A DNA stretch of 64,000 nt from Bacteroidota bacterium (GTDB lineage: Bacteria; Bacteroidota; Bacteroidia; Flavobacteriales_D; Sanyastnellaceae). The position numbers and the translations under genes are program-made. The stretch covers positions 35,955-99,954 of the forward strand of contig JAQBVN010000001.1 in assembly GCA_027622975.1 (NCBI GenBank), written 5' to 3'. This document shows, in pieces, positions 1-64,000 of this stretch (positions are counted from its first letter, which is position 1; each line of letters begins with the position of its first letter). The notes under the pieces were generated by a model that was not told where the DNA came from, made no database searches, and saw only the letters and a program-made list of their open reading frames with translations.

Positions 1-711
1 CGCATCGACAGCATTTTCCCGGCCGATCGTTTCGACGTGACCATCACGGGCACGAGCATCGTGTTTTTGCAGGGAACGAGTTACCTCGTGAACAACCTCC
101 TGATTTCGATTGCCCTGGCTATTGTGGTCATTGCCCTGGTGATGGCCTTGTTGTTCAAGAGTGGTCGGATGGTTGGCATTGCGCTGATTCCCAATCTTTT
201 GCCCCTGCTTTTCACCGCAGGTGTGATGGGTTGGACTGGCATTCCCATCAAACCATCCACCATCTTGGTGTTCTCTGTGGCGTTTGGAATTTCTGTGGAC
301 GACACCATTCACTTCTTGGCCAAATACAGGCAGGAACTGCGAAGCAACGGGTGGAACATTCGTGCGGCTGTTCTCGAGGCGGTTCGAGAAACTGGGGTGA
401 GCATGATGTACACTTCCATTGTGTTGTTTTTTGGATTCTTGATGTTTGCCTTGAGCGAATTTGACGGCACGCGATCCTTGGGAATTTTGGTCTCGGTGAC
501 CTTGCTGGTCGCCATGTTCACCAACCTCATGCTCCTGCCTTCGCTGCTGATGAGTTTTGCCCGCTACATCTCCGCCCAAACCTTCAGCGAGCCATTCATC
601 CACATCTTGGATGAAGAGGAAGATCTTGCGCTCGAGTCATTGAAGATCACCCCAGGACTGAGTCCAGGCAAGGGCCAAGCGCGCCACGAGGGTCTTCAAA
701 AGCGGCCCTAG
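1..711 (+). CDS. MMPL/RND-superfamily membrane transporter, C-terminal portion (5' end outside window)
   Basis: Frame 1 is open from base 1; the track ORF 37..711 only starts at an internal GTG. Multi-helix hydrophobic domain with a GISVDDTIHF-type motif typical of RND/MMPL permeases. Confidence 0.7.
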   Translation, partial: RIDSIFPADRFDVTITGTSIVFLQGTSYLVNNLLISIALAIVVIALVMALLFKSGRMVGIALIPNLLPLLFTAGVMGWTGIPIKPSTILVFSVAFGISVDDTIHFLAKYRQELRSNGWNIRAAVLEAVRETGVSMMYTSIVLFFGFLMFALSEFDGTRSLGILVSVTLLVAMFTNLMLLPSLLMSFARYISAQTFSEPFIHILDEEEDLALESLKITPGLSPGKGQARHEGLQKRP

Positions 712-750
712 GAGGTTGTGAGCCCTGAGAGGCGATTGTATCTTGACCCC

Positions 751-1620
751 ATGAAAGGAATCGTCCTGGCAGGAGGCAGCGGCACGCGCCTTTGGCCCTT
801 GACCAAAGCAATCAGCAAGCAGTTGATGCCCATTTACGACAAGCCGATGATCTATCATCCCTTGTCGACGTTGATGATTGCGGGCATACGAGACATCCTC
901 ATCATCACCACCCCTGAGGACTCAGCCTCTTTTCAGCGGTTGTTGGGGGATGGGTCAGCGCTGGGTTGTTCTTTCACGTACACAGTGCAAGAGGTTCCCA
1001 ATGGGCTCGCCCAGGCCTTTGTGCTTGGCAAGGAGTTCATCGGTTCTGACAAGGTGGCTTTGGTCTTGGGCGACAACATTTTTTACGGCCGAAGTTTTGG
1101 CCGAACCCTGAGGGCGCATACAGACCCAGATGGCGCCATTGTTTTTGCCTATTACGTCAGTGACCCGGAACGGTACGGGGTGGTGGATTTTGATGCAGAG
1201 GGAAGGGTGTTGAGCATTGAGGAAAAACCCACGCGGCCCAAGAGCAACTTTGCAGTGCCAGGTCTGTACTTCTACGACAATGACGTCGTTGCCATTGCGC
1301 GTGATTTGAAGCCAAGTGCCAGGGGGGAATATGAAATCACGGATGTCAACAAGGCCTATCTCGAAGCGGGAAAATTGCACGTAGGGGTGTTGGATCGCGG
1401 CATGGCATGGCTTGACACCGGCACCCATGCATCCCTGATGCAGGCCTCTCAATTTGTCCAGGTGATTGAAGAGCGGCAAGGACTGAAGATTGGTTGTTTG
1501 GAAGAAATTGCCTGGAGAATGGGATTCATAGATGACGCGCAGTTGGAGGCATTGGCCGAGCCCTTGTTGAAGAGCGGATATGGGCAATACATGCTCGAAC
1601 AGTTGCAGCGTGGGCGTTGA
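751..1620 (+). CDS. rfbA: glucose-1-phosphate thymidylyltransferase
   Basis: [18 protein letters not shown] nucleotidyltransferase signature and full-length RmlA-like sequence. Start moved from track GTG 718 to ATG 751, which is preceded by TATCTTG + 5 nt. Confidence 0.93.
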
Positions 1621-1669
1621 ATGTGAGAGGAAGGGAGAACAAATCGCCTCGGCACGCATTTTCAACCCC

Positions 1670-2668
1670 ATGACATCAATCACCCGCGAAGCCCTTTGGA
1701 GGAACGACTTGGAGCAGGCCCTTGCCAATTTTTTGCGTCGTCATCCACAGGGGAGTTCAGACGGTTTGTACGATCCGATTCATTACCTCCTGGGGTTGGG
1801 TGGAAAGCGCATTCGGCCTGTGTTGGCGTTGGCTGCCTGCGAAGCGGAAGGCGGTGACGCCGGGTTGGCCATGCCTGCGGCGCTGGCTGTCGAGATGTTT
1901 CACAACTTCACATTGATGCATGATGACATCATGGATGAAGCACCCTTGCGCAGGGGGCGTCCGACCGTCCACAAGAAGTGGAATGAGCATGCAGCCATCC
2001 TTTCAGGGGATGCCTTGTACACCTTGGCCTTGACGGCCCTTGAACAGGTGCCCACCGCGGCTTTGCCGGATGTATTGCGCATGTTCAATGTGACGGCTCG
2101 GGAGGTGTGCGAGGGCCAGCAGAGCGACATGGCTTTTGAGCGCCGTGAGAACGTCACCTTGGAAGCCTATGTGGAAATGATCCGTTTGAAAACGTCAGTC
2201 CTTCTTGCGGCGTCTGCATACATGGGGGCGCGGTGCGCAGGGGCGTCGGAGGAACGTGCTCAGCTCTGGTATCGCTATGGAGAGAACGTGGGATTGGCCT
2301 TTCAACTACAAGATGATTATCTCGACGCGTTTGGTGAGAGTTCGGCCACTGGGAAGCAGGTGGGGGGAGACATCTTGTCGGACAAAAAAACACTTCTGTG
2401 GCTCGCGGCTTGGGCTCATCCTTCGTCACGGGAAGTGCTGATGTCCCATGTCGGATCTCATCCCGCCACAGGTTCTGTCATGGCCGAGGCCAAAATCCAA
2501 GCTGTTCGATCCGCCATGGTTCAAGCTGGTGCTGATGCTGAGGCCCGTCGTCGGATGGCTGAACATGTGGCTTTGGCCCTTGAAGCCTTGGCCCAGCTTG
2601 AATTGCCGGAGAACCATGGGGCGTGGTTTGGAGACCTTGCGGCCCACGTCACCTCCAGAACCCATTGA
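1670..2668 (+). CDS. polyprenyl (geranylgeranyl/farnesyl) diphosphate synthase
   Basis: Both aspartate-rich motifs are present (LMHDDIMDEAPLRRG and FQLQDDYLDAFG). Start set to ATG 1670; the track start 1580 overlaps the rfbA end. Confidence 0.88.
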   Translation: MTSITREALWRNDLEQALANFLRRHPQGSSDGLYDPIHYLLGLGGKRIRPVLALAACEAEGGDAGLAMPAALAVEMFHNFTLMHDDIMDEAPLRRGRPTVHKKWNEHAAILSGDALYTLALTALEQVPTAALPDVLRMFNVTAREVCEGQQSDMAFERRENVTLEAYVEMIRLKTSVLLAASAYMGARCAGASEERAQLWYRYGENVGLAFQLQDDYLDAFGESSATGKQVGGDILSDKKTLLWLAAWAHPSSREVLMSHVGSHPATGSVMAEAKIQAVRSAMVQAGADAEARRRMAEHVALALEALAQLELPENHGAWFGDLAAHVTSRTH

Positions 2669-2740
2669 TTCCGCGCCCAATCTTAGGCCAGTCCAAGCCG
2701 TCAGGCTTATCTTTACGGCCGCGAAAAGCTCCTTGTCCAC

Positions 2741-5461
2741 ATGGACCCACTTTCATTTTTGAGCAACGCCGAGCCTGGTGCGCTCGACGCCCTCTACGCC
2801 CGCTACCTGAAGGATCCTGCATCTGTGGACCGCTCATGGCGGCTTTTTTTTGCTGGTTTTGACCTCAGTCGCGCCACCTATGGTGAAGATGCAGCATCTC
2901 CTGCCACGCTCAAGGAATTCAAGGTGCTCGACCTCATTCACGGGTACCGAACCCGAGGACATTTGTTCACCCAAACCAACCCTGTTCGTGCTCGACGCAC
3001 CTACAAGCCTACGCTGGCTTTGGAGAATTTTGACCTGTCCGAGGCGGACCTCGACGTGGTCTTCCAAGCGGGCAACGAGGTGGGCATTGGACCGGCCACA
3101 TTGCGGAACATTGTGGCGCATTTGGAGGCCACGTACTGCCACTCCATCGGCATTGAATACATGTTCATACGCGAGCCCGAGCGTCAGCAGTGGATTCGAG
3201 AGCACATCGAGTTGGCCAATCGCCCGAGACTCGATGCCAAGGGCAGGAAACACGTGCTGAAAAAAATCAGCCAGGCGACGCTTTTCGAGGAATTTCTGCA
3301 GAAAAAATTCGTTGGCCAAAAGCGGTTCTCGCTCGAAGGTGGTGAGAGTCTCATCCCCGCTTTGGATGCGTTGATTGAAACGGGTACGACCCGGGGGGTT
3401 CGGGAAGTCGTGATTGGCATGGCTCACCGTGGACGTCTCAGCACCCTGGCCCACATTTTGGGCAAGCCTTATGCCAACATTCTGTGCGAATTTGAGGGTA
3501 AGGCCTACGATGGGGACGGGTTGTTTGATGGGGATGTCAAATACCATTTGGGATATTCACGGAAGCAGAAGGCCGACACAGGAGAGGAAGTGACCATCAC
3601 CCTGGCACCCAATCCTTCTCACCTCGAGGCGGTGGACCCGGTGGTGGAGGGCATTGCCCGGGCGCGGATCGACGCCAGAGGTGGAGATGAATCCAGCGTT
3701 CTTCCCATTTTGATTCATGGTGACGCGGCCATCGCTGGCCAAGGCGTGGTCTACGAACTAGCCCAAATGGCTGGTTTGGATGGATACAGAACGGGTGGTA
3801 CGGTGCATGTTGTGGTAAACAACCAAGTCGGCTTCACCACCAATTACCTCGATGCCCGAACGTCCACGTATTGCACAGATGTGGCCAAAGTGACCCAAGC
3901 GCTTGTCTTCCATGTCAATGCAGACGATGTTGAAGCGGTTGTGCAGGTCATGAACATTGCGCTCGATTACCGCCAAACCTTTCACCAAGACGTTTTCATT
4001 GACCTTTTGGGTTACCGGAAGTACGGCCACAATGAGGGAGACGAACCCAAGTTCACCCAACCCAAGCTCTACAAAGCAATTGCGGCTCATCCGTCACCCT
4101 ACGAGACGTACCTGCACAAGCTCTTGGGTGATGGCACCCTCACCATGGAGGAGGCGGAGTCCATGAAATCGACCCTGCTCGATGCCATGGAGGCGGGGTT
4201 CGAGGAGGCCAAAGCGATGTCTTGTTCGGTGGTCGATGATTTCTTGAGTGAATTGTGGGATGGATACCGACCTGCCAAACCCGGAGAGTTGTCGACCTCA
4301 CCCAAAACGGGAGTTTCGATGAAGAAACTTGTGGAGTTGGGAACCAAAATGAATACGCTCCCTGAAGGCCCGAAGTTTTTCCGAAAGGTGAAGAAGTTGA
4401 TGGAGGATCGGCTTCACATGATTGCCAAGGATGAACTCGATTGGGCCATGGGAGAAAAACTGGCCTACGCCACGTTGCTCGATGAGGGACACCCCGTACG
4501 CATCAGCGGACAAGATGTGGAGCGCGGGACTTTTTCTCACCGCCATGCCGTTGTCAAAACGGAGGACAGCGAAGAGGAATTGATTTTGCTGAATCATCTC
4601 AGAGAAGGCCAAGCCAAGCTGGAGATTTACAACAGCTTGCTCTCAGAATATGCGGTCAGCGGATTTGAATATGGCTATGCATTTGCCAATCCCTCGGGAC
4701 TCACCATTTGGGAGGCCCAGTTTGGGGACTTCAACAACGGGGCGCAAATCATGTGGGACCAGTTTTTGAGTGCAGGGGAGGACAAATGGCGGACCATGAA
4801 TGGTTTGACATTGTTGCTGCCCCACGGCTACGAAGGCATGGGATCGGAGCACAGCAGCGGACGCATGGAGCGATTCCTGCAGCTCGGCTCTGGTGACAAC
4901 ATGGTGGTGGCCAATTGCACGACCCCAGCCAACATGTTCCATCTGCTTCGTAGACAAGTGCACCGACCTTTCCGCAAACCCTTGGTGGTGTTCACCCCCA
5001 AGAAATTGTTGCGGTATCCAAAGGCAGTGTCTTCCATGAAGGAGCTCAGCGAGGGCGGTTTTCAGGAAGTCATCGCCGATCCCAACAAGCTCAAAGGTGC
5101 TGACACTGTGGTTCTTTGTTCAGGCAAAGTCTATTACGACTTGCTCGAAGCATTCGAAGACCGGGTACCTCTCAACATGGCAGTCATTCGATTGGAACAG
5201 CTTCATCCGTTCCCCATCGATGCCTTGTCCAAGGTGTTGTCCAAACACGCCAAACACGCCCACGTTGTTTGGCTTCAAGAGGAGCCTCGAAACATGGGTG
5301 CCTGGACGTTTGTCCATGAAAGCATGAGCATGCATGGATTGGGAATTCCACAGTACGTGGGACGAACCGCCAGCGCAAGTCCGGCTTCGGGATCCCCTGC
5401 TGTCCATGCCCAACGTCATCAAGCCCTGCTTGCAGAAGTGGTGGCGATGGCTAAATTTTGA
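2741..5461 (+). CDS. sucA: 2-oxoglutarate dehydrogenase E1 component
   Basis: 906 aa with typical SucA N-terminus ([20 protein letters not shown]) and TPP-binding core, followed by E2. Confidence 0.95.
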
Positions 5462-5490
5462 CCCCATCACGATCAACCAACGATACGATC

Positions 5491-6789
5491 ATGCCAATTC
5501 TTGAAATGAAAGTTCCCAGCCCCGGAGAGAGCATCTCCGAAGTGGAAATTGCGACATGGCTGGTGTCTGATGGAGATTACGTTGAAAAAGACCAAGCCAT
5601 TGCCGAAGTGGATTCGGACAAAGCCACCTTGGAATTGCCAGCAGAAGCTGCAGGCATCATCACCTTGAAGGCGGGCGAGGGGGATGTGGTCCCAGTGGGA
5701 GATGTGTGTTGTTTGATTGACACAGACGCGAAGCGGCCTGCCGGCTCAGCGGCACCCGCCCCCAAGGCAGTGGAGGCAGCGACAATGACTCCTGCCGCTT
5801 CGGCGGTTGCTGCACCCCCTGCTCCTGCTCCCGTGCCTGCTCCTGCACCCACGCCGACGTCCGCTGAGAGACCGATGGGAGAGAGTCATGCAACAGGTCA
5901 TGCTTCTCCAGCCGCCCGAAAGACCATGGCCGATGCAGGCCTTCCTTCGGGTTCCATCCAGGGAACTGGCCGGGATGGTCGCGTGTTGAAGCAGGATGTC
6001 CTCGCGGCACTCGCTGCTGGATTCGATGCCAGCAACGTGCGTTCGGGTTGGAATGGCAGCCGTGAAACGAGACGTGAGAAGATGAGCATGTTGCGTCGGA
6101 AGGTGGCCGAGCGTTTGGTCTCGGTCAAGAATGAGACGGCCATGCTCACCACGTTCAATGAGGTCGACATGAAGCCAGTCATGGACCTGCGTGCCAAGCA
6201 CAAGGATGCCTTCAAAGAGCAGTTTGGGGTGAGTTTAGGGTTCATGGGATTGTTCACCAAGGCCGTGACCACTGCCCTTGCCGAATTCCCTGCAATCAAC
6301 GCCCAAATCGATGGGAAGGAACTCATCTATCACGACTACGCGGACGTGTGCATTGCGGTGAGCTCGCCCAAAGGCTTGATGGTGCCAGTCGTTCGAAACG
6401 CTGAGACGTTGAGCGTCGCGGAGATCGAAGCTGAAATCAAACGATTGGCCATTCGCGCCCGTGATGGAGAATTGACGGTGGATGAGATGCAGGGTGGAAC
6501 GTTCACCATCACCAATGGCGGTGTTTTTGGTTCCATGCTTTCAACGCCAATCATCAACCCCCCTCAGAGCGCCATCCTTGGCATGCACAACATCGTGGAA
6601 CGCCCAGTGGCTGTGAATGGCCAGGTGGAGATTCGCCCCATCATGTATGTGGCACTGAGCTACGACCACCGGATTGTGGATGGCAAGGAAAGCGTTGGCT
6701 TCTTGTACATGGTTAAGGAAATGATTGAAAACCCTGAGCGGATGTTGTTCGGTGGCAAAACCCCCACCGAAGTGCTTCTTGGGCTTTGA
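5491..6789 (+). CDS. sucB: dihydrolipoyllysine-residue succinyltransferase (E2 of 2-oxoglutarate dehydrogenase)
   Basis: Lipoyl domain ([13 protein letters not shown]), Ala/Pro linker, and catalytic domain ending DHRIVDG. Start at ATG 5491 ([15 protein letters not shown]). Confidence 0.95.
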
Positions 6790-6820
6790 TGACCCTCCAT
6801 TCAGGGTTGACGACAAAGAC

Positions 6821-6849
6821 AAACGGGGAGCCTGTGCGGAGCCCCGTTT
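6821..6849. terminator. hairpin between convergent sucB and moeZ-like genes (possible bidirectional terminator)
   Basis: AAACGGGG...CCCCGTTT 8-bp stem, with an A-rich stretch upstream and a T-rich stretch downstream, in the 143-nt convergent spacer. Confidence 0.5.
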
Positions 6850-6932
6850 GATTGTTCAAGTTGTGACGACCGACCAAAACCCAAAAGGCAGCCGTCCACC
6901 CGTTCTTTCTTCACGATTCGTGCCAACTTCGG

Positions 6933-8096
6933 TCAATACCGGGCCAGCGACGGATCGATGTGTTCTTGCCAGGCGAGGATCCCGCCTGTGAGGTTCACCA
7001 AGTTGGTGTAACCGTGTACATCTTCGAGTTGCCGAATTGCCTTGGCACTGCGAGCGCCCGACCGGCACTGCACCACGACGGGCACATCCTTGGGAATGCG
7101 CGTGGTGCTTTCGAGCACCGTGGCCAGAGGGATGAGGTCTCCACCCATTTCTGCGATGCCAAATTCATAGGGCTCTCGAACGTCAATCAGGACATGCTCC
7201 TTGCCGCTCTCCCGCCATGAGTGAAGTTCATGGACATCGATGGCCTCAACTTCCCGTTCTTGGGAGGCAGGCACCCCAATTCCACAAAACTGGTCGTAGT
7301 CGATGAGTTGGGTTTGGGTTGGATTCTCCCCATTGAGTGGGTTGCGAGGGTCTTTGCGAACCTTCATGGTGCGCGTGGTGAATCCCGTGGCGTCAAAGAG
7401 GAACAAGCGTCCGCTGAGCGTGTCACCCACGCCGGTGATCACCTTGATCACTTCAAGGGCCTGGAGTGAGCCGAGGATTCCTGGCAACACACCAATCACT
7501 CCTCCTTCCGCGCAGCTGGGCACGAGGCCAGGGGGGGGCGGGGATGGGAAAAGGTCGCGGTAATTGGGGCCACGCGTGCCATCTGAAAGGAGTTCATTGA
7601 ACACGGAAGCTTGTCCCTCGAAGCGGTAAATGCTTGCATACACGTTCACCTTTCCTTCAAGGACGCAGGCATCATTGACCAAGTACCGCGTCGGAAAATT
7701 GTCCGTTCCGTCCGCGACCACGTCGTATTGCCTCACCAAATCTCTTGCGTTGGCGCTTGTGAATTTGGTGTTGTGAACGTCAATGGTGATGTGGGGATTG
7801 AGAGAAGCCAAGCGCTCTTTGGCAGCCATGGCTTTTGATTTCCCCACGGATTGAATCCCAAACAACACCTGACGCTGGAGGTTGCTGGCATCGACCGTAT
7901 CGAAATCCACCACCCCGATTCTGCCGACCCCGGCGGCTGCGAGGTACAAGAGGAGCGGAGATCCCAATCCCCCTGAACCAATGACCAACACGCTGGCGGC
8001 CTTGAGTTTGCGCTGTCCCTCGATGTTGAATTCAGGGATGATCAGGTGCCGGCTGTAACGTTCCAGCTCTTCTTTGCTGAATTGAATTTGTTCCAT
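6933..8096 (-). CDS. moeZ: MoeB/ThiF-family E1-like adenylyltransferase fused to a C-terminal rhodanese domain (MoeZ-type sulfur-carrier activating enzyme)
   Basis: RYSRHLIIPEF...VIGSGGLGSP nucleotide-binding fold and a C-terminal rhodanese with active-site CRSGARS. Last gene of the cysM-mec-cysO cluster. Confidence 0.88.
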   Translation of the reverse strand: MEQIQFSKEELERYSRHLIIPEFNIEGQRKLKAASVLVIGSGGLGSPLLLYLAAAGVGRIGVVDFDTVDASNLQRQVLFGIQSVGKSKAMAAKERLASLNPHITIDVHNTKFTSANARDLVRQYDVVADGTDNFPTRYLVNDACVLEGKVNVYASIYRFEGQASVFNELLSDGTRGPNYRDLFPSPPPPGLVPSCAEGGVIGVLPGILGSLQALEVIKVITGVGDTLSGRLFLFDATGFTTRTMKVRKDPRNPLNGENPTQTQLIDYDQFCGIGVPASQEREVEAIDVHELHSWRESGKEHVLIDVREPYEFGIAEMGGDLIPLATVLESTTRIPKDVPVVVQCRSGARSAKAIRQLEDVHGYTNLVNLTGGILAWQEHIDPSLARY

Positions 8097-8116
8097 GGTT
8101 GCGATGTCTGGCAGGG

Positions 8117-8392
8117 TTATGCTCCTCCTGCAATGGCTGGGATGATGCTCACCTCGTCGTTGGGTTGGAGTGCAGTGTCTTCGCCGTCAAGGGCATGAAT
8201 GTCTTCGTCGCCTACGTACACGCGAATGAAGCTGCGAAGGCTGCCGGAATCTTCAAACAGGTGGGGTTTGAGTCCTGGATGTTGAGAGGCCAAGGCGTGA
8301 AGCAGCTCTTTCACAGATGTTGCTTCCTGGGTAAAAATGCCTTGTCCATCAGTGAATTTCCGCAATGGGGTAGGGATGATTAATTGGGCCAT
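8117..8392 (-). CDS. cysO: MoaD/ThiS-fold sulfur-carrier protein (CysO-like), C-terminus ...AIAGG-A
   Basis: 91 aa of beta-grasp size. I read the C-terminal codons as GCC ATT GCA GGA GGA GCA TAA. Sits between the JAMM protease and E1 genes. Confidence 0.8.
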   Translation of the reverse strand: MAQLIIPTPLRKFTDGQGIFTQEATSVKELLHALASQHPGLKPHLFEDSGSLRSFIRVYVGDEDIHALDGEDTALQPNDEVSIIPAIAGGA

Positions 8393-8434
8393 GTCAAGAA
8401 AAATGGATTGTTGTTGAATGTCAAAAAGTCAAAA

Positions 8435-8884
8435 TCAAGTGGTGCGCCATGTCGTGGGCATGGAGACGATGTGTTCTTCAGCAAACTGGCGATCGGCATC
8501 GAGCTGCCAACTGCGTACATGCGAGGTTCCTTCTGGCTCAACGCTTACGATGATGTAACTGAAGAAGGGGAGGGCCACGGCGAGGTCATGCTCGCTTGGA
8601 ATGGCAGGGTGCAGCGGATGGCTGTGGTATACCCCGAGCAAGGTGAGGCCCTCTCGCGCAGCATGGCGTTCAGCCTGCAAATAGTCTTTGTCGGAAATGG
8701 CAAACCGGCGGCGCTGGTCTCCTTCTTTGCTGTTGGTGACCTGCGTCGAAAGGGTAACCTGCCGAATACCCCCTGATTCGTCACCATAAAAGAACCCGCA
8801 GCATTCGTTGGGAAAAGCCGCCTCAGCATGGTCAGTCATGGCCTTCAGGGCTTTGTGGTCGATGTCAAGTGGGAGAAAACTCAT
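8435..8884 (-). CDS. mec: JAMM/MPN+ (Mov34) metalloprotease, Mec-like
   Basis: JAMM motif GVYHSHPLHPAIPSEHD (HxHx7Sx2D) plus the upstream Glu (NECCGFF). Its start overlaps the cysM stop (ATGA). Confidence 0.85.
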   Translation of the reverse strand: MSFLPLDIDHKALKAMTDHAEAAFPNECCGFFYGDESGGIRQVTLSTQVTNSKEGDQRRRFAISDKDYLQAERHAAREGLTLLGVYHSHPLHPAIPSEHDLAVALPFFSYIIVSVEPEGTSHVRSWQLDADRQFAEEHIVSMPTTWRTT

Positions 8885-9810
8885 GGCAGGATGCGTTCGA
8901 CAACTTCACTGTACTTCGTGGCATCATCAGCCAACACGGTGACGATCACCCCCTCTTCCAATTCGTGTGCGAGTTCAACGGCTCCGGCCAGATTGGCTGC
9001 CGATGAAGGGCTGAGCAAGAGACCTTCTTCCTTGGCCGCCCGGCGAAGCATGGTGTAGCTCGCCTCGGTGGTGACCAAACGCGTCTCATCTGGCACCGTG
9101 GCGTCAAAGATTTTTGGCACACGCGCTGTTTCGAGGTGCTTCCATCCTTCAAGGCCGTGCAAGGCCGTTTCCGGCTGCAAAGCCACAAGTTGGATGTCTT
9201 GGTTGAATTCCTTGAGTCGACGCCCCGTTCCTGTGAACGTTCCCGTGGTGCCCAATCCAGCCACGAAGTGTGTGATGCGGTGGTGGGTTTCTTCCCAAAG
9301 TTCTACACCTGTGTGATGGTAATGTGCCATCCAGTTGGCATCGTTGCTGTATTGGTCGACGTAATGGTAGGTGTCAGGATGGGACTGTGCCAGCTCCCGG
9401 GCCACATCCTGGGAACCATCTGTGCTTTCGAACGGGCTTGTCAAGATGAGCTCCACACCCAGTGATTTCAAAATGTGCTTCCGTTCTTTTGAAGCGTTTT
9501 CTGGAATGCACAGCGTGACGGGAATGCCTGCCGCGGCAGCAAAAACAGCGTAAGCGATGCCGGTGTTTCCGGAGGAGGCATCCAACAGTCGACGTCCGCG
9601 AAGGGCCCCAGAGGCGACTGCATTTCGCAGGATGTTGAAGGCCGGACGCGCCTTGACACTCCCCCCAAATTGCTGCCATTCGAGTTTGGCATAAATCTCC
9701 ACACCGGGCTTGGGACTCAGGTGAAGCATGGGGTGCAATGGGGTGTGCCCGACATGCCAGCGGAGCTCGTCGAGGGTTGTCAATCTTGGGTCGATGAATG
9801 GAGTCGTCAT
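8881..9810 (-). CDS. cysM: PLP-dependent cysteine synthase (CysM-like, predicted to use a thiocarboxylated carrier)
   Basis: Fold-type II PLP enzyme with GGSVKARPA lysine motif and SSGNTGIAYA. First gene of the four-gene operon. Confidence 0.88.
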   Translation of the reverse strand: MTTPFIDPRLTTLDELRWHVGHTPLHPMLHLSPKPGVEIYAKLEWQQFGGSVKARPAFNILRNAVASGALRGRRLLDASSGNTGIAYAVFAAAAGIPVTLCIPENASKERKHILKSLGVELILTSPFESTDGSQDVARELAQSHPDTYHYVDQYSNDANWMAHYHHTGVELWEETHHRITHFVAGLGTTGTFTGTGRRLKEFNQDIQLVALQPETALHGLEGWKHLETARVPKIFDATVPDETRLVTTEASYTMLRRAAKEEGLLLSPSSAANLAGAVELAHELEEGVIVTVLADDATKYSEVVERILP

Positions 9811-9824
9811 CTTGGGTTTGGGTC

Positions 9825-9861
9825 AAAAAAAAGAAGCCCCCGTTACGAACGAGGGCTTCTT
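9825..9861 (-). terminator. strong intrinsic terminator 14 nt upstream of the cysM ATG (attenuator expression platform; also the only terminator after rodA)
   Basis: Minus strand reads AAGAAGCCCTCG / TTCGTAA / CGGGGGCTTCTT followed by TTTTTT. This is a 12-bp stem (one G-U), a 7-nt loop and a U-tract. Confidence 0.85.
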
Positions 9862-9884
9862 GAGGTTACGTGATTTTTGAGTGA

Positions 9885-9962
9885 TCATCCACGCATGCGC
9901 AAGCGGCCCCTGTCTGTCAGACAGCAGCAGCAGCAACAACACATGTTCGTGGAGAATGTCAT
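9885..9962 (-). CDS. candidate leader peptide MTFSTNMCCCCCCCLTDRGRLRMRG (7 tandem Cys codons)
   Basis: Read by hand: ATG 9962..9960, then TGT TGT TGC TGC TGC TGC TGT at 9941..9921, then TGA 9887..9885. The -7 box lies 4 nt upstream of the ATG, and the terminator starts 23 nt after the stop. Confidence 0.6.
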   Translation of the reverse strand: MTFSTNMCCCCCCCLTDRGRLRMRG

Positions 9963-9966
9963 GTTG

Positions 9967-9998
9967 CAAAATTGGAACAAGACACCGTATAATCCAAA
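9967..9998 (-). promoter_or_regulatory. Bacteroidota-type promoter for the Cys leader: TTTG(-33)-N20-CAATTTTG(-7)-CAAC-ATG
   Basis: TTTG at 9998..9995 and CAATTTTG at 9974..9967, spaced 20 nt apart. This matches the TTTG-N19-21-TAnnTTTG consensus apart from the first base of the -7 box. Confidence 0.5.
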
Positions 9999-10027
9999 CG
10001 AAACACCAAAAAAGTTCGACAAAAATT

Positions 10028-11347
10028 TTATCTCAGCACGGAAAACCGCTCGGCATCAAGTCGGAGCAGGATGCCAAACAACAATGTGAATCCCATGAGT
10101 GATGAGCCTCCATAACTGAAAAACGGCAGGGGAATGCCAATCACTGGTGCCAGTCCAAGAACCATCCCGATGTTGACCATGAAATGCATGAACATGATGC
10201 TCGCAACAGCATAGGCGTAGATCCTTGTGAATTGGGAACGTTGTCGTTCAGCGAGAACCAAGACCCGCAGAATCAAAAGCACAAACAGACCCACCACGAG
10301 TGCACTCCCAAGGAATCCCCACTCTTCGCCCACCGTGCAGAAAATGAAGTCCGTTTCCTGCTCTGGCACAAATCCATAGGCAGTCATGGGGCCTGAGGCC
10401 CAGCCTTTGCCCACCAGCCCACCGGACCCAATGGCCGCTTTGGCGTGGCGAATGTTGTAGTCGGCGTCTGGATTGTCCACGTCAATACCCAACAACACGT
10501 GGATGCGCTCCCGTTGATGGCGTTGAAGCACCTGCTCCATGCCCCAGTGGATACCTGCCGAAAAGGCCAGACCACCGACCAAAAGGGCTGTTCCCCATCG
10601 CCGAATCCGTTTTCGATTCCGCGGCAGGGTTGCCTCGTGAACCAACCACAAGACCAAGGTTCCTAGGCTGGCAAAGGCCATCAAAAACCACCAATACCCT
10701 GAAGCCTCACCAAGCCAAGGATAGTCACTTGTTCCAGCCCCAATCAACACTGTCAGCACGCCCACTACAAGCAATCCCACACCCACCAGCAACACGTTGC
10801 CGCTGAGGCCTTCTCGGTACAGGACAAACACAAATCCGCCAAAGACCAAAACCGTCCCGGCGTCTGGTTGAAGCAGAATCAATCCCGCGGGAAGACCCAA
10901 GATGATGAGTGATTGCAGCCGGGTGGCCAACGTGTGCCATGGCCTGCCATCCCTGCTCAAAAACCATGAAATCATAAGCGCCGTGGCGGTTTTGGCAAAT
11001 TCACTCGGTTGAATTCCGAAGCTGCCAACGCCAAACCACGATCGGGCGCCTCCCACCTTTTTGCCGACCACCAACACGGCCATCAGCAAGAGGAGAACCA
11101 ATACGTAGTGAATGACCGAGGTGCGGATGAAGAATTCTCCTTCAACGGCCAGCAAGCCCACGAGCAAAACGGCGCAAACGGCCATCCAAATCAATTGCTT
11201 TCCCGCCTTGCCAGTCAGGTCCCAAACCACCTCGGCTTCTGCAGTGGCGCTGACCACGTTCAACCATCCCAACATCACCAAGAGCAGGACCAATCCCAGG
11301 GTGGTCCAATCGAGCTGGGCAGTGAGTCGAAGGTTTCGTGCGCTCAT
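10028..11347 (-). CDS. rodA: rod shape-determining SEDS protein RodA
   Basis: FtsW/RodA/SpoVE family polytopic membrane protein directly downstream of mrdA. C-terminal GIPLPFFSYGGSS motif. Confidence 0.9.
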   Translation of the reverse strand: MSARNLRLTAQLDWTTLGLVLLLVMLGWLNVVSATAEAEVVWDLTGKAGKQLIWMAVCAVLLVGLLAVEGEFFIRTSVIHYVLVLLLLMAVLVVGKKVGGARSWFGVGSFGIQPSEFAKTATALMISWFLSRDGRPWHTLATRLQSLIILGLPAGLILLQPDAGTVLVFGGFVFVLYREGLSGNVLLVGVGLLVVGVLTVLIGAGTSDYPWLGEASGYWWFLMAFASLGTLVLWLVHEATLPRNRKRIRRWGTALLVGGLAFSAGIHWGMEQVLQRHQRERIHVLLGIDVDNPDADYNIRHAKAAIGSGGLVGKGWASGPMTAYGFVPEQETDFIFCTVGEEWGFLGSALVVGLFVLLILRVLVLAERQRSQFTRIYAYAVASIMFMHFMVNIGMVLGLAPVIGIPLPFFSYGGSSLMGFTLLFGILLRLDAERFSVLR

Positions 11348-13179
11348 GGGAGCTGGGCAAATTGTGGGTCCAAGGGATACGTTGCGCCTAAGATTCGACG
11401 TTCCCTCATCTCTTGACTCACCGTTCCTGTGAGGTAACGTTCAATCAGAAGGCTGGCGATGGGTGCGGCCCATTCACCTCCAGCCCCGGCATTTTCGACG
11501 TAGACGCACAAGGCAATCTGTGGATTGTCTCTGGGCGCAAACGCCATGAACACACTGTGGTCGGCACGGGAGCCATCTTGCACGGTTCCGGTCTTTCCAC
11601 AATAGGCAATCCCGGCCAATTTGGCGCGTCGACCCGTTCCCGTGGGGTCGTCGATGACCGCCTGCATGGCATCTTGAATCGGTTCGAAGTGTTCAGGAGA
11701 AATTCCCACTTCCCTGCGTTGACCCAGCCCCTCTGGCTTGCCCCTTCCTCCAACGTCCCGCACGAGGTGCGGTTCAATGTACCATCCGCGGTTCGCAACG
11801 ATGGCAGCCAAGTTGGCCATGTGGAGAGGTGTTGTGAGCAATTCACCTTCTCCGATGCTGATGGAGTATATCGTTCGAAAGGTCCAATGCCTTCGTCCGT
11901 AGATGTTGTCGTAGTACGATGAATCGGGAACCAAACCCGAGCGAGTGCCCGGAAGATTCCCCCCGAGATCCGTTCCAAAGCCAAAACGTTTGATGCGATC
12001 CGTCCACCACCCCATGCCCAACCGCGCATTGTCGAATTTGTCCTGCTCGTCATGCTGGCTGAGCATGCGCCGCATCACCTCATAGAAATAGGGGTTGCAG
12101 CTGTGGACCACAGCATGTTTCAGGTCGTCGGACGTGTGGGCACCATGGCAGCCAATGATGTCCCGGTTGCACACAATGGTGGTGCGAGGCGAGATGATGC
12201 CGGCTTCGAGCGCCACGAGTCCTTGAACCATCTTGAAAATGGAGCCCGGCCTGTACGTGCCTCGCACTGCCCTGTTGTACAGGGGCTTCCAAGGGTGACT
12301 GGCCAAGCTGTCATAGGCTTGTCCCCTGCCTGTTCCCGTCAACAGGTTGCCATTGTATGAGGGCGCAGACACAAAGGCCAAAACTTCCCCAGTGCTCGGT
12401 TCAAGGGCGACCACCGCACCTCGTTTCCCTTCGAGAAGGGCCTCGGCATAGGCCTGCAACTGCGCGTCCAATGTCAACGTGAGATCGGACCCCGGAACGG
12501 GCATCGAATCCAATTCCGTCAGGGTGTTTCGAACGTTGTTCCGGACGTCCACCAGGTGGTGACGTACCCCGGGCGTGCCGCGCAATTGATGTTCAAATCG
12601 GGCTTCAAGACCGGATTTCCCGAGGTAGTCTCCGAGTTGGTATCGGTCGTCCCGGTTCAAATCCTCACGGTCAGCCTCGCGGTACTCTCCAATGATTTGG
12701 CTGGCCAGCCCTTGGACGTTTTGACGCACAGATCGTGTTCGGATCGACAGCCCTGGATACTTCCAAAGCTCGAGAGAGAGCTGGGCATATTCGCGGGAAC
12801 TCAGCTGGCGAACCAGCGGTGAAGCCTTGTAGCGAGAATATCTGCTGGCCTTGTTCAGTCGCGTCACGAGTTCATCGGGATCCAAATTCAGAATACCAGC
12901 CAGCGATGTGGTGTCAACTTCTCCCAACAGCCGCGGAACAACCATCAAATCGTAACTCGGTGCATTCGTGACCATGAGTTCTCCATGACGGTCCAAACAA
13001 AGCCCTCGGGCTGGCTGGAGCGTCTCTTGTTCTTCGGTGAGCCTTTCAGCCTTGTTTTTCCAATGGCTGGTTGTGACTTGCATGGCAAAAAGCCGAAGAA
13101 TGAAAATCAAACCGACACCCAGGACCATGGCTCCCAGGATTTTCTGTCTGCCCTCAAGGTCTCGCGATTTCAACTCCAT
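11344..13179 (-). CDS. mrdA: penicillin-binding protein 2 (elongasome transpeptidase)
   Basis: Transpeptidase motifs (SIFK, SCN) and mre-operon context. Start set to ATG 13179 (MELKSRDLEGRQ, then a TM helix); the track start 13386 runs through mreD. Confidence 0.9.
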   Translation of the reverse strand: MELKSRDLEGRQKILGAMVLGVGLIFILRLFAMQVTTSHWKNKAERLTEEQETLQPARGLCLDRHGELMVTNAPSYDLMVVPRLLGEVDTTSLAGILNLDPDELVTRLNKASRYSRYKASPLVRQLSSREYAQLSLELWKYPGLSIRTRSVRQNVQGLASQIIGEYREADREDLNRDDRYQLGDYLGKSGLEARFEHQLRGTPGVRHHLVDVRNNVRNTLTELDSMPVPGSDLTLTLDAQLQAYAEALLEGKRGAVVALEPSTGEVLAFVSAPSYNGNLLTGTGRGQAYDSLASHPWKPLYNRAVRGTYRPGSIFKMVQGLVALEAGIISPRTTIVCNRDIIGCHGAHTSDDLKHAVVHSCNPYFYEVMRRMLSQHDEQDKFDNARLGMGWWTDRIKRFGFGTDLGGNLPGTRSGLVPDSSYYDNIYGRRHWTFRTIYSISIGEGELLTTPLHMANLAAIVANRGWYIEPHLVRDVGGRGKPEGLGQRREVGISPEHFEPIQDAMQAVIDDPTGTGRRAKLAGIAYCGKTGTVQDGSRADHSVFMAFAPRDNPQIALCVYVENAGAGGEWAAPIASLLIERYLTGTVSQEMRERRILGATYPLDPQFAQLP

Positions 13180-13715
13180 GGGTAGGCATTGGGGCCGTTT
13201 CCTTTGTGGCGGTTGGGACGATTCACCAAGCCCTGAAGGAGCATGAACACCACGAGATTCAGGGAAACAGAGGCGAGTGTGTGGAACAAGGTGCGGCCCA
13301 TCAAGGTCCAACCGTGTTGGAGGCCAAACAGCACAACCAAGTACAATGTGGTTGAGGACCCCGCCAACATGAGGTAGGACATCCATCCGTCTTCATGAGG
13401 ATTGATGGCATGTCCGGGTCGAAATCCGTCACGTGGTTCCACCGCCGCCATGAGTGCGGGATAGGCCATGCCAAGGGTTGCAGCCGCTGCCAAGTGCATG
13501 CCGCCCGTCAGGCAAAAAAGGTCCAAGCTTGCGCCCATGAATCCAGCCACGAGCAAGTACGTCGTGGGAGGCCAACCGGAAGGCATGTTCATCAATCCGT
13601 ACAGGTGAACCACAAAAATTCCGGCACCGCCCCACAACACCCCGTGTCGGAACAGCAAGACTTGGAGGATCCAAGCCCAAAACAGCTGCCAGATGTAGGG
13701 GGCCAAAGCGTTCAT
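13170..13715 (-). CDS. mreD: rod shape-determining protein MreD
   Basis: Small polytopic membrane protein between mreC and mrdA. ATG 13715 overlaps the mreC stop (ATGA). Confidence 0.78.
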   Translation of the reverse strand: MNALAPYIWQLFWAWILQVLLFRHGVLWGGAGIFVVHLYGLMNMPSGWPPTTYLLVAGFMGASLDLFCLTGGMHLAAAATLGMAYPALMAAVEPRDGFRPGHAINPHEDGWMSYLMLAGSSTTLYLVVLFGLQHGWTLMGRTLFHTLASVSLNLVVFMLLQGLVNRPNRHKGNGPNAYPWS

Positions 13716-14515
13716 GGTGTGGTCGAAGGTGAGGCTTGAAGTATGAGGCTGTCGATGCGGTCTTTTCTCGGATTGGACAGGCACAATGCGTGTCGAGACG
13801 AGGGGTAGTTGGCGCCAAGCTCAATGTGGACGGTTTGGAACTCGTCGGCTTCATTTCCTGTGACATCAATCACAAGCCCGACAGGAACGTCCGCTGGAAA
13901 CACACCGTCAAACCCTGTGGTCAGAACCGAATCCCCTGGAAGCACCAAATGGGCCCAGGGGATGTCCAGGACACGGGCACGTCGGACATCATCACTTTCA
14001 TGGACCAAACGACCGGCAGGTCCCAACGACCCCACGCGTACGCTCCATTGTGCACCAGGATGTGTCAAGGTGAGCACCATGGCTTCATGGGCAGTTGTGT
14101 CCACCACCTTGCCTGCGGCGTGTCCCATCGAAAGCACGGCCGTTCCGGGGGAAATGCCATCTCTGCCTCCGCGGTCAAGCACCATCCAAGGGCTTTGGTT
14201 CCAGCCTGGACTCCTCAGAATCCCCGTTTCTCTCACAGACCATCGATCTCTTTGCTGCGATTTGAGGGATTCTACTTCAGCACGCAATCGCGCATTTTCA
14301 AGCATCACCTGTCGGTTGGACTCTGACAGAGAGGACCATTCTGAGAGCTGACTTCCCGCGTCGATCCAGGTCCCTGCCATGCGAATCGACCATTGAGACA
14401 GGGCTGTTCGTTGGTGGCCGTAGGTTGTAGACATCCACGCCAAGGAGAGTCCCCACATGAGCAGGAAGAGCATCCAGCGATGCACACGTGCGAGAAGGGC
14501 AACGAGGTTTCGCAC
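13712..14515 (-). CDS. mreC: rod shape-determining protein MreC
   Basis: N-terminal TM helix, coiled-coil (NARLRAEVESLK) and beta-barrel domains. Follows mreB. Confidence 0.9.
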   Translation of the reverse strand: MRNLVALLARVHRWMLFLLMWGLSLAWMSTTYGHQRTALSQWSIRMAGTWIDAGSQLSEWSSLSESNRQVMLENARLRAEVESLKSQQRDRWSVRETGILRSPGWNQSPWMVLDRGGRDGISPGTAVLSMGHAAGKVVDTTAHEAMVLTLTHPGAQWSVRVGSLGPAGRLVHESDDVRRARVLDIPWAHLVLPGDSVLTTGFDGVFPADVPVGLVIDVTGNEADEFQTVHIELGANYPSSRHALCLSNPRKDRIDSLILQASPSTTP

Positions 14516-14525
14516 GGCCCAACAA

Positions 14526-15551
14526 TCAGTTTCGCATCAAGAACGGGAACCGGTGAATGTTCTTCAGGGCGATTGCCGTCCCTTTGGCCACGGCATGAAG
14601 CGGATCGTCGGCCACGTGCACGGGGAGTTTGGTCTTTTGCTGGATGCGCTTGTCCAAACCGCGCAACAAAGCACCTCCGCCGGCCAGATAAATCCCCGTC
14701 TTGAAGATGTCCGCAGACAATTCAGGGGGGGTGTTTTCCAACGCACTGTGGATGCTTTCTTCGATTTTGCTGATGCTCTTGTCCAGGGCGCTGGCAATTT
14801 CTGAGTACGTGACCACAATTTCTTTGGGAATGCCCGTCATCAAATCTCTGCCGTGCACGGCGTAGTCCTCGGGTGGGTTGTCCAATTCGGGCAAGGCAGA
14901 GCCCACGGCAATTTTGATTTGTTCAGCGGTGCGTTCACCAATCAAAATGTTATGCTGACGCCTCATGTATTCCTCGATGTCATGAGTGAACTCGTCTCCG
15001 GCCACGCGAATGTTGGTGTCTGTGACGATGCCTCCCAACGCAATAACCGCAATTTCAGAGGTTCCGCCACCGATGTCGACAATCATGTTTCCCATGGGTT
15101 CTTCGACGTCAATCCCGATGCCGATGGCTGCTGCCATTGGCTCGTGGATGAGGTACACCTCTTTCCCTCCGGCATGCTCCGCGCTGTCCTTGACAGCTCG
15201 TTTCTCCACGTCTGTGATTCCCGAGGGAATGCAAATGACCATGCGCAGAGAGGGGTTGAACCAGGACTTGCGTCCCGAGATGAGCTTAATCATGCCCTTG
15301 ATCATCTGCTCTGCCGATTCAAAATCAGCAATCACACCGTCCTTCAGGGGGCGAATGGTCTCGATGTTTTTGTGGGTTTTGCCGTGCATTTGCTGGGCCA
15401 GACGGCCAATCGCCACCACGTTGCCCGTCATTCTGTCTTTGGCCACGATGGAAGGCTCGTCCACCACCACCTTGTCTTGATAGTAAATGATGGTGTTTGC
15501 CGTGCCTAAATCCATGGCAATCTCCTGCGTGAAAAAGTCGAACAATCCCAT
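14526..15551 (-). CDS. mreB: actin-like rod shape-determining protein MreB
   Basis: MDLGTANT..., DIGGGTSEIA and LAGGGALLRGLD actin-fold ATPase motifs. Confidence 0.97.
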   Translation of the reverse strand: MGLFDFFTQEIAMDLGTANTIIYYQDKVVVDEPSIVAKDRMTGNVVAIGRLAQQMHGKTHKNIETIRPLKDGVIADFESAEQMIKGMIKLISGRKSWFNPSLRMVICIPSGITDVEKRAVKDSAEHAGGKEVYLIHEPMAAAIGIGIDVEEPMGNMIVDIGGGTSEIAVIALGGIVTDTNIRVAGDEFTHDIEEYMRRQHNILIGERTAEQIKIAVGSALPELDNPPEDYAVHGRDLMTGIPKEIVVTYSEIASALDKSISKIEESIHSALENTPPELSADIFKTGIYLAGGGALLRGLDKRIQQKTKLPVHVADDPLHAVAKGTAIALKNIHRFPFLMRN

Positions 15552-15555
15552 ACCC

Positions 15556-15563
15556 TAAAGGTA
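15556..15563 (-). promoter_or_regulatory. -7 box TACCTTTA, 4 nt upstream of the mreB ATG
   Basis: The plus strand reads TAAAGGTA; position is relative to the ATG at 15551. Confidence 0.4.
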
Positions 15564-15719
15564 GCGGGCCGCCCCCTACACATCGCGTCAATTCAGGCGA
15601 TTGTGGGTGAATGGTTGAAAAGTTTCAGTTTCCCCACTTTCCGGTCGTCAAGGTACCCATCGTTCGCCAACAGAACCCAACAACACGTCAACTCAGAGGG
15701 CGTTCACACGCGGTGCAGG

Positions 15720-17258
15720 TCAATGCCTGAAATGTCTGACTCCGGTGGTGTACATGGCCAAACCTCGTTGGTTACACGCCTCAATGCTCTTGGCATCGTT
15801 GATGGAACCTCCGGGTTGAATGACGGCCACCACACCCGCGTCAGCGGCCAACTCCACACAATCGGGGAAGGGGAAAAAGGCGTCGGATGCCATGCTCGAA
15901 CCACGCAGGTCAAACCCAAAGGCACGCGCTTTGTCGACAGCTTGTTTCAACGCATCCACGCGGGAGGTCTGACCCGTTCCACTCGCGAGGAGTTGTCCAT
16001 GTTTGGCAAACACCACGGTGTTGGACTTGGTATGCTTGACAAGTTTCAATGCGAAGGTCAAATCCGAGGCGCATTCTGGTCGAGAAACTTCGGTTGTGCA
16101 AGACCACGATTTGGGGTCTTCCATGGCCATGTCGCGTTCCTGAACCAAATATCCATTCAGGGCGGATCGAACCGTTGCTGCTGGCAATGCGCCGGGTTGA
16201 CGCTCAAGCAAGATGCGGTTCTTCTTTTGGGAAAGCACCTCCAACGCGTCGGCTTCAAAACCTGGAGCAATGACCACTTCACAGAACAATTCGTGGACGA
16301 GCTTGGCCGTTTCTGAATCCATGCGACGGTTGGCGATGAGGACCCCTCCGAAGGCGCTGGTGGGGTCGCCCGCCAACGCGTCCGTGTAGGCTTGCGCCAA
16401 GGTCGGACGCGTGGCACACCCACAGGCGTTGTTGTGCTTCAAGATGGCAAACGTCGGCTCGTCATCCACAAACTCCTCCATCAATTGAACGGCGGCATCC
16501 ACGTCGAGGAGGTTGTTGTAGGACAAGGCCTTGCCGTGGAGAGGTTTGAGCAAGCCATCGAGGTTGCCGAAATAGTGGCCCGCCTGGTGCGGATTTTCTC
16601 CGTAGCGCAAGGCGCGGCTTTCGGGAACACTGAGATTCAAGGTGGATACGTCGCCACGGTCCAAACTCTCCCCGCTCAAATGGGCGTGAATCATGGTGTC
16701 GTAGTGTGAGCTCACCCGGAATCCTCGAGCGGCCAATGATTTGCGCTCTTCAAGGCTGGTGACCCCATCGCGTCGGAGGATGTCCAGCAACGTTCCGTAG
16801 TCTTCCATGGAGGGCACGATGACCACGTCGTTGAAATTCTTGGCTGCTCCTCGAATCAGGGCGATGCCCCCAATGTCAATCTTCTCTACGATGTCTTCTT
16901 CAGACGCCCCGCTCGCCACTGTGGCCTCAAAGGGATAAAGATCCACCACCACGAGGTCAATCGATGGCAGGTCAAATTCCACCAGCTGCGCTTGGTCTCC
17001 TTCATGGGACCGACGATTCAAGATGCCACCAAACACTTTGGGATGGAGGGTTTTGACGCGTCCACCGAGGATGGAAGGATAGTCTGTGATGGATTCCACG
17101 GGAACCACCTCGGCACCCATTTCCTCCAAGGCTGTTTGGGTCCCTCCGGTTGAATACAGGGTCACTCCCAAGCGCTTCAATTCGTCAACGATGGGCTCAA
17201 GGCCATCTTTGTGAAATACGGAAATGAGGGCGGATTTGATTTGGCGAGAATCAGACAT
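15720..17258 (-). CDS. purH: bifunctional AICAR transformylase / IMP cyclohydrolase
   Basis: 512 aa, full-length PurH (ALISVFHKDGL..., C-terminal GVRHFRH). Confidence 0.97.
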   Translation of the reverse strand: MSDSRQIKSALISVFHKDGLEPIVDELKRLGVTLYSTGGTQTALEEMGAEVVPVESITDYPSILGGRVKTLHPKVFGGILNRRSHEGDQAQLVEFDLPSIDLVVVDLYPFEATVASGASEEDIVEKIDIGGIALIRGAAKNFNDVVIVPSMEDYGTLLDILRRDGVTSLEERKSLAARGFRVSSHYDTMIHAHLSGESLDRGDVSTLNLSVPESRALRYGENPHQAGHYFGNLDGLLKPLHGKALSYNNLLDVDAAVQLMEEFVDDEPTFAILKHNNACGCATRPTLAQAYTDALAGDPTSAFGGVLIANRRMDSETAKLVHELFCEVVIAPGFEADALEVLSQKKNRILLERQPGALPAATVRSALNGYLVQERDMAMEDPKSWSCTTEVSRPECASDLTFALKLVKHTKSNTVVFAKHGQLLASGTGQTSRVDALKQAVDKARAFGFDLRGSSMASDAFFPFPDCVELAADAGVVAVIQPGGSINDAKSIEACNQRGLAMYTTGVRHFRH

Positions 17259-17290
17259 GGCAATGACGAGGAGGGGTTTTTAAGAAGCCG

Positions 17291-17298
17291 CAAAGCTA
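17291..17298 (-). promoter_or_regulatory. -7 box TAGCTTTG upstream of purH (32 nt from the ATG)
   Basis: Perfect TAnnTTTG on the minus strand, in the purH / permease divergent spacer. Confidence 0.45.
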
Positions 17299-17331
17299 CA
17301 ACGCCCTATCCGGAGTAGGCCTGTTGCGCAG

Positions 17332-17339
17332 TAGCTTCG
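17332..17339 (+). promoter_or_regulatory. -7 box TAGCTTCG, 4 nt upstream of the ATG at 17344
   Basis: TAGCTTCG-TTCC-ATG. Confidence 0.4.
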
Positions 17340-17343
17340 TTCC

Positions 17344-18588
17344 ATGCTTTGGCTCCGCTTGCTACGAGAGAGTTTGTCGTTTGCTTGGCAAGCGATTTGG
17401 ACCAACCGCCTTCGCACGTTGCTGAGCCTGCTCGGTGTGATGGTGGGCATTTTTGTCATCAGCGCAGTCTTTACGGTGGTTGATTCCTTGGAATCGGAGC
17501 TCAGAGACACATTCAACATGTTGGACGATGATGTGTTGTTTGTCACCAAGTGGCCCTGGGCTTCTGGAGGGGATTACCCTTGGTGGAAATACGTGCAGCG
17601 GAGACCTCCCTCAGAGCGGGACATGGAACTGCTGGTGCCTCGGTTGAGTTTGGCCTCAGCCGCGATGTTCCAAACCAAGGCCTTCCTCGACGCTGAAGCT
17701 GGCAACAACAGGATGTCGGGCGTGGTTGTGGGTGGTGGTTCGCATCAATACGACCAAGTCATCAGCCTGAACATCGAACACGGCCGGTATTTCACGCCCT
17801 CGGAAAGTGCGGGTGGAAGCCCAGTGGCCATTGTTGGATATGAGATTGCCAACCAGTTGTTTGGGAAACACGATGCGGTGGGTGAGACCTTCAAAATTCG
17901 CGGAGTGCGTATCGAGATCATCGGTGTCTTGGCCCAAGAAGGCGAAAGTCTGGTTTCAACGGGCTTGGATGAATTTGCGTTGGTCCCTTCAGCATTCGCA
18001 CCGCGCCTTTACGACATTCGAAACGGCGACGATGCCCAGATAGCCATCAAGGCTCGACCAGGAGTCGAGTTGGCCGCCTTGGAGGATGAGATCATTCAGC
18101 AGCTCCGGGCAGTTCGTCGCGTGAGGCCAGGGCAAGAAGATGACTTTTCCATCAACCGCATGGAAATGCTGACGAGCATCCTTGATTCGATTTTTTCGAG
18201 CTTGGCCATGGGAGGATGGTTCATTGCCATTTTCGCCATTCTTGTGGGCTGTTTTAGCATTGCCAACATCATGTTTGTCTCCGTGCGGGAACGCACAAAA
18301 ATCATCGGAGTTCAAAAGGCCATTGGGGCCAAGAACTTGTTCATCCTCATCCAATTCTTGTTTGAGGCCGTGACGTTGTGCGTCTTTGGAGCGCTCATGG
18401 CGTTGGTGGCCATCCAACTCCTCGTGTGGATTGTCAACGCCGTGGATGTGGGGTTAACCCTCCAGATTCAACCTGCCCGGGTGTTGTTGGCTTTGGGTGT
18501 GGCCGTGACCTCGGGGTTGATTGCAGGCATCGCCCCGGCCCGTCAAGCCTCTCGCATGCCTCCCGTGGAGGCCATGCGAGCCCACTAA
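17344..18588 (+). CDS. ABC transporter permease, MacB/FtsX-like
   Basis: N-terminal TM helix, large periplasmic MacB_PCD-like domain, and a C-terminal FtsX 3-helix domain. Confidence 0.85.
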   Translation: MLWLRLLRESLSFAWQAIWTNRLRTLLSLLGVMVGIFVISAVFTVVDSLESELRDTFNMLDDDVLFVTKWPWASGGDYPWWKYVQRRPPSERDMELLVPRLSLASAAMFQTKAFLDAEAGNNRMSGVVVGGGSHQYDQVISLNIEHGRYFTPSESAGGSPVAIVGYEIANQLFGKHDAVGETFKIRGVRIEIIGVLAQEGESLVSTGLDEFALVPSAFAPRLYDIRNGDDAQIAIKARPGVELAALEDEIIQQLRAVRRVRPGQEDDFSINRMEMLTSILDSIFSSLAMGGWFIAIFAILVGCFSIANIMFVSVRERTKIIGVQKAIGAKNLFILIQFLFEAVTLCVFGALMALVAIQLLVWIVNAVDVGLTLQIQPARVLLALGVAVTSGLIAGIAPARQASRMPPVEAMRAH

Positions 18589-18622
18589 GGCTGAATCGGC
18601 ATCGACCCGTTTCCTGGGTGCA

Positions 18623-19408
18623 CTACAAATTGATTGCCAGCCCGACACGCACGGCATGCGATGGCAATTGCATGCTTTCGGTGGCCACAGCGGAGACTCG
18701 GCCTTCGTTGTCGAGAGCCAGCTGGTTCAAATCTGCCACGAGCACTTCATTTCCTCCTTGGAGCTGCTGCAGCTGTGCATAACGTGCTTGAATGAAGGTC
18801 CTTTCGCCGATTTGCAACCTCACACCCCCGGCATACCCATAGCTCAAGTTAAAATCTCGGGTGGGAACGTCTGCTTGGACATCCCGCCATGTGTCGTCCT
18901 CCAACTTGATTGTGGTACCCAGAATGGACCCTCTCACCCCTGCGAAAACTTCCACGTAGGGTTGGATTTTGGTTCGCTGAAAGAGGGTTACCCGCAGGAG
19001 ATAATGAGCATGGGCCAATTGATTTCTCAGTTTCACATCGGCCTGCTGAGAGGTGTTGTTCGAGTACAGCGTGACGGTGGTGTCAAACCGTCCGATGGGC
19101 TGAAATCCCACGTCGAGACCGCCGTCGAACAGGCTTCCTCGTTCATGTTTGACCGTCGTCAAGGCAAATCCGTATCTCGGCTCGTCCAACACGGAGGCGA
19201 TGTCCGCCCCGGGCACATCTGAGATGAGGTTGAACTCCACATGTCTCCATGAGCTGGGCAGAGATTTCTTGTCCTCGACCGCCGATTTTGTGTCTTGGTT
19301 GGAGGAAGTGGGGTTGTCCTTGGTGACTGATTGTGCCGCCGACAGGGAGCTGGACATGATCAGCAGGAAGCAGATGATCACATGGGAGGCGATAGCGCGC
19401 ATGTTCAT
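18623..19408 (-). CDS. hypothetical secreted protein, probable outer-membrane beta-barrel
   Basis: Signal peptide MNMRAIASHVIICFLLIMSSSLSAAQS and alternating amphipathic beta-strand pattern. I recognise no family. Start set to ATG 19408. Confidence 0.5.
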   Translation of the reverse strand: MNMRAIASHVIICFLLIMSSSLSAAQSVTKDNPTSSNQDTKSAVEDKKSLPSSWRHVEFNLISDVPGADIASVLDEPRYGFALTTVKHERGSLFDGGLDVGFQPIGRFDTTVTLYSNNTSQQADVKLRNQLAHAHYLLRVTLFQRTKIQPYVEVFAGVRGSILGTTIKLEDDTWRDVQADVPTRDFNLSYGYAGGVRLQIGERTFIQARYAQLQQLQGGNEVLVADLNQLALDNEGRVSAVATESMQLPSHAVRVGLAINL

Positions 19409-19568
19409 GACTTGTCTTGAGGGTAAGATACGTGGAATCTGTTGGAAGCGTTGAAGGACAAAAGTGATGCCAAAAGTCATTTCGTCGTCTTTCTTCATCC
19501 TCGGACCCCTACGGACCCTGAACGTCTTTTCCTTGCTTCACATTGTGTGAGTCCTCCAAAATCGTCCC

Positions 19569-20480
19569 ATGTTTGCCATCGCTATGGCATTGATTCAAGA
19601 GAATGTTCCGCCCATTCGGGTGCTCGTCACAGGGGGGCACGGTCAACTGGGAAGCCGATTGGTGGCTGTGGGCCGCCAGCGCATTGATGTGGAGGTGGTT
19701 GGGTTGGGCCGAGCCGAGATGGATGTCCTCAACCCTTCGTCGATTTCGGCTGCTTTGGACGGTCATCAACCCCATGTGGTCATTCATGCCGCTGCCTACA
19801 CCGCGGTGGATCGCGCCGAAGAAGATCAAGAGGCGGCTCACGCCCTGAATGTGGTGGCTGTTGGAAGCTTGGCTTCAGCCTGCAGGGACCGTGGGATTCG
19901 CCTGATTCACATCAGCACGGACTACGTGTTTGGTCAAGCCCCTCGACGCCCCTTGCGTCCCGAAGACCCCATTCATCCCCAAGGCGTGTATGCCCAAACC
20001 AAGGCTGATGGAGAGCGAATGGCCCTGTCGTCTGGCGCGGATGTGGCCGTGGTGAGGGTGAGCTGGTTGTACGATGGTGTGGGTCAGAATTTCATGAACA
20101 CGATGCTTCGACTGGCCAAGGAGCGCGGGGCGTTGCGCGTTGTGGATGACCAGATGGGTGTCCCGACGGCAGCTCCCGTCTTGGCTTCAGGACTGCTCGA
20201 TATGGCTGCGATGGGTGAGGACATGCCCACGGGGCTTTGGCATTACGCCCATGAGGGAGTCACGAGTTGGCATGGATTTGCATCAGAAATCATGGAGATT
20301 GCCGGGTTGGATGTGCCCGTAGAACCCGTTCCGACCTCGGCTTTTCCGACTGCGGCCCAACGTCCTTCGTGGAGTGTTCTTGATGGAGAGGCCCTTCGTG
20401 TTCGGATGGGATGGCCCGCCATGCACTGGAAAGAGGGACTTGAAATATGTTGGAGATTGCGGTTGAAGGCCGCGGAATGA
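19569..20480 (+). CDS. rfbD: dTDP-4-dehydrorhamnose reductase
   Basis: RVLVTGGHGQLG Rossmann motif, a YxxxK catalytic motif (YAQTK) and RmlD length. The true start may be ATG 19584. Confidence 0.88.
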   Translation: MFAIAMALIQENVPPIRVLVTGGHGQLGSRLVAVGRQRIDVEVVGLGRAEMDVLNPSSISAALDGHQPHVVIHAAAYTAVDRAEEDQEAAHALNVVAVGSLASACRDRGIRLIHISTDYVFGQAPRRPLRPEDPIHPQGVYAQTKADGERMALSSGADVAVVRVSWLYDGVGQNFMNTMLRLAKERGALRVVDDQMGVPTAAPVLASGLLDMAAMGEDMPTGLWHYAHEGVTSWHGFASEIMEIAGLDVPVEPVPTSAFPTAAQRPSWSVLDGEALRVRMGWPAMHWKEGLEICWRLRLKAAE

Positions 20481-20496
20481 TGAACTTTGAGACGCC

Positions 20497-22257
20497 ATGA
20501 ATCACGATGACCTGCTGAACACCGTCAAGGCCCTTGCGAAGGGTTGGACGTTGCCTCCCCACGACGACAAAACCCAAGCGACGGTTCAACATTGGTTGGA
20601 CCGTTGCGATGCCGACGATGCCGCGCGGGAAGCACTGATTGACGCCTTTTACACCGAATTGTCCTTCGGCACGGGGGGGATGCGAGGCAAAATGGGGCCG
20701 GGCATCAATCGGATCAATGCCACGACCATTGCGAGAGCGACTCAGGGTTTGGCCAATCACCTCAGGGCCAAGCACGGAGACGCCAAGGGGTTGCGCGTGG
20801 CCGTGGCATGCGACAGTCGCAACCAGAGCCAGGAGTTCGCGCAAATCACGGCGGAAGTTCTTGCGGCCAATGGATTTGAGGCTTGGCTCTACCCGGCCTT
20901 GCGACCCACGCCTCAGCTGTCTTGGACGGTTCGTCAACTTGGGGCCGTGGGTGGCGTGGTGATCACAGCCAGCCACAATCCCCCCATCTACAATGGCTAC
21001 AAGGTGTATGCTGAGGATGGCGGTCAAGTGGTTGCTCCGGACGATCGGAATCTGGTGGAAGCGGTTCGGGCCATTCCCGTGGATGCCGTCATCGAAAGGA
21101 ATTCGTCGGGAATTCATGAACTGGACGCCACATGGGATGAGGGCTACCGCGACATGCTGAAATCGTTCAGCCTGTCTTCGAATCTTCGGTCCCAGGGGTC
21201 TGACCTGCCCATCGTTTTCACGGGCCTCCACGGAACGGGTGCATTGGCCGTTCCGCCAGCCTTGGCCCATTTTGGATTTCGCTGTGTCCATGAAGTGGCT
21301 TCCCAGGCCATTCCCGATGGCAACTTTCCTACAGTGGCCAGTCCCAACCCGGAAGAAGGGCCGGCCTTGGCTGCGGCAGTGGCCCTGGCCCGCGAAGTGG
21401 GTGCGGCATTGGTCATGGGCACCGACCCTGATTCCGACCGCGTGGGCATTGCTGTCCCCGACGGCGCTGGCGACTTTGTGCTCCTCAATGGCAATGAAAC
21501 CGCTGCGTTGTTGACGGATCATGTGTTGTCCAAGTGGGCTGAGGCGGGACGTTTGGACACCCCGTCATTTGTGGCCAAAACCGTTGTCACAACCACATTG
21601 CTCGAGAAAATCGCTGACCATTATGGGGTGGCGGTGCGCGAAACATTGACGGGTTTCAAGTTCATTGCGGAGGCGATTCGCCAAGAGGAGGGTTCGATGC
21701 AATACGTGGTGGGCGGAGAGGAGAGCTATGGATACCTTGTAGGAAGCGAAGTGCGTGACAAAGACGCGGTCCAGAGTTGTTGTTTGCTCGCGGAATTGGC
21801 CCATGAGTTGTCCCTGAAGGGAGAGTCCATGACCCAACGGTTGGCAGCGCTTCACGCACGTCACGGGGCCTACAAAGAGGGCTTGGTGTCCCTTGTCAAG
21901 GAAGGCCGGGAGGGAAAAGCCCAAATCGATGCCATGATGGAAGCCTACCGCAACGACACCCCGCAGACGTTGGCGGGAGAGCGCGTGGTTGAATTGAGAG
22001 ACTATGCTTCGGGTGAAATCAAGAATGCAGAAGGCCTGGTGGTGGGTGCCCTGTCCCAAGCGCGCTCCAATGTGCTTCAATTCGTCACCGATGCAGGTTC
22101 ACGGGTCACCGTTCGGCCTTCAGGCACGGAGCCCAAAATCAAATGCTACGCCAGCGTGTGCCGTCCTTGGAATCCAGAAGCTTCGTCTCATGAGGAGATC
22201 ATGCAGGCATTGCAGAACCAGGTCCAAGCGCACTTCAAGGCTTTGGGCGTGGTCTGA
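20497..22257 (+). CDS. phospho-sugar mutase (phosphoglucomutase/phosphomannomutase family)
   Basis: Active-site TASHNPPIYNGYKV and Mg-binding GTDPDSDR motifs; 586 aa. Confidence 0.9.
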   Translation: MNHDDLLNTVKALAKGWTLPPHDDKTQATVQHWLDRCDADDAAREALIDAFYTELSFGTGGMRGKMGPGINRINATTIARATQGLANHLRAKHGDAKGLRVAVACDSRNQSQEFAQITAEVLAANGFEAWLYPALRPTPQLSWTVRQLGAVGGVVITASHNPPIYNGYKVYAEDGGQVVAPDDRNLVEAVRAIPVDAVIERNSSGIHELDATWDEGYRDMLKSFSLSSNLRSQGSDLPIVFTGLHGTGALAVPPALAHFGFRCVHEVASQAIPDGNFPTVASPNPEEGPALAAAVALAREVGAALVMGTDPDSDRVGIAVPDGAGDFVLLNGNETAALLTDHVLSKWAEAGRLDTPSFVAKTVVTTTLLEKIADHYGVAVRETLTGFKFIAEAIRQEEGSMQYVVGGEESYGYLVGSEVRDKDAVQSCCLLAELAHELSLKGESMTQRLAALHARHGAYKEGLVSLVKEGREGKAQIDAMMEAYRNDTPQTLAGERVVELRDYASGEIKNAEGLVVGALSQARSNVLQFVTDAGSRVTVRPSGTEPKIKCYASVCRPWNPEASSHEEIMQALQNQVQAHFKALGVV

Positions 22258-22311
22258 AGTCAAAAGGCTTGTTTCTCTTGGTCATCCCGCTTCACAGCGA
22301 GTGATCCATGT

Positions 22312-22854
22312 TCATGGCGCCGTTGCCAACGGCACCGGATTCACAAGGACCTCGGGTGTTTCCCATTCTTTGATTTTGGGCGCGATCAAGGGTGCAATGC
22401 CCTCGATCGGTGCCATCAACACGCTTCCTTCTCCATGCCCGGGCATCCAGCTTCGATGGCCCACGAGGTTGTTGAGGAAATACATCACAAAGGAGGCAAT
22501 GAGTGCCATTTTGGCCAGGCCAAACAAAGCACCCGCCAACTTGTTGGCCAAGCCCAAAGCCACGAGGTCCAGGACTTTCTCCAGCAGTTTGGCCAGGAGA
22601 TGGACGGCCACAACCACGGCCAAAAACGTGATTGCCAGAGAGGCCATGCTCAGGGTATTCACGGACCAATTGACGTGGGGGGCGAGGGAATCTGCAGCAA
22701 TGTGCGAACCTCGCGCCGCCGCCCAAATTCCGCCAATCAAACCCACCAAGGACGCAATGGAAAGCACAAGTCCTTTGACAAACCCGCGCCATGCTCCCAC
22801 CAGGAGCAACAACGCAAGGGCAATGTCTGGAAGGGTCAAGGGCAAGTTTTCCAT
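22312..22854 (-). CDS. cvpA: CvpA-family membrane protein
   Basis: Starts MENLPLTLPDIALALLLLVGAWRGFVKG, typical of CvpA, with four TM helices. The track start 23151 is an upstream extension overlapping the GNAT gene. Confidence 0.78.
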   Translation of the reverse strand: MENLPLTLPDIALALLLLVGAWRGFVKGLVLSIASLVGLIGGIWAAARGSHIAADSLAPHVNWSVNTLSMASLAITFLAVVVAVHLLAKLLEKVLDLVALGLANKLAGALFGLAKMALIASFVMYFLNNLVGHRSWMPGHGEGSVLMAPIEGIAPLIAPKIKEWETPEVLVNPVPLATAP

Positions 22855-22909
22855 GGAACGATGGCGCATTTCATGAACTGCAAGGTAGAGCACGGACCCT
22901 TTCGCAAGG

Positions 22910-22917
22910 TACCTTCG
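22910..22917 (+). promoter_or_regulatory. -7 box TACCTTCG, 4 nt upstream of the GNAT ATG
   Basis: TACCTTCG-CGCC-ATG. Confidence 0.4.
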
Positions 22918-22921
22918 CGCC

Positions 22922-23449
22922 ATGGGACATCTTGCTTTGTCTGGGCCCGAGGGCGACTCCAAGTGGTACGTTCGAGAAGGCAGACGTAAGGATTTGAAAG
23001 CGGTGTTGGCGTTGGTTCGGGAGTTGGCCGCGTATGAGCGCGCCGCCCATGAAGTGTCCTTGACGTTGTCCCAATTGGAGAAGGATGCAGAGGCCGGTTG
23101 TTTCGCGTGGACAGTGGCTGAAGAGCGTGCAACAGGCCAAATCATTGGCATGGTACTACACCATGGACGTTACAGCACTTGGAAAGGAAAGACATGGTAT
23201 GTGGAAGACCTGGTGGTCACAGAGGCATGGCGCGGACAGGGTGTGGGGAAGGCCTTGTTCGCTGCTGTGGCACAGCGCGCATGGGCAGAGGAAGCCCAGC
23301 GCTTGGAATGGCAGGTGTTGGATTGGAATGAACCAGCCATTGGGTTCTACCGACATCTCGAGGCTTCCCTCGACGGCAGTTGGCTCAATGGAAGATTGAC
23401 ACGCGAGGCATTGAAAAATCATCCCCTGAGGACGATCTCCCAACCATGA
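22922..23449 (+). CDS. GNAT-family N-acetyltransferase
   Basis: The acetyl-CoA binding motif region RGQGVGKALF is present; about 175 aa. Confidence 0.85.
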   Translation: MGHLALSGPEGDSKWYVREGRRKDLKAVLALVRELAAYERAAHEVSLTLSQLEKDAEAGCFAWTVAEERATGQIIGMVLHHGRYSTWKGKTWYVEDLVVTEAWRGQGVGKALFAAVAQRAWAEEAQRLEWQVLDWNEPAIGFYRHLEASLDGSWLNGRLTREALKNHPLRTISQP

Positions 23450-24798
23450 GTGATCCCATGACAGACACCACACCTCACGATTCTCAGGAATTCCTGCGTA
23501 CGGAGACCCACAAGTTTGGTGGGGCATCCGTGAAGGATGCAGACGCCATTCGGCGCGTGGGGTCCTTGCTAACCCAAACCCTCCTTCCTGGCACTGCCGC
23601 CGTGGTCGTTGTTTCTGCCATGGGCAAGACCACCAATGCGTTGGAAGCAGTGTGGCGTGCGACGAGTGAGGACCGTCCGGCCCTGTGGGATTCGCTCAGA
23701 AATGAACATATCGAGGTGGCCCAAACCTTGGGTTTGTCAGATGCCACAACTGGGCGACTCGTGGAGGTGTTTGAGGCTGCGTGGGAAGAGGCGACATCTG
23801 TTGATGAGGGTCGATTGGATGCCGCCAACGCCGCCTACGATGCTTTCGTGGCAGCGGGCGAAATGGCAAGCACCGTCTTGGTTCACGCATGGTTGGAGTC
23901 GCTGGGTTTGGACTCGATGTGGTGGGATGTGCGACACACCTTGCAAACCGTGGGCCCTCACAAGGCGGCCCGTGTCGAGGAATCAAACTTGATGCAGGCA
24001 GGGAGTTCCCTCCGACGGGCTTTGAGACAACTCGGAAGTCGAGGTGCATCGGGAGCAGGACCTGTCATTGTGACCCAAGGATTTGTGGGACGAGACCAAA
24101 CGGGAGCCACCACGACCTTGGGCAGGGAGGGGTCAGATTATAGTGCAGCCCTCTTGACGGTGGCCAGTGCTTCGGAAGGCTTGACCATCTGGAAGGATGT
24201 TCCGGGGATGATGAATGCCGATCCCAAGCGGCATTCGGATGCCGTGACCATTCCGCGTGTTGACCATGCGGAAGCCGTGGAACTGAGTTATTACGGGGCC
24301 AGCGTCATCCATCCCAGGACCATCAAGCCCCTTCGTCAGGCCGCCAAGCCCTTGTGGGTGAAGTCTTTTGTCCATCCCGAAGGTCCGGGCACCCACATCG
24401 ACTCATTTCCAGGTTTGGTGCCAGACGTCCCTATGTTTATTTGGCGAGAAGATCAAGTGTGGATTGAGGTGTCGACACTCGATGGAAGTTTTTTGGCTGA
24501 AGATCACTTGAGTACCCTGTTCGACGCACTGGGTCGTGCGGGCATTCACGTGCGACTGATGCAGCAAAGCGCCACCCATTTTGGCCTGCTGACCGACCGT
24601 GATGATGTGCGCTTGACCCTGCTGCAAACCCAGGTTCATCATGCATTGGGGATGAGGGTGCGTCATGATTTGTCACTGCTGACCATCCGTCACGGACACG
24701 CGGATGTCATGGACACCTTGACCGAGGGAAGAGAGGTCGTGGTGGAGCAACGGGCAGGTGCAACATGGCGTCGCGTTTTGGGATCCTGTGGGACCTGA
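23446..24798 (+). CDS. lysC: aspartate kinase (monofunctional)
   Basis: HKFGGASV kinase N-terminus and C-terminal ACT-like region. ATG 23446 overlaps the GNAT stop. Confidence 0.88.
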   Translation: MSDPMTDTTPHDSQEFLRTETHKFGGASVKDADAIRRVGSLLTQTLLPGTAAVVVVSAMGKTTNALEAVWRATSEDRPALWDSLRNEHIEVAQTLGLSDATTGRLVEVFEAAWEEATSVDEGRLDAANAAYDAFVAAGEMASTVLVHAWLESLGLDSMWWDVRHTLQTVGPHKAARVEESNLMQAGSSLRRALRQLGSRGASGAGPVIVTQGFVGRDQTGATTTLGREGSDYSAALLTVASASEGLTIWKDVPGMMNADPKRHSDAVTIPRVDHAEAVELSYYGASVIHPRTIKPLRQAAKPLWVKSFVHPEGPGTHIDSFPGLVPDVPMFIWREDQVWIEVSTLDGSFLAEDHLSTLFDALGRAGIHVRLMQQSATHFGLLTDRDDVRLTLLQTQVHHALGMRVRHDLSLLTIRHGHADVMDTLTEGREVVVEQRAGATWRRVLGSCGT

Positions 24799-24964
24799 AC
24801 GAGCGTCATTGCGAGGTCAACTGGCGGGCATGGGTTGCAAAAAAATGACCATGGGTTTGGAATTTCCAAACATTTGATTCACATTGCCCGAATCAAGGGA
24901 TTGGTCTCCCTTGGTGTGGTACAAACGAATGTTTCGATGTTCGTTTGAGTTCAATGTCAAGTGG

Positions 24965-24992
24965 GGCGGGGCGAAAGTCCCGCCTTTTCTTT
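24965..24992 (+). terminator. intrinsic terminator with GAAA tetraloop
   Basis: GGCGGGGC-GAAA-GTCCCGCC followed by TTTTCTTT, 167 nt downstream of the lysC stop. Confidence 0.7.
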
Positions 24993-25068
24993 GCCAATAC
25001 GGGGTGTGTAACCCTCCTCTCTCCGATCCGTTCACCCCAGCGGAGCGCATGGAGCGCGACGCAATCCC

Positions 25069-25290
25069 TCAGTATTCGTCTTCGTTGAAGAAAAAATCTT
25101 CTTTGGACGGGTAGTCAGGCCAAATGTCTTCGATGGTTTCGTACAACTCACCATCGTCCTCCAGCTGTTGCAAATTTTCAACAACCTCCAATGGAGCACC
25201 TGTTCTCATGGAGAAATCGATGAGCTCATCCTTGGTGGCTGGCCAAGGCGCGTCCTCCAGATAAGAGGCCAATTCTAGGGTCCAATACAT
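25069..25290 (-). CDS. DUF2795-family small acidic protein
   Basis: 73 aa; the YLEDAPWPATKDELIDFSMRTGAPLEVVENLQ pattern matches my recollection of DUF2795. A TATTTTTG box lies 20 nt upstream. Confidence 0.7.
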   Translation of the reverse strand: MYWTLELASYLEDAPWPATKDELIDFSMRTGAPLEVVENLQQLEDDGELYETIEDIWPDYPSKEDFFFNEDEY

Positions 25291-25462
25291 GTCCTACGCG
25301 GTTTAGCGCGCAAAAATAACCGAATCTCTTTGCGAGTCAAGCAATTGCGCAATTTTGTGAGCGATCAGTGGTGCAAGGACAGGGATGGCAGCAGGGCTAG
25401 AGGGTGTGATGGCGTCAAACCGAGAAGAATCGGCTTCACTCCGCAAGACGGCCCAGCGTCAT

Positions 25463-26011
25463 TCAAGAACGAGGATTCCAAGCAATCTCCTCGGAACCAG
25501 TTTCCACAGCCAACCATCTGGACACGATGAACAAGGCATCTGACAAACGGTTCAGGTAAGACAGCCCCAAGGGGTCCATGGGATCGACCTTGTGTAGAGC
25601 GACACATCGACGTTCAGCCCGTCGACAAACCACCCGGGCCAAATGTGCATCGGCGCAGGCCACATGGCCTCCAGGCAGCACAAAATTGCTCAATTCTGGA
25701 AGGCCTTCTTCGAGTCGATCCATCCACGCTTCGAGTTTGTCTGGTCCTGCCGGATCCAAGGCGGGCAGTTTGCCGCGCCATGCGGGGTCCGTGGTGGCGA
25801 GATGGCTTCCCAAGGTGAACAATTCGCTTTGGATGCCGAGAATGGTGGATCGGAGAGATGTTGCAACGTCATGGGTGGCGAGTCGCCCCATCCAAGCATT
25901 GAGTTCATCGACCGTGCCGTACGCCTCGATTCGAAGATCATCCTTGCCTATGCGCTCTCCTCCAAACAACCCAGTGCTTCCATCGTCCCCGGTTCGTGTG
26001 TAAATGCGCAT
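25463..26011 (-). CDS. ATP:cob(I)alamin adenosyltransferase, PduO type
   Basis: MRIYTRTGDDGSTGL N-terminus is diagnostic. Start set to ATG 26011. Confidence 0.9.
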   Translation of the reverse strand: MRIYTRTGDDGSTGLFGGERIGKDDLRIEAYGTVDELNAWMGRLATHDVATSLRSTILGIQSELFTLGSHLATTDPAWRGKLPALDPAGPDKLEAWMDRLEEGLPELSNFVLPGGHVACADAHLARVVCRRAERRCVALHKVDPMDPLGLSYLNRLSDALFIVSRWLAVETGSEEIAWNPRS

Positions 26012-26056
26012 GGTGCAAGCTACGACTGACTGAGGTTGATGCCTGCCTTGAAGGTG

Positions 26057-26064
26057 TACCTTTG
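26057..26064 (+). promoter_or_regulatory. -7 box TACCTTTG upstream of the dCMP deaminase gene (29 nt from the ATG)
   Basis: Perfect TAnnTTTG in the divergent spacer. Confidence 0.45.
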
Positions 26065-26093
26065 TGCCGTTGTTTTGTCGACAACGAACCGCC

Positions 26094-26522
26094 ATGGAGA
26101 CCACAAGCACTTCGGCCAAGCAAAAGCGATATGACGATGCCTACATGCGCATGGCGCAGGAATGGGCTCAACTTTCGCATTGTCAGAGAAAACAAGTGGG
26201 CGCGTTGATTGTGAAAGATCAAATGATCATTGCTGACGGCTACAACGGTGCACCGAGCGGGTTTCCCAATGCCTGCGAAAATGATCAGGGCGAGACCCAT
26301 TGGTACGTGCTTCATGCTGAGGCAAACGCCATCACCAAGCTCGCCAAGAGCAACAACAGTGCCCAGGGTGCGACGTTGTATATCACACTTTCGCCATGCC
26401 GTGAATGCGCCAAACTCATTCACCAGGCTGGCATTGTTCGCGTGGTGTACCGCGACGCATACAAGGACGAGAGCGGGCTTGACTTTTTGAAATTGGCCGG
26501 TGTAGACATTGTGCAAGTGTGA
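26094..26522 (+). CDS. deoxycytidylate (dCMP) deaminase
   Basis: Zinc-binding HAEANAI and PCRECAKLI motifs. Confidence 0.87.
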   Translation: METTSTSAKQKRYDDAYMRMAQEWAQLSHCQRKQVGALIVKDQMIIADGYNGAPSGFPNACENDQGETHWYVLHAEANAITKLAKSNNSAQGATLYITLSPCRECAKLIHQAGIVRVVYRDAYKDESGLDFLKLAGVDIVQV

Positions 26523-26547
26523 TGGACATCCAATTCCTTGTTCGCGC

Positions 26548-28200
26548 ATGAAGCATTGGCAACCTTTGGGCTTGGCCGTGGCGCTTGTCGCAGGTTTGTG
26601 GTTGGGCCGTAGATGTGGACCTGAGGGTGTGCCCGAACGGCTGATCGATTCTGGGTTTTCCTTTCATGGCAGCGTGGAATCCAGACGTTTGTTGCACGTC
26701 TTGGGTCGGATCGAGAACATGTATGTCGACTCCTTTGATCCGTCACGCCTGGTTGACGCTGCCATTGCCGCCATGTTGGATGAGCTCGATCCCCACACGG
26801 TGTATTTCTCGGGGGAGGAACTGGCTGAGATGTCGGAAAGCATGGAAGGGAATTTCGAAGGAATCGGGGTGGAATTCCTGATCCAGAAGGACACCTTGAT
26901 GGTTGTGTCGGCCATCCCAGGCGGCCCCTCCGAGGCGGCGGGCATCTTGGCAGGGGACCGCATCTTGGAAGTGGACGGCAAGGCCATTTCAGGATCTGAC
27001 CTGACCAACCGAAGGGTCATGGAATTGCTCAAAGGACCTCGCGGAACTTCGGTGAATTTGGGGCTCTCCCGCCGGGGTCTGTTGTCCCAGGTTCGAATCA
27101 CCAGAGACCGCATTCCCATCGAGAGTGTCGTGGCTGCATTTGTCGCCGAGGAAGGTGTCGGATACATCAAGGTCATTCGATTTGCAGCAACCACTGCCAT
27201 GGAATTTGAAGAGGCCATGGCTTTTGTGGCTTCCCAGGGCGCGCATTCTGTCATCGTGGATTTGCGCGGCAACGGCGGGGGATATTTGAATGCCGTGGTG
27301 GACATGGTGGAGTTGTTTCTCCGAGAAGACCAAACCATCGTCTACACCCAAGGGAACGCCTCTCCTCGCCGCGATTACACATGCCGGCGGACGGGACCCT
27401 ACGTGGATTGGCCTTTGGCAGTGCTCGTCGATGAAGGTTCTGCCTCGGCGAGCGAAATTTTCGCAGGAGCGGTTCAAGACAATGACCGGGGATGGGTGGT
27501 TGGTCGTCGCACGTTTGGCAAGGGATTGGTTCAGGAGGAGTTCGCGGTTCCTGGAGATGGGGCCCTCCGTTTGACCGTGGCGCGGTTTTACACCCCCACG
27601 GGAAGGGCCATCCAAAAGCCCTATGCGACGTATGAAGATGACTTCGACGTGCGCCTGACCCGGGGAGAATTGTACCACGCCGACAGCATGCCGCTTGTGG
27701 ACTCCTTGCGCTACACCACACCCATGGGCCGAGAGGTGTTTGGGGGTGGTGGGATTGCCCCTGATTTGTTTGTGCCATGGGACAGCACCGCGACCAGTGC
27801 TTGGGTTGGTGAGTGGCTTTGGACGGGCGTGTTGAGAGACGCCGTCTTTGCATGGATGGACAACCACCGCGAGTCCTTGTCTGCATGCACCCATGCGACC
27901 CACGTGGAGGCTTTGCCGGCCTGGAATCTCGTGGAAGGCGAGGTGCGGCGTCAGGCAGAGGCCCAAGGCATGTCGTGGCAGGATCCCTCGCCGGAAGAAC
28001 TAGCCAAGCTTCGACACAGATTTCTCGCCCAGGTGGTTCGAACCCTTTGGGGAGAGTCTGCTTCCTATGAAATTTTGATGGCAGGAGATGCTGGTGTTGC
28101 CATGGCCCTGCACGTTCTCCTTGAGGATGAAATGGCAACGGGGAACGACCACGACGTATCTTTGGACTTGACACACAACGAATCACACAACAACCCCTGA
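26548..28200 (+). CDS. S41-family C-terminal processing peptidase
   Basis: PDZ domain (GDRILEVDG), S41 catalytic region (GSASASEIFAG ... TFGKGLVQ) and an N-terminal signal anchor. Confidence 0.9.
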   Translation: MKHWQPLGLAVALVAGLWLGRRCGPEGVPERLIDSGFSFHGSVESRRLLHVLGRIENMYVDSFDPSRLVDAAIAAMLDELDPHTVYFSGEELAEMSESMEGNFEGIGVEFLIQKDTLMVVSAIPGGPSEAAGILAGDRILEVDGKAISGSDLTNRRVMELLKGPRGTSVNLGLSRRGLLSQVRITRDRIPIESVVAAFVAEEGVGYIKVIRFAATTAMEFEEAMAFVASQGAHSVIVDLRGNGGGYLNAVVDMVELFLREDQTIVYTQGNASPRRDYTCRRTGPYVDWPLAVLVDEGSASASEIFAGAVQDNDRGWVVGRRTFGKGLVQEEFAVPGDGALRLTVARFYTPTGRAIQKPYATYEDDFDVRLTRGELYHADSMPLVDSLRYTTPMGREVFGGGGIAPDLFVPWDSTATSAWVGEWLWTGVLRDAVFAWMDNHRESLSACTHATHVEALPAWNLVEGEVRRQAEAQGMSWQDPSPEELAKLRHRFLAQVVRTLWGESASYEILMAGDAGVAMALHVLLEDEMATGNDHDVSLDLTHNESHNNP

Positions 28201-28203
28201 ATC

Positions 28204-28800
28204 ATGGCTTTTGAGCTACCCCAACTTTCCTATGCCTACGACGCCTTGGAGCCGCACATTGATGCACGGACCATGGAAATCCACCACAGCAAGCATCACG
28301 CAGGGTACACCAACAACCTGAACAATGCCGTGGCCGGTACCGACATGGAAGGCAAGGACATTGAAACGTTGCTTCGGGACCACAGCGATCACGCGGGGGT
28401 TCGAAACAACGGCGGTGGTTTTTGGAACCACACGCTGTTTTGGAATTGCATGTCACCCAATGGTGGTGGCCAGCCGAGTGGGGCCTTGGGAGAAGCCATT
28501 GACCGAGATTTTGGCAGCTTCGATGCCTTCAAGGAAGAGTTTAGCAAGGCCGCAGCCACGCGCTTTGGTTCAGGTTGGGCATGGTTGTGTGTGCGCGATG
28601 GGAAGTTGGAGGTCTGCAGCAGCGCCAACCAGGATAACCCGCTGATGCCCGGTGTTGGATGCGGTGGTCACCCCATCTTGGGGTTGGACGTGTGGGAGCA
28701 TGCCTACTATTTGAATTACCAAAACCGTCGCCCCGACTACATCCAAGCGTTTTTCAACGTTGTGGATTGGAACGCAGTGGGTGCGCGGTTCAACGGTTGA
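28204..28800 (+). CDS. Fe/Mn superoxide dismutase
   Basis: [28 protein letters not shown] and DVWEHAYY motifs. Confidence 0.96.
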
Positions 28801-28815
28801 TCCATTGACCTCTGA

Positions 28816-29514
28816 ATGAATCAGCACGTTGTCATGGTTGCCGGGGGCACAGGCACCCGGATGCGCCAGGCAACAGCCAAGCAGTTGATCATTGTCGAGG
28901 GTCTGCCATTGATGTGGTGGACCCTTCGTCGTTTCAGGGAGGCTTTGCCGACCGCTGAGGTGACCTTGGTGTTGCACGAGGGTTTGTTTGGGTCGTTTCG
29001 CGACCTGCAGCAAACGCATGGTGAGGCAGGTGTTCACCGCATTGTGCCAGGGGGAGCAGAGAGATTTCACTCAGTGGCAGCTGGACTCGCGACTCTCCCA
29101 AACCAAGGCGTGGTTGGCATTCATGATGCGGTCCGTCCTTTCCCATCGGTGGAAACCATTCAGCGGTGTTTTGGCCTCGCTGAAGAACACGGAAGTGCCA
29201 TTCCCGTGGTCCCTGTCAAAGACAGCATACGCACCTTGGACGAAGCGGGAAGTGAAGCAGTTCCGAGGGACAAGCTTCGGGCGGTCCAAACCCCTCAATG
29301 CTTTGACTTAGGCATGCTCAAGGCCGCGTTCCGGACAGAGTATCACCCATCCTTCACCGATGACGCAAGTGTCTTTGAGCACGCAGGCCATCGGGTTCAC
29401 CTTTGTGAAGGTGACCCTTGGAATGTCAAGGTGACGACGCCTGAAGATTTGCTCATCGCAGCTGCGTTTGTGCGTGCTTCGATGCCACCTGAGGAGAGCA
29501 TACCCACGCGTTGA
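28816..29514 (+). CDS. ispD: 2-C-methyl-D-erythritol 4-phosphate cytidylyltransferase
   Basis: VMVAGGTGTRM N-terminus, IHDAVRPF and VQTPQCF motifs. Confidence 0.9.
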   Translation: MNQHVVMVAGGTGTRMRQATAKQLIIVEGLPLMWWTLRRFREALPTAEVTLVLHEGLFGSFRDLQQTHGEAGVHRIVPGGAERFHSVAAGLATLPNQGVVGIHDAVRPFPSVETIQRCFGLAEEHGSAIPVVPVKDSIRTLDEAGSEAVPRDKLRAVQTPQCFDLGMLKAAFRTEYHPSFTDDASVFEHAGHRVHLCEGDPWNVKVTTPEDLLIAAAFVRASMPPEESIPTR

Positions 29515-29522
29515 GGAGCCCA

Positions 29523-30497
29523 TCAACTTGGCCGCATTGAGCCTCCAAGGCTGGACGACGAATCCAAGGCTACGCGGTAGTCGTGAATGTTGGAACGTCG
29601 GGTAGAACCGAGGTGCTTCATGACCGACAGCAACACGCCGATTCCCGCGATGGCCCAAGCCCAATCAAACCACGCCCACGTGCTGAGGGGTTGGGGTTCC
29701 AGCCCTGTTTCAAGCCACTCTGGTCCCATGACCCATGCCGTGACCACCACCCCCGCGTTGTTGATGAAATGTCCCAGGATGGCGGGCCAGATGCTCCCAC
29801 TGTACACCACCAAATACCCAAAAAGGGCACCCAAAATCATGCGAGGGAGGAATCCAAAGAACTGCATATGGATCGCACTGAAGATTGCCGCGGTCAGCCA
29901 AATTCCCAAGTGGACCTGACCCGTGGCGCGGACCATCACTGGCTGCAGGGCGCCTCGAAACAACCATTCTTCGCACAGGGCTGGAAGCAAGGCCACAGAG
30001 AAAAGCACGGCCACGCCTTCGACGGGGCTTGAAAACGTCAAAATGCGTTGCGTCAGGACCGCTGCTTGGGCTTCGAGGCTTCCTGCCCATGCGTGAAGGC
30101 TCGAGCCAGGCACCAAGGCCCATTCGTTGATCCGGTAGGTCAAATCGAGCAAAGGACTCGCGCACACCGCCACCACCGCAGCCCACAGCCACATGATTCC
30201 GTTGGGCCTCTTCATGAAAAATCCACCCAAGTGGGAGCGTCCCACCAAGGCTGCAAAAAGCCAAGCCCCCGCCAAAAATCCCACAAGCTGGTTGGCATTG
30301 TTGAGAACCAAGATGTTGGCTCGGTCCATCAAGACCTCGGGACTGGCCATGGCCATCATTCCCTCGACATTCCCTCCAGTCACCCACAACACGCCGACCA
30401 CGGCTGCGGCAGCAAGCATGGACAGGGTGATGCATGCGAGCATCACCATTTGCATGGCAGGATGCATCGTTTGGAAGGCGTGGCGGATGAAACTCAT
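29523..30497 (-). CDS. CPBP-family intramembrane glutamic endopeptidase (CAAX protease-like)
   Basis: EEWLFRGALQ and HxxxN (HFINNAG) motifs in a polytopic protein. Start at ATG 30497. Confidence 0.8.
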   Translation of the reverse strand: MSFIRHAFQTMHPAMQMVMLACITLSMLAAAAVVGVLWVTGGNVEGMMAMASPEVLMDRANILVLNNANQLVGFLAGAWLFAALVGRSHLGGFFMKRPNGIMWLWAAVVAVCASPLLDLTYRINEWALVPGSSLHAWAGSLEAQAAVLTQRILTFSSPVEGVAVLFSVALLPALCEEWLFRGALQPVMVRATGQVHLGIWLTAAIFSAIHMQFFGFLPRMILGALFGYLVVYSGSIWPAILGHFINNAGVVVTAWVMGPEWLETGLEPQPLSTWAWFDWAWAIAGIGVLLSVMKHLGSTRRSNIHDYRVALDSSSSLGGSMRPS

Positions 30498-30516
30498 GGC
30501 AGGGGCTTGTCTGCCG

Positions 30517-30524
30517 TAAATTTG
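30517..30524 (+). promoter_or_regulatory. -7 box TAAATTTG upstream of dusB (17 nt from the GTG start)
   Basis: Perfect TAnnTTTG. Confidence 0.45.
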
Positions 30525-30541
30525 CGGCAACTTCGACGAAC

Positions 30542-31534
30542 GTGGCACGGATAGGTTCCATCGATTTGGGGGATTTCCCGCTTTTGCTCGCACCCATGGA
30601 GGATGTGAGTGACCCGCCTTTTCGCGCCTTGTGCAAGGAATATGGGGCCGACATGATGTACACGGAGTTCATCTCGTCTGAGGGACTCATTCGTGATGCG
30701 GCCAAAAGTGTGGCCAAGCTTGACATTTTTGAATTCGAGCGGCCCATTGGGATCCAGATTTTTGGAGCGGAAATCGAATCCATGAGAGAGGCTGCGGCCA
30801 TTGCTGAACAAGCGGGACCTGACCTTGTGGACATCAATTACGGTTGCCCAGTCAAGAAGGTGGCTTGCCGTGGTGCAGGGGCGGGAATTCTCCAAGACAT
30901 TCCCAAGATGGTGGCCATGACCAAGGAGATTGTCGACACCTGCTCATTGCCAGTTACCGTGAAGACGCGTCTCGGGTGGGATGAAAGTAGCAAGCACATT
31001 GTGGAAGTGGCAGAAAGACTCCAAGATGTGGGGATTCAAGCCATCAGCATCCATGGTCGTACCCGGGCCCAGATGTACAAGGGAGAGGCTGATTGGTCCC
31101 TCATCGCCGCGGTGAAGAACAACCCTCGCATGGCCATTCCAGTGTTTGGGAACGGTGACATTGACAGTCCAGAAAAGGCCTTACGCTACCGGAACACCTA
31201 TGGGGTGGATGGCATCATGGTCGGCCGCGCTGCCATTGGCTCCCCGTGGTTTTTCCAACAGGTGAAGAATTATTTCGCCACCGGGGATGCCGGGCCCTTG
31301 CCGGACATGGGTGAGCGGGTTCGTGCGGTGCGCACCCACCTTCGCAGGAGCATCGAATGGAAGGGAGATCGCCTCGGGGTGGTGGAGATGAGACGTCATT
31401 ATGCCAACTATTTCAGGGGATTGCCCCATTTCAAGGAGCATCGTTTGGATTTGGTAACGCTCGATGACCCAGAAGCACTCGAGGCCAAACTAGCGGACAT
31501 CGCCGAATGTTTCGCGGGTTATGCTTTTGATTGA
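30542..31534 (+). CDS. dusB: tRNA-dihydrouridine synthase
   Basis: LLLAPMEDVSDPPFR, INYGCPVKK and HGRTRAQMYKG motifs. Apparent GTG start. Confidence 0.9.
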   Translation: MARIGSIDLGDFPLLLAPMEDVSDPPFRALCKEYGADMMYTEFISSEGLIRDAAKSVAKLDIFEFERPIGIQIFGAEIESMREAAAIAEQAGPDLVDINYGCPVKKVACRGAGAGILQDIPKMVAMTKEIVDTCSLPVTVKTRLGWDESSKHIVEVAERLQDVGIQAISIHGRTRAQMYKGEADWSLIAAVKNNPRMAIPVFGNGDIDSPEKALRYRNTYGVDGIMVGRAAIGSPWFFQQVKNYFATGDAGPLPDMGERVRAVRTHLRRSIEWKGDRLGVVEMRRHYANYFRGLPHFKEHRLDLVTLDDPEALEAKLADIAECFAGYAFD

Positions 31535-32766
31535 AGACCTCGCCGGGCTTGGCGTTTGATCAGGTGCCTCACCATGCCTGCGGATCCGAGCCCCCCAATG
31601 ACCACCACCACCAGCAAAGTCCCCGCAACATCATGCGCAGCGAGGCGCACGGGATAGGCTGGAACGACGGATCCTTGCAATTTGAGCCACCCGTATTGGG
31701 CTTGGCCGAGGACGATCAAGGCACCGGTCCCGACTCCCACCAGACCCCCAACCACATTGATGGCCAATCCCTGCCAGGCAAATGCCGTTTGAATTGCCGA
31801 ATCTGACATGCCCATGGCTCGGAGCACTTCCAGGTCGCGTTGTTTGTCCAAGAGGAGCATGGTCAGCGAAGCCATGATGTTGAAAGCGGCAACGACCAAA
31901 ATGAAACTCAGAATGGCAAATGTGGCCCATTTCTCTCCTTGGTTGGTCTGGGTGATGAAGCGATGCTTTTCGCTTCTCGTTTGGACCAAGGCGTTGTCCG
32001 CTGAGGGAAGGGACGAAGAAGCCAGCGCCTGACGCACGGTTTGGGCTACCTCTTCTTCACTCCATCCTTGGGATGCACGAACCTCCCACCGGCTGACCAT
32101 GCCTTCTCGATCCAGCAATTCCTGAGCTGTTGACAACGGCACAAGGGCATACCGCGTGTCCAATTCAGCATTGATGGAAAAAGTGCCGCATGCGCCCAGG
32201 GGAAGGGTTCGGAAAGCGCGTTCTCGGTGACGTGCGAGACGTTTTCCCCGAATGGGAGCCGACAAGGAGATGATCGGGGGCGCGACACTGTCAGCGCGCA
32301 GTGAGAGTTCGGATCTCACCCCTAACCCCAAACACGCACATGTCTGGGTCGAATCATCCACGCGGTAGGCCCCTTCCACCAAGGACCTCTGAATGCCTGA
32401 CACCTCACGGTATGCGCCATCCACCCCCAACAGAGTGGCCACGCGAACAGATTCGTTGGCACGAATCACACATTCATCTTCCACCACTGCCGCCCAAGCC
32501 TCCACCCCTGGAAGTCCCTCCAAAACGCCTTCGAGTTCTTCGGGCAAGACAGCACCGGTTTGCGGAAGAATGGCCACTTCCGCGTCAAGGGTGCCAAAGA
32601 GGGTTTGGACCAAATCTTCGATCCCATTGAACGCGGACAAAATGGCAATCATGGCTGCGGCCACTGCGGCAATGACCACCACAGAGATGCTCGAAATCAG
32701 GTGAACCAGCGTGCCCGTCCGTCTCTTGACAAGGTACCGCAGGGCCAGACGAACGGGCAATTTCAT
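31519..32766 (-). CDS. ABC transporter permease, FtsX/LolE-like
   Basis: LALRYLVKRR N-terminus typical of LolC/E-like permeases, and a C-terminal FtsX domain. Confidence 0.85.
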   Translation of the reverse strand: MKLPVRLALRYLVKRRTGTLVHLISSISVVVIAAVAAAMIAILSAFNGIEDLVQTLFGTLDAEVAILPQTGAVLPEELEGVLEGLPGVEAWAAVVEDECVIRANESVRVATLLGVDGAYREVSGIQRSLVEGAYRVDDSTQTCACLGLGVRSELSLRADSVAPPIISLSAPIRGKRLARHRERAFRTLPLGACGTFSINAELDTRYALVPLSTAQELLDREGMVSRWEVRASQGWSEEEVAQTVRQALASSSLPSADNALVQTRSEKHRFITQTNQGEKWATFAILSFILVVAAFNIMASLTMLLLDKQRDLEVLRAMGMSDSAIQTAFAWQGLAINVVGGLVGVGTGALIVLGQAQYGWLKLQGSVVPAYPVRLAAHDVAGTLLVVVVIGGLGSAGMVRHLIKRQARRGLQSKA

Positions 32767-32776
32767 CGCGAATGGA

Positions 32777-33115
32777 TCAGCTTCGAAGGGCCCGATCCAC
32801 GGCGTCTACATGGTCGAGGCTGTCGTCGAGGTAGAAATTCAATTCTGGCACGCGGCGAAGCTGTTTGCCCACCTTTCCGCCAAGGGCTTTTCTCACACGC
32901 CAATTTTCAGCTTCGACCGTTTTCAAGGCAGCTTGCAAATCTTGAACCCCCATGAAACTCAGGTACACCTTTGCCAATCCCAAATCGGGACCAATCCTGA
33001 CTTGGGTGACCGTGATGAACATGCCTGAAAACCATGCGTTGGACTCCCGCTGGAACAGGATGCTCAGCTCGCGCTTCAACAGTTCTGCCACGCGTTCTTG
33101 TCGGATCGTCGCCAT
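32777..33115 (-). CDS. rbfA: ribosome-binding factor A
   Basis: RQERVAELLKRELS... and an RbfA KH-like fold of 112 aa. Confidence 0.9.
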   Translation of the reverse strand: MATIRQERVAELLKRELSILFQRESNAWFSGMFITVTQVRIGPDLGLAKVYLSFMGVQDLQAALKTVEAENWRVRKALGGKVGKQLRRVPELNFYLDDSLDHVDAVDRALRS

Positions 33116-33119
33116 GTCT

Positions 33120-33127
33120 CGAAGGTA
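33120..33127 (-). promoter_or_regulatory. -7 box TACCTTCG, 4 nt upstream of the rbfA ATG
   Basis: Minus strand reads TACCTTCG-AGAC-ATG. Confidence 0.4.
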
Positions 33128-33173
33128 GGGCTTCTGAAGGCATCCGCCGATGATTCCCGGCGAATCACATGCC

Positions 33174-34352
33174 TCAGTACAGAAAGTTGTTGTAGGGATA
33201 GCGCTTGATGTGAAGGTCCTTCACCGTAGCGTACAGCAGGGCGCGGAATTCTTCCAAGCCTTCCTTGGTCTTGGCAGACATGAAAAAGACATGTTGCCCC
33301 AAGGCTTCGTGGCGCTCGCGCAATCCCCGAATCAGATCCTCCCTGGATCGTTCTCCTTCGGGGTCTTTCAGGGCATCGATTTTGTTGAACAACAGCAACA
33401 CGGGCTTGCTGTCACTTCCGATGTCTGCCAAGGTGCGATCGACGACAGCCATGTGGTCTTCACATTGAGGATGGCTCACGTCGACGACGTGAATCAGCAG
33501 ATCGCTTTCACGCGTTTCATCCAAGGTGCTTTTGAAAGACTCGATGAGTTGGGTGGGCAGTTTGCGGATGAATCCTACGGTGTCGCTCAACAGGAATGGC
33601 AGGTTGTCGATGACCACTTTTCTGACCGTGGTGTCCAGCGTGGCAAACAGTTTGTTTTCCGCGAACACATCGCTTTTGGACAACAACGTCATCAGCGTGC
33701 TCTTCCCGACATTGGTGTATCCCACAAAAGCCACGCGGATCATTTCTCCGCGGTTTTTTCGCTGGGTAGCCATTTGTTTGTCAATTCCTTCGAGGTGCTT
33801 TCGAAGCAACGCGATGCGATCGCGAATCACGCGACGGTCTGTTTCAATCTCTTTTTCTCCAGGACCCTTCATACCGATTCCACCCTTTTGTTTTTGGAGG
33901 TGCGTCCACATGTTGGTCAAACGTGGCAGCAGGTACTGGTACTGCGCCAATTCGACCTGCGTCTTGGCATGGGCAGTGGCCGCACGTTGCGCAAAAATGT
34001 CCAAGATGAGGTGGGTCCGATCGAGGATTTTCCGCTCTGGAATTTCTTTCTCGATGTTCCTCAATTGGATGGGACTCAACTCGTCGTCAAACACCACCAT
34101 GTCGATGTTTTCTTCTTCGACGTATTCCTTGATCTCCTGGAGTTTTCCCGAACCAATGAAAGTGCGAACGTCAGGCTTGTCCAAAGTTTGGATGAAGACA
34201 TGCTTTGGCTCAGCCGAGGCTGTCTCGACCAAAAAGGCCAATTCGTCGAGGTACTCTTCGAGTTGTTCACGCCGTTGGTGGCGCGTGGCAAGGCCCACGA
34301 GAATGCACGTCTCCTGCGGTTTGGCGGTGGAAAGTGGTGTTCGTTTGGCCAT
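33174..34352 (-). CDS. hflX: GTPase HflX
   Basis: G1 GYTNVGKST, G3 DTVGF and G4 NKID motifs, with an HflX N-terminal domain. Confidence 0.95.
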   Translation of the reverse strand: MAKRTPLSTAKPQETCILVGLATRHQRREQLEEYLDELAFLVETASAEPKHVFIQTLDKPDVRTFIGSGKLQEIKEYVEEENIDMVVFDDELSPIQLRNIEKEIPERKILDRTHLILDIFAQRAATAHAKTQVELAQYQYLLPRLTNMWTHLQKQKGGIGMKGPGEKEIETDRRVIRDRIALLRKHLEGIDKQMATQRKNRGEMIRVAFVGYTNVGKSTLMTLLSKSDVFAENKLFATLDTTVRKVVIDNLPFLLSDTVGFIRKLPTQLIESFKSTLDETRESDLLIHVVDVSHPQCEDHMAVVDRTLADIGSDSKPVLLLFNKIDALKDPEGERSREDLIRGLRERHEALGQHVFFMSAKTKEGLEEFRALLYATVKDLHIKRYPYNNFLY

Positions 34353-34355
34353 GGC

Positions 34356-34688
34356 TCAATGTCGAAAAGTCTCGATGTAGTTCGCGATTCCTTGAATCGT
34401 GGCCGCGTCTAGCATGTCCTTGTGGGGAGGCATGGTTCCCTTGCCATAGGTGATGATGGCAATTCGTTCCTCCAAACCCAGGGTGCTTTCACGAAGGTCG
34501 CCAGCCGTCAGAAGCACGGGTTCACCTTGTTCGCCGTGACACATGGCGCACTTCATCATGTATTGGCGTTGGGCATCAGCCTTTCCAACTCCGGTGTGAG
34601 GGGCTGTAGAGGGTTGTGCCATGTCTCCGCAGGATGAACCCCACAGGACTGCCAACAAGAGCAGCCCTCCATTCCTGGCTTTCATCAA
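34356..34688 (-). CDS. class I c-type cytochrome (lipoprotein signal)
   Basis: Single CAMCHG heme-binding motif and an LLAVLWGSSCG lipobox-like signal. Confidence 0.8.
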   Translation of the reverse strand: MMKARNGGLLLLAVLWGSSCGDMAQPSTAPHTGVGKADAQRQYMMKCAMCHGEQGEPVLLTAGDLRESTLGLEERIAIITYGKGTMPPHKDMLDAATIQGIANYIETFRH

Positions 34689-34695
34689 GACAGGG

Positions 34696-35148
34696 TTAGA
34701 ACCAACCGACTTGCTCGAATCCTTGCCGGAATGGCCACGGAATGGCGGCGAGGATCAAGACCAAAGCAAGCCCGAAGTACATGGCTTGCTTTCGATGTTT
34801 GGTCGCGTCGTCCGCGGCTCGCTTGCTCAAGCTGTATCCGAGCGTGCCCAATACGATGGCCAATACCATCAGGGATCCATGCTCTACAGCGAAAAACCGT
34901 GTGTAGCTGTTGGACATGGTGCCTTCCGCTTTGAGCATGCCAATCCATCCTCGCGTCATGTACACCATCAGGCCCACGAGCAACTGAATGTGTAGGGTAA
35001 TCATGGTGAACAACCCGAGCTTTCGCTGGCCCTCGGAAAATGGCGTGTTTCCGCGCCAACCGGACACGGAGCGAACAACTGTGAGCACGAGCAACACCAG
35101 GGCAACCCAGCGCAAGCCGCTGTGCATGTGCAAGAATCCTGTGATCAT
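34696..35148 (-). CDS. small four-helix membrane protein of unknown function
   Basis: Four predicted TM helices and clean codon structure. Sits 9 nt downstream of the gdhA stop and 7 nt upstream of the cytochrome c start. I recognise no family. Confidence 0.55.
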   Translation of the reverse strand: MITGFLHMHSGLRWVALVLLVLTVVRSVSGWRGNTPFSEGQRKLGLFTMITLHIQLLVGLMVYMTRGWIGMLKAEGTMSNSYTRFFAVEHGSLMVLAIVLGTLGYSLSKRAADDATKHRKQAMYFGLALVLILAAIPWPFRQGFEQVGWF

Positions 35149-35157
35149 GTGGCGAAG

Positions 35158-36549
<1,392 letters not shown>

Positions 36550-37344
36550 TCAGAGGCAGGGGGTTCGACCTCCATCAACCGGCAAATTGATACCGGAGAT
36601 ATACCCAGCCGCTGGTGAACAAAGAAAAGCGATGGCGTAGCCGACTTCTTCGGCAGTTCCTACCCTTCCTGCCGGGACCTGGGCTGCCATGTTTGCCAGG
36701 ATGTTTTCCGGCGTGGTCCCTGCTGCGGACGCCTTGACTTCAGCCAAGTTGGTCAGTCGGGCTGTGAGGGTTGCTCCTGGCAGTACGTTGTTCACGGTGA
36801 TGCCGTGAGCTCCGACCTCATTGGCCCACGTTTTGGCCCAATTGGCCACGGCACCTCGGACCGTGTTGGACACTCCCAACCCATTCAAAGGCGCCTTGAC
36901 GGAAGTGCTGATGACATTGACAATCCGACCCCACTGGGCGCGTTTCATGCCTGGGAACACGCCTTGGGCCAAGATTTGGTTGTTGACCAGGTGCTGGCGA
37001 AATGTGTTTTCAAAAGCCTCCATCGAGGCCTCGGTGATGGGTCCTCCCGCGGGCCCACCGCTGTTGTTCACCAGCACGTGAATGTCTCCCGATGACAGGA
37101 CGAGGTCGAGGGCGCGCGTGACCTGATGTGGATCGTGAAAATCAGCCAGGACAAACGAGTGTCCAGAACCAGGGAGCGTTTGCAACGCATCTTGAAGTCG
37201 TTCTTCATTCCGTGCCATCAAGGTGACTTCGGCACCCAATGTGGCCAGTTGCTGGGCGGCGGCCAGTCCAATGCCTTGTGATGCCCCGCATACGAGGGCC
37301 CGACGACCTTCGAGTCCGAGCGGCATTCCCAAAATGTCCTTCAT
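36550..37344 (-). CDS. SDR-family oxidoreductase
   Basis: The glycine-rich cofactor-binding motif is present as VCGASQGIG; also NNSGG and a PG motif. 264 aa. Confidence 0.88.
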   Translation of the reverse strand: MKDILGMPLGLEGRRALVCGASQGIGLAAAQQLATLGAEVTLMARNEERLQDALQTLPGSGHSFVLADFHDPHQVTRALDLVLSSGDIHVLVNNSGGPAGGPITEASMEAFENTFRQHLVNNQILAQGVFPGMKRAQWGRIVNVISTSVKAPLNGLGVSNTVRGAVANWAKTWANEVGAHGITVNNVLPGATLTARLTNLAEVKASAAGTTPENILANMAAQVPAGRVGTAEEVGYAIAFLCSPAAGYISGINLPVDGGRTPCL

Positions 37345-37349
37345 GGTGT

Positions 37350-37357
37350 CAAAGGTA
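37350..37357 (-). promoter_or_regulatory. -7 box TACCTTTG, 5 nt upstream of the SDR ATG
   Basis: Minus strand reads TACCTTTG-ACACC-ATG. Confidence 0.45.
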
Positions 37358-37366
37358 GTCCAGGCC

Positions 37367-37374
37367 TATTTTGG
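37367..37374 (+). promoter_or_regulatory. -7-like box TATTTTGG, 4 nt upstream of the epimerase ATG
   Basis: TATTTTGG-TCCC-ATG, back-to-back with the SDR box 9 nt away. Confidence 0.35.
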
Positions 37375-37378
37375 TCCC

Positions 37379-37777
37379 ATGAAGCGATTGGAGCATGTAG
37401 GCATCGCGGTCGAAGATCTCGACCAGGCGGAAACCATCTTTGCAGATGTGTTGGGCGTGGCACCCTACAAACGGGAAGCCGTTGAAGATGAAGGGGTGAT
37501 GACCTCGTTCTTTCAAACGGGGGATTCCAAGGTGGAATTGCTTGCCTCGATTCATCCGGATGGACCCATTGCGAGGCACCTGGAGCGCCGTGGCCCCGGC
37601 TTGCATCATCTGGCCTTTTTGGTGGAGAATCTCGAAGCGGAAATCAGCCGACTCACCGGCCAGGGTTATCGCGTGATTTCGGGTCCCAAGGGAGGAGCGG
37701 ACGGGAAACGCATCGCCTTTCTTCATCCCGGAGACACGGCCAAAGTGCTGGTGGAGTTGTGCGAGGACATGCCCTGA
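37379..37777 (+). CDS. mce: methylmalonyl-CoA epimerase (VOC/glyoxalase fold)
   Basis: MKRLEHVGIAVEDLDQA... and GPGLHHLAF motifs; about 132 aa. The track start 37223 is antisense to the SDR gene. Confidence 0.85.
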   Translation: MKRLEHVGIAVEDLDQAETIFADVLGVAPYKREAVEDEGVMTSFFQTGDSKVELLASIHPDGPIARHLERRGPGLHHLAFLVENLEAEISRLTGQGYRVISGPKGGADGKRIAFLHPGDTAKVLVELCEDMP

Positions 37778-37819
37778 CAGGGAGGACATGCCCTGACAGG
37801 GAGGACATGCCCTGACAGG
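37763..37819. repeat. perfect 19-bp tandem repeat x3 (GAGGACATGCCCTGACAGG)
   Basis: Copies at 37763..37781, 37782..37800 and 37801..37819. The first copy contains the last four codons and stop of the epimerase gene. Confidence 0.95.
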
Positions 37820-37873
37820 ATGTCTTTCAGGAGGCGGAATGCAAGTCCGCATGCACGGACCCAACAACGGAGC

Positions 37874-38872
37874 TCACCAATCGTCCTCCTCGGCACGCTG
37901 TTCCAAGGCCTTTTTGAGCCCTTTGTGTTTGGCCTTGGTGGTTCCCTTCATCTTGGGATCCCACAAGGTTTTGGACGAAGTGCTTCTCGTAGGCGCGGCA
38001 CATCCACCTTCGGGCTTGCGTCGATACATGTCGGCATGCACGGAGACGCGCCATGGGCGATAGCTTCCTTGCATCCAATCCAAACCCGCAACTCCTGCTT
38101 GGAGAGGTCGGAATGGTTCTGTGGTGGGAGCTTTGCCGAGCTGAAGGGCCTCTGTCGATAGGGTCAAACGCACCATTCGCCCACGCCAAATTTTGACCCC
38201 AGCACCCACGCCGAGGGTCCAAGCCACATGCCACACCGGGAGTTGCGCAGGGCTGAACATCATGGCGTCTTGTGAGGGCTCGCTTTGGGTCAAGTGGTAG
38301 GCCCCACGAAGTCCCGTTTGGAATTCCACAAAGCCATCAGGGCCTGTGGATTTGCCGCGCATCGCTTGGATGTTCCAAGCCAATCCGGCCGCCTGCGCGG
38401 ACCGTCGAATGTCCGTGAAGGCCAGTGTGCTGTCTTGAGGAGCGTTGAGGGCCCCTTCCCAAGTTTTGAACAAACCCACAAACATTTCGTCGTTGCGACG
38501 CAGGAAGATTTCCAAACCAGCCACGACGCGATCGGCCCACAGTGCGTCCTCGCGAAGCCATAGATGTCCCATTCCGAGGTGCGCACCCATCCGAGGTTGC
38601 GCCCGCCACAGGCCGTCATGCAAGGTGTCGAGCAGGGGGACTTCGTCAGTTCCTCGGTTCACCACCCAACTCGAGTTCCAAGAGGAAGGCAATCCCATCA
38701 CATGGTCTGTGCCGATGTGATAAGTCCAAGCCGCAGGCCTGTACGCCCGCCTCGTGCTTTCAAACGGGTCATCCCACACCCCTTGTCCTTCCATGGCCAT
38801 TCCTGCGAAGCCCAAAACCAAGCAGAGTAGGGCCCTCGGAATGCTTTGGATTGCGTGCAGGGGAGTCATCAT
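37874..38872 (-). CDS. hypothetical secreted protein with a Lys-rich C-terminal tail
   Basis: Signal-like N-terminus MMTPLHAIQSIPRALLCLVLGFAGMA, Trp/Gly-rich body, and tail KMKGTTKAKHKGLKKALEQRAEEDDW. Starts 2 nt after the kmo stop. Confidence 0.5.
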   Translation of the reverse strand: MMTPLHAIQSIPRALLCLVLGFAGMAMEGQGVWDDPFESTRRAYRPAAWTYHIGTDHVMGLPSSWNSSWVVNRGTDEVPLLDTLHDGLWRAQPRMGAHLGMGHLWLREDALWADRVVAGLEIFLRRNDEMFVGLFKTWEGALNAPQDSTLAFTDIRRSAQAAGLAWNIQAMRGKSTGPDGFVEFQTGLRGAYHLTQSEPSQDAMMFSPAQLPVWHVAWTLGVGAGVKIWRGRMVRLTLSTEALQLGKAPTTEPFRPLQAGVAGLDWMQGSYRPWRVSVHADMYRRKPEGGCAAPTRSTSSKTLWDPKMKGTTKAKHKGLKKALEQRAEEDDW

Positions 38873-38874
38873 GG

Positions 38875-40230
38875 TCAATCGCCGGGGTGAAGTTGGGAGA
38901 GAACCTCTTCCATCCACGCATCATCTCTGAAATGGTTCCACCGCTCCGGTTGTGCCAAAACGCCCTCCATGATTTTTTGTTGTCTTTTCCCTCTCTCGAG
39001 TGCTTCGTGGTAGGGAGTGTGGCTGAAAGTCACGAGGGAATACAACGGAAGCCATTTGTCGGGATGCTTTCGCTGCAAGCGGCCCTCAAGGGCTTTTTGT
39101 TGCAAAAACTGAGGGTCTCCAGTGAGGTCTCGCATTTCAATGTAATTCTGCAAGGCCAATTCCAAAATGGCATCCCCCGCAGGTTTCCGCAGGGCGGTGT
39201 ATCGCTGGAGGGTTTGGTCCCAAGACGCGGATCCGGCATCGAGATTCTCCAACAGCTCATCCAAGACAGAACAGTCCTCCATTCCGCTGTTCATGCCCTG
39301 CCCGTAAAACGGCACAATGGCGTGTGCGGCATCCCCCATCAGGGCAACCCGTCCTCCGTCGTTCCAAGGGAAACAACGCGTCATGACCAAAGAAGACACG
39401 GGGTGGGCGTTCCAATCCTCGAGCAGGTTGGGAAGCAATGGCAACACATCGGGAAAATGCTTCTCAAAGAAGGCCATCACCTTGTCATCGTCCGTCAAAG
39501 CATCGAGTCCATGCTCACCCTCGTAGGGCCCAAACAACGTGCACGTAAATGTCTTGTCCGGGTTGGGAAGGGCCATGAGCATGAAGGTGCCTCTAGGCCA
39601 AATGTGCAAGCCATCCTCCTCCATTTGGAAGCCTCCGTCGGGACCGGGAAGCATGGGAATCTCCTTGTAGCCATGGGGCAAGTACGTCTGTTCAAAGTTG
39701 AAGCGGTCTTGCCGGGTCATTTGCCCTCGGATGGCACTGAATGCGCCATCGGTACCAAACACCCTCTCAAACACGGGGTGCGCTGGGCGTTCCTCGTGCT
39801 CGAGGTGAAGGGCCACACCATGGCTTTCATGGGTGTAACCTTCGCATCTGTGGTTGAAGTGAACGCTCACGCCCGGCATCGCTTCGGCAGCTTCGAGCAG
39901 GATGCGATTCAATCCCCCGCGAGAGACCGAATAGATGCACTGGCCTTCGAGGCCATAGGGTTGAAAGGTTCGCGTGCCGTCGACAGCGTGCATTCGGCGG
40001 CCGTGGATGGGAAGGGCGATGGTGCGAACCGCCTCAGCCACTCCCGCTTGTTCCAGTGCTTTCCAACCACGGTCACTCAAGGCCAAATTGATGCTTCGTC
40101 CACCATGAATTGGGCCCACACGCGGGTCGGACCTGCGTTCGTAGATGGAGACCTCGTATCCTCGATTGGCCAGCATTTTGGCCCACAAACTCCCCACGAG
40201 ACCTGCCCCGACTACCGCGACTTTAGCCAT
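38875..40230 (-). CDS. kmo: kynurenine 3-monooxygenase (FAD-dependent)
   Basis: VAVVGAGLVGSL dinucleotide motif, GDAAHAIVPFYGQGMN motif, and length typical of bacterial KMO. Confidence 0.88.
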   Translation of the reverse strand: MAKVAVVGAGLVGSLWAKMLANRGYEVSIYERRSDPRVGPIHGGRSINLALSDRGWKALEQAGVAEAVRTIALPIHGRRMHAVDGTRTFQPYGLEGQCIYSVSRGGLNRILLEAAEAMPGVSVHFNHRCEGYTHESHGVALHLEHEERPAHPVFERVFGTDGAFSAIRGQMTRQDRFNFEQTYLPHGYKEIPMLPGPDGGFQMEEDGLHIWPRGTFMLMALPNPDKTFTCTLFGPYEGEHGLDALTDDDKVMAFFEKHFPDVLPLLPNLLEDWNAHPVSSLVMTRCFPWNDGGRVALMGDAAHAIVPFYGQGMNSGMEDCSVLDELLENLDAGSASWDQTLQRYTALRKPAGDAILELALQNYIEMRDLTGDPQFLQQKALEGRLQRKHPDKWLPLYSLVTFSHTPYHEALERGKRQQKIMEGVLAQPERWNHFRDDAWMEEVLSQLHPGD

Positions 40231-41404
40231 GGATTCCCGTGGCTGAGGCCAAAGCCTGGTTCAAATCGTCAATCAAATCTTCCACGTCCTCTACACCCAC
40301 ACTCAATCGAATCAATCCGTCCGTGACACCTGTCTTTTCACGAACTTCCTTGGGGATGCTCGCATGGGTCATGGTGGCGGGATGTCCAATCAAACTTTCC
40401 ACCCCACCGAGCGATTCAGCCAAGGTGAACAAGCGCGTGGTTGCGACCAGTTTTTTGGCCATGTCGAGGTTGTTGTCTCGCAATGTGAAAGAGACCATGC
40501 CACCAAATCCATGCATTTGACGTGCCGCCACCTCATGTCCAGGATGGGAAGGAAACCCGGGCCAATGCACCTTGGCGATGGCTGGATGTTGTGTGAGGTG
40601 GTGGGCAATGCGTGCACCGTTGTCACAGTGTCGTTGCATGCGAAGGTGCAGGGTTTTCAGACCGCGCAGGACCAAAAAGCAGTCCATGGGTCCAGGCACC
40701 GCTCCACAGGAATTTTGCAGCGTGCGCAGTTGGTCGGCCCAATGTTCGTCGCTGGTGACCAGGCAACCCATGACCACATCGGAGTGACCGCCGAGGTATT
40801 TGGTTGCGCTGTGCATGACCATGTCCGCACCGAGATTGAGCGGATTTTGGAGCATGGGCGAGGCGAAGGTGTTGTCCACCACCACGCGAGCCCCACTGCC
40901 CCGGACAGCGTCAGCCACCGCTGCGATGTCCGTGATTTGCATCATGGGGTTGGTCGGGGTCTCAACCCACACGAGGCGAGTTTGGGCATTCAATGCGCTT
41001 CGCAGGGCATCGAGGTCCGACAGGTTGACAAAGTGAAAAACGATGCCGTAGTGCGCAAACACGGTGGTGAACAAGCGGTAGCTTCCACCATAAAGGTCGT
41101 TGGTGCTGATGACTTCGTCTCCCGGTTTCAGGGTCTTCAACACGGTGTCCATCGCCGCCAATCCGGAAGCAAAGGCCAAACCATGGGCTCCGTGCTCGAG
41201 TGCTGCAAAGGCGGATTCGAGCGCAGTACGGGTGGGGTTGTGAGTTCGAGAATATTCGTATCCCTTGTGGTTGCCAACGCCTTCTTGGACATAGGTCGAG
41301 GTCATGTACACAGGGGTCATGATGGCGCCTGTGGAGGGATCGGGTTCAACGCCGGCGTGCACGGCAAGGGTGCCTCGGCCTGTGGTTTTGGAGTGGTCAC
41401 TCAT
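40223..41404 (-). CDS. trans-sulfuration PLP enzyme (cystathionine gamma-synthase / beta- or gamma-lyase family)
   Basis: SATKYLGGHSD PLP-lysine motif and Cys/Met-metabolism PLP family length (393 aa). Confidence 0.9.
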   Translation of the reverse strand: MSDHSKTTGRGTLAVHAGVEPDPSTGAIMTPVYMTSTYVQEGVGNHKGYEYSRTHNPTRTALESAFAALEHGAHGLAFASGLAAMDTVLKTLKPGDEVISTNDLYGGSYRLFTTVFAHYGIVFHFVNLSDLDALRSALNAQTRLVWVETPTNPMMQITDIAAVADAVRGSGARVVVDNTFASPMLQNPLNLGADMVMHSATKYLGGHSDVVMGCLVTSDEHWADQLRTLQNSCGAVPGPMDCFLVLRGLKTLHLRMQRHCDNGARIAHHLTQHPAIAKVHWPGFPSHPGHEVAARQMHGFGGMVSFTLRDNNLDMAKKLVATTRLFTLAESLGGVESLIGHPATMTHASIPKEVREKTGVTDGLIRLSVGVEDVEDLIDDLNQALASATGIHG

Positions 41405-42587
41405 GGGCTTCGAAGTTACGGGAGGACCGATGATTTGGGGCTGAGGTTTGTGCTACCCAAAATGGCATCAACACCGCCCCTACCAACAAGTAGATGTGGT
41501 AGGTTAACCATCGCCACAAGAGCACAATGGCCGTCCATGCTGCAGGAGCAAGCACGCAAGGCATCAGGTCTTGCATGAAGGCAGGCAACGCGAATTCAGC
41601 CAACCCGGCAGATCCTGGGGTTGGACTGATCATCAGGACGGTCCACATGGCCAGTTGTCTCGCCCAAACAGCAGCATGAGACAACCCTTCAGCGGCCTGA
41701 CCTCCCATGGCGTCGACCAAGGGTTCGACAACGGCCAACAAGAGAACATGCAGGGTTGCAAACCGGGCCGTCCAACTGGCGACGGTTGCCAAGGAGGCCA
41801 ATCCCCACGACAACGTAGGCATGGACCGAAGGGACCTCGATGCTTCCAGCAGATCGTTGGCAAGAGAGGCAATCCGGTCCTTCCAACGCATCAGCACCTT
41901 CCGGGAGGAGAGCCCAAGCAACGTTTGATTCACACCACGTGGATTGAGCAACAACGCACATGCCAAAAACACCGCCAACCCCAGCATGAACCCACACCCT
42001 CCGGCAAACACAGCTCCCAAGGATCCTTCAATCCAAGGGGCCGCCTGTGGCAAAAAGGCCCCGGTTCCAGCCACAAGAGCCACACCCAAAACGGCCAGGA
42101 TGAAGAACATCTCGTCGAGCATCGCCGTGGCCATGACAGTGGCCAAACTGCGGCCCCACGTCAAGCCATTCCGATGCAAGATGAAAGCGGCCACAGCACT
42201 GCCCCCAACCACTGATGGGGTCAAAGCGGATGCCAACTCCCACAACAGAATGCTCGAAGCCGTGCGTTTCTTCCCCAAGTGTCCTTGTGTGAGCACCCCA
42301 AGCCTGACCATGTATCCGACATCGCGCACAACCACGGCAAGACAGGCCACCCCCACCCATTCCCATGCGACATCGACGTTGACAAGGGCTTGCCATGTCG
42401 AACCCTGGATTCCTCCGACCAACGCCACGCCAACAGCAGCGATGACGCTCGCGGCGACAACCCACCAGAGCCTGCGTGCTGTGAACAGGTTGGTCGCTGC
42501 GGTTTGACTTCTTTCTCTGGCACCGGAGCCATGGTCGGGGCCTGGAGATGATCCCGGTGAGGAAGAAGGAGGAGATGCGAACGCCAT
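41397..42587 (-). CDS. flippase-like / lysylphosphatidylglycerol-synthase TM-region family membrane protein (paralog 1)
   Basis: Polytopic protein with an SPTPGSAGLAEFAL motif characteristic of the LPG_synthase_TM family, and a Ser/Pro-rich N-terminal tail. Confidence 0.78.
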   Translation of the reverse strand: MAFASPPSSSPGSSPGPDHGSGARERSQTAATNLFTARRLWWVVAASVIAAVGVALVGGIQGSTWQALVNVDVAWEWVGVACLAVVVRDVGYMVRLGVLTQGHLGKKRTASSILLWELASALTPSVVGGSAVAAFILHRNGLTWGRSLATVMATAMLDEMFFILAVLGVALVAGTGAFLPQAAPWIEGSLGAVFAGGCGFMLGLAVFLACALLLNPRGVNQTLLGLSSRKVLMRWKDRIASLANDLLEASRSLRSMPTLSWGLASLATVASWTARFATLHVLLLAVVEPLVDAMGGQAAEGLSHAAVWARQLAMWTVLMISPTPGSAGLAEFALPAFMQDLMPCVLAPAAWTAIVLLWRWLTYHIYLLVGAVLMPFWVAQTSAPNHRSSRNFEAHE

Positions 42588-42606
42588 GGTTCACAAGGTA
42601 GCAAGG

Positions 42607-43653
42607 TCACGCGTAGACCTCCGTGCCTTCTGTGCAGTTGGTGCACATCGGGACATCGGAACGACCTGTGAAAATTTGTCGGCGGAAGGCATCGTAAGGG
42701 GCGCCATGCCAAACCTCAGCCATGGATTGCATGGACAAGTTGCCCATGACGTGTTCCGCATCCTTGTCAAAACAGCACGGGACCACCTTGCCATCCCAAG
42801 TGACCACTGCGCCTTGCCACATGCGCCAACATTCGTCCTTCATGGGGTTCCGAAGGACCCAAGAGCCCGAACGGGGATCTCGGTCGTAGCGACGCAAGTT
42901 GGGGTCTTTGGTGAGAAGTGGATGCCCATCTTTGGGGTCATCAAGCTGCGCAGTTTTTATGACAACTTCGTCCACACCCAACGCCGAAGCTTGGGCGTGA
43001 AGTTCCTTGACCTCGTGTTCATTGGGACCTACCACCAAAAACTGCCAAACCACGTGGGGGCCACGTCCGAGCCGCCGTTTGGTCTCCACCATCGTGCGCG
43101 TGCCCTCTAGAACCTTGTGCAGCTGTCCACCCACGCGATATGCCTCATAGGTCTGCTGTGTCAGGCCATCGACCGACACGATGAGCCTTTTCAGCCCAGA
43201 TTCAATCAATTCTTCACACCTTGAAGAAGTCAGATGATGTGCATTGGTGGAGGTGGAGGAATAGATTCCGTGGCGTGTGCACGCCTCAATCAGTTGTGCC
43301 AACCCGGTGTTGAGCAGGGGCTCTCCCTGGAAATACAGGTTGACATAGGCCAGCCATGGGGCCAAATCATCGATCCATGGCGTGGCATGTTGGGTCGTGA
43401 GCATGCCTGTGGGTCGGGTGAAGGATCGCAGCCCGCTGGGGCACTCCGGACAACGGAGGTTGCACGATGTGGTGGGTTCAATGGACAAACTCATGGGCAT
43501 CACGCCCGCAGGCATCAAGGCCTTGCCATCGATGGGACCATGTTTGCGCAACCGGACGTAGGCCCGTTGTAGCTTCCAGGCATTCCGGGCGCGTGTTGGC
43601 GTCAAGCTCGCCAACCTCCGGATTCTGTCCAGTGCCAAGTTCCCATAACCCAT
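42607..43653 (-). CDS. radical SAM enzyme with C-terminal SPASM/twitch Cys-rich domain
   Basis: CNLRCPEC (CxxxCxxC) cluster motif and a C-terminal CWRMW...PCCFD...CTNC auxiliary-cluster region. Start set to ATG 43653, with a -7 box 4 nt upstream; the track start 43992 runs antisense through DUF3109. Confidence 0.85.
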   Translation of the reverse strand: MGYGNLALDRIRRLASLTPTRARNAWKLQRAYVRLRKHGPIDGKALMPAGVMPMSLSIEPTTSCNLRCPECPSGLRSFTRPTGMLTTQHATPWIDDLAPWLAYVNLYFQGEPLLNTGLAQLIEACTRHGIYSSTSTNAHHLTSSRCEELIESGLKRLIVSVDGLTQQTYEAYRVGGQLHKVLEGTRTMVETKRRLGRGPHVVWQFLVVGPNEHEVKELHAQASALGVDEVVIKTAQLDDPKDGHPLLTKDPNLRRYDRDPRSGSWVLRNPMKDECWRMWQGAVVTWDGKVVPCCFDKDAEHVMGNLSMQSMAEVWHGAPYDAFRRQIFTGRSDVPMCTNCTEGTEVYA

Positions 43654-43657
43654 GGGG

Positions 43658-43665
43658 CAAAGGTA
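43658..43665 (-). promoter_or_regulatory. -7 box TACCTTTG, 4 nt upstream of the radical SAM ATG
   Basis: Minus strand reads TACCTTTG-CCCC-ATG. Confidence 0.45.
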
Positions 43666-43674
43666 CGTTGGCGC

Positions 43675-43682
43675 TACCTTCG
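43675..43682 (+). promoter_or_regulatory. -7 box TACCTTCG, 5 nt upstream of the DUF3109 ATG
   Basis: TACCTTCG-TCTCC-ATG. Confidence 0.4.
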
Positions 43683-43687
43683 TCTCC

Positions 43688-44272
43688 ATGATTCGCATCG
43701 GAAGCACGCTTTTGAGTGAGGACCTGTTTGAGGAGTTCTTCACCTGCAATTTAGGAGCGTGCAAAGGCGCATGTTGTGTGGAAGGAGAAAGCGGCGCTCC
43801 CTTGACCGTGGCAGAGGCAGGCAAACTTGAGGAAGTGTGGGAGGACGTTGCGCCTTTGCTGCCGGAAGCGGGAAGGAAGGCCGTTGAGAGCCAAGGCTTT
43901 TCTGTCTTGGATGAGGATGGGGATTTGGTGACACCCTTGGTGGAGGGGCGCGAATGTGCATTCACAGTGTTTGACGCCAACGGCACGGCCAAATGCGGTT
44001 TGGAACAGGCCTACTTGCAAGGGGCCACCGACTGGAGAAAGCCATTGAGTTGTCACCTGTATCCCATCCGCGTCAAAGAGTTGATTGATTTCACGGCCTT
44101 GAATTATCACCGATGGCCCATTTGTGACGCGGCAAAGGCCTGCGGCCAATCCACCAAACTCTCGGTCCTCGATTTTTGCAAGGATGCCTTGATTCGAAAG
44201 TTTGGTGAATCGTGGTATGCCGAAGCCCAAGAAGTCCAAAGCGCATGGAGAGCCTCTCAAGACAAGTCATGA
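43688..44272 (+). CDS. DUF3109-family Cys-rich protein
   Basis: The N-terminal CNLGACKGACC Cys cluster matches my recollection of DUF3109 (YkgJ-like CxxCxxCC relatives); about 194 aa. Confidence 0.65.
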   Translation: MIRIGSTLLSEDLFEEFFTCNLGACKGACCVEGESGAPLTVAEAGKLEEVWEDVAPLLPEAGRKAVESQGFSVLDEDGDLVTPLVEGRECAFTVFDANGTAKCGLEQAYLQGATDWRKPLSCHLYPIRVKELIDFTALNYHRWPICDAAKACGQSTKLSVLDFCKDALIRKFGESWYAEAQEVQSAWRASQDKS

Positions 44273-45717
44273 CGTTCCGTGTCGCCTTGTCCCTTGTGAT
44301 TGTCATCCTGGGATTGTGCGGTCTTGCCATGCCTTCCCTGGCCTTGGGCCAGGGCATGCCGTTGGACGATTGGCAGAAGAACCATCACGTGGTGATTCTG
44401 GGGGTGGATTCGGACGTTGTGTACCTCGGGAAAACGAGGGGGGACCAAACCTTGGCCCAAGCCATGCGCGCCAACTGGGAAGTGGGAACAGTGTCAAGGC
44501 TGGCTTCAACTGGAGATGCCCTCGTGATGCCCGACGCCCTGGTTCCCATTCAGGATCCGGCATGGGCAGCGCTTGGAAAACTTCAACACGTGGCGATTCA
44601 TGCGCGGTTGGGCTTGGCTGTTTTGAGCGCTTCGAGGCCAGGAGGCCGAGGGGATTTGGACTTGTTCATGTCCCACCGAATGACCCAACGCAAGGTTGGA
44701 GTCTCAGGGGGCGTGGAGGTGAGCTGGTCTTCTCCTCAGCCCCTCGATGGCCTGAACACCACCGGAGACGAGGTGTTTCCGCGTTGGGAAGGCCGAGATG
44801 TTGTTTTTGCGAGCAACGGCAGGTCGACGGACGAGGTGGAAGGAGGATCGTTCAGCCTCTACCGTTCCGAAGGCCGGCACCAATGGTTGAGGGCCGAGGC
44901 CATTCAGGGTCCATGGAACCTTGAAGACGACCAAACGTCGGTGGCGGAATGTGTGCCGGGCACCCTCGGTTTGTCCCAGCGCTTGCAGGGAAGCCCGCAC
45001 GTTCAATTGACATGGAAGGCCGAGGCCTCTCGGCGGGAAGTGTTGGGTGAGGGGTGGACCATGTGTGTTCGGGACCCGCTCACGTTGGAGCCGCTTCATG
45101 GAAACTTGGAGGTGCGCGATTCCAAAACGCGGCGTGTGTGTGGGCGCTGGACCGTCCATGGGTGTGCAGATGTCTCCCAACTTGACCCGACCCAACCATG
45201 GGTTGTGCGTTGGAATGCTGATGAATTGATCGAAGCTGAATGGGTTTTGGTTTCCCCAGATGGCCGGATCATCCGGCGGCATCTCTTGCGAGATGATTTG
45301 GGTTGGTCCTTCACCATGTTGCCCTTGGACGCCGTGGAAGCCATGAAGCAGGGGGCACTGCAAGATGCGAGTTTTTGGCCTTGGCTGGAGGTGCAACTGG
45401 TTCACTTCGATCTGGGAAGTTCCAATCCACAACCTGCGTCGTTGCGAGCCTTCCAAAGTTGGGTGAATGAATCCACGTCATTCACCCATCACGAAGCAGG
45501 TCGCTGGTTGGTGATGGGGCATGCGGACCAATCCGGACCGGAATCTGTCAATGCGTCACTGAGTGAGGCCCGCGCCCAAGTCATTGCACAGGAGCTCCTT
45601 CTCCTCTTCCCCGACGCCAAGATGGTGACCTCTGGTGCAGGGAGCACTCTCCCTGTGGGGAATGATCCAGCCCAAAACAGACGCGTCGAGGTGCGTTGGG
45701 TCCCCAACGTGAAGTAA
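44269..45717 (+). CDS. OmpA-family peptidoglycan-binding protein with a large N-terminal domain
   Basis: Signal peptide MTFRVALSLVIVILGLCGLA and a C-terminal OmpA_C-like domain (GHADQSGPESVN...NRRVEV). ATG overlaps the DUF3109 stop. Confidence 0.8.
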   Translation: MTFRVALSLVIVILGLCGLAMPSLALGQGMPLDDWQKNHHVVILGVDSDVVYLGKTRGDQTLAQAMRANWEVGTVSRLASTGDALVMPDALVPIQDPAWAALGKLQHVAIHARLGLAVLSASRPGGRGDLDLFMSHRMTQRKVGVSGGVEVSWSSPQPLDGLNTTGDEVFPRWEGRDVVFASNGRSTDEVEGGSFSLYRSEGRHQWLRAEAIQGPWNLEDDQTSVAECVPGTLGLSQRLQGSPHVQLTWKAEASRREVLGEGWTMCVRDPLTLEPLHGNLEVRDSKTRRVCGRWTVHGCADVSQLDPTQPWVVRWNADELIEAEWVLVSPDGRIIRRHLLRDDLGWSFTMLPLDAVEAMKQGALQDASFWPWLEVQLVHFDLGSSNPQPASLRAFQSWVNESTSFTHHEAGRWLVMGHADQSGPESVNASLSEARAQVIAQELLLLFPDAKMVTSGAGSTLPVGNDPAQNRRVEVRWVPNVK

Positions 45718-45722
45718 TTTCG
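45715..45722 (+). promoter_or_regulatory. -7 box TAATTTCG, 4 nt upstream of the panD ATG
   Basis: TAATTTCG-CGCC-ATG. Confidence 0.4.
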
Positions 45723-45726
45723 CGCC

Positions 45727-46077
45727 ATGCTCATCAACGTCATGCGTGCGAAGCTGCACCGTTTGACCGTCACCCAGGCGGACCTTAATTACATCGGCAG
45801 CATCACCTTGGATCCCGACCTCATCGAAGCGGCGGGTCTTGTGGAGGGAGAGCGCGTTCAAATTGTCAACATCAACAATGGTGAACGTCTGGAAACCTAT
45901 GTGATTACCGGAGAACGCGGAAGCGGTCAAGTGTGTCTCAATGGTCCAGCGGCCCGAAAGGTGCAACCCGGGGACATTGTCATTGTCATCGCCTATGCCA
46001 TGATGACCGTGGAAGAGGCCCAGGGGTACACCCCAAGGCTCGTGTTCCCGGACACGGCGACCAACCGTTTGACATGA
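45727..46077 (+). CDS. panD: aspartate 1-decarboxylase
   Basis: [24 protein letters not shown] contains the self-processing G-S site; 116 aa. Confidence 0.96.
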
Positions 46078-47039
46078 CCTTTCGGAAGATTCTGACCACC
46101 CTCGTTTTTTTTGGCATCGGCGCAGGCCTGTTCTGGCTGGCCATGTCAGGGGTGGAGGATCGGGATGGCATGATGCGCGACATGCGCTCCGCACAGGGCT
46201 GGGGGATTGGAGCATCGTTTGTCATGGGTTACCTGGCCATCGTGTCTCGCGGTCTGCGCTGGAAACTCTTGCTGTCACCGATGGGGCACAACCCATCTGC
46301 CTCTCGCTCCGTGCATGCAGTGGCTTTTTCCTACCTGGCCAACGCCTTGGTTCCAAGGTCTGGGGAGGTGGCGAGGTGCGCTGCACTCAACCAAACCGAT
46401 GACATCCCCGTGGATCATTTGTTGGGCACGGTCATCACGGAGCGCGTGGTCGATTTTGTGATGCTGTTCGGATTGGTAGGCTTTGCCCTTCTCACCAATT
46501 TGGACGCCTTTGTGGAGCTCATGTCTCAAGCCAATCTTCCGGCACTTCCTTCCCTTGTGGGGTTGGGTTTGTTGGGTGTCTTGGGTGTGGCTGCCTTGTG
46601 GTGGATTTCTCAGCAGCGAGGCCAAACAGGATGGCTGGGCAAGGTCGCGACCTTTCTTCAAGGAATCGGTTCGGGCATTCAAAGTGTCATGGCCATGGAA
46701 CGTCGTGGCCTGTTTGTCGCCCACACCCTGTTCATTTGGGGGATGTACTTTCTCATGTCTTACGTCCTGTTCAAGGCCATTCCAGCAGTGAGCCACATCA
46801 GCATGACCGATGCTGTGCTGGTGATGGTGGCAGGGGGTTTTGGCATGGTGCTTCCCGCCCCAGGGGGGATTGGTTCCTACCATTGGGCTGTGTCCCTTGG
46901 GTTCGCAGCAGTGGGGATGGTGGGAGACATTGGTTTGGCGGTGGCCAATGTGGTGTGGCTCACCCAAACAGCGATGATCCTCCTGACTGGCGGCTTGGGC
47001 TACCTGATGTTGTTTCTCCATCGACTTCGCCATGGCTGA
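46074..47039 (+). CDS. flippase-like / LPG_synthase_TM family membrane protein (paralog 2)
   Basis: Polytopic protein with a [12 protein letters not shown] motif. ATG 46074 overlaps the panD stop. Confidence 0.78.
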
Positions 47040-47550
47040 AAGCATGATTCGATTTGACCTCCGAGAGGCAAGCAAGGCGGTGGAAGGATGGCGCGCTGCG
47101 GGGGGCAAGGTTGTGTTGACCAACGGTGTATTCGATGTGCTTCATGTGGGGCATTTGGCGGTCCTTCAGGCAGCTGCTCAAGAAGGCGATCGACTTGTGG
47201 TGGCGGTGAATACGGATGCGAGCGTACGTCGTTTGAACAAGGGAGAGGATCGACCCATTCACCCCCAATGGGAGCGTGCCAGCATGTTGGCAGCCCTTCG
47301 ATGTGTGGATGCCGTGGTCCTGTTTGACGAGGACACCCCCATCGAGATTGTCCGCGCCCTTCGGCCAGACGTCCTCGTCAAAGGAGGAGATTACAACCCC
47401 GATGAACGTAACCCCCAGGATCCAACGTACATGGTGGGCAGTGGCGAGGTGAAATCTTGGGGAGGCCGGGCAGTGTCCGTCCCTTTGCTCCCGGGTCACA
47501 GCACCACACAAATCTTGAATAAGATTCGAGGCTCCCAACCACGGAATTGA
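47032..47550 (+). CDS. D-glycero-beta-D-manno-heptose-1-phosphate adenylyltransferase (RfaE domain II type cytidylyltransferase)
   Basis: VVLTNGVFDVLHVGHL (HxGH) nucleotidyltransferase motif and RfaE-II-like length. Confidence 0.88.
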   Translation: MAESMIRFDLREASKAVEGWRAAGGKVVLTNGVFDVLHVGHLAVLQAAAQEGDRLVVAVNTDASVRRLNKGEDRPIHPQWERASMLAALRCVDAVVLFDEDTPIEIVRALRPDVLVKGGDYNPDERNPQDPTYMVGSGEVKSWGGRAVSVPLLPGHSTTQILNKIRGSQPRN

Positions 47551-47557
47551 AAATCAC

Positions 47558-47584
47558 AACGCCCGACGTGTTTGGCCGGGCGTT
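47558..47584. terminator. hairpin between convergent rfaE-II-like and accC genes
   Basis: AACGCCCG ... CGGGCGTT 8-bp stem with an 11-nt loop and weak flanking T/A tracts. Confidence 0.4.
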
Positions 47585-47610
47585 GCACAAATCAGAGGTC
47601 ACCAAGTGAC

Positions 47611-48945
47611 TCAGACTTTTTCTTCCTCGAGGAATTTCGTGGTGAAGTCGCCATCGCGGAAACGTTTGTTCCGCATCAAACGCTGGTGAAAGGGAATGGT
47701 CGTCTTCACGCCCTCGATGATGTACTCATCCAAGGCCCGTTGCATTTTGGTGATGGCTTCTTCCCTCGTTTGAGCCACGACGATGAGTTTGCTAATCATG
47801 CTGTCGTAGAAGGGAGGAATCATGTAACCCGCGTACGCATGGGTGTCCACGCGAACTCCGTGTCCCCCAGGGGCATGGTAGTCCGTGATCCTTCCAGGAC
47901 TTGGGGACCAATTGCGATCTGGATCCTCAGCGTTGATTCGGCACTGGATGCTGTGGAGTTTGGGATAGTGATTCCGTCCACTGATCTTCTCACCAGCAGC
48001 CAACTTGATTTGCTCCTTGATCAAGTCATAGTCAATGACTTCTTCGGTGATGGTGTGCTCCACTTGGATGCGGGTGTTCATTTCCATGAAGTAGAAATTT
48101 CGATCTGCATCGACCAAAAATTCTACAGTACCCACACCTTCGTATTTCACAGCTTCAGCCGCTTTGATGGCGGCCTTTCCCATGGCTTCGCGAAGGTCAT
48201 CCGTCATGTAGGGTGAAGGCGTCTCCTCCACGAGTTTTTGATGACGACGCTGGATGGAGCAGTCGCGCTCGCTCAAGTGACAAGCCTTGCCACGGTAATC
48301 AGCGGCAACTTGGATTTCGATGTGACGGGGCTCCACCACAAATTTCTCCATGTACATGCCGTCGTTCCCAAAGGCCGCTCCAGCTTCGCGACGCGTGGAT
48401 TCCCATCCTTCAGCCAATTCCTTCTCATCGCGACAAACCTTCATTCCCTTTCCGCCTCCTCCGGCCGTGGCCTTCAACATGACGGGGTAGCCGATGTCTT
48501 TGGCACAGGCCTTGGCCTCTGCGAAATCAGCCAAAATCCCTTCGCTTCCTGGGATGGTGGGAACGCCAGCTGCTTTCATGGTGGACTTGGCCGAAGCCTT
48601 GTCACCCATGGCGTCGATCATTTCCGGGCTGGCCCCGATGAATTTGATGGCATTCTCGGCACACACCCTCGAGAAATTGGCATTTTCAGACAGAAACCCA
48701 TATCCCGGATGAATCGCATCTGCGTTGGTGATTTCAGCAGCAGCGATGATGTTGGGGATGTTGAGGTAGCTCTGTGCACTTTGAGGAGGGCCAATGCAGA
48801 CCGCTTCGTCCGCAAACCGAACATGCAAGCTGTCACGATCTGCAGTGGAATACACGGCGACTGTGGAGATGCCCATCTCCCGGCAGGTCCGAATCACACG
48901 CAGGGCAATCTCCCCGCGGTTGGCGATCAAAATTTTCTTGAACAT
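47611..48945 (-). CDS. accC: acetyl-CoA carboxylase biotin carboxylase subunit
   Basis: [21 protein letters not shown]-terminus and ATP-grasp motifs. Start set to ATG 48945. Confidence 0.97.
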
Positions 48946-48967
48946 GCGCTCAGGATCTGCGTGGGAA

Positions 48968-49489
48968 TCAAGCGGGCTCGACCAAGAACAGAGGTTGGTC
49001 GTACTCCACGGGTGAATTGTCATCCACGAGCACCTTCACAATCTTGCCCTTGATTTCAGACTCGATTTCATTGAAAAGCTTCATGGCCTCGATGACACAG
49101 ACGGTGTCACCAACTTTGATGGTGTCGCCTACCTCACAGAAAACCCCCTTGTCTGGGGATGGCCTGCGGTAGAAGGTGCCAATCATGGGAGATTTGATTT
49201 CCACCACGTTGGCAGGAGTCTTGGGCGCTGCGGCCTCGGCTGCAGGAGCTTCGGCCGGCGTCGGAGCTGCGGGCGCCGATGGGGCAACCGCCACGGGCGG
49301 TGTAATGACAGCCTGCGGCACGGCAGCGGGAACCTGGAAGGTTTGAAGCAGAGCTTCGTCTTTCCTGCCTCGTCCTTTGGGCATTTCAGACTTGATGGTG
49401 AGTTTGAAATCTTTTTGTTCGATTTCCACCTCGGTCACGCCCGCGCGGGCGACAAACTTGATGAGGTCTTGAATTTCCGTCAGTTTCAT
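48968..49489 (-). CDS. accB: biotin carboxyl carrier protein
   Basis: Ala/Pro linker and [13 protein letters not shown] biotinyl-lysine motif. Confidence 0.95.
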
Positions 49490-49535
49490 GTCGGAGGTTG
49501 ATTAGCGGGGTGAAAGGTAGTCAAGGCCCGATGAA

Positions 49536-50534
49536 TCATGCATGTTTTGAGCCGTCGTAAGCCCACTTGACGTACACAGAACCCCAAGTGAATCCTCCAC
49601 CAAAGGCGGCAAGGATGAGATTGTCACCACGGCGAAGCTGCGATTCCCAGTCGTGCAAACACAAGGGAATGGTGGCAGCCGTGGTGTTACCGTACTTCTG
49701 AATGTTGATCATCACCTTCTCGTGGGGAAGACCTGCGCGCCGCTGCGTGGCGTCAATGATTCGAAGGTTGGCTTGGTGGGGTACCAACCATGCCACGTCT
49801 TCGGAGGTCAAACCGTTGCGCTCCATGATTTCGTAGCTCACATCAGCCATTTTTGTGACCGCAGATTTGAACACGGGTTGTCCATCCTGATAGATGAAAT
49901 GCTGTTTGGCATCAATCGTTTCATGGGAAGCAGGCCGGAGAGAACCTCCTGCAGGCATGCACAAAAATTCTCCGCCCGCTCCATCTGAACGAAGGATGGC
50001 ATCCTTGATGCCGCACTCTCCGTCTTGAGACTGCAGCAAAACCGCGCCCGCTCCATCGCCAAACAACACGCAGGTGGTTCGGTCTGTGTAGTCGAGGATG
50101 GAGCTCATTTTGTCGGCGCCGACCACAACCACGTTCCGGGCTTTCCCAGTCTCCACGAATTGTGCCCCCGTGTTGAGCGCGAACAAGAAACCGCTGCATG
50201 CCGCACTCAAGTCAAAGCCCCAAGCATTCGTGGCACCAACCTTGTGTCCGATCAAGTTGGCCGTTGAGGGAAAGAGCATGTCTGGGGTGACTGTGGCGCA
50301 AATGATCAGGTCGATGTCCGTGGGGTCAAGCCCTGACTTTGCGCAAAGGGACTTCACAGCTTCTGCCCCCATGTCGGATGTTGCCTTGTTGGGGTCCTTC
50401 AGGATTCGACGTTCTTCGATCCCTGTGCGGGTTCGAATCCATTCGTCGTTGGTGTCGACCATCGATTCGAGGTCGAAATTGGTCAACTTGTCGTCTGGCA
50501 CGTAGCCGGCGACGCAGGTGATGGCTGCAGGCAT
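49536..50534 (-). CDS. fabH: 3-oxoacyl-ACP synthase III
   Basis: Active-site AACSGF and HQAN motifs, ending GGGFTWGS. Confidence 0.95.
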   Translation of the reverse strand: MPAAITCVAGYVPDDKLTNFDLESMVDTNDEWIRTRTGIEERRILKDPNKATSDMGAEAVKSLCAKSGLDPTDIDLIICATVTPDMLFPSTANLIGHKVGATNAWGFDLSAACSGFLFALNTGAQFVETGKARNVVVVGADKMSSILDYTDRTTCVLFGDGAGAVLLQSQDGECGIKDAILRSDGAGGEFLCMPAGGSLRPASHETIDAKQHFIYQDGQPVFKSAVTKMADVSYEIMERNGLTSEDVAWLVPHQANLRIIDATQRRAGLPHEKVMINIQKYGNTTAATIPLCLHDWESQLRRGDNLILAAFGGGFTWGSVYVKWAYDGSKHA

Positions 50535-50557
50535 CGGATTTTCAATTCAATGAAGGC

Positions 50558-50565
50558 CAAAGGTA
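50558..50565 (-). promoter_or_regulatory. -7 box TACCTTTG upstream of fabH (23 nt from the ATG), embedded in an inverted repeat
   Basis: Perfect TAnnTTTG inside AAGGCCAAAGG...TTTGGGCCTT (50553..50584). Confidence 0.45.
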
Positions 50566-50682
50566 GACCGACGGTTTGGGCCTTGGCCGCAACTTTTGCG
50601 TCGAGTCTTCAACGATTGACGTGGAAAAGTCGCGGGTGGAGGGAGTGTGATGTGTTTGGGGAAGTCAAAATCTGTGTCACAG

Positions 50683-50708
50683 AAAAAGGACTGCACGCAT
50701 GGCAGTCC
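50683..50708 (-). terminator. intrinsic terminator after rpmF
   Basis: Minus strand reads GGACTGC-CATGCGT-GCAGTCC followed by TTTTT. Confidence 0.7.
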
Positions 50709-50760
50709 TTTTCAATCGACGCTCCAAGGCGCCGACAACTGGCTTCAGAAGAGATTCAAA

Positions 50761-50949
50761 TCAAACCTCCTCACGCTCCATCACAACCTTGCCCTTGTAA
50801 TAGAGCTTGCCTTCGTGCCAATGGGCGCGGTGGAACATGTGGGGCTGGCCCGTGGTGGGACAGGTGCTCACATTGGGGGCCGTGAGGGCGTCGTGGGTAC
50901 GGCGCTTGCGCGTGCGCGTCTTGCTCTGCCGTCTTTTGGGATGTGCCAT
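50761..50949 (-). CDS. rpmF: 50S ribosomal protein L32
   Basis: MAHPKRRQSKTRTRKRRTH N-terminus. Confidence 0.96.
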   Translation of the reverse strand: MAHPKRRQSKTRTRKRRTHDALTAPNVSTCPTTGQPHMFHRAHWHEGKLYYKGKVVMEREEV

Positions 50950-50954
50950 GTTGC

Positions 50955-51467
50955 TTAGTTGTCGAGTCCTTTCAATGCTGCCCAGCGCGGGTCGAAATCT
51001 TCGGTGTCGTCATCATTCTCGGGGGAATCATCTTGCCACTCGGTCATGTCCAAGTCGCAATCTTCTTCGTTTTCGTGAATGATGCGAGTGGGGAGGGTCA
51101 AGTGCACCAACTGAAAAACGGCATCTGCCACATCCAGTTCATACTCCTTGGTGCCCAAAATCCACAATTCGTCGTCCAACACCGTTTCCTCTCCGAACCG
51201 GATGGAGATGCGGTCTGTGGCTTGGAGTGGAAGTTTCACTTCTTCCAAGCATCGATCGCAAGGTGATGTCAACGTCGCATTCAAGGTCAAACGGAGGGTC
51301 ATGGTGGTGTCGAGTTTGTCCAACTCAACATGCACCTCTCCGTGAACTTGATTCACGTCAGAATGGGGAAAACACGCAAAGAACTCCGGGTCCACACGCA
51401 TTTGGAAGTCATGCACTCCAGGCTTCAAACCCACAAACGGGATGCGGAAATCTGCCAACGGATTCAT
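50955..51467 (-). CDS. yceD: YceD/DUF177 family protein
   Basis: Conserved position upstream of rpmF, acidic C-terminus and CxxC-like region. Start set to ATG 51467; the track uses TTG 51476. Confidence 0.82.
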   Translation of the reverse strand: MNPLADFRIPFVGLKPGVHDFQMRVDPEFFACFPHSDVNQVHGEVHVELDKLDTTMTLRLTLNATLTSPCDRCLEEVKLPLQATDRISIRFGEETVLDDELWILGTKEYELDVADAVFQLVHLTLPTRIIHENEEDCDLDMTEWQDDSPENDDDTEDFDPRWAALKGLDN

Positions 51468-51489
51468 GTCCACCAAAATTTGGGGAGTG

Positions 51490-51497
51490 CAAAGGTA
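51490..51497 (-). promoter_or_regulatory. -7 box TACCTTTG upstream of yceD (22 nt from the ATG)
   Basis: Perfect TAnnTTTG on the minus strand. Confidence 0.45.
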
Positions 51498-51599
51498 AAG
51501 AATTCAAGTCATTCTGCCAACATTCCGACAGAGCGTTCCTTGCGGAAGAATGAAGCCCAGCCCGGACGAGGTGTTCCAAGGGTGTCCAGCAGGGAGAAA

Positions 51600-52655
51600 T
51601 CAGCGTTCGCGATGCTCGAGTTTTGGGGGATTCACCTCGAGTGGATTGGCTGTCAATTTGCGGTGAGTCTGTCGATGCTTCCAGACGTCACAGGCCAAAC
51701 GAATGGCCTCGAGCATCGAACCGCCTCGCGCCTCGCCTTTGCCTGCAATGTCAAATCCAGTCCCGTGGTCGGGGCTGGTCCGAACCACAGGAAGCCCGGC
51801 GGTGAAATTCACCCCGCGGCTGAAACTCAATGCCTTGAATGGTGCAAGACCCTGGTCGTGATACATGGCCAAAACACCGTCGAAGCGAGAAGCCGCCCCG
51901 GACCCAAAGAATCCATCAGCGGCATAAGGCCCCATGACGTGCATGCCCGCTCCCGTGGCCTGTTGGATGGCCGGCACGATGATGCGTTTTTCCTCATCAC
52001 CCATCATGCCGTTGTCTCCTGCATGTGGATTGAGCCCGAGCACGGCAATGCGAGGGGACGGAATGCCAAAATCCTTCGTCAGGCTGTCGTGCATCAAGGT
52101 GAGTTTCTTCACAATGCCCGCTGTGGTGAGGTTGGATGCGACGTCCCTCAGGGCGACGTGGCCTGTGGCGACACCAATGCGCAATCCTTCGCAACACAGC
52201 AACATCAAGACGTCATCCACACCTGCGACGTTTGCGAGGTATTCGGTGTGACCAGGAAAGGCAAATCCGGCTTGACGAATGGTGTCTTTGTTGATGGGTG
52301 CAGTCACCAACACATCGACATTCGTTTGGGCCAAATGTCCCACAGCGGATTCCAAGCTTTTCATGGCCACAGCACCAGCAAGTGTCGTGGCTTGCCCCGG
52401 TTGATGTTCAAACGCCCCAGCGTCCAAGTCCACAACGTTGATTTGACCTGAGATTCCCGCTTTGACATCGTCCACTTCTGACCAAGGAACACGTTCAAAG
52501 GCGACTTCAGCCAAGGCTCGCGGAGCAAACACCACGGGGATGATGTCCTCAAGTGTGCGTTCATCCGACAACGCGTCAGCGAGGGCTTCGAGGCCGATGC
52601 CGTTGGGGTCTCCGCATGAAATGCCGACCCTGATTTTGGAATTCTTGTGGCTCAT
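51600..52655 (-). CDS. pdxA: 4-hydroxythreonine-4-phosphate dehydrogenase
   Basis: GISCGDPNGIG, FPGHTEY and SPDHGTGFDIAGKG motifs. Confidence 0.95.
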   Translation of the reverse strand: MSHKNSKIRVGISCGDPNGIGLEALADALSDERTLEDIIPVVFAPRALAEVAFERVPWSEVDDVKAGISGQINVVDLDAGAFEHQPGQATTLAGAVAMKSLESAVGHLAQTNVDVLVTAPINKDTIRQAGFAFPGHTEYLANVAGVDDVLMLLCCEGLRIGVATGHVALRDVASNLTTAGIVKKLTLMHDSLTKDFGIPSPRIAVLGLNPHAGDNGMMGDEEKRIIVPAIQQATGAGMHVMGPYAADGFFGSGAASRFDGVLAMYHDQGLAPFKALSFSRGVNFTAGLPVVRTSPDHGTGFDIAGKGEARGGSMLEAIRLACDVWKHRQTHRKLTANPLEVNPPKLEHRER

Positions 52656-52665
52656 GGCGTGGGGT

Positions 52666-52673
52666 CAAAGGTA
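52666..52673 (-). promoter_or_regulatory. -7 box TACCTTTG upstream of pdxA (10 nt from the ATG)
   Basis: Perfect TAnnTTTG. It lies back-to-back (8 nt) with TACCTTGG (52682..52689), which faces the T9SS-cargo gene. Confidence 0.45.
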
Positions 52674-52697
52674 GCACCGAGTACCTTGGTCTTGTCA

Positions 52698-55409
52698 ATG
52701 ACGAGGATCCACTTTCTTCCTGACTCTGCGCGAATTTGGCGTTGGGTGGTCCTGCTGTTCGTGATGGTGTGGGCATTCCCTGTCAGCGCCACCCACAACA
52801 GAGCAGGGGAAATTACCTACAGCCATGTGCAGGGGTTGACCTATGAAATCGTCATCACGACATACACAAAGGCCAGTGCCTTGGCTGACAGACCTTACCT
52901 GTTTTTGAGGTGGGGGGATGAATCGGACAACAACCTGGACTCGTTGGAGCGTGAGCTCCCTGTTGGGATGCTCCCTGGCGATGTGCAGGTGAACGTGTAT
53001 CGGGGGAACCACACCTATGGTGGCCCTGGGGTGTATGAATTGTCCGTGGAGGACCCCAACCGAAACGAAGGTGTATTGAACATGACCGGGTCGGTCGACA
53101 CGCCTTTTGCGATTCGGTCGTTGTTGATCATCGATCCACAGGCAGGGCACAACAACAGCGTCCAGTTGCTGAACCCTGCCACGGAAAATGCATGCCTGTT
53201 TCAATCGTGGATTCACAATCCAGCCGCATACGATCCAGATGGCGACGTGTTGACCTATTCCTTGGTGCCCTGCCGTGGATTCAATGGTGATTTCATTCCG
53301 AGCTATCAATTTCCCGATGACATCAGTCCTTCCGACGATGTCTTCGAGGTGGATGAATCCACGGGTGATTTGATGTGGGAAACGCCCCAAATCGTTGGGG
53401 AATACAACGTGGCCTTGAAGATTGAGGAATGGCGGATGGTGGCCGGTGCATTGCGTAAAGTGGGGGAGGTGATCCGCGATCTTCAAATCGACGTTCAAGT
53501 TTGCGCCAACCAGCCCCCGGAACTTGTGGCCATGTCGGACACGTGTGTTTTGGCGGGGTCCACATTGACCTTTGATGTCACGGCAACAGATCCCGACGGA
53601 AACCCCGTTGTCATCTCTGGGGCAGGCGGAGCGTTGACGGAAGTGGAACACCTGGCAGAGCTCGATTTTGTGTCTTCGGGATTGGCCACATTCACATGGA
53701 CCCCTGGGTGCGCTGAAATTCGGGCCCAGCCGCACCAAGTGGTGTTCAAAGCCCAGGATGTGGGCAACGCCGTTCCGCTCGTCGACATTGAAACCAGGCA
53801 AATCACCGTCATTTCGCCTCCGGTTGAAGAGGTCTCAGCTGAGCCGATTGGATACACCATGGCCCTTTCGTGGAGTCCCAATGAGTGTTTGGACGAGGTG
53901 GGGTTGCAGCAGCAAGAGGGCGCCCATTCCCTCGTGTATCGGAGGCTTCAGTTGGATCAGACCGATTGGGAACCTGCCCTGTGTGAGGTGGGCGTGCCGG
54001 AGGGGGTGGGTTACACTCTCGTTGGGGTCACAGACGACGCAGACGCGGTGGGTTGGATCGACGAATCTTCCCTGAGTTTTGGCGTGACCTACTGTTACCG
54101 GGTTGTGACCAAGTATGGCGATGGTGCCCTGTCGTTGGCAAGCGAAGAGGCTTGCGGTCGCATTCGCAAGGACATTCCAATCATGACCCATGCATCTGTC
54201 CAAACCACGGGTCCTTCAGATTCTGTGTGGGTCGGATGGTCGCCTCCAAACGAATTGGACGAAGAAGCATTTCCCGGGCCTTATCGCCTCGATTTGATGG
54301 GTCGGCCCATGGCGGATGTGGCCTCGACCATGGCGCCTCTCTGGTCTTCGACTGTCGAGAGTTCTGTGGCCGACCTCGACACGGGGACATGGGTGCTGGA
54401 TGTGCCTACGGACACCACAGCATGGGAATTCTCTGTTTTGCTCTGGAGCGGTGAGGAGGAAGTAGGGATGCCTCCTTCCGCGACCACGCCTTGGTTGACT
54501 TTGGTGCCCGATGACAACCAACTGACGTTGAACCTGAACCAGTCTGTTCCTTGGGTGGTCGAATCGATTGTGGTGGAAAAGCTCATCGGAGAGGAATTTG
54601 TGGTCATGGACACCGTGTCGGTGCCCATCTGGGTCGATACGGGCCTTGTCAACAACGTGACGTATTGCTACCGCGTAACCACGTGGGGTCGTTACGACGA
54701 CCCAACCGTGTCAAACCCCTTGGTGAACAAGAGCCAAATTGCCTGCGGGGCACCCTACGACTTGACCCCACCGTGTCCACCGACTTTGGTGGTGCAAGCC
54801 GATTGTGAGTTGGAACGAGACACCTTGAGGTGGTCGGGCCCTTCGGCATGCATAGAGGCCGACGACATCACAGGGTACAACGTGTATTGGGCTCCCTTTT
54901 GGGGAGATTCGTTGCAGTTATGGCTTCACGTGGAAGACCCTCTGGACACCGTGGCTGTGTTCAATGACGACGATGTCCAACGATCCATTGCGGGCTGTTT
55001 TGTGGTGACAGCCTTGGACAGTTTGTTGCCCGGTCCGGACGGGGTGTTGCGCCAAAACGAAAGTTGGCTCCGAGATACGGTGTGTGTGGACAATTGTCCC
55101 TTCTATGCCTTGCCGAATGTGTTCAGTCCGAATGACGACCAAGTCAACGATGTGTTTGAGGCCTTTCCGTGGAAATTTGTAGACAGCGTCGATGTTCGAA
55201 TCATCAACCGTTGGGGCGAGGAGGTTTTCAAGACGACAAATCCGGCCGTGGAGTGGGATGGAACCTACCTCAACACGGGCGAACTGCTTCCTGACGGTGT
55301 GTACTTCTACACGGCCACAGCATTCACGCGCAGATTGGTTGGAATTGTGCCAGAACGGATGTCAGGGTCCATCCACCTGGTGGATGGGAAACGGATCACA
55401 ACGGATTGA
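52698..55409 (+). CDS. large secreted multi-domain protein with a gliding-motility-associated (T9SS type B) C-terminal domain
   Basis: Signal peptide, repeated DPDGD/DPDGNP Ig-like modules, and the C-terminal NVFSPNDDQVNDVF...WDG...DGVYFY signature of the type-B sorting domain. Confidence 0.85.
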   Translation: MTRIHFLPDSARIWRWVVLLFVMVWAFPVSATHNRAGEITYSHVQGLTYEIVITTYTKASALADRPYLFLRWGDESDNNLDSLERELPVGMLPGDVQVNVYRGNHTYGGPGVYELSVEDPNRNEGVLNMTGSVDTPFAIRSLLIIDPQAGHNNSVQLLNPATENACLFQSWIHNPAAYDPDGDVLTYSLVPCRGFNGDFIPSYQFPDDISPSDDVFEVDESTGDLMWETPQIVGEYNVALKIEEWRMVAGALRKVGEVIRDLQIDVQVCANQPPELVAMSDTCVLAGSTLTFDVTATDPDGNPVVISGAGGALTEVEHLAELDFVSSGLATFTWTPGCAEIRAQPHQVVFKAQDVGNAVPLVDIETRQITVISPPVEEVSAEPIGYTMALSWSPNECLDEVGLQQQEGAHSLVYRRLQLDQTDWEPALCEVGVPEGVGYTLVGVTDDADAVGWIDESSLSFGVTYCYRVVTKYGDGALSLASEEACGRIRKDIPIMTHASVQTTGPSDSVWVGWSPPNELDEEAFPGPYRLDLMGRPMADVASTMAPLWSSTVESSVADLDTGTWVLDVPTDTTAWEFSVLLWSGEEEVGMPPSATTPWLTLVPDDNQLTLNLNQSVPWVVESIVVEKLIGEEFVVMDTVSVPIWVDTGLVNNVTYCYRVTTWGRYDDPTVSNPLVNKSQIACGAPYDLTPPCPPTLVVQADCELERDTLRWSGPSACIEADDITGYNVYWAPFWGDSLQLWLHVEDPLDTVAVFNDDDVQRSIAGCFVVTALDSLLPGPDGVLRQNESWLRDTVCVDNCPFYALPNVFSPNDDQVNDVFEAFPWKFVDSVDVRIINRWGEEVFKTTNPAVEWDGTYLNTGELLPDGVYFYTATAFTRRLVGIVPERMSGSIHLVDGKRITTD

Positions 55410-55500
55410 AGGGTGCGCCTTGGGTCTTGATATGCGGCAAAGGACCCCGATGTGTGGTAAAGGGATGCGGAAGGGATGTCGCACAGGCACCGGGCAGACG

Positions 55501-55508
55501 TAGTTTTG
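55501..55508 (+). promoter_or_regulatory. -7 box TAGTTTTG, 4 nt upstream of the ribE ATG
   Basis: TAGTTTTG-CACC-ATG. Confidence 0.45.
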
Positions 55509-55512
55509 CACC

Positions 55513-56121
55513 ATGTTCACAGGAATCATCGAAGCTCAAGGAGAGTTGGTCGGGCTGCGTCGGGAGGGGACCAATCTTCATCTATCAGTGCGCGCGCCTT
55601 TTGTGAATGCCCTCCAAGTGGATCAGAGTGTATCGCACGACGGCGTTTGTTTGACGGTTGTGGACATCAAGGAGGACCTTTACATCGTCACGGCGATTGA
55701 TGAAACACTTCAGAAAACAACCTTAGGCACCCTCGCGCTGGGTCATCGATTCAACCTTGAACGTTGTGCAGTGGTCGGCGATCGCATCGATGGGCATGTG
55801 GTTCAGGGCCACGTGGATGTCACGGGGAACCTTCAAAGCATTTCTTCGAGGGATGGAAGTTGGGTGTTGACCATCACCCATCCTGCGGGTCCGGAATGGC
55901 TCACAGTTCCGAAGGGGAGCATTGCCGTTCAGGGAATCAGTTTGACCGTGGTGGACAGTGCGCCGGGAGAGTTCACCGTAGCCATCATTCCCTACACTTG
56001 GGAACATACCAACCTCCATCGGTCGCTCCCCGGAACTTCTGTGAACTTGGAATTTGACGTGATGGGCAAATACGTGGCGAGGTTGCTCGATGCGCACCTC
56101 AGCGCTCGGACCGGGGTCTGA
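55513..56121 (+). CDS. ribE: riboflavin synthase
   Basis: MFTGIIE N-terminus and an internal duplicated lumazine-binding repeat ([11 protein letters not shown] / [11 protein letters not shown]). Confidence 0.95.
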
Positions 56122-56836
56122 GGACAAAATTTTGCCCGAGGTACACCCGCCGAACTTTGTCGTCGGCTGCAAGCTCTTCAGCCGTCCCTTCCCGCAGGAT
56201 TCGCCCTTCAAACAAGAGGTAGGCACGGTCCGTGATGTGCAGGGTTTCTTGCACATTGTGGTCCGTGATCAAGACGCCGATGCCCTGGCGACGAAGCTGG
56301 TCCACAATCTGTTGGATGTCTTCCACCGCTATGGGATCCACACCTGCGAAAGGCTCGTCGAGCAAAATGAAAGACGGGTTGGAAGCCAAGGCCCGCGCAA
56401 TTTCGGTTCGCCTCCTTTCCCCCCCAGACAGGACGTCCCCCATGCTTTGGCGCACTTTGTGGAGATTGAATTCGTCCAACAGTGCTTCCAACCGATCGGC
56501 CGCTTCTGATGGCGTGAGCCCTTGAAACTCGAGAATGGCCATGATGTTGTCTTCGACACTCAACTTTCGAAACACGCTTGGCTCTTGAGGCAGGTATCCA
56601 ATGCCACGAGCAGCCCGTTTGTGCATCGGCGCATGGGTGAGATCTTCCTCTCCCAGCCTTACGGTCCCTTGGTCTGGTTTGACCAAACCGACCACCGTGT
56701 AGAAACTCGTGGTCTTTCCTGCTCCGTTGGGGCCGAGCAACCCAACCACCTCGCCAGGAGCAACCCTGAACGAGACATCATCGACAACCTTCCGACGGCC
56801 GTAGGTTTTGACCAGGTGTTGGACAACCAGATCCAT
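56099..56836 (-). CDS. lptB: LPS export ABC transporter ATP-binding protein
   Basis: Walker [10 protein letters not shown], signature LSGGERRR and Walker [10 protein letters not shown]. Start at ATG 56836. Confidence 0.95.
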
Positions 56837-56840
56837 GGGG

Positions 56841-56848
56841 CAAAGGTC
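56841..56848 (-). promoter_or_regulatory. -7-like box GACCTTTG, 4 nt upstream of the lptB ATG
   Basis: Minus strand reads GACCTTTG-CCCC-ATG, the same 12-mer context as the radical SAM gene. Confidence 0.35.
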
Positions 56849-56874
56849 GGCCAAAATGGCGCCCGTCCTGCGGA

Positions 56875-59316
56875 TCACAATCCCACACTGAACCCGACCC
56901 GAACCCCCCATGGGTCTCGCATGCCATCGAGGCTCGGCGTGATCCTGCGATGCACGTCAATCCGAAGGAATTGAAGGACGTTTTCCACACCCAACACAGC
57001 CTCGGCATACCAGCCGTCCAATCCTGTGGTGGTTCCAGGCATCGCCGTGATGGCTTCGTGCCGAGGATCCCAACCGCTCCTGACGCCTTTGATGCCGGCC
57101 ACTTCGCGCATCCGCAAGTTTTTCAGCCCTGGAATTCGATTCAATACGACACCTTCACCATGCCACTCCGCACTGGCGCGAATCCAGCGATCGCTGGCAA
57201 ATTCCATGAAGCGAAGGAGGTTGAAGGCCTCGTTGATGCTCAATGAAGTTTCATTGGCCGGCTGCAGTTCGGTGAGAACTACGGGGGCCAAACCGGTGTA
57301 CATGCCCCCTTGACCCCACCACTCGATTCGACCCAAGGGCCCCAGTCTCTTGGTTCCCTCAGCATCGAGTGTCCAGCGTTGGTAACTGAATTCACTCCCC
57401 CCGATGCGAGGAAGACCCAAAGTCACGGTTCCTGTCAGCACGGGCCACTTGGAGCCCAAGCTGATTCGCTCAAAGGCCCCAGTCAAGAACTTTTCGTTTC
57501 TCGCATAGCGGGTTTGAAGAGTCAGTTCGGCAGTGACAAGCGGAGAAAGTCCTGTGGTGTCTGTGGACCGAACAAAAATCACCTCGCCCCTCGGAGCCAC
57601 TTTCCGGTGTCTGAATTCGGCGGATTGTCCCCAACCGCTCCCGAATTCATGAAGGAAACTAATTTCCGAACGGGTAATCTCGGTCAAGCGTGTTTGGTCA
57701 TTCAGTTGCAAAGCGCTGTTCAAGCCATTTCCCTGGTCAAACAGCCCCATCATCCCGAGCTGATCCATGTCGCGTTTGTGTTCCACAAAGAATTCGGTGC
57801 GAGGCGTTTTCCGCAGCACCCACTCGGCAGACGCTCCGTATTTCAAACGCTGGTCCAACGTGCCATACGCCGCAAAGGTTCTCAGCCAAACCTTGCGAGA
57901 AAAGTCGTTGCTCGTTTGAACGCCGAGGCTCCATCGTTTGCCCTCGATGGCATTGGAGCTGTTGGTGTCGTACCACGGACCTAGTTCGATGGGACCCATG
58001 ATTAGATACCCCGTCCCGCCCAGCAACAGAAATTTTTCGAGAAACTTGTACGCCCTCATGGATTGGATGGAATCCACCATGGCGTAAGTCCGACGCGCAC
58101 TTTCAGGGAGCATCTCAGGCCGGATCTTTTGCCACGTGCTTTCAAGCACGGTGTGCGACCCTTTGGCAAAGGAAATGTCTCGCGGGGAGGACCACAGTGA
58201 ATCTGGCCAAGTCGAGGACATCAGGACCTCTCGGTTTAGCTTTGTTTGGTGGCTGTAGATGCCCATGCCGCCTTCGCGAAGGCTGATGTCGGCGAGGTTT
58301 TCTTCTCGGACCAGGACCCAGCGGCCGCTGTCCAGCTCGTAGGACTGGCTGAAGGCATAGCTTCTCACAAAATTCACGTTGGCCCCTTCGCTGATTTTGG
58401 CCTCAACATGTCTGAGCCCCAAGGTCAATGTGTCAATCCAGAGCTCACCTTCAAACGTCAATTCCCCACGCCGCCTCGGGACAAACGCCAGATGGAAACA
58501 CGGGCGATCACCGCGGTCGAGCGTGTCGAGCAAGTAATACCTGTAATGCACGTTTCCCCTGTCGTGAAGTGGACTGGTGAAGGCTCGGTCCAGCAACAAC
58601 ATTTGGTTTTGGTACAAATCGATGTTCAGAAATTCGGATTGGACACTCGATGTGTTTTCTCCGTGTTGCATCCAGGTCGCTCGTGCCGCTTCCACGCGTT
58701 GCTCCTTGCGCCTTCCCTCCGTTCTTTTGGTCCCCGAAGATTCGGTCACAAACAAAGGCAGTGCAACTCTGCTTTGGGTCGAATCGACTTGGTCCCAAAC
58801 CCATCGGAACGGGCCCCAGAATTTGCGCTGGGGCAACCGTTCAGAAAAGTCATTCACGGCCACTTCTTGCAGGTCGTAATATTGATAGAACAGGGCGGGA
58901 ATGGTGCCTGGGTCATTGCTGGGTTTGGCCTCGGCCACGCGTTGCATCAGGGGTTTGGCTGGATTGACCGCTTTCTTGTCCGGTCTGACTTCGGCCACCC
59001 CCAGTTCCACATTGCGGCTTTCCAACGACACATGGATCACTTGAGGAACGCCACGTTGAAGGGGAATGGTTTGGGTCAAGTAACCCAAGCTGGAGACAAT
59101 GAGTCGGGTGACGCGCTCTCCTTCAGCATCGAGATGATACTGACCAAACTCATTGGTCATTGTACCCAAGGATGTTCCGGAAAAGCTGATGTTGACAAAG
59201 GGGAGTGGCTGCCCCGTTTCTCCATCAAACACGCGGCCACTCACGGCTGTTTGGGCCAGGGCTCCACATGCCAAACACCACATCGCCACGGTCAATCCCA
59301 GCCCAAGCCCTCTCAT
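56875..59316 (-). CDS. DUF5686-type outer-membrane-associated protein with an N-terminal carboxypeptidase-regulatory-like domain
   Basis: Signal peptide, [20 protein letters not shown] CarboxypepD_reg-like fold and a long beta-rich C-terminal region. The family assignment is from memory. Confidence 0.75.
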
Positions 59317-60131
59317 GGTTTCGCGGTGCGTCGGCGATCCTGTGTCCGGGCAATGACGATGCCCAATTCATACAACACCAATACTGGCAGAGAAACCAAA
59401 ATTTGGCTCGTCACATCGGGGGGGGTGATCACCGCTGAAAGGGCCAGGATGACAACGAGGGCGTGACGGCGGTAGCTTCGAAGCATGTCCGCCGTCACGA
59501 GTCCAGCTTTGCTGAGGAAGAACACAAGCACGGGAAGTTGGAAGACGAGACCAGCAGCTAAGGTGATGCTCGCCACGGTTTTGACATAGCTCATCACGGC
59601 AATGCGTGAAGCCACATCGCCAAGTTCGTAGTTGCCCAAAAACTGCAGGCTCAACGGTGCGATGCCAAAATATCCGAAGGCCACCCCGGCCATGAAAAGC
59701 ACCGAGGACGCAAGACCTGCTCCCCGCGCTGCTTGCCTTTCGCCTTGCTTCAAGGCCGGCCGGACAAACGCCCAAATTTGGTGAATGATCACAGGAAAGG
59801 CCACAATGACGCCTCCCACCAAGCTCACAATGATGTGGGCTGAAAAGTTGCCGAGCATGGTCGTGTTGATGAGCTCGTAGCCAATCTTGTCCACACAGAG
59901 AGCGTCACCGGATCCCAAGGCGTGAGAGAGGCCGCACCATGCGCGGTAGGTGATGAAATCGATGTTTCGTGGCCCGAACAAGATTCGGTCAAACACCCAA
60001 TCCTTCTGCACAAACAGGGCAACGGCCCCCACCAATACTGCCAATGCAGAGATGAAGAGCCGTTTTCTCAGTTCCTCGAGGTGATCGAGAAACCCCATGT
60101 GGGCTTCATCCTGGGCCTGGTCTTTGGGCAT
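59313..60131 (-). CDS. tatC: twin-arginine translocase subunit TatC
   Basis: FLDHLEELRKRL N-terminus and six TM helices. Start set to ATG 60131. Confidence 0.9.
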   Translation of the reverse strand: MPKDQAQDEAHMGFLDHLEELRKRLFISALAVLVGAVALFVQKDWVFDRILFGPRNIDFITYRAWCGLSHALGSGDALCVDKIGYELINTTMLGNFSAHIIVSLVGGVIVAFPVIIHQIWAFVRPALKQGERQAARGAGLASSVLFMAGVAFGYFGIAPLSLQFLGNYELGDVASRIAVMSYVKTVASITLAAGLVFQLPVLVFFLSKAGLVTADMLRSYRRHALVVILALSAVITPPDVTSQILVSLPVLVLYELGIVIARTQDRRRTAKP

Positions 60132-60172
60132 GGCGCGAAGTTCGGGCGGAATGTCCAACGATGGCAAACCTG

Positions 60173-61249
60173 TCACACCAAACCCTCGCGCATGCAATCA
60201 TGCACATGAACCATGCCAGCGTATTTCCCGTTTCGGGTGACGATGACTTGACTGATGCCCGTTTCTTGCATGTGCTTGGCCGCGTGATGTGCCAACATGC
60301 TTGCGTCGAGGGTGTGAGCATGGGTGGATGCGACGTCCCCAGCGCATGCCCCCTGCAAGGTGCCAGCCATCATGGCCCGCCTCAAGTCTCCATCTGTGAT
60401 GATTCCGCCAATGTCATGGGCGCGTTCTCGATGCATCACGACAGTTGCTCCATAGCGTCCATTGGACATGCTTCGCAGGACCTCTTCGATGGGGGCATTC
60501 CAATTCACAGAAGGCGTGCGAGTGGGGTCGAGAAGTTCATTCAAGGTCCATGTCAAGCGTTTGCCCAACGCACCTGCCGGGTGGTTTTTGGCGAAGTCTT
60601 CGGCCCGAAACCCGGAGAGAGACATCAGGGCCATGGCCAAGGCATCTCCCATGGCCAATTGAAGGGATGTGCTCGTGGTGGGGGCCAAATCATGGGGGCA
60701 TGCCTCCTCGGTGACGCCTAGGTCGATCACGACATCGGCAGCCTTGGCAAGCGGGCCATGTGCATTGGCGGTCAGCGCAATCAATGAGCACCCGCGACGC
60801 TTCAGGGCAGGAATGAGGCTGACAATTTCCTCGCTTGCCCCGCTCTTGGACAAACAGATGACAGCATCTGCAGGCATGACTGCTCCTACGTCTCCGTGCA
60901 AGGCCTCTCCAGCGTGCAAGAACAGGGATGGCGTGCCGGTGGAGTTGAGGGTGGCCGAAATTTTGGCTGCAATATGCGCGCTTTTGCCCACGCCGGTCAC
61001 GACAACTTTGCCTTGACTCACGCTGTTTCCACGGTCGAGGTCGATGCCTCGGTGGACATTGATGGACGTCACACCCACAGCCCGACTGATGAGCTTCAAC
61101 GCTTCCAGGAAGGGCGTATTCAATTGGTTGGCAGCCCGTTCAGTGGCTTCCGAGACGAGTTGAAGGCTTCGGCGACCTGCCTCGAGAAGTTGGGTACCAT
61201 CGTCGGCGAAGCCGGAATCTGGGACTTTGGAAATAGGGGCTTTGTTCAC
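60173..61249 (-). CDS. kdsD: arabinose-5-phosphate isomerase (KpsF/GutQ family; SIS + tandem CBS)
   Basis: VVVTGVGKSAHIAAKISATLNSTGT SIS motif and C-terminal CBS pair. Apparent GTG start. Confidence 0.9.
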   Translation of the reverse strand: MNKAPISKVPDSGFADDGTQLLEAGRRSLQLVSEATERAANQLNTPFLEALKLISRAVGVTSINVHRGIDLDRGNSVSQGKVVVTGVGKSAHIAAKISATLNSTGTPSLFLHAGEALHGDVGAVMPADAVICLSKSGASEEIVSLIPALKRRGCSLIALTANAHGPLAKAADVVIDLGVTEEACPHDLAPTTSTSLQLAMGDALAMALMSLSGFRAEDFAKNHPAGALGKRLTWTLNELLDPTRTPSVNWNAPIEEVLRSMSNGRYGATVVMHRERAHDIGGIITDGDLRRAMMAGTLQGACAGDVASTHAHTLDASMLAHHAAKHMQETGISQVIVTRNGKYAGMVHVHDCMREGLV

Positions 61250-61295
61250 GGGCTGTGGTTGTGTACATTTATTGTACCAAAGCTAAAACCTTTCC

Positions 61296-63494
61296 ATGAG
61301 CCTGGTGGAGATGGCGCCCTCGGAGGCGCTGAAGCGTTTTTTTGGATTCGATGAATTCAAGGGTGAGCAAGAAAAAGCCATCCAAGCCGTCCTTGAGGGG
61401 CACGACACGTTTGTGATCATGCCCACAGGAGGAGGTAAATCCATGTGCTATCAATTGCCGGCGTTGATGTTGGATGGCGTGGCCTTGGTTGTCAGTCCGT
61501 TGATTGCCTTGATGAAGAACCAAGTGGATGCCATCCGAGGTCATCATGAAGACAAGCGGATTGCGCATTTTTTGAACTCTTCTCTCGGAAAGGCTGACGC
61601 GGAGCGCGTGAAAATGGATGTGGCAGAAGGTGCCACCAAATTGTTGTATGTCGCACCCGAGAGTTTGACCAAACCAGAAAACATCGCGTTCCTGAAGTCG
61701 GTCCGAATCAGTTTTGTCGCTGTGGACGAAGCTCATTGCATTTCAGAGTGGGGGCATGATTTCAGGCCTGAGTACAGGCGCATCAAGCCCATCATCAAGG
61801 GAATCGCAGATGTTCCAGTGATGGCTTTGACTGCGACGGCCACGCCCAAGGTGCAGCAAGACATCCAAAAGAACTTGGACATGACCGATGCGGTGGTGCT
61901 CAAGGCATCTTTCAATCGGGACAACTTGTTTTACGAGGTCCGCCCCAAGAAAAATGCGCTCCAGCAAATCGTGCGTTACGGGCTTCAACATGCTGGAAAA
62001 AGTGGAATCGTGTACTGCCTGAGTCGTAAAAAGGTGGAACAGATTGCCGAAACACTGCGCGTGAATGGCGTGAAAGCCTTGGCCTATCATGCCGGCATGG
62101 ACGGCAACCAGCGCAGTGCAATTCAGGATCAATTCCTGATGCAGGATGTGGACGTGATTGTGGCGACCATTGCGTTTGGGATGGGCATCGACAAACCAGA
62201 TGTGAGGTATGTCATTCACTACGACATGCCCAAATCCCTCGAGAGTTATTACCAAGAGACGGGAAGAGCGGGTCGGGATGGTGGCGAAGGACGGTGCATT
62301 GCCTTCTACAGCCATCGGGACATTGACAAGTTGGAAAAGTTCCTTCAGGGCAAACCCATTGCCGAGCAGGAGGTGGGGATGCAATTGCTGCAAGAGGTCA
62401 TAGCTTATGCGGAGACGGCCACCAACCGTCGGAAGTTTCTCCTTCATTACTTCGGAGAATCCTTCGACGAGGTCAATGGTCCCGGTGCCCAGAATTGCGA
62501 CAACAGCCAAAATCCGCCTGTGATGGTGGATCGTCAGGAGGAAATTCACATGCTGCTTGGGGCCATCTTGGAACACAAATCCATGCACCGCATGGAATTC
62601 TACACGTCACTTTTGACCGGAGAGAACAACCGACACATGGAGGATTACGGGGTGGTTCAGTCTGCGTTCTGGAAACGCGGCGTAGAGCATTCTGTGGAAT
62701 TCTGGCAGGGGGTGATCCGCCAAATGGTTGTGCAAGATTTTGTGGTGAAGGAGGTGGAGAAGTACGGTGTCTTGCATCTGAGCAAAAAGGGCAAAGCGTT
62801 TTTGACGGATCCGTATCCGGTGATGCTGGCGGAGCAAAGAGATTTCAGTGATGTGGATTCGGAGGATTCGTTGTCCCAAACCCGCGGTGAAAGCGGGGGA
62901 GCCTTGGATCCCAAGCTTCGCAGCATGTTGACAGACCTTCGAAAGCAAGTGAGTGCCGCGAAGGGATTGCCTCCTTATGTGATTTTCCAAGACGTGAGCT
63001 TGGATGAAATGGCCACGCACTATCCCATCACTCCCGATGAATTGATTCGTATTTCAGGAGTGGGGTCAGGGAAGGCGGCCAAGTTTGGCAAGCCATTCAC
63101 AGACATGATTTCGAATTATGTGGAGGAGGAGGGAATCGAGCGGGAAGATGCTTTGCTCGTTCGGAGTAGCGGGTCCAAATCGAGCAACAAGGTGACCATC
63201 ATCCAGTTGCTCGACAGAAAAATGGGTCTTGACGACATTGCGGCTGGGATTCATGGTCAGCGCGCCCAGGTGCTCGAAGAAATTGAGGCCATCGTCGATG
63301 CGGGAACCAAAGTCAATTTGGACCACATTCTAGAAGAGAGCCTCGATGAGGATTGCTTGGAGGAATTGTTTGACTTTTTCCGTGAATCTGAGGAAGATGG
63401 TTGGAGGGCTGCTTCCGAAGAGTTTGAGGATGCGTATTCAGAAGAGGAATTGCGTCTGGCGCGCATCAAATTCCTCTGTGAAGTGGCTCATTGA
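61296..63494 (+). CDS. recQ: ATP-dependent DNA helicase RecQ
   Basis: FGFDEFKGEQEKAI, PTGGGKS, DEAHCISEWGHDFRP and a C-terminal HRDC region; 732 aa. Confidence 0.96.
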   Translation: MSLVEMAPSEALKRFFGFDEFKGEQEKAIQAVLEGHDTFVIMPTGGGKSMCYQLPALMLDGVALVVSPLIALMKNQVDAIRGHHEDKRIAHFLNSSLGKADAERVKMDVAEGATKLLYVAPESLTKPENIAFLKSVRISFVAVDEAHCISEWGHDFRPEYRRIKPIIKGIADVPVMALTATATPKVQQDIQKNLDMTDAVVLKASFNRDNLFYEVRPKKNALQQIVRYGLQHAGKSGIVYCLSRKKVEQIAETLRVNGVKALAYHAGMDGNQRSAIQDQFLMQDVDVIVATIAFGMGIDKPDVRYVIHYDMPKSLESYYQETGRAGRDGGEGRCIAFYSHRDIDKLEKFLQGKPIAEQEVGMQLLQEVIAYAETATNRRKFLLHYFGESFDEVNGPGAQNCDNSQNPPVMVDRQEEIHMLLGAILEHKSMHRMEFYTSLLTGENNRHMEDYGVVQSAFWKRGVEHSVEFWQGVIRQMVVQDFVVKEVEKYGVLHLSKKGKAFLTDPYPVMLAEQRDFSDVDSEDSLSQTRGESGGALDPKLRSMLTDLRKQVSAAKGLPPYVIFQDVSLDEMATHYPITPDELIRISGVGSGKAAKFGKPFTDMISNYVEEEGIEREDALLVRSSGSKSSNKVTIIQLLDRKMGLDDIAAGIHGQRAQVLEEIEAIVDAGTKVNLDHILEESLDEDCLEELFDFFRESEEDGWRAASEEFEDAYSEEELRLARIKFLCEVAH

Positions 63495-63501
63495 TTCTTC
63501 A

Positions 63502-64000
63502 TCAATCGAGTTGTCCATTCAACGTGGCTGCGGCGTAAGCCATCAGTCCAGCGCCCGTTTCTAGTGCTCTTTCATCCACGTCAAACTGGGGCGTGTGAAG
63601 TCCATGCGTTCCATGCGTGCCTCCTTCAGCATCCGCGGTTCCAAGTCGGTAAAAACATCCGGGAACGGCATTGGCAAAATGGCTAAAGTCTTCTCCGGTC
63701 ATGCGGATGTCAAGGTCGTGCACACGGTGTTCCCCGAGGTATTCTACGGCCACATCCCTCATGTTTTTCGTCAACGCTTCGTGGTTGTGAACGCTTGGGT
63801 AGCCCATGCGGATGTCCAAGTCCACGGAGCATCCGTGGGCAGCGGCAGTGTGTTCAATGGTGTTTCTGATCATATCGTGAGCCGCCAAACGCCACGATTC
63901 GTCCAACGCCCGAAAAGTCCCCTTCACTTCCACGGAATGAGGCAAGATGTTGGTTGCTCCCAGCGCCTCCACTCGGCCGAATGAAAGAACAGATGGATGG
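63502..64000 (-). CDS. M20-family amidohydrolase (N-acyl-amino acid amidohydrolase type), C-terminal part; 5' end beyond the window
   Basis: The frame stays open to base 64000 (...HPSVLSFGRVEALGATNILP). The dimerisation/catalytic C-terminal region is typical of M20D. Confidence 0.82.
   Translation of the reverse strand, partial: HPSVLSFGRVEALGATNILPHSVEVKGTFRALDESWRLAAHDMIRNTIEHTAAAHGCSVDLDIRMGYPSVHNHEALTKNMRDVAVEYLGEHRVHDLDIRMTGEDFSHFANAVPGCFYRLGTADAEGGTHGTHGLHTPQFDVDERALETGAGLMAYAAATLNGQLD

Follow-up and report, generated by a model that had tools for sequence, protein, structure and literature searches.

A candidate cysteine-sensing leader-peptide attenuator in front of a cysM-mec-cysO-moeZ operon of the Bacteroidota

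In mycobacteria, leaderless short open reading frames (sORFs) with runs of two to seven or more Cys codons have been shown experimentally to be cysteine responsive, low cysteine leading to ribosome pausing and de-repression (Canestrari et al. 2020, bioRxiv 10.1101/834739). The remark in a first-pass annotation of the DNA described here that no experimentally characterised Cys-codon attenuator was known is outdated by these examples (10.1101/834739). Further poly-Cys leaders have been predicted (Seliverstov 2005, PMC1262725; Brewer 2021, PMC8632094), and leader-peptide attenuators were predicted upstream of amino-acid biosynthesis operons in the transcriptome of F. psychrophilum (PMC9723704). 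A family of Cys leaders from Bacteroidota was found neither in Rfam 15, Pfam, and NCBIfam nor in the literature searched, the coverage of which leaves out most papers in subscription journals (e.g., Vitreschak et al. 2004). When the locus was scanned against Rfam 15 at E <= 10, the best matches were Phe_leader (18.8 bits) and Thr_leader (16.1 bits), with a gathering threshold of 55 in either case, and these matches involved the terminator only.

The window, that is, the whole stretch of 64 kb that was analysed, carries on its minus strand a mini-ORF with seven tandem Cys codons followed by a terminator-like hairpin, and both precede a four-gene operon (Table 1). At a probability of roughly 0.8, we read this element as a ribosome-mediated transcription attenuator that would sense charged tRNA-Cys and control the cysM-mec-cysO-moeZ operon. 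The best NCBIfam model for the first regulated gene is cysM, with a score under the equivalog cut-off, and the best PDB sequence matches of its product are cysteine synthase B. The mec-like gene overlaps the stop codon of cysM by 4 nt, and the two are therefore probably co-transcribed. The MoeZ-like protein matches the NCBIfam models MoeB (6.6e-144) and MoeZ (1e-138), in both cases below the cut-off. By analogy with the CysM/CysO/Mec/MoeZ system of M. tuberculosis (PMC3227635), the chemistry of the operon would be cysteine synthesis dependent on CysO thiocarboxylate. The flanking genes had been called correctly as rodA and cysM in the first-pass annotation, as judged from Pfam domain matches.

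Table 1. Positions of the leader elements and neighbouring genes in the window
Feature	Position	Strand	Basis
Putative -33-like promoter element TTTG (TTTGG 9998..9994)	9995..9998	minus	alignment
-7-like promoter box CAATTTTG, 4 nt 5' of the sORF ATG	9967..9974	minus	alignment
Leader mini-ORF, 25 codons plus stop, MTFSTNMCCCCCCCLTDRGRLRMRG	9885..9962	minus	sequence read; homologous sORFs
Seven tandem Cys codons, TGT TGT TGC TGC TGC TGC TGT, proposed sensing codons	9921..9941	minus	
Segment 1:2 hairpin (anti-antiterminator), last Cys codons GCUGCUGUC with GACAGGGGC	9906..9928	minus	
Segment 2, antiterminator 5' strand (GAC A GGGGC CG CUUG)	9900..9914	minus	duplex energy, relatives
Segment 3 (CAAG AA GCCCU C GUU), terminator 5' arm, alternative partner of segment 2	9848..9862	minus	
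Intrinsic terminator, 14-bp stem 9861..9831, 3-nt loop, U8 9832..9825	9825..9861	minus	
CysM/CysK-family PLP cysteine synthase, 309 aa, first regulated gene	8881..9810	minus	Pfam PALP 1e-62
JAB/MPN metalloprotease (Mec-like)	8435..8884	minus	Pfam Prok-JAB 1.8e-24
ThiS/MoaD-like sulfur-carrier protein (CysO-like)	8117..8392	minus	Pfam ThiS 1.5e-14
ThiF-type adenylyltransferase plus rhodanese (MoeZ-like)	6933..8096	minus	Pfam ThiF 4.7e-77, Rhodanese 3.1e-10
rodA-type FtsW/RodA protein, upstream neighbour	10028..11347		Pfam-based gene call

The mini-ORF with its seven Cys codons, as described in the first-pass annotation, is present base for base, with its ATG at 9962..9960 and its TGA at 9887..9885. 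The Cys run is the only one of at least five codons in the 64 kb when both strands are scanned. A second Cys run (33389..33400) was rejected as a leader, lying as it does inside a long ORF. The annotation had proposed to look upstream of orthologous genes for tandem-TGY sORFs followed by a terminator, and such an arrangement was found. Among 151 loci with CysM relatives, a sORF with at least three tandem Cys codons lies upstream of cysM-mec-cysO-moeZ in 99, the carriers belonging to the Bacteroidota, Balneolales, and Rhodothermales. A hairpin with a T-run follows the sORF stop in 86 of these 99, beginning a median of 30 nt past it (IQR 27-33), and the Cys run itself ends a median of 12 codons before the stop (IQR 11-13). 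Within 400 nt upstream of cysM relatives, the density of runs of at least four TGY codons is 2.1 per kb, whereas in the remainder of these loci it is 0.007 per kb, an enrichment of about 300-fold. An in-frame ATG was present for 89 of 94 Cys runs, as compared to counts of 7 and 28 for the two alternative frames, and by this in silico frame test the run was shown to behave as a series of codons. The distance from the ATG to the run peaks at 7-9 codons. Relatives have three to eight Cys codons; TGT and TGC replace each other synonymously (388:131), the run grows or shrinks by whole codons, and the ATG column is invariant in an alignment of 19 close relatives.

The gene order cysM-mec-cysO-moeZ is conserved, whereas no more than about 21 loci have rodA on the upstream side; it is cysM and not rodA that the leader accompanies. 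Tandem copies of the leader, each with its own terminator, are present in Saprospiraceae and Cyclobacteriaceae. The carriers also include the cultured Pseudoflavitalea rhizosphaerae KACC 18655 (L024), and one case, L078, comes from the Acidobacteriota. In a Balneolales-type group of loci (L009, L012, L015, L038, L103, L120, and L150) the Cys run is present and no hairpin with U-tract is found; not every family member can thus work as a transcription attenuator. Where a proximal Cys run is missing, another ORF lies directly ahead of cysM (L020, L032, L049, L106-L109, L117, and L125) or the leader is found about 1.1 kb upstream, in L105 and L133 before a peroxiredoxin gene.

The promoter string reported in the first-pass annotation, TTTG (9998..9995), N20, CAATTTTG (9974..9967), CAAC, and ATG, is there as described, and the close clade has kept both of its elements. 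Promoters of Bacteroidota have the consensus TTTG / TAnnTTTG, typically with 20 nt between the two elements. Most of the 19 aligned relatives have the TTTGG block where the window has it, and in this alignment the -7-like box has the consensus nAnnTTTG, with the A and TT invariant and the G nearly so, and is always located 4-7 nt ahead of the invariant ATG. This conserved spacing suggests that the transcript is leaderless or has a leader of 0-2 nt. If the transcript indeed begins at the AUG or no more than about 2 nt from it, the leader peptide would be the first to be translated. In the wider family, TTTG is found 3-20 nt from the ATG in only 33 % of the members. The claim that the same spacing between -7 box and ATG recurs at 11 genes of the window could not be confirmed: a crude count gave 9 of 56 putative genes, not clearly more than the approximately 6 expected by chance.

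The hairpin at 9825..9861 had been described as a terminator with a 12-bp stem and a U-tract. Its position and U-tract were confirmed; the terminator scan gives a stem of 14 bp, and the 12 bp correspond to its G+C-rich core. The stem begins 23 nt after the sORF stop and the U-tract ends 14 nt before the ATG of cysM (9810). The terminator folds with -21.1 kcal/mol and the leader as a whole with -56.5 kcal/mol (z = -4.3), a value equalled by none of 200 shuffled sequences. Among the 19 relatives, 97.4 % of the cells in the terminator are paired and compensatory changes are seen in 7 of the 14 pairs; the paired fraction and the covariation score were reached by none of 500 shuffles.

The alternative pairing noted in the first-pass annotation, between GGGGCCGCTTG (9910..9900) and the complementary CAAGAAGCCCT (9862..9852), stood as far as its core is concerned, whereas its extent had to be revised: the antiterminator spans 9914..9848, with a further hairpin inside it. 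With that hairpin included, the domain has a folding energy of -22.0 kcal/mol versus -21.1 kcal/mol for the terminator. The duplex of segment 2, which sits within the sORF 13-29 nt ahead of the stop, with the extended 5' arm of the terminator amounts to -14.9 kcal/mol (z = -2.3, p = 0.018, 1000 shuffles); in the window, significance is reached only with the CAAG extension of the arm, the narrowly defined arm giving z -0.9 and p 0.15. For every one of the five pairs in the core GGGGC:GCCCU, 15-19 of the 19 relatives have kept the pairing, and one of these pairs shows eight double substitutions, so that covariation, which the annotation had put forward as a check, is seen in both alternative structures. 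In the family, antiterminator complementarity has a mean z of -2.4, and p <= 0.05 is reached by 22 of 40 loci. When segments and arms were swapped between loci, mismatched pairs averaged -8.5 kcal/mol versus -11.8 kcal/mol for the matched ones. Pairing is kept though the sequence shifts between lineages, as in GGAAAGGC/GCCTTTCC, GGTGGAG/CTCCAC, GGGAGGGC/GCCCTCC, GGAGGC/GCCTCY, and GGGGC/GCCCT.

The hairpin CTGTCTG-A-CAGACAG (9924..9910), pointed out earlier, is present and is the only leader structure besides the terminator that was recovered by RNAalifold. In the 19 relatives, it appears as a short consensus 1:2 hairpin, which in the window extends over 9928..9906 (-11.9 kcal/mol); segment 2 pairs with the region of the Cys run at -14.0 kcal/mol (p = 0.03). 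This short hairpin is a feature of the close clade alone: a family-wide 1:2 anti-antiterminator was rejected (mean z -0.3). The long 1:2 hairpin in the MFE fold of the single sequence (9955..9881) was rejected as a conserved structure: 66.5 % of its positions are paired, and shuffled sequences do equally well. Most of the family resembles attenuators with three segments, where occlusion of segment 2 would be left to the ribosome.

Folding with ribosome footprints in silico showed the modelled terminator and antiterminator to be mutually exclusive, in a geometry that fits the footprints. With a 30-nt footprint on any of Cys codons 1-6 and nascent RNA up to the terminator loop, the antiterminator 9914..9848 is predicted (-22 to -25 kcal/mol); when it is the stop codon that is covered, the antiterminator is absent and the terminator formed. 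At equilibrium, in full-length RNA with a stalled ribosome, the terminator is still preferred, and the model therefore depends on co-transcriptional kinetics. The same dependence applies to the trp leader of E. coli.

From these elements, we infer the following sequence of events. Transcription would start at a Bacteroidota-type promoter, with its -33 TTTG at 9998..9995 and its -7 box CAATTTTG, at or within approximately 2 nt of the AUG at 9962, after which the sORF would be translated. When cysteine is plentiful, the ribosome would pass the seven Cys codons and reach the UGA at 9887, and by covering segment 2 (9914..9900) or residing at the stop it would occlude the antiterminator strand. Once the ribosome has passed, the 1:2 hairpin (9928..9906) could be restored between segment 2 and the last Cys codons. 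Formation of the terminator at 9861..9825 would follow, with RNA polymerase halting 14 nt ahead of cysM. When cysteinyl-tRNA is scarce, a ribosome stalled on the early Cys codons would melt the 1:2 hairpin and free segment 2, which could pair with the 5' arm of the terminator (9862..9848) once that arm has been made. Formation of the antiterminator would preclude the terminator and the operon would be transcribed. The first-pass annotation had likewise read the locus as a Cys-sensing ribosome-mediated attenuator, and the conservation of sORF, terminator, and spacing, the frame test, and the covariation, all in silico, argue for that reading.

The element could instead act by translational attenuation of the mycobacterial type, the output being access to the start of cysM or mRNA stability and the hairpin a structural block. 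Ms5788A, the only poly-Cys sORF that has been dissected experimentally, does act translationally, and in the Balneolales-type subset Cys-run sORFs precede cysM without a terminator. We nevertheless consider this improbable for the window, the hairpin of which is a textbook intrinsic terminator with a 14-bp G+C-rich stem and U8; the T-run directly past the stem is kept in 86 of 99 family members. Moreover, the hairpin stops 23 nt short of the cysM ATG, the U-tract counted, and leaves the start codon outside. Shine-Dalgarno-led initiation is generally missing in Bacteroidota, so there would be no ribosome-binding site to sequester.

It has also to be considered that the hairpin merely ends the mrdA-rodA operon, in which case the Cys-rich mini-ORF would be incidental or encode a micro-peptide (metal or redox binding, or the precursor of a modified peptide). 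The scan found no second terminator on the minus strand between the rodA stop (10028) and 9861; the hairpin probably also ends rodA transcripts for this reason, and some transcripts may enter the leader from upstream. As a complete account this is very unlikely: sORF and terminator precede cysM in at least 67 loci without rodA upstream, tandem leader copies each own a terminator, and a conserved promoter separates rodA from the sORF. As to a micro-peptide, the poly-Cys core is conserved and the C-terminal motifs TIPxRKGG and VIWVEDDLL recur in some leader peptides, but across families the peptides are not conserved outside the Cys run, and the recurring motifs coincide with nucleotides that pair to the terminator arm and change along with it. 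Five leader peptides compared with Pfam and NCBIfam gave no meaningful match to a peptide family. That the UGY repeats and their surrounding structure form a translation-independent RNA element, binding a ligand or protein, with the ORF a coincidence, is hardly credible, although the leader is highly structured (z -4.3) and Bacteroidota use many RNA cis-regulators. Both the frame test (89 of 94 versus 7 and 28) and the variation of the run, by whole codons and by interchange of TGT and TGC, favour translation; besides the terminator and short helices, no conserved structure resembling a ligand pocket was seen, and no Rfam family reached threshold. Ribosome-mediated attenuation of transcription remains the preferred reading.

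A wider reading, which we hold tentatively and at slightly less than even odds, is that of a phylum-wide, independently evolved 'Cys ribulon' in Bacteroidota and in Balneolales/Rhodothermales, in which poly-Cys ORFs gate transcription of the CysO-thiocarboxylate pathway. The leader ORFs, in many cases placed right at the start of the mRNA, may read out the charging of tRNA-Cys. Elaborations may include serial double attenuators (Saprospiraceae and Cyclobacteriaceae), the terminator-less variant of Balneolales, in which the Cys run abuts the stop codon, and extension of the sensor to a 1-Cys peroxiredoxin gene, by which cysteine supply may be coupled to oxidative-stress defence. To our knowledge, such elaborations have been described for no amino-acid attenuator family. 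If the locus of the window is an attenuator as proposed, cysteine would join the amino acids under classical terminator/antiterminator leader-peptide attenuation, and the first regulatory model of the CysO-thiocarboxylate pathway outside Actinobacteria would be at hand. At least two or three phyla would have evolved poly-Cys sensing ORFs separately, the output being transcriptional in Bacteroidota and translational in mycobacteria. The approximately 100 natural variants, which comprise tandem copies, forms that lack a terminator, and antiterminators that covary, would constitute a data set on attenuator evolution, and the sORF with its RNA element, putatively functional but unannotated, would be a candidate for Rfam and annotation pipelines. 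Marine and soil Bacteroidota that carry the leader are predicted to up-regulate the operon under cysteine starvation.

[quoted passage not shown] In hisL their number is seven, the same as in the window. As in the enterobacterial attenuators, the terminator is located just ahead of the first structural gene, the antiterminator takes the 5' arm of the terminator, and the position of the ribosome would decide between the two; a 1:2 hairpin is also present in the clade of the window. Unlike those attenuators, the window leader would sense cysteine, belongs to the Bacteroidota, lacks a Shine-Dalgarno sequence, and has a -33/-7 promoter. Its ORF may begin right at the 5' terminus of the mRNA or directly beside it, and segment 2 lies inside the ORF, not past its stop. 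There is no sequence homology between the two groups of leaders.

The mycobacterial Ms5788A, Rv2334A, and others are likewise unannotated poly-Cys sORFs located before operons for cysteine metabolism, and they come first on the transcript (10.1101/834739). Leaderless initiation like theirs may occur in the window too, as judged from the promoter spacing. In the dissected mycobacterial example, an RNA duplex sequesters the downstream ribosome-binding site and no intrinsic terminator is involved (10.1101/834739), whereas the window has a U-tract terminator that stops 14 nt short of the cysM ATG, leaving this ATG uncovered. The mycobacterial mec-cysO-cysM genes are not reported in that study with such a leader (10.1101/834739). 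The two groups of leaders belong to different phyla, share no homology, and evidently are of independent origin. The predicted uORFC-8-2 upstream of cysS in Rhodobacterales, for which Cys-tRNA attenuation has been proposed, resembles the window leader in having a tandem-Cys uORF within a stem followed by a terminator (PMC8632094). It differs in having only two Cys codons, in regulating cysteinyl-tRNA synthetase rather than biosynthesis, in belonging to the Alphaproteobacteria, and in its unrelated sequence and structure (PMC8632094).

The type of switch is known, and it is uncatalogued for cysteine in Bacteroidota according to the databases and literature searched. Bacteroid-trp, reportedly predicted by Weinberg in 2010 as a leader-peptide attenuator in Bacteroidota, and the other attenuators of this phylum share with the window leader both the phylum and the proposed class of mechanism, and they are devoted to other amino acids.

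The first-pass annotation had described the mini-ORF (sORF), the terminator and the promoter-like string upstream of cysM exactly as they appear on re-reading, and its identities for the neighboring genes were confirmed by Pfam. The sORF stop and the terminator hairpin are 23 nt apart, and 14 nt separate the U-tract from the cysM ATG. For the 156-nt leader, the fold energy is -56.5 kcal/mol (z = -4.3), a value equaled by 0 of 200 dinucleotide shuffles. On both strands of the 64-kb window, the run in the sORF is the only one of at least five TGY codons. The only other run of at least four (33389-33400, minus strand) was rejected as a leader: it is coding sequence inside long overlapping ORFs (33150..34412, plus; 33174..34352, minus). 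The top NCBIfam model for the first operon protein is cysM, below the equivalog cut-off, and in the PDB, cysteine synthase B gives its best sequence matches; the last protein is matched best by the MoeB and MoeZ models, again below their cut-offs. By analogy, the operon would encode the CysM/CysO/Mec/MoeZ route to cysteine of M. tuberculosis (PMC3227635, together with established knowledge).

Features of the cys leader and its surroundings (window coordinates)
Feature	Position	Strand or placement	Details	Basis
FtsW/RodA and PBP2		upstream of leader		Pfam
Leader region	between rodA-type gene stop 10028 and first operon ATG 9810	minus		sequence reading
Promoter-like string	TTTG 9998..9995; CAATTTTG 9974..9967	minus	TTTG, N20, CAATTTTG, CAAC, ATG	
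Mini-ORF (sORF)	ATG 9962; TGA 9887..9885	minus	peptide MTFSTNMCCCCCCCLTDRGRLRMRG	
Seven Cys codons	9941..9921	minus	TGT TGT TGC TGC TGC TGC TGT	
Segment 2	9914..9900	minus	GAC-A-GGGGC-CG-CUUG	
Partner of segment 2	9862..9848	minus	CAAG-AA-GCCCU-C-GUU	
Terminator hairpin	9861..9831	minus	14 bp (7 G-C), 3-nt loop	
U-tract of terminator	9832..9825	minus	U8	
PLP cysteine-synthase-family enzyme (cysM)	8881..9810	downstream of leader		Pfam
Prokaryotic JAB protease (mec)	8435..8884	downstream of leader		Pfam
ThiS-like carrier (cysO)	8117..8392	downstream of leader		Pfam
ThiF+rhodanese enzyme (moeZ)	6933..8096	downstream of leader		Pfam

Relatives of the window CysM were collected as 160 loci (L-numbers), 80 from one-genome-per-species contigs and 80 from metagenome contigs; the count covers the 151 whose upstream sequence extends to 200 nt or more. 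A search for Cys-run mini-ORFs ahead of such relatives had been proposed in the first-pass annotation, and 99 of the 151 loci carry a short ORF that begins with ATG and contains three or more tandem Cys codons (3-8, mode 6) within 450 nt upstream of cysM. The density of runs of at least four TGY codons is 2.1 per kb within 400 nt upstream of cysM; elsewhere in these loci, counting both strands, it is 0.007 per kb. The run is read as codons, since an in-frame ATG at most 30 codons away with no intervening stop accompanies 89 of 94 runs (7 and 28 in the other two frames), the distance from ATG to run has a sharp peak at 7-9 codons, TGT and TGC are interchangeable (388:131), and runs differ in length by whole codons. 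According to the taxon names on the records of the genome set, nearly every carrier belongs to the Bacteroidota (Flavobacteriales, Saprospiraceae, Chitinophagaceae and Cytophagales families), Balneolales and Rhodothermales. Loci from Acidobacteriota, Armatimonadota, Cyanobacteriota and Rubrobacter lack a Cys leader, except L078. In L110 (~2280-2460, rodA upstream), an interrupted run, MSSIQACCWMCCTPDP...*, is followed by a terminator; the threshold of at least three tandem codons thus undercounts family members. Eight Bacteroidota loci (L020, L032, L049, L106, L107, L109, L117 and L125) have a same-strand coding region directly before cysM and no proximal Cys leader in the 300 nt upstream of it. 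In these loci, cysM seems to belong to a longer operon, and a leader, if there is one, would be situated farther upstream.

A hairpin followed by at least four T residues is present in 86 of the 99 carriers, starting a median of 30 nt (IQR 27-33) past the sORF stop, which itself lies a median of 12 codons (IQR 11-13) beyond the Cys run. Aligning the window to 18 close relatives showed 97.4 % pairing in the terminator, with changes on both sides in 7 of its 14 pairs; the paired fraction and covariation score were reached by 0 of 500 shuffles, and slid controls were 42-65 % paired. Complementarity to the 5' arm of the terminator (segment 3) was found across 40 attenuators, typically 10-30 nt before the sORF stop (segment 2), with a mean z of -2.4 against dinucleotide shuffles and p <= 0.05 in 22 of the 40 loci. 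When leaders and terminators were swapped between loci, matched pairs averaged -11.8 and mismatched pairs -8.5 kcal/mol. The sequences vary by lineage while pairing is kept: GGAAAGGC/GCCTTTCC, GGTGGAG/CTCCAC, CGGTGAGG/CCTCACC, GGGAGGGC/GCCCTCC, GGAGGC/GCCTCY and, in the window, GGGGC/GCCCT. Translation of segment 2 also accounts for the C-terminal motifs that recur among the peptides (RKGG, WVEDD). In the window antiterminator, the five core pairs are kept in 19, 19, 19, 15 and 18 of the 19 aligned sequences, one of them with eight double substitutions from G-C to A-U. The window 2:3 duplex has an energy of -14.9 kcal/mol (z = -2.3, p = 0.018, 1000 shuffles), the complementarity being not significant with a narrower definition of the 5' arm. 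The whole antiterminator domain, enclosing a small hairpin with the stop codon, reaches -22.0 kcal/mol, the terminator -21.1.

The first-pass annotation had also drawn a short hairpin between the last Cys codons (segment 1) and segment 2. This was recovered by RNAalifold, which found only the terminator, one small internal helix and this 1:2 hairpin in the 19 sequences, and it beats shuffles in the window (p = 0.03). It can be extended to 9928..9906, where GCUGCUGUC pairs with GACAGGGGC (-11.9 kcal/mol). A long 1:2 hairpin in the single-sequence MFE fold was unsupported by the alignment (66.5 % paired, equaled by shuffles). As GGGGC is common to both, 1:2 and 2:3 are mutually exclusive. The 1:2 hairpin is clade-specific (family-wide mean z -0.3), so that in most family members it is apparently the ribosome itself that covers segment 2.

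The window leader was further folded with a 30-nt ribosome footprint kept unpaired. When the A-site occupied Cys codons 1-6, RNA transcribed as far as the terminator loop folded into the 9914..9848 antiterminator (-22 to -25 kcal/mol). A footprint over the stop codon prevented this fold and gave the terminator instead. The full-length RNA at equilibrium still favors the terminator, so the decision must be kinetic, as it is in the E. coli trp leader. With charged tRNA-Cys, the ribosome would reach the stop, segment 2 would be covered or would pair again with segment 1, and termination would follow at 9825. With uncharged tRNA-Cys, an early stall in the run would allow 2:3 to form and lead to read-through into the operon. 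Folds, conservation and covariation thus support in silico the ribosome-mediated Cys attenuator originally proposed, and the leader is a real, strongly conserved cis-regulatory element.

In the same alignment, a -33 TTTGG and a -7-like nAnnTTTG are conserved, always 4-7 nt before the invariant ATG. With the spacing usual for Bacteroidota promoters, transcription would start 0-2 nt before the AUG, and the sORF would then be leaderless or nearly so. TTTG is found 3-20 nt before the ATG in 33 % of the wider family versus 8 % of controls, which suggests that short leaders are common there, not universal. The first-pass annotation had seen this spacing at 11 genes in the window. In several long ORFs, TTTG does stand 4-7 nt ahead of a candidate ATG (37344(-), 55513(+), 56836(-), 43653(-), 39064(+) and 61419(+), among others), which hints at frequent leaderless mRNAs in this organism, but a crude count of 9 of 56 genes versus roughly 6 by chance does not establish it.

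The hairpin might be simply the terminator of rodA, with the Cys-peptide incidental or functional in its own right. No other terminator lies between the rodA stop and the hairpin (9862-10028, minus strand), and mrdA-rodA transcripts therefore probably do run into the Cys leader and end there; the hairpin may accordingly serve both operons, in which case some leader RNAs would not be leaderless. As an explanation of the whole element, the rodA-terminator reading is contradicted by loci lacking rodA and by tandem leaders, every copy of which has a terminator of its own. Gene order is conserved for cysM-mec-cysO-moeZ, but rodA/PBP2 are upstream in only ~21 loci of the close clade, so the leader travels with cysM. 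A functional peptide is at odds with the lack of conservation outside the run and of any Pfam or NCBIfam match. A translation-independent RNA element is contradicted by the frame test (89/94 versus 7 and 28) and by the absence of a matching Rfam 15 family. A translational mechanism of the mycobacterial type is unlikely in the window, where a canonical terminator with U8 is present and the hairpin excludes the cysM start; 86 of 99 relatives have kept the T-run. Such a mechanism may apply to a terminator-less variant of the Balneolales type.

In this variant (L007 ~2784, L009 2786, L012 842, L015 2790, L038 2777, L103, L120, L121, L139, L150 and L159), 0-2 codons separate a run of 6-8 Cys codons from the stop (for example ...CCCCCCS* and MSCCCCCCS*), the sORF is not followed by a hairpin and T-run, and cysM starts ~115-150 nt downstream. 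L007 and L009 share a conserved UUACCGG...CCGGUAAC hairpin past the stop. The mechanism of the variant may be different, either Rho-dependent or translational. Some Saprospiraceae and Cyclobacteriaceae loci have two consecutive poly-Cys leader ORFs ahead of cysM (L003 2081-2400, L004 122-450, L005 2449-2750, L027 2636-2940, L040 2614-2920, L042 2601-2930 and L153), each with its own terminator, no gene between them and mostly their own antiterminator complementarity (z -4.3 and -4.6 in L004). In L105 (1338), L133 (1415), L014 (1798) and L157 (1436), a leader ORF with a Cys run, such as MNNQINFCCCCCCTPTWVR*, lies ~1.0-1.15 kb upstream of cysM. As it precedes a 1-Cys peroxiredoxin gene (AhpC-TSA plus 1-cysPrx_C) in L105 (1708-2376) and L133 (1580-2215), a Cys-run sensor is predicted to control a thiol peroxidase as well. 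The Acidobacteriota locus L078 (2756-2900) carries a three-Cys leader, MAMCCCRRTWDGSPAVAFVS*, whose terminator is strong (-25.5 kcal/mol) and which also shows antiterminator complementarity (z -4.0); the other ~30 non-Bacteroidota loci have no Cys run at all. This leader could be of independent origin or horizontally transferred.

The first-pass annotation knew of no characterized Cys attenuator, a view made outdated by Cys-specific precedents. Canestrari et al. (2020; 10.1101/834739) showed experimentally that poly-Cys leaderless sORFs of M. smegmatis are cysteine-responsive attenuators; the sORF dissected sequesters a downstream ribosome-binding site. Cys-run leader peptides without terminators were predicted before actinobacterial cys operons (Seliverstov et al. 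2005; PMC1262725), and a two-Cys-codon uORF with a terminator before cysS in Rhodobacterales (Brewer et al. 2021; PMC8632094). For Bacteroidota, B. thetaiotaomicron included, no description of a Cys leader was found in full text, a search that barely covers subscription journals, and an earlier mention is possible. In conclusion, the attenuator family is phylum-wide, previously uncatalogued, represented by ~100 natural variants and independent in origin from the mycobacterial Cys sORFs; its tandem attenuators, terminator-less forms and peroxiredoxin target are of interest. The principle is not new, the novelty being the combination of amino acid and phylum within a class of systems already well known: the logic follows the trpL/hisL-type attenuators, every in-silico defining feature of which is present in the window leader.
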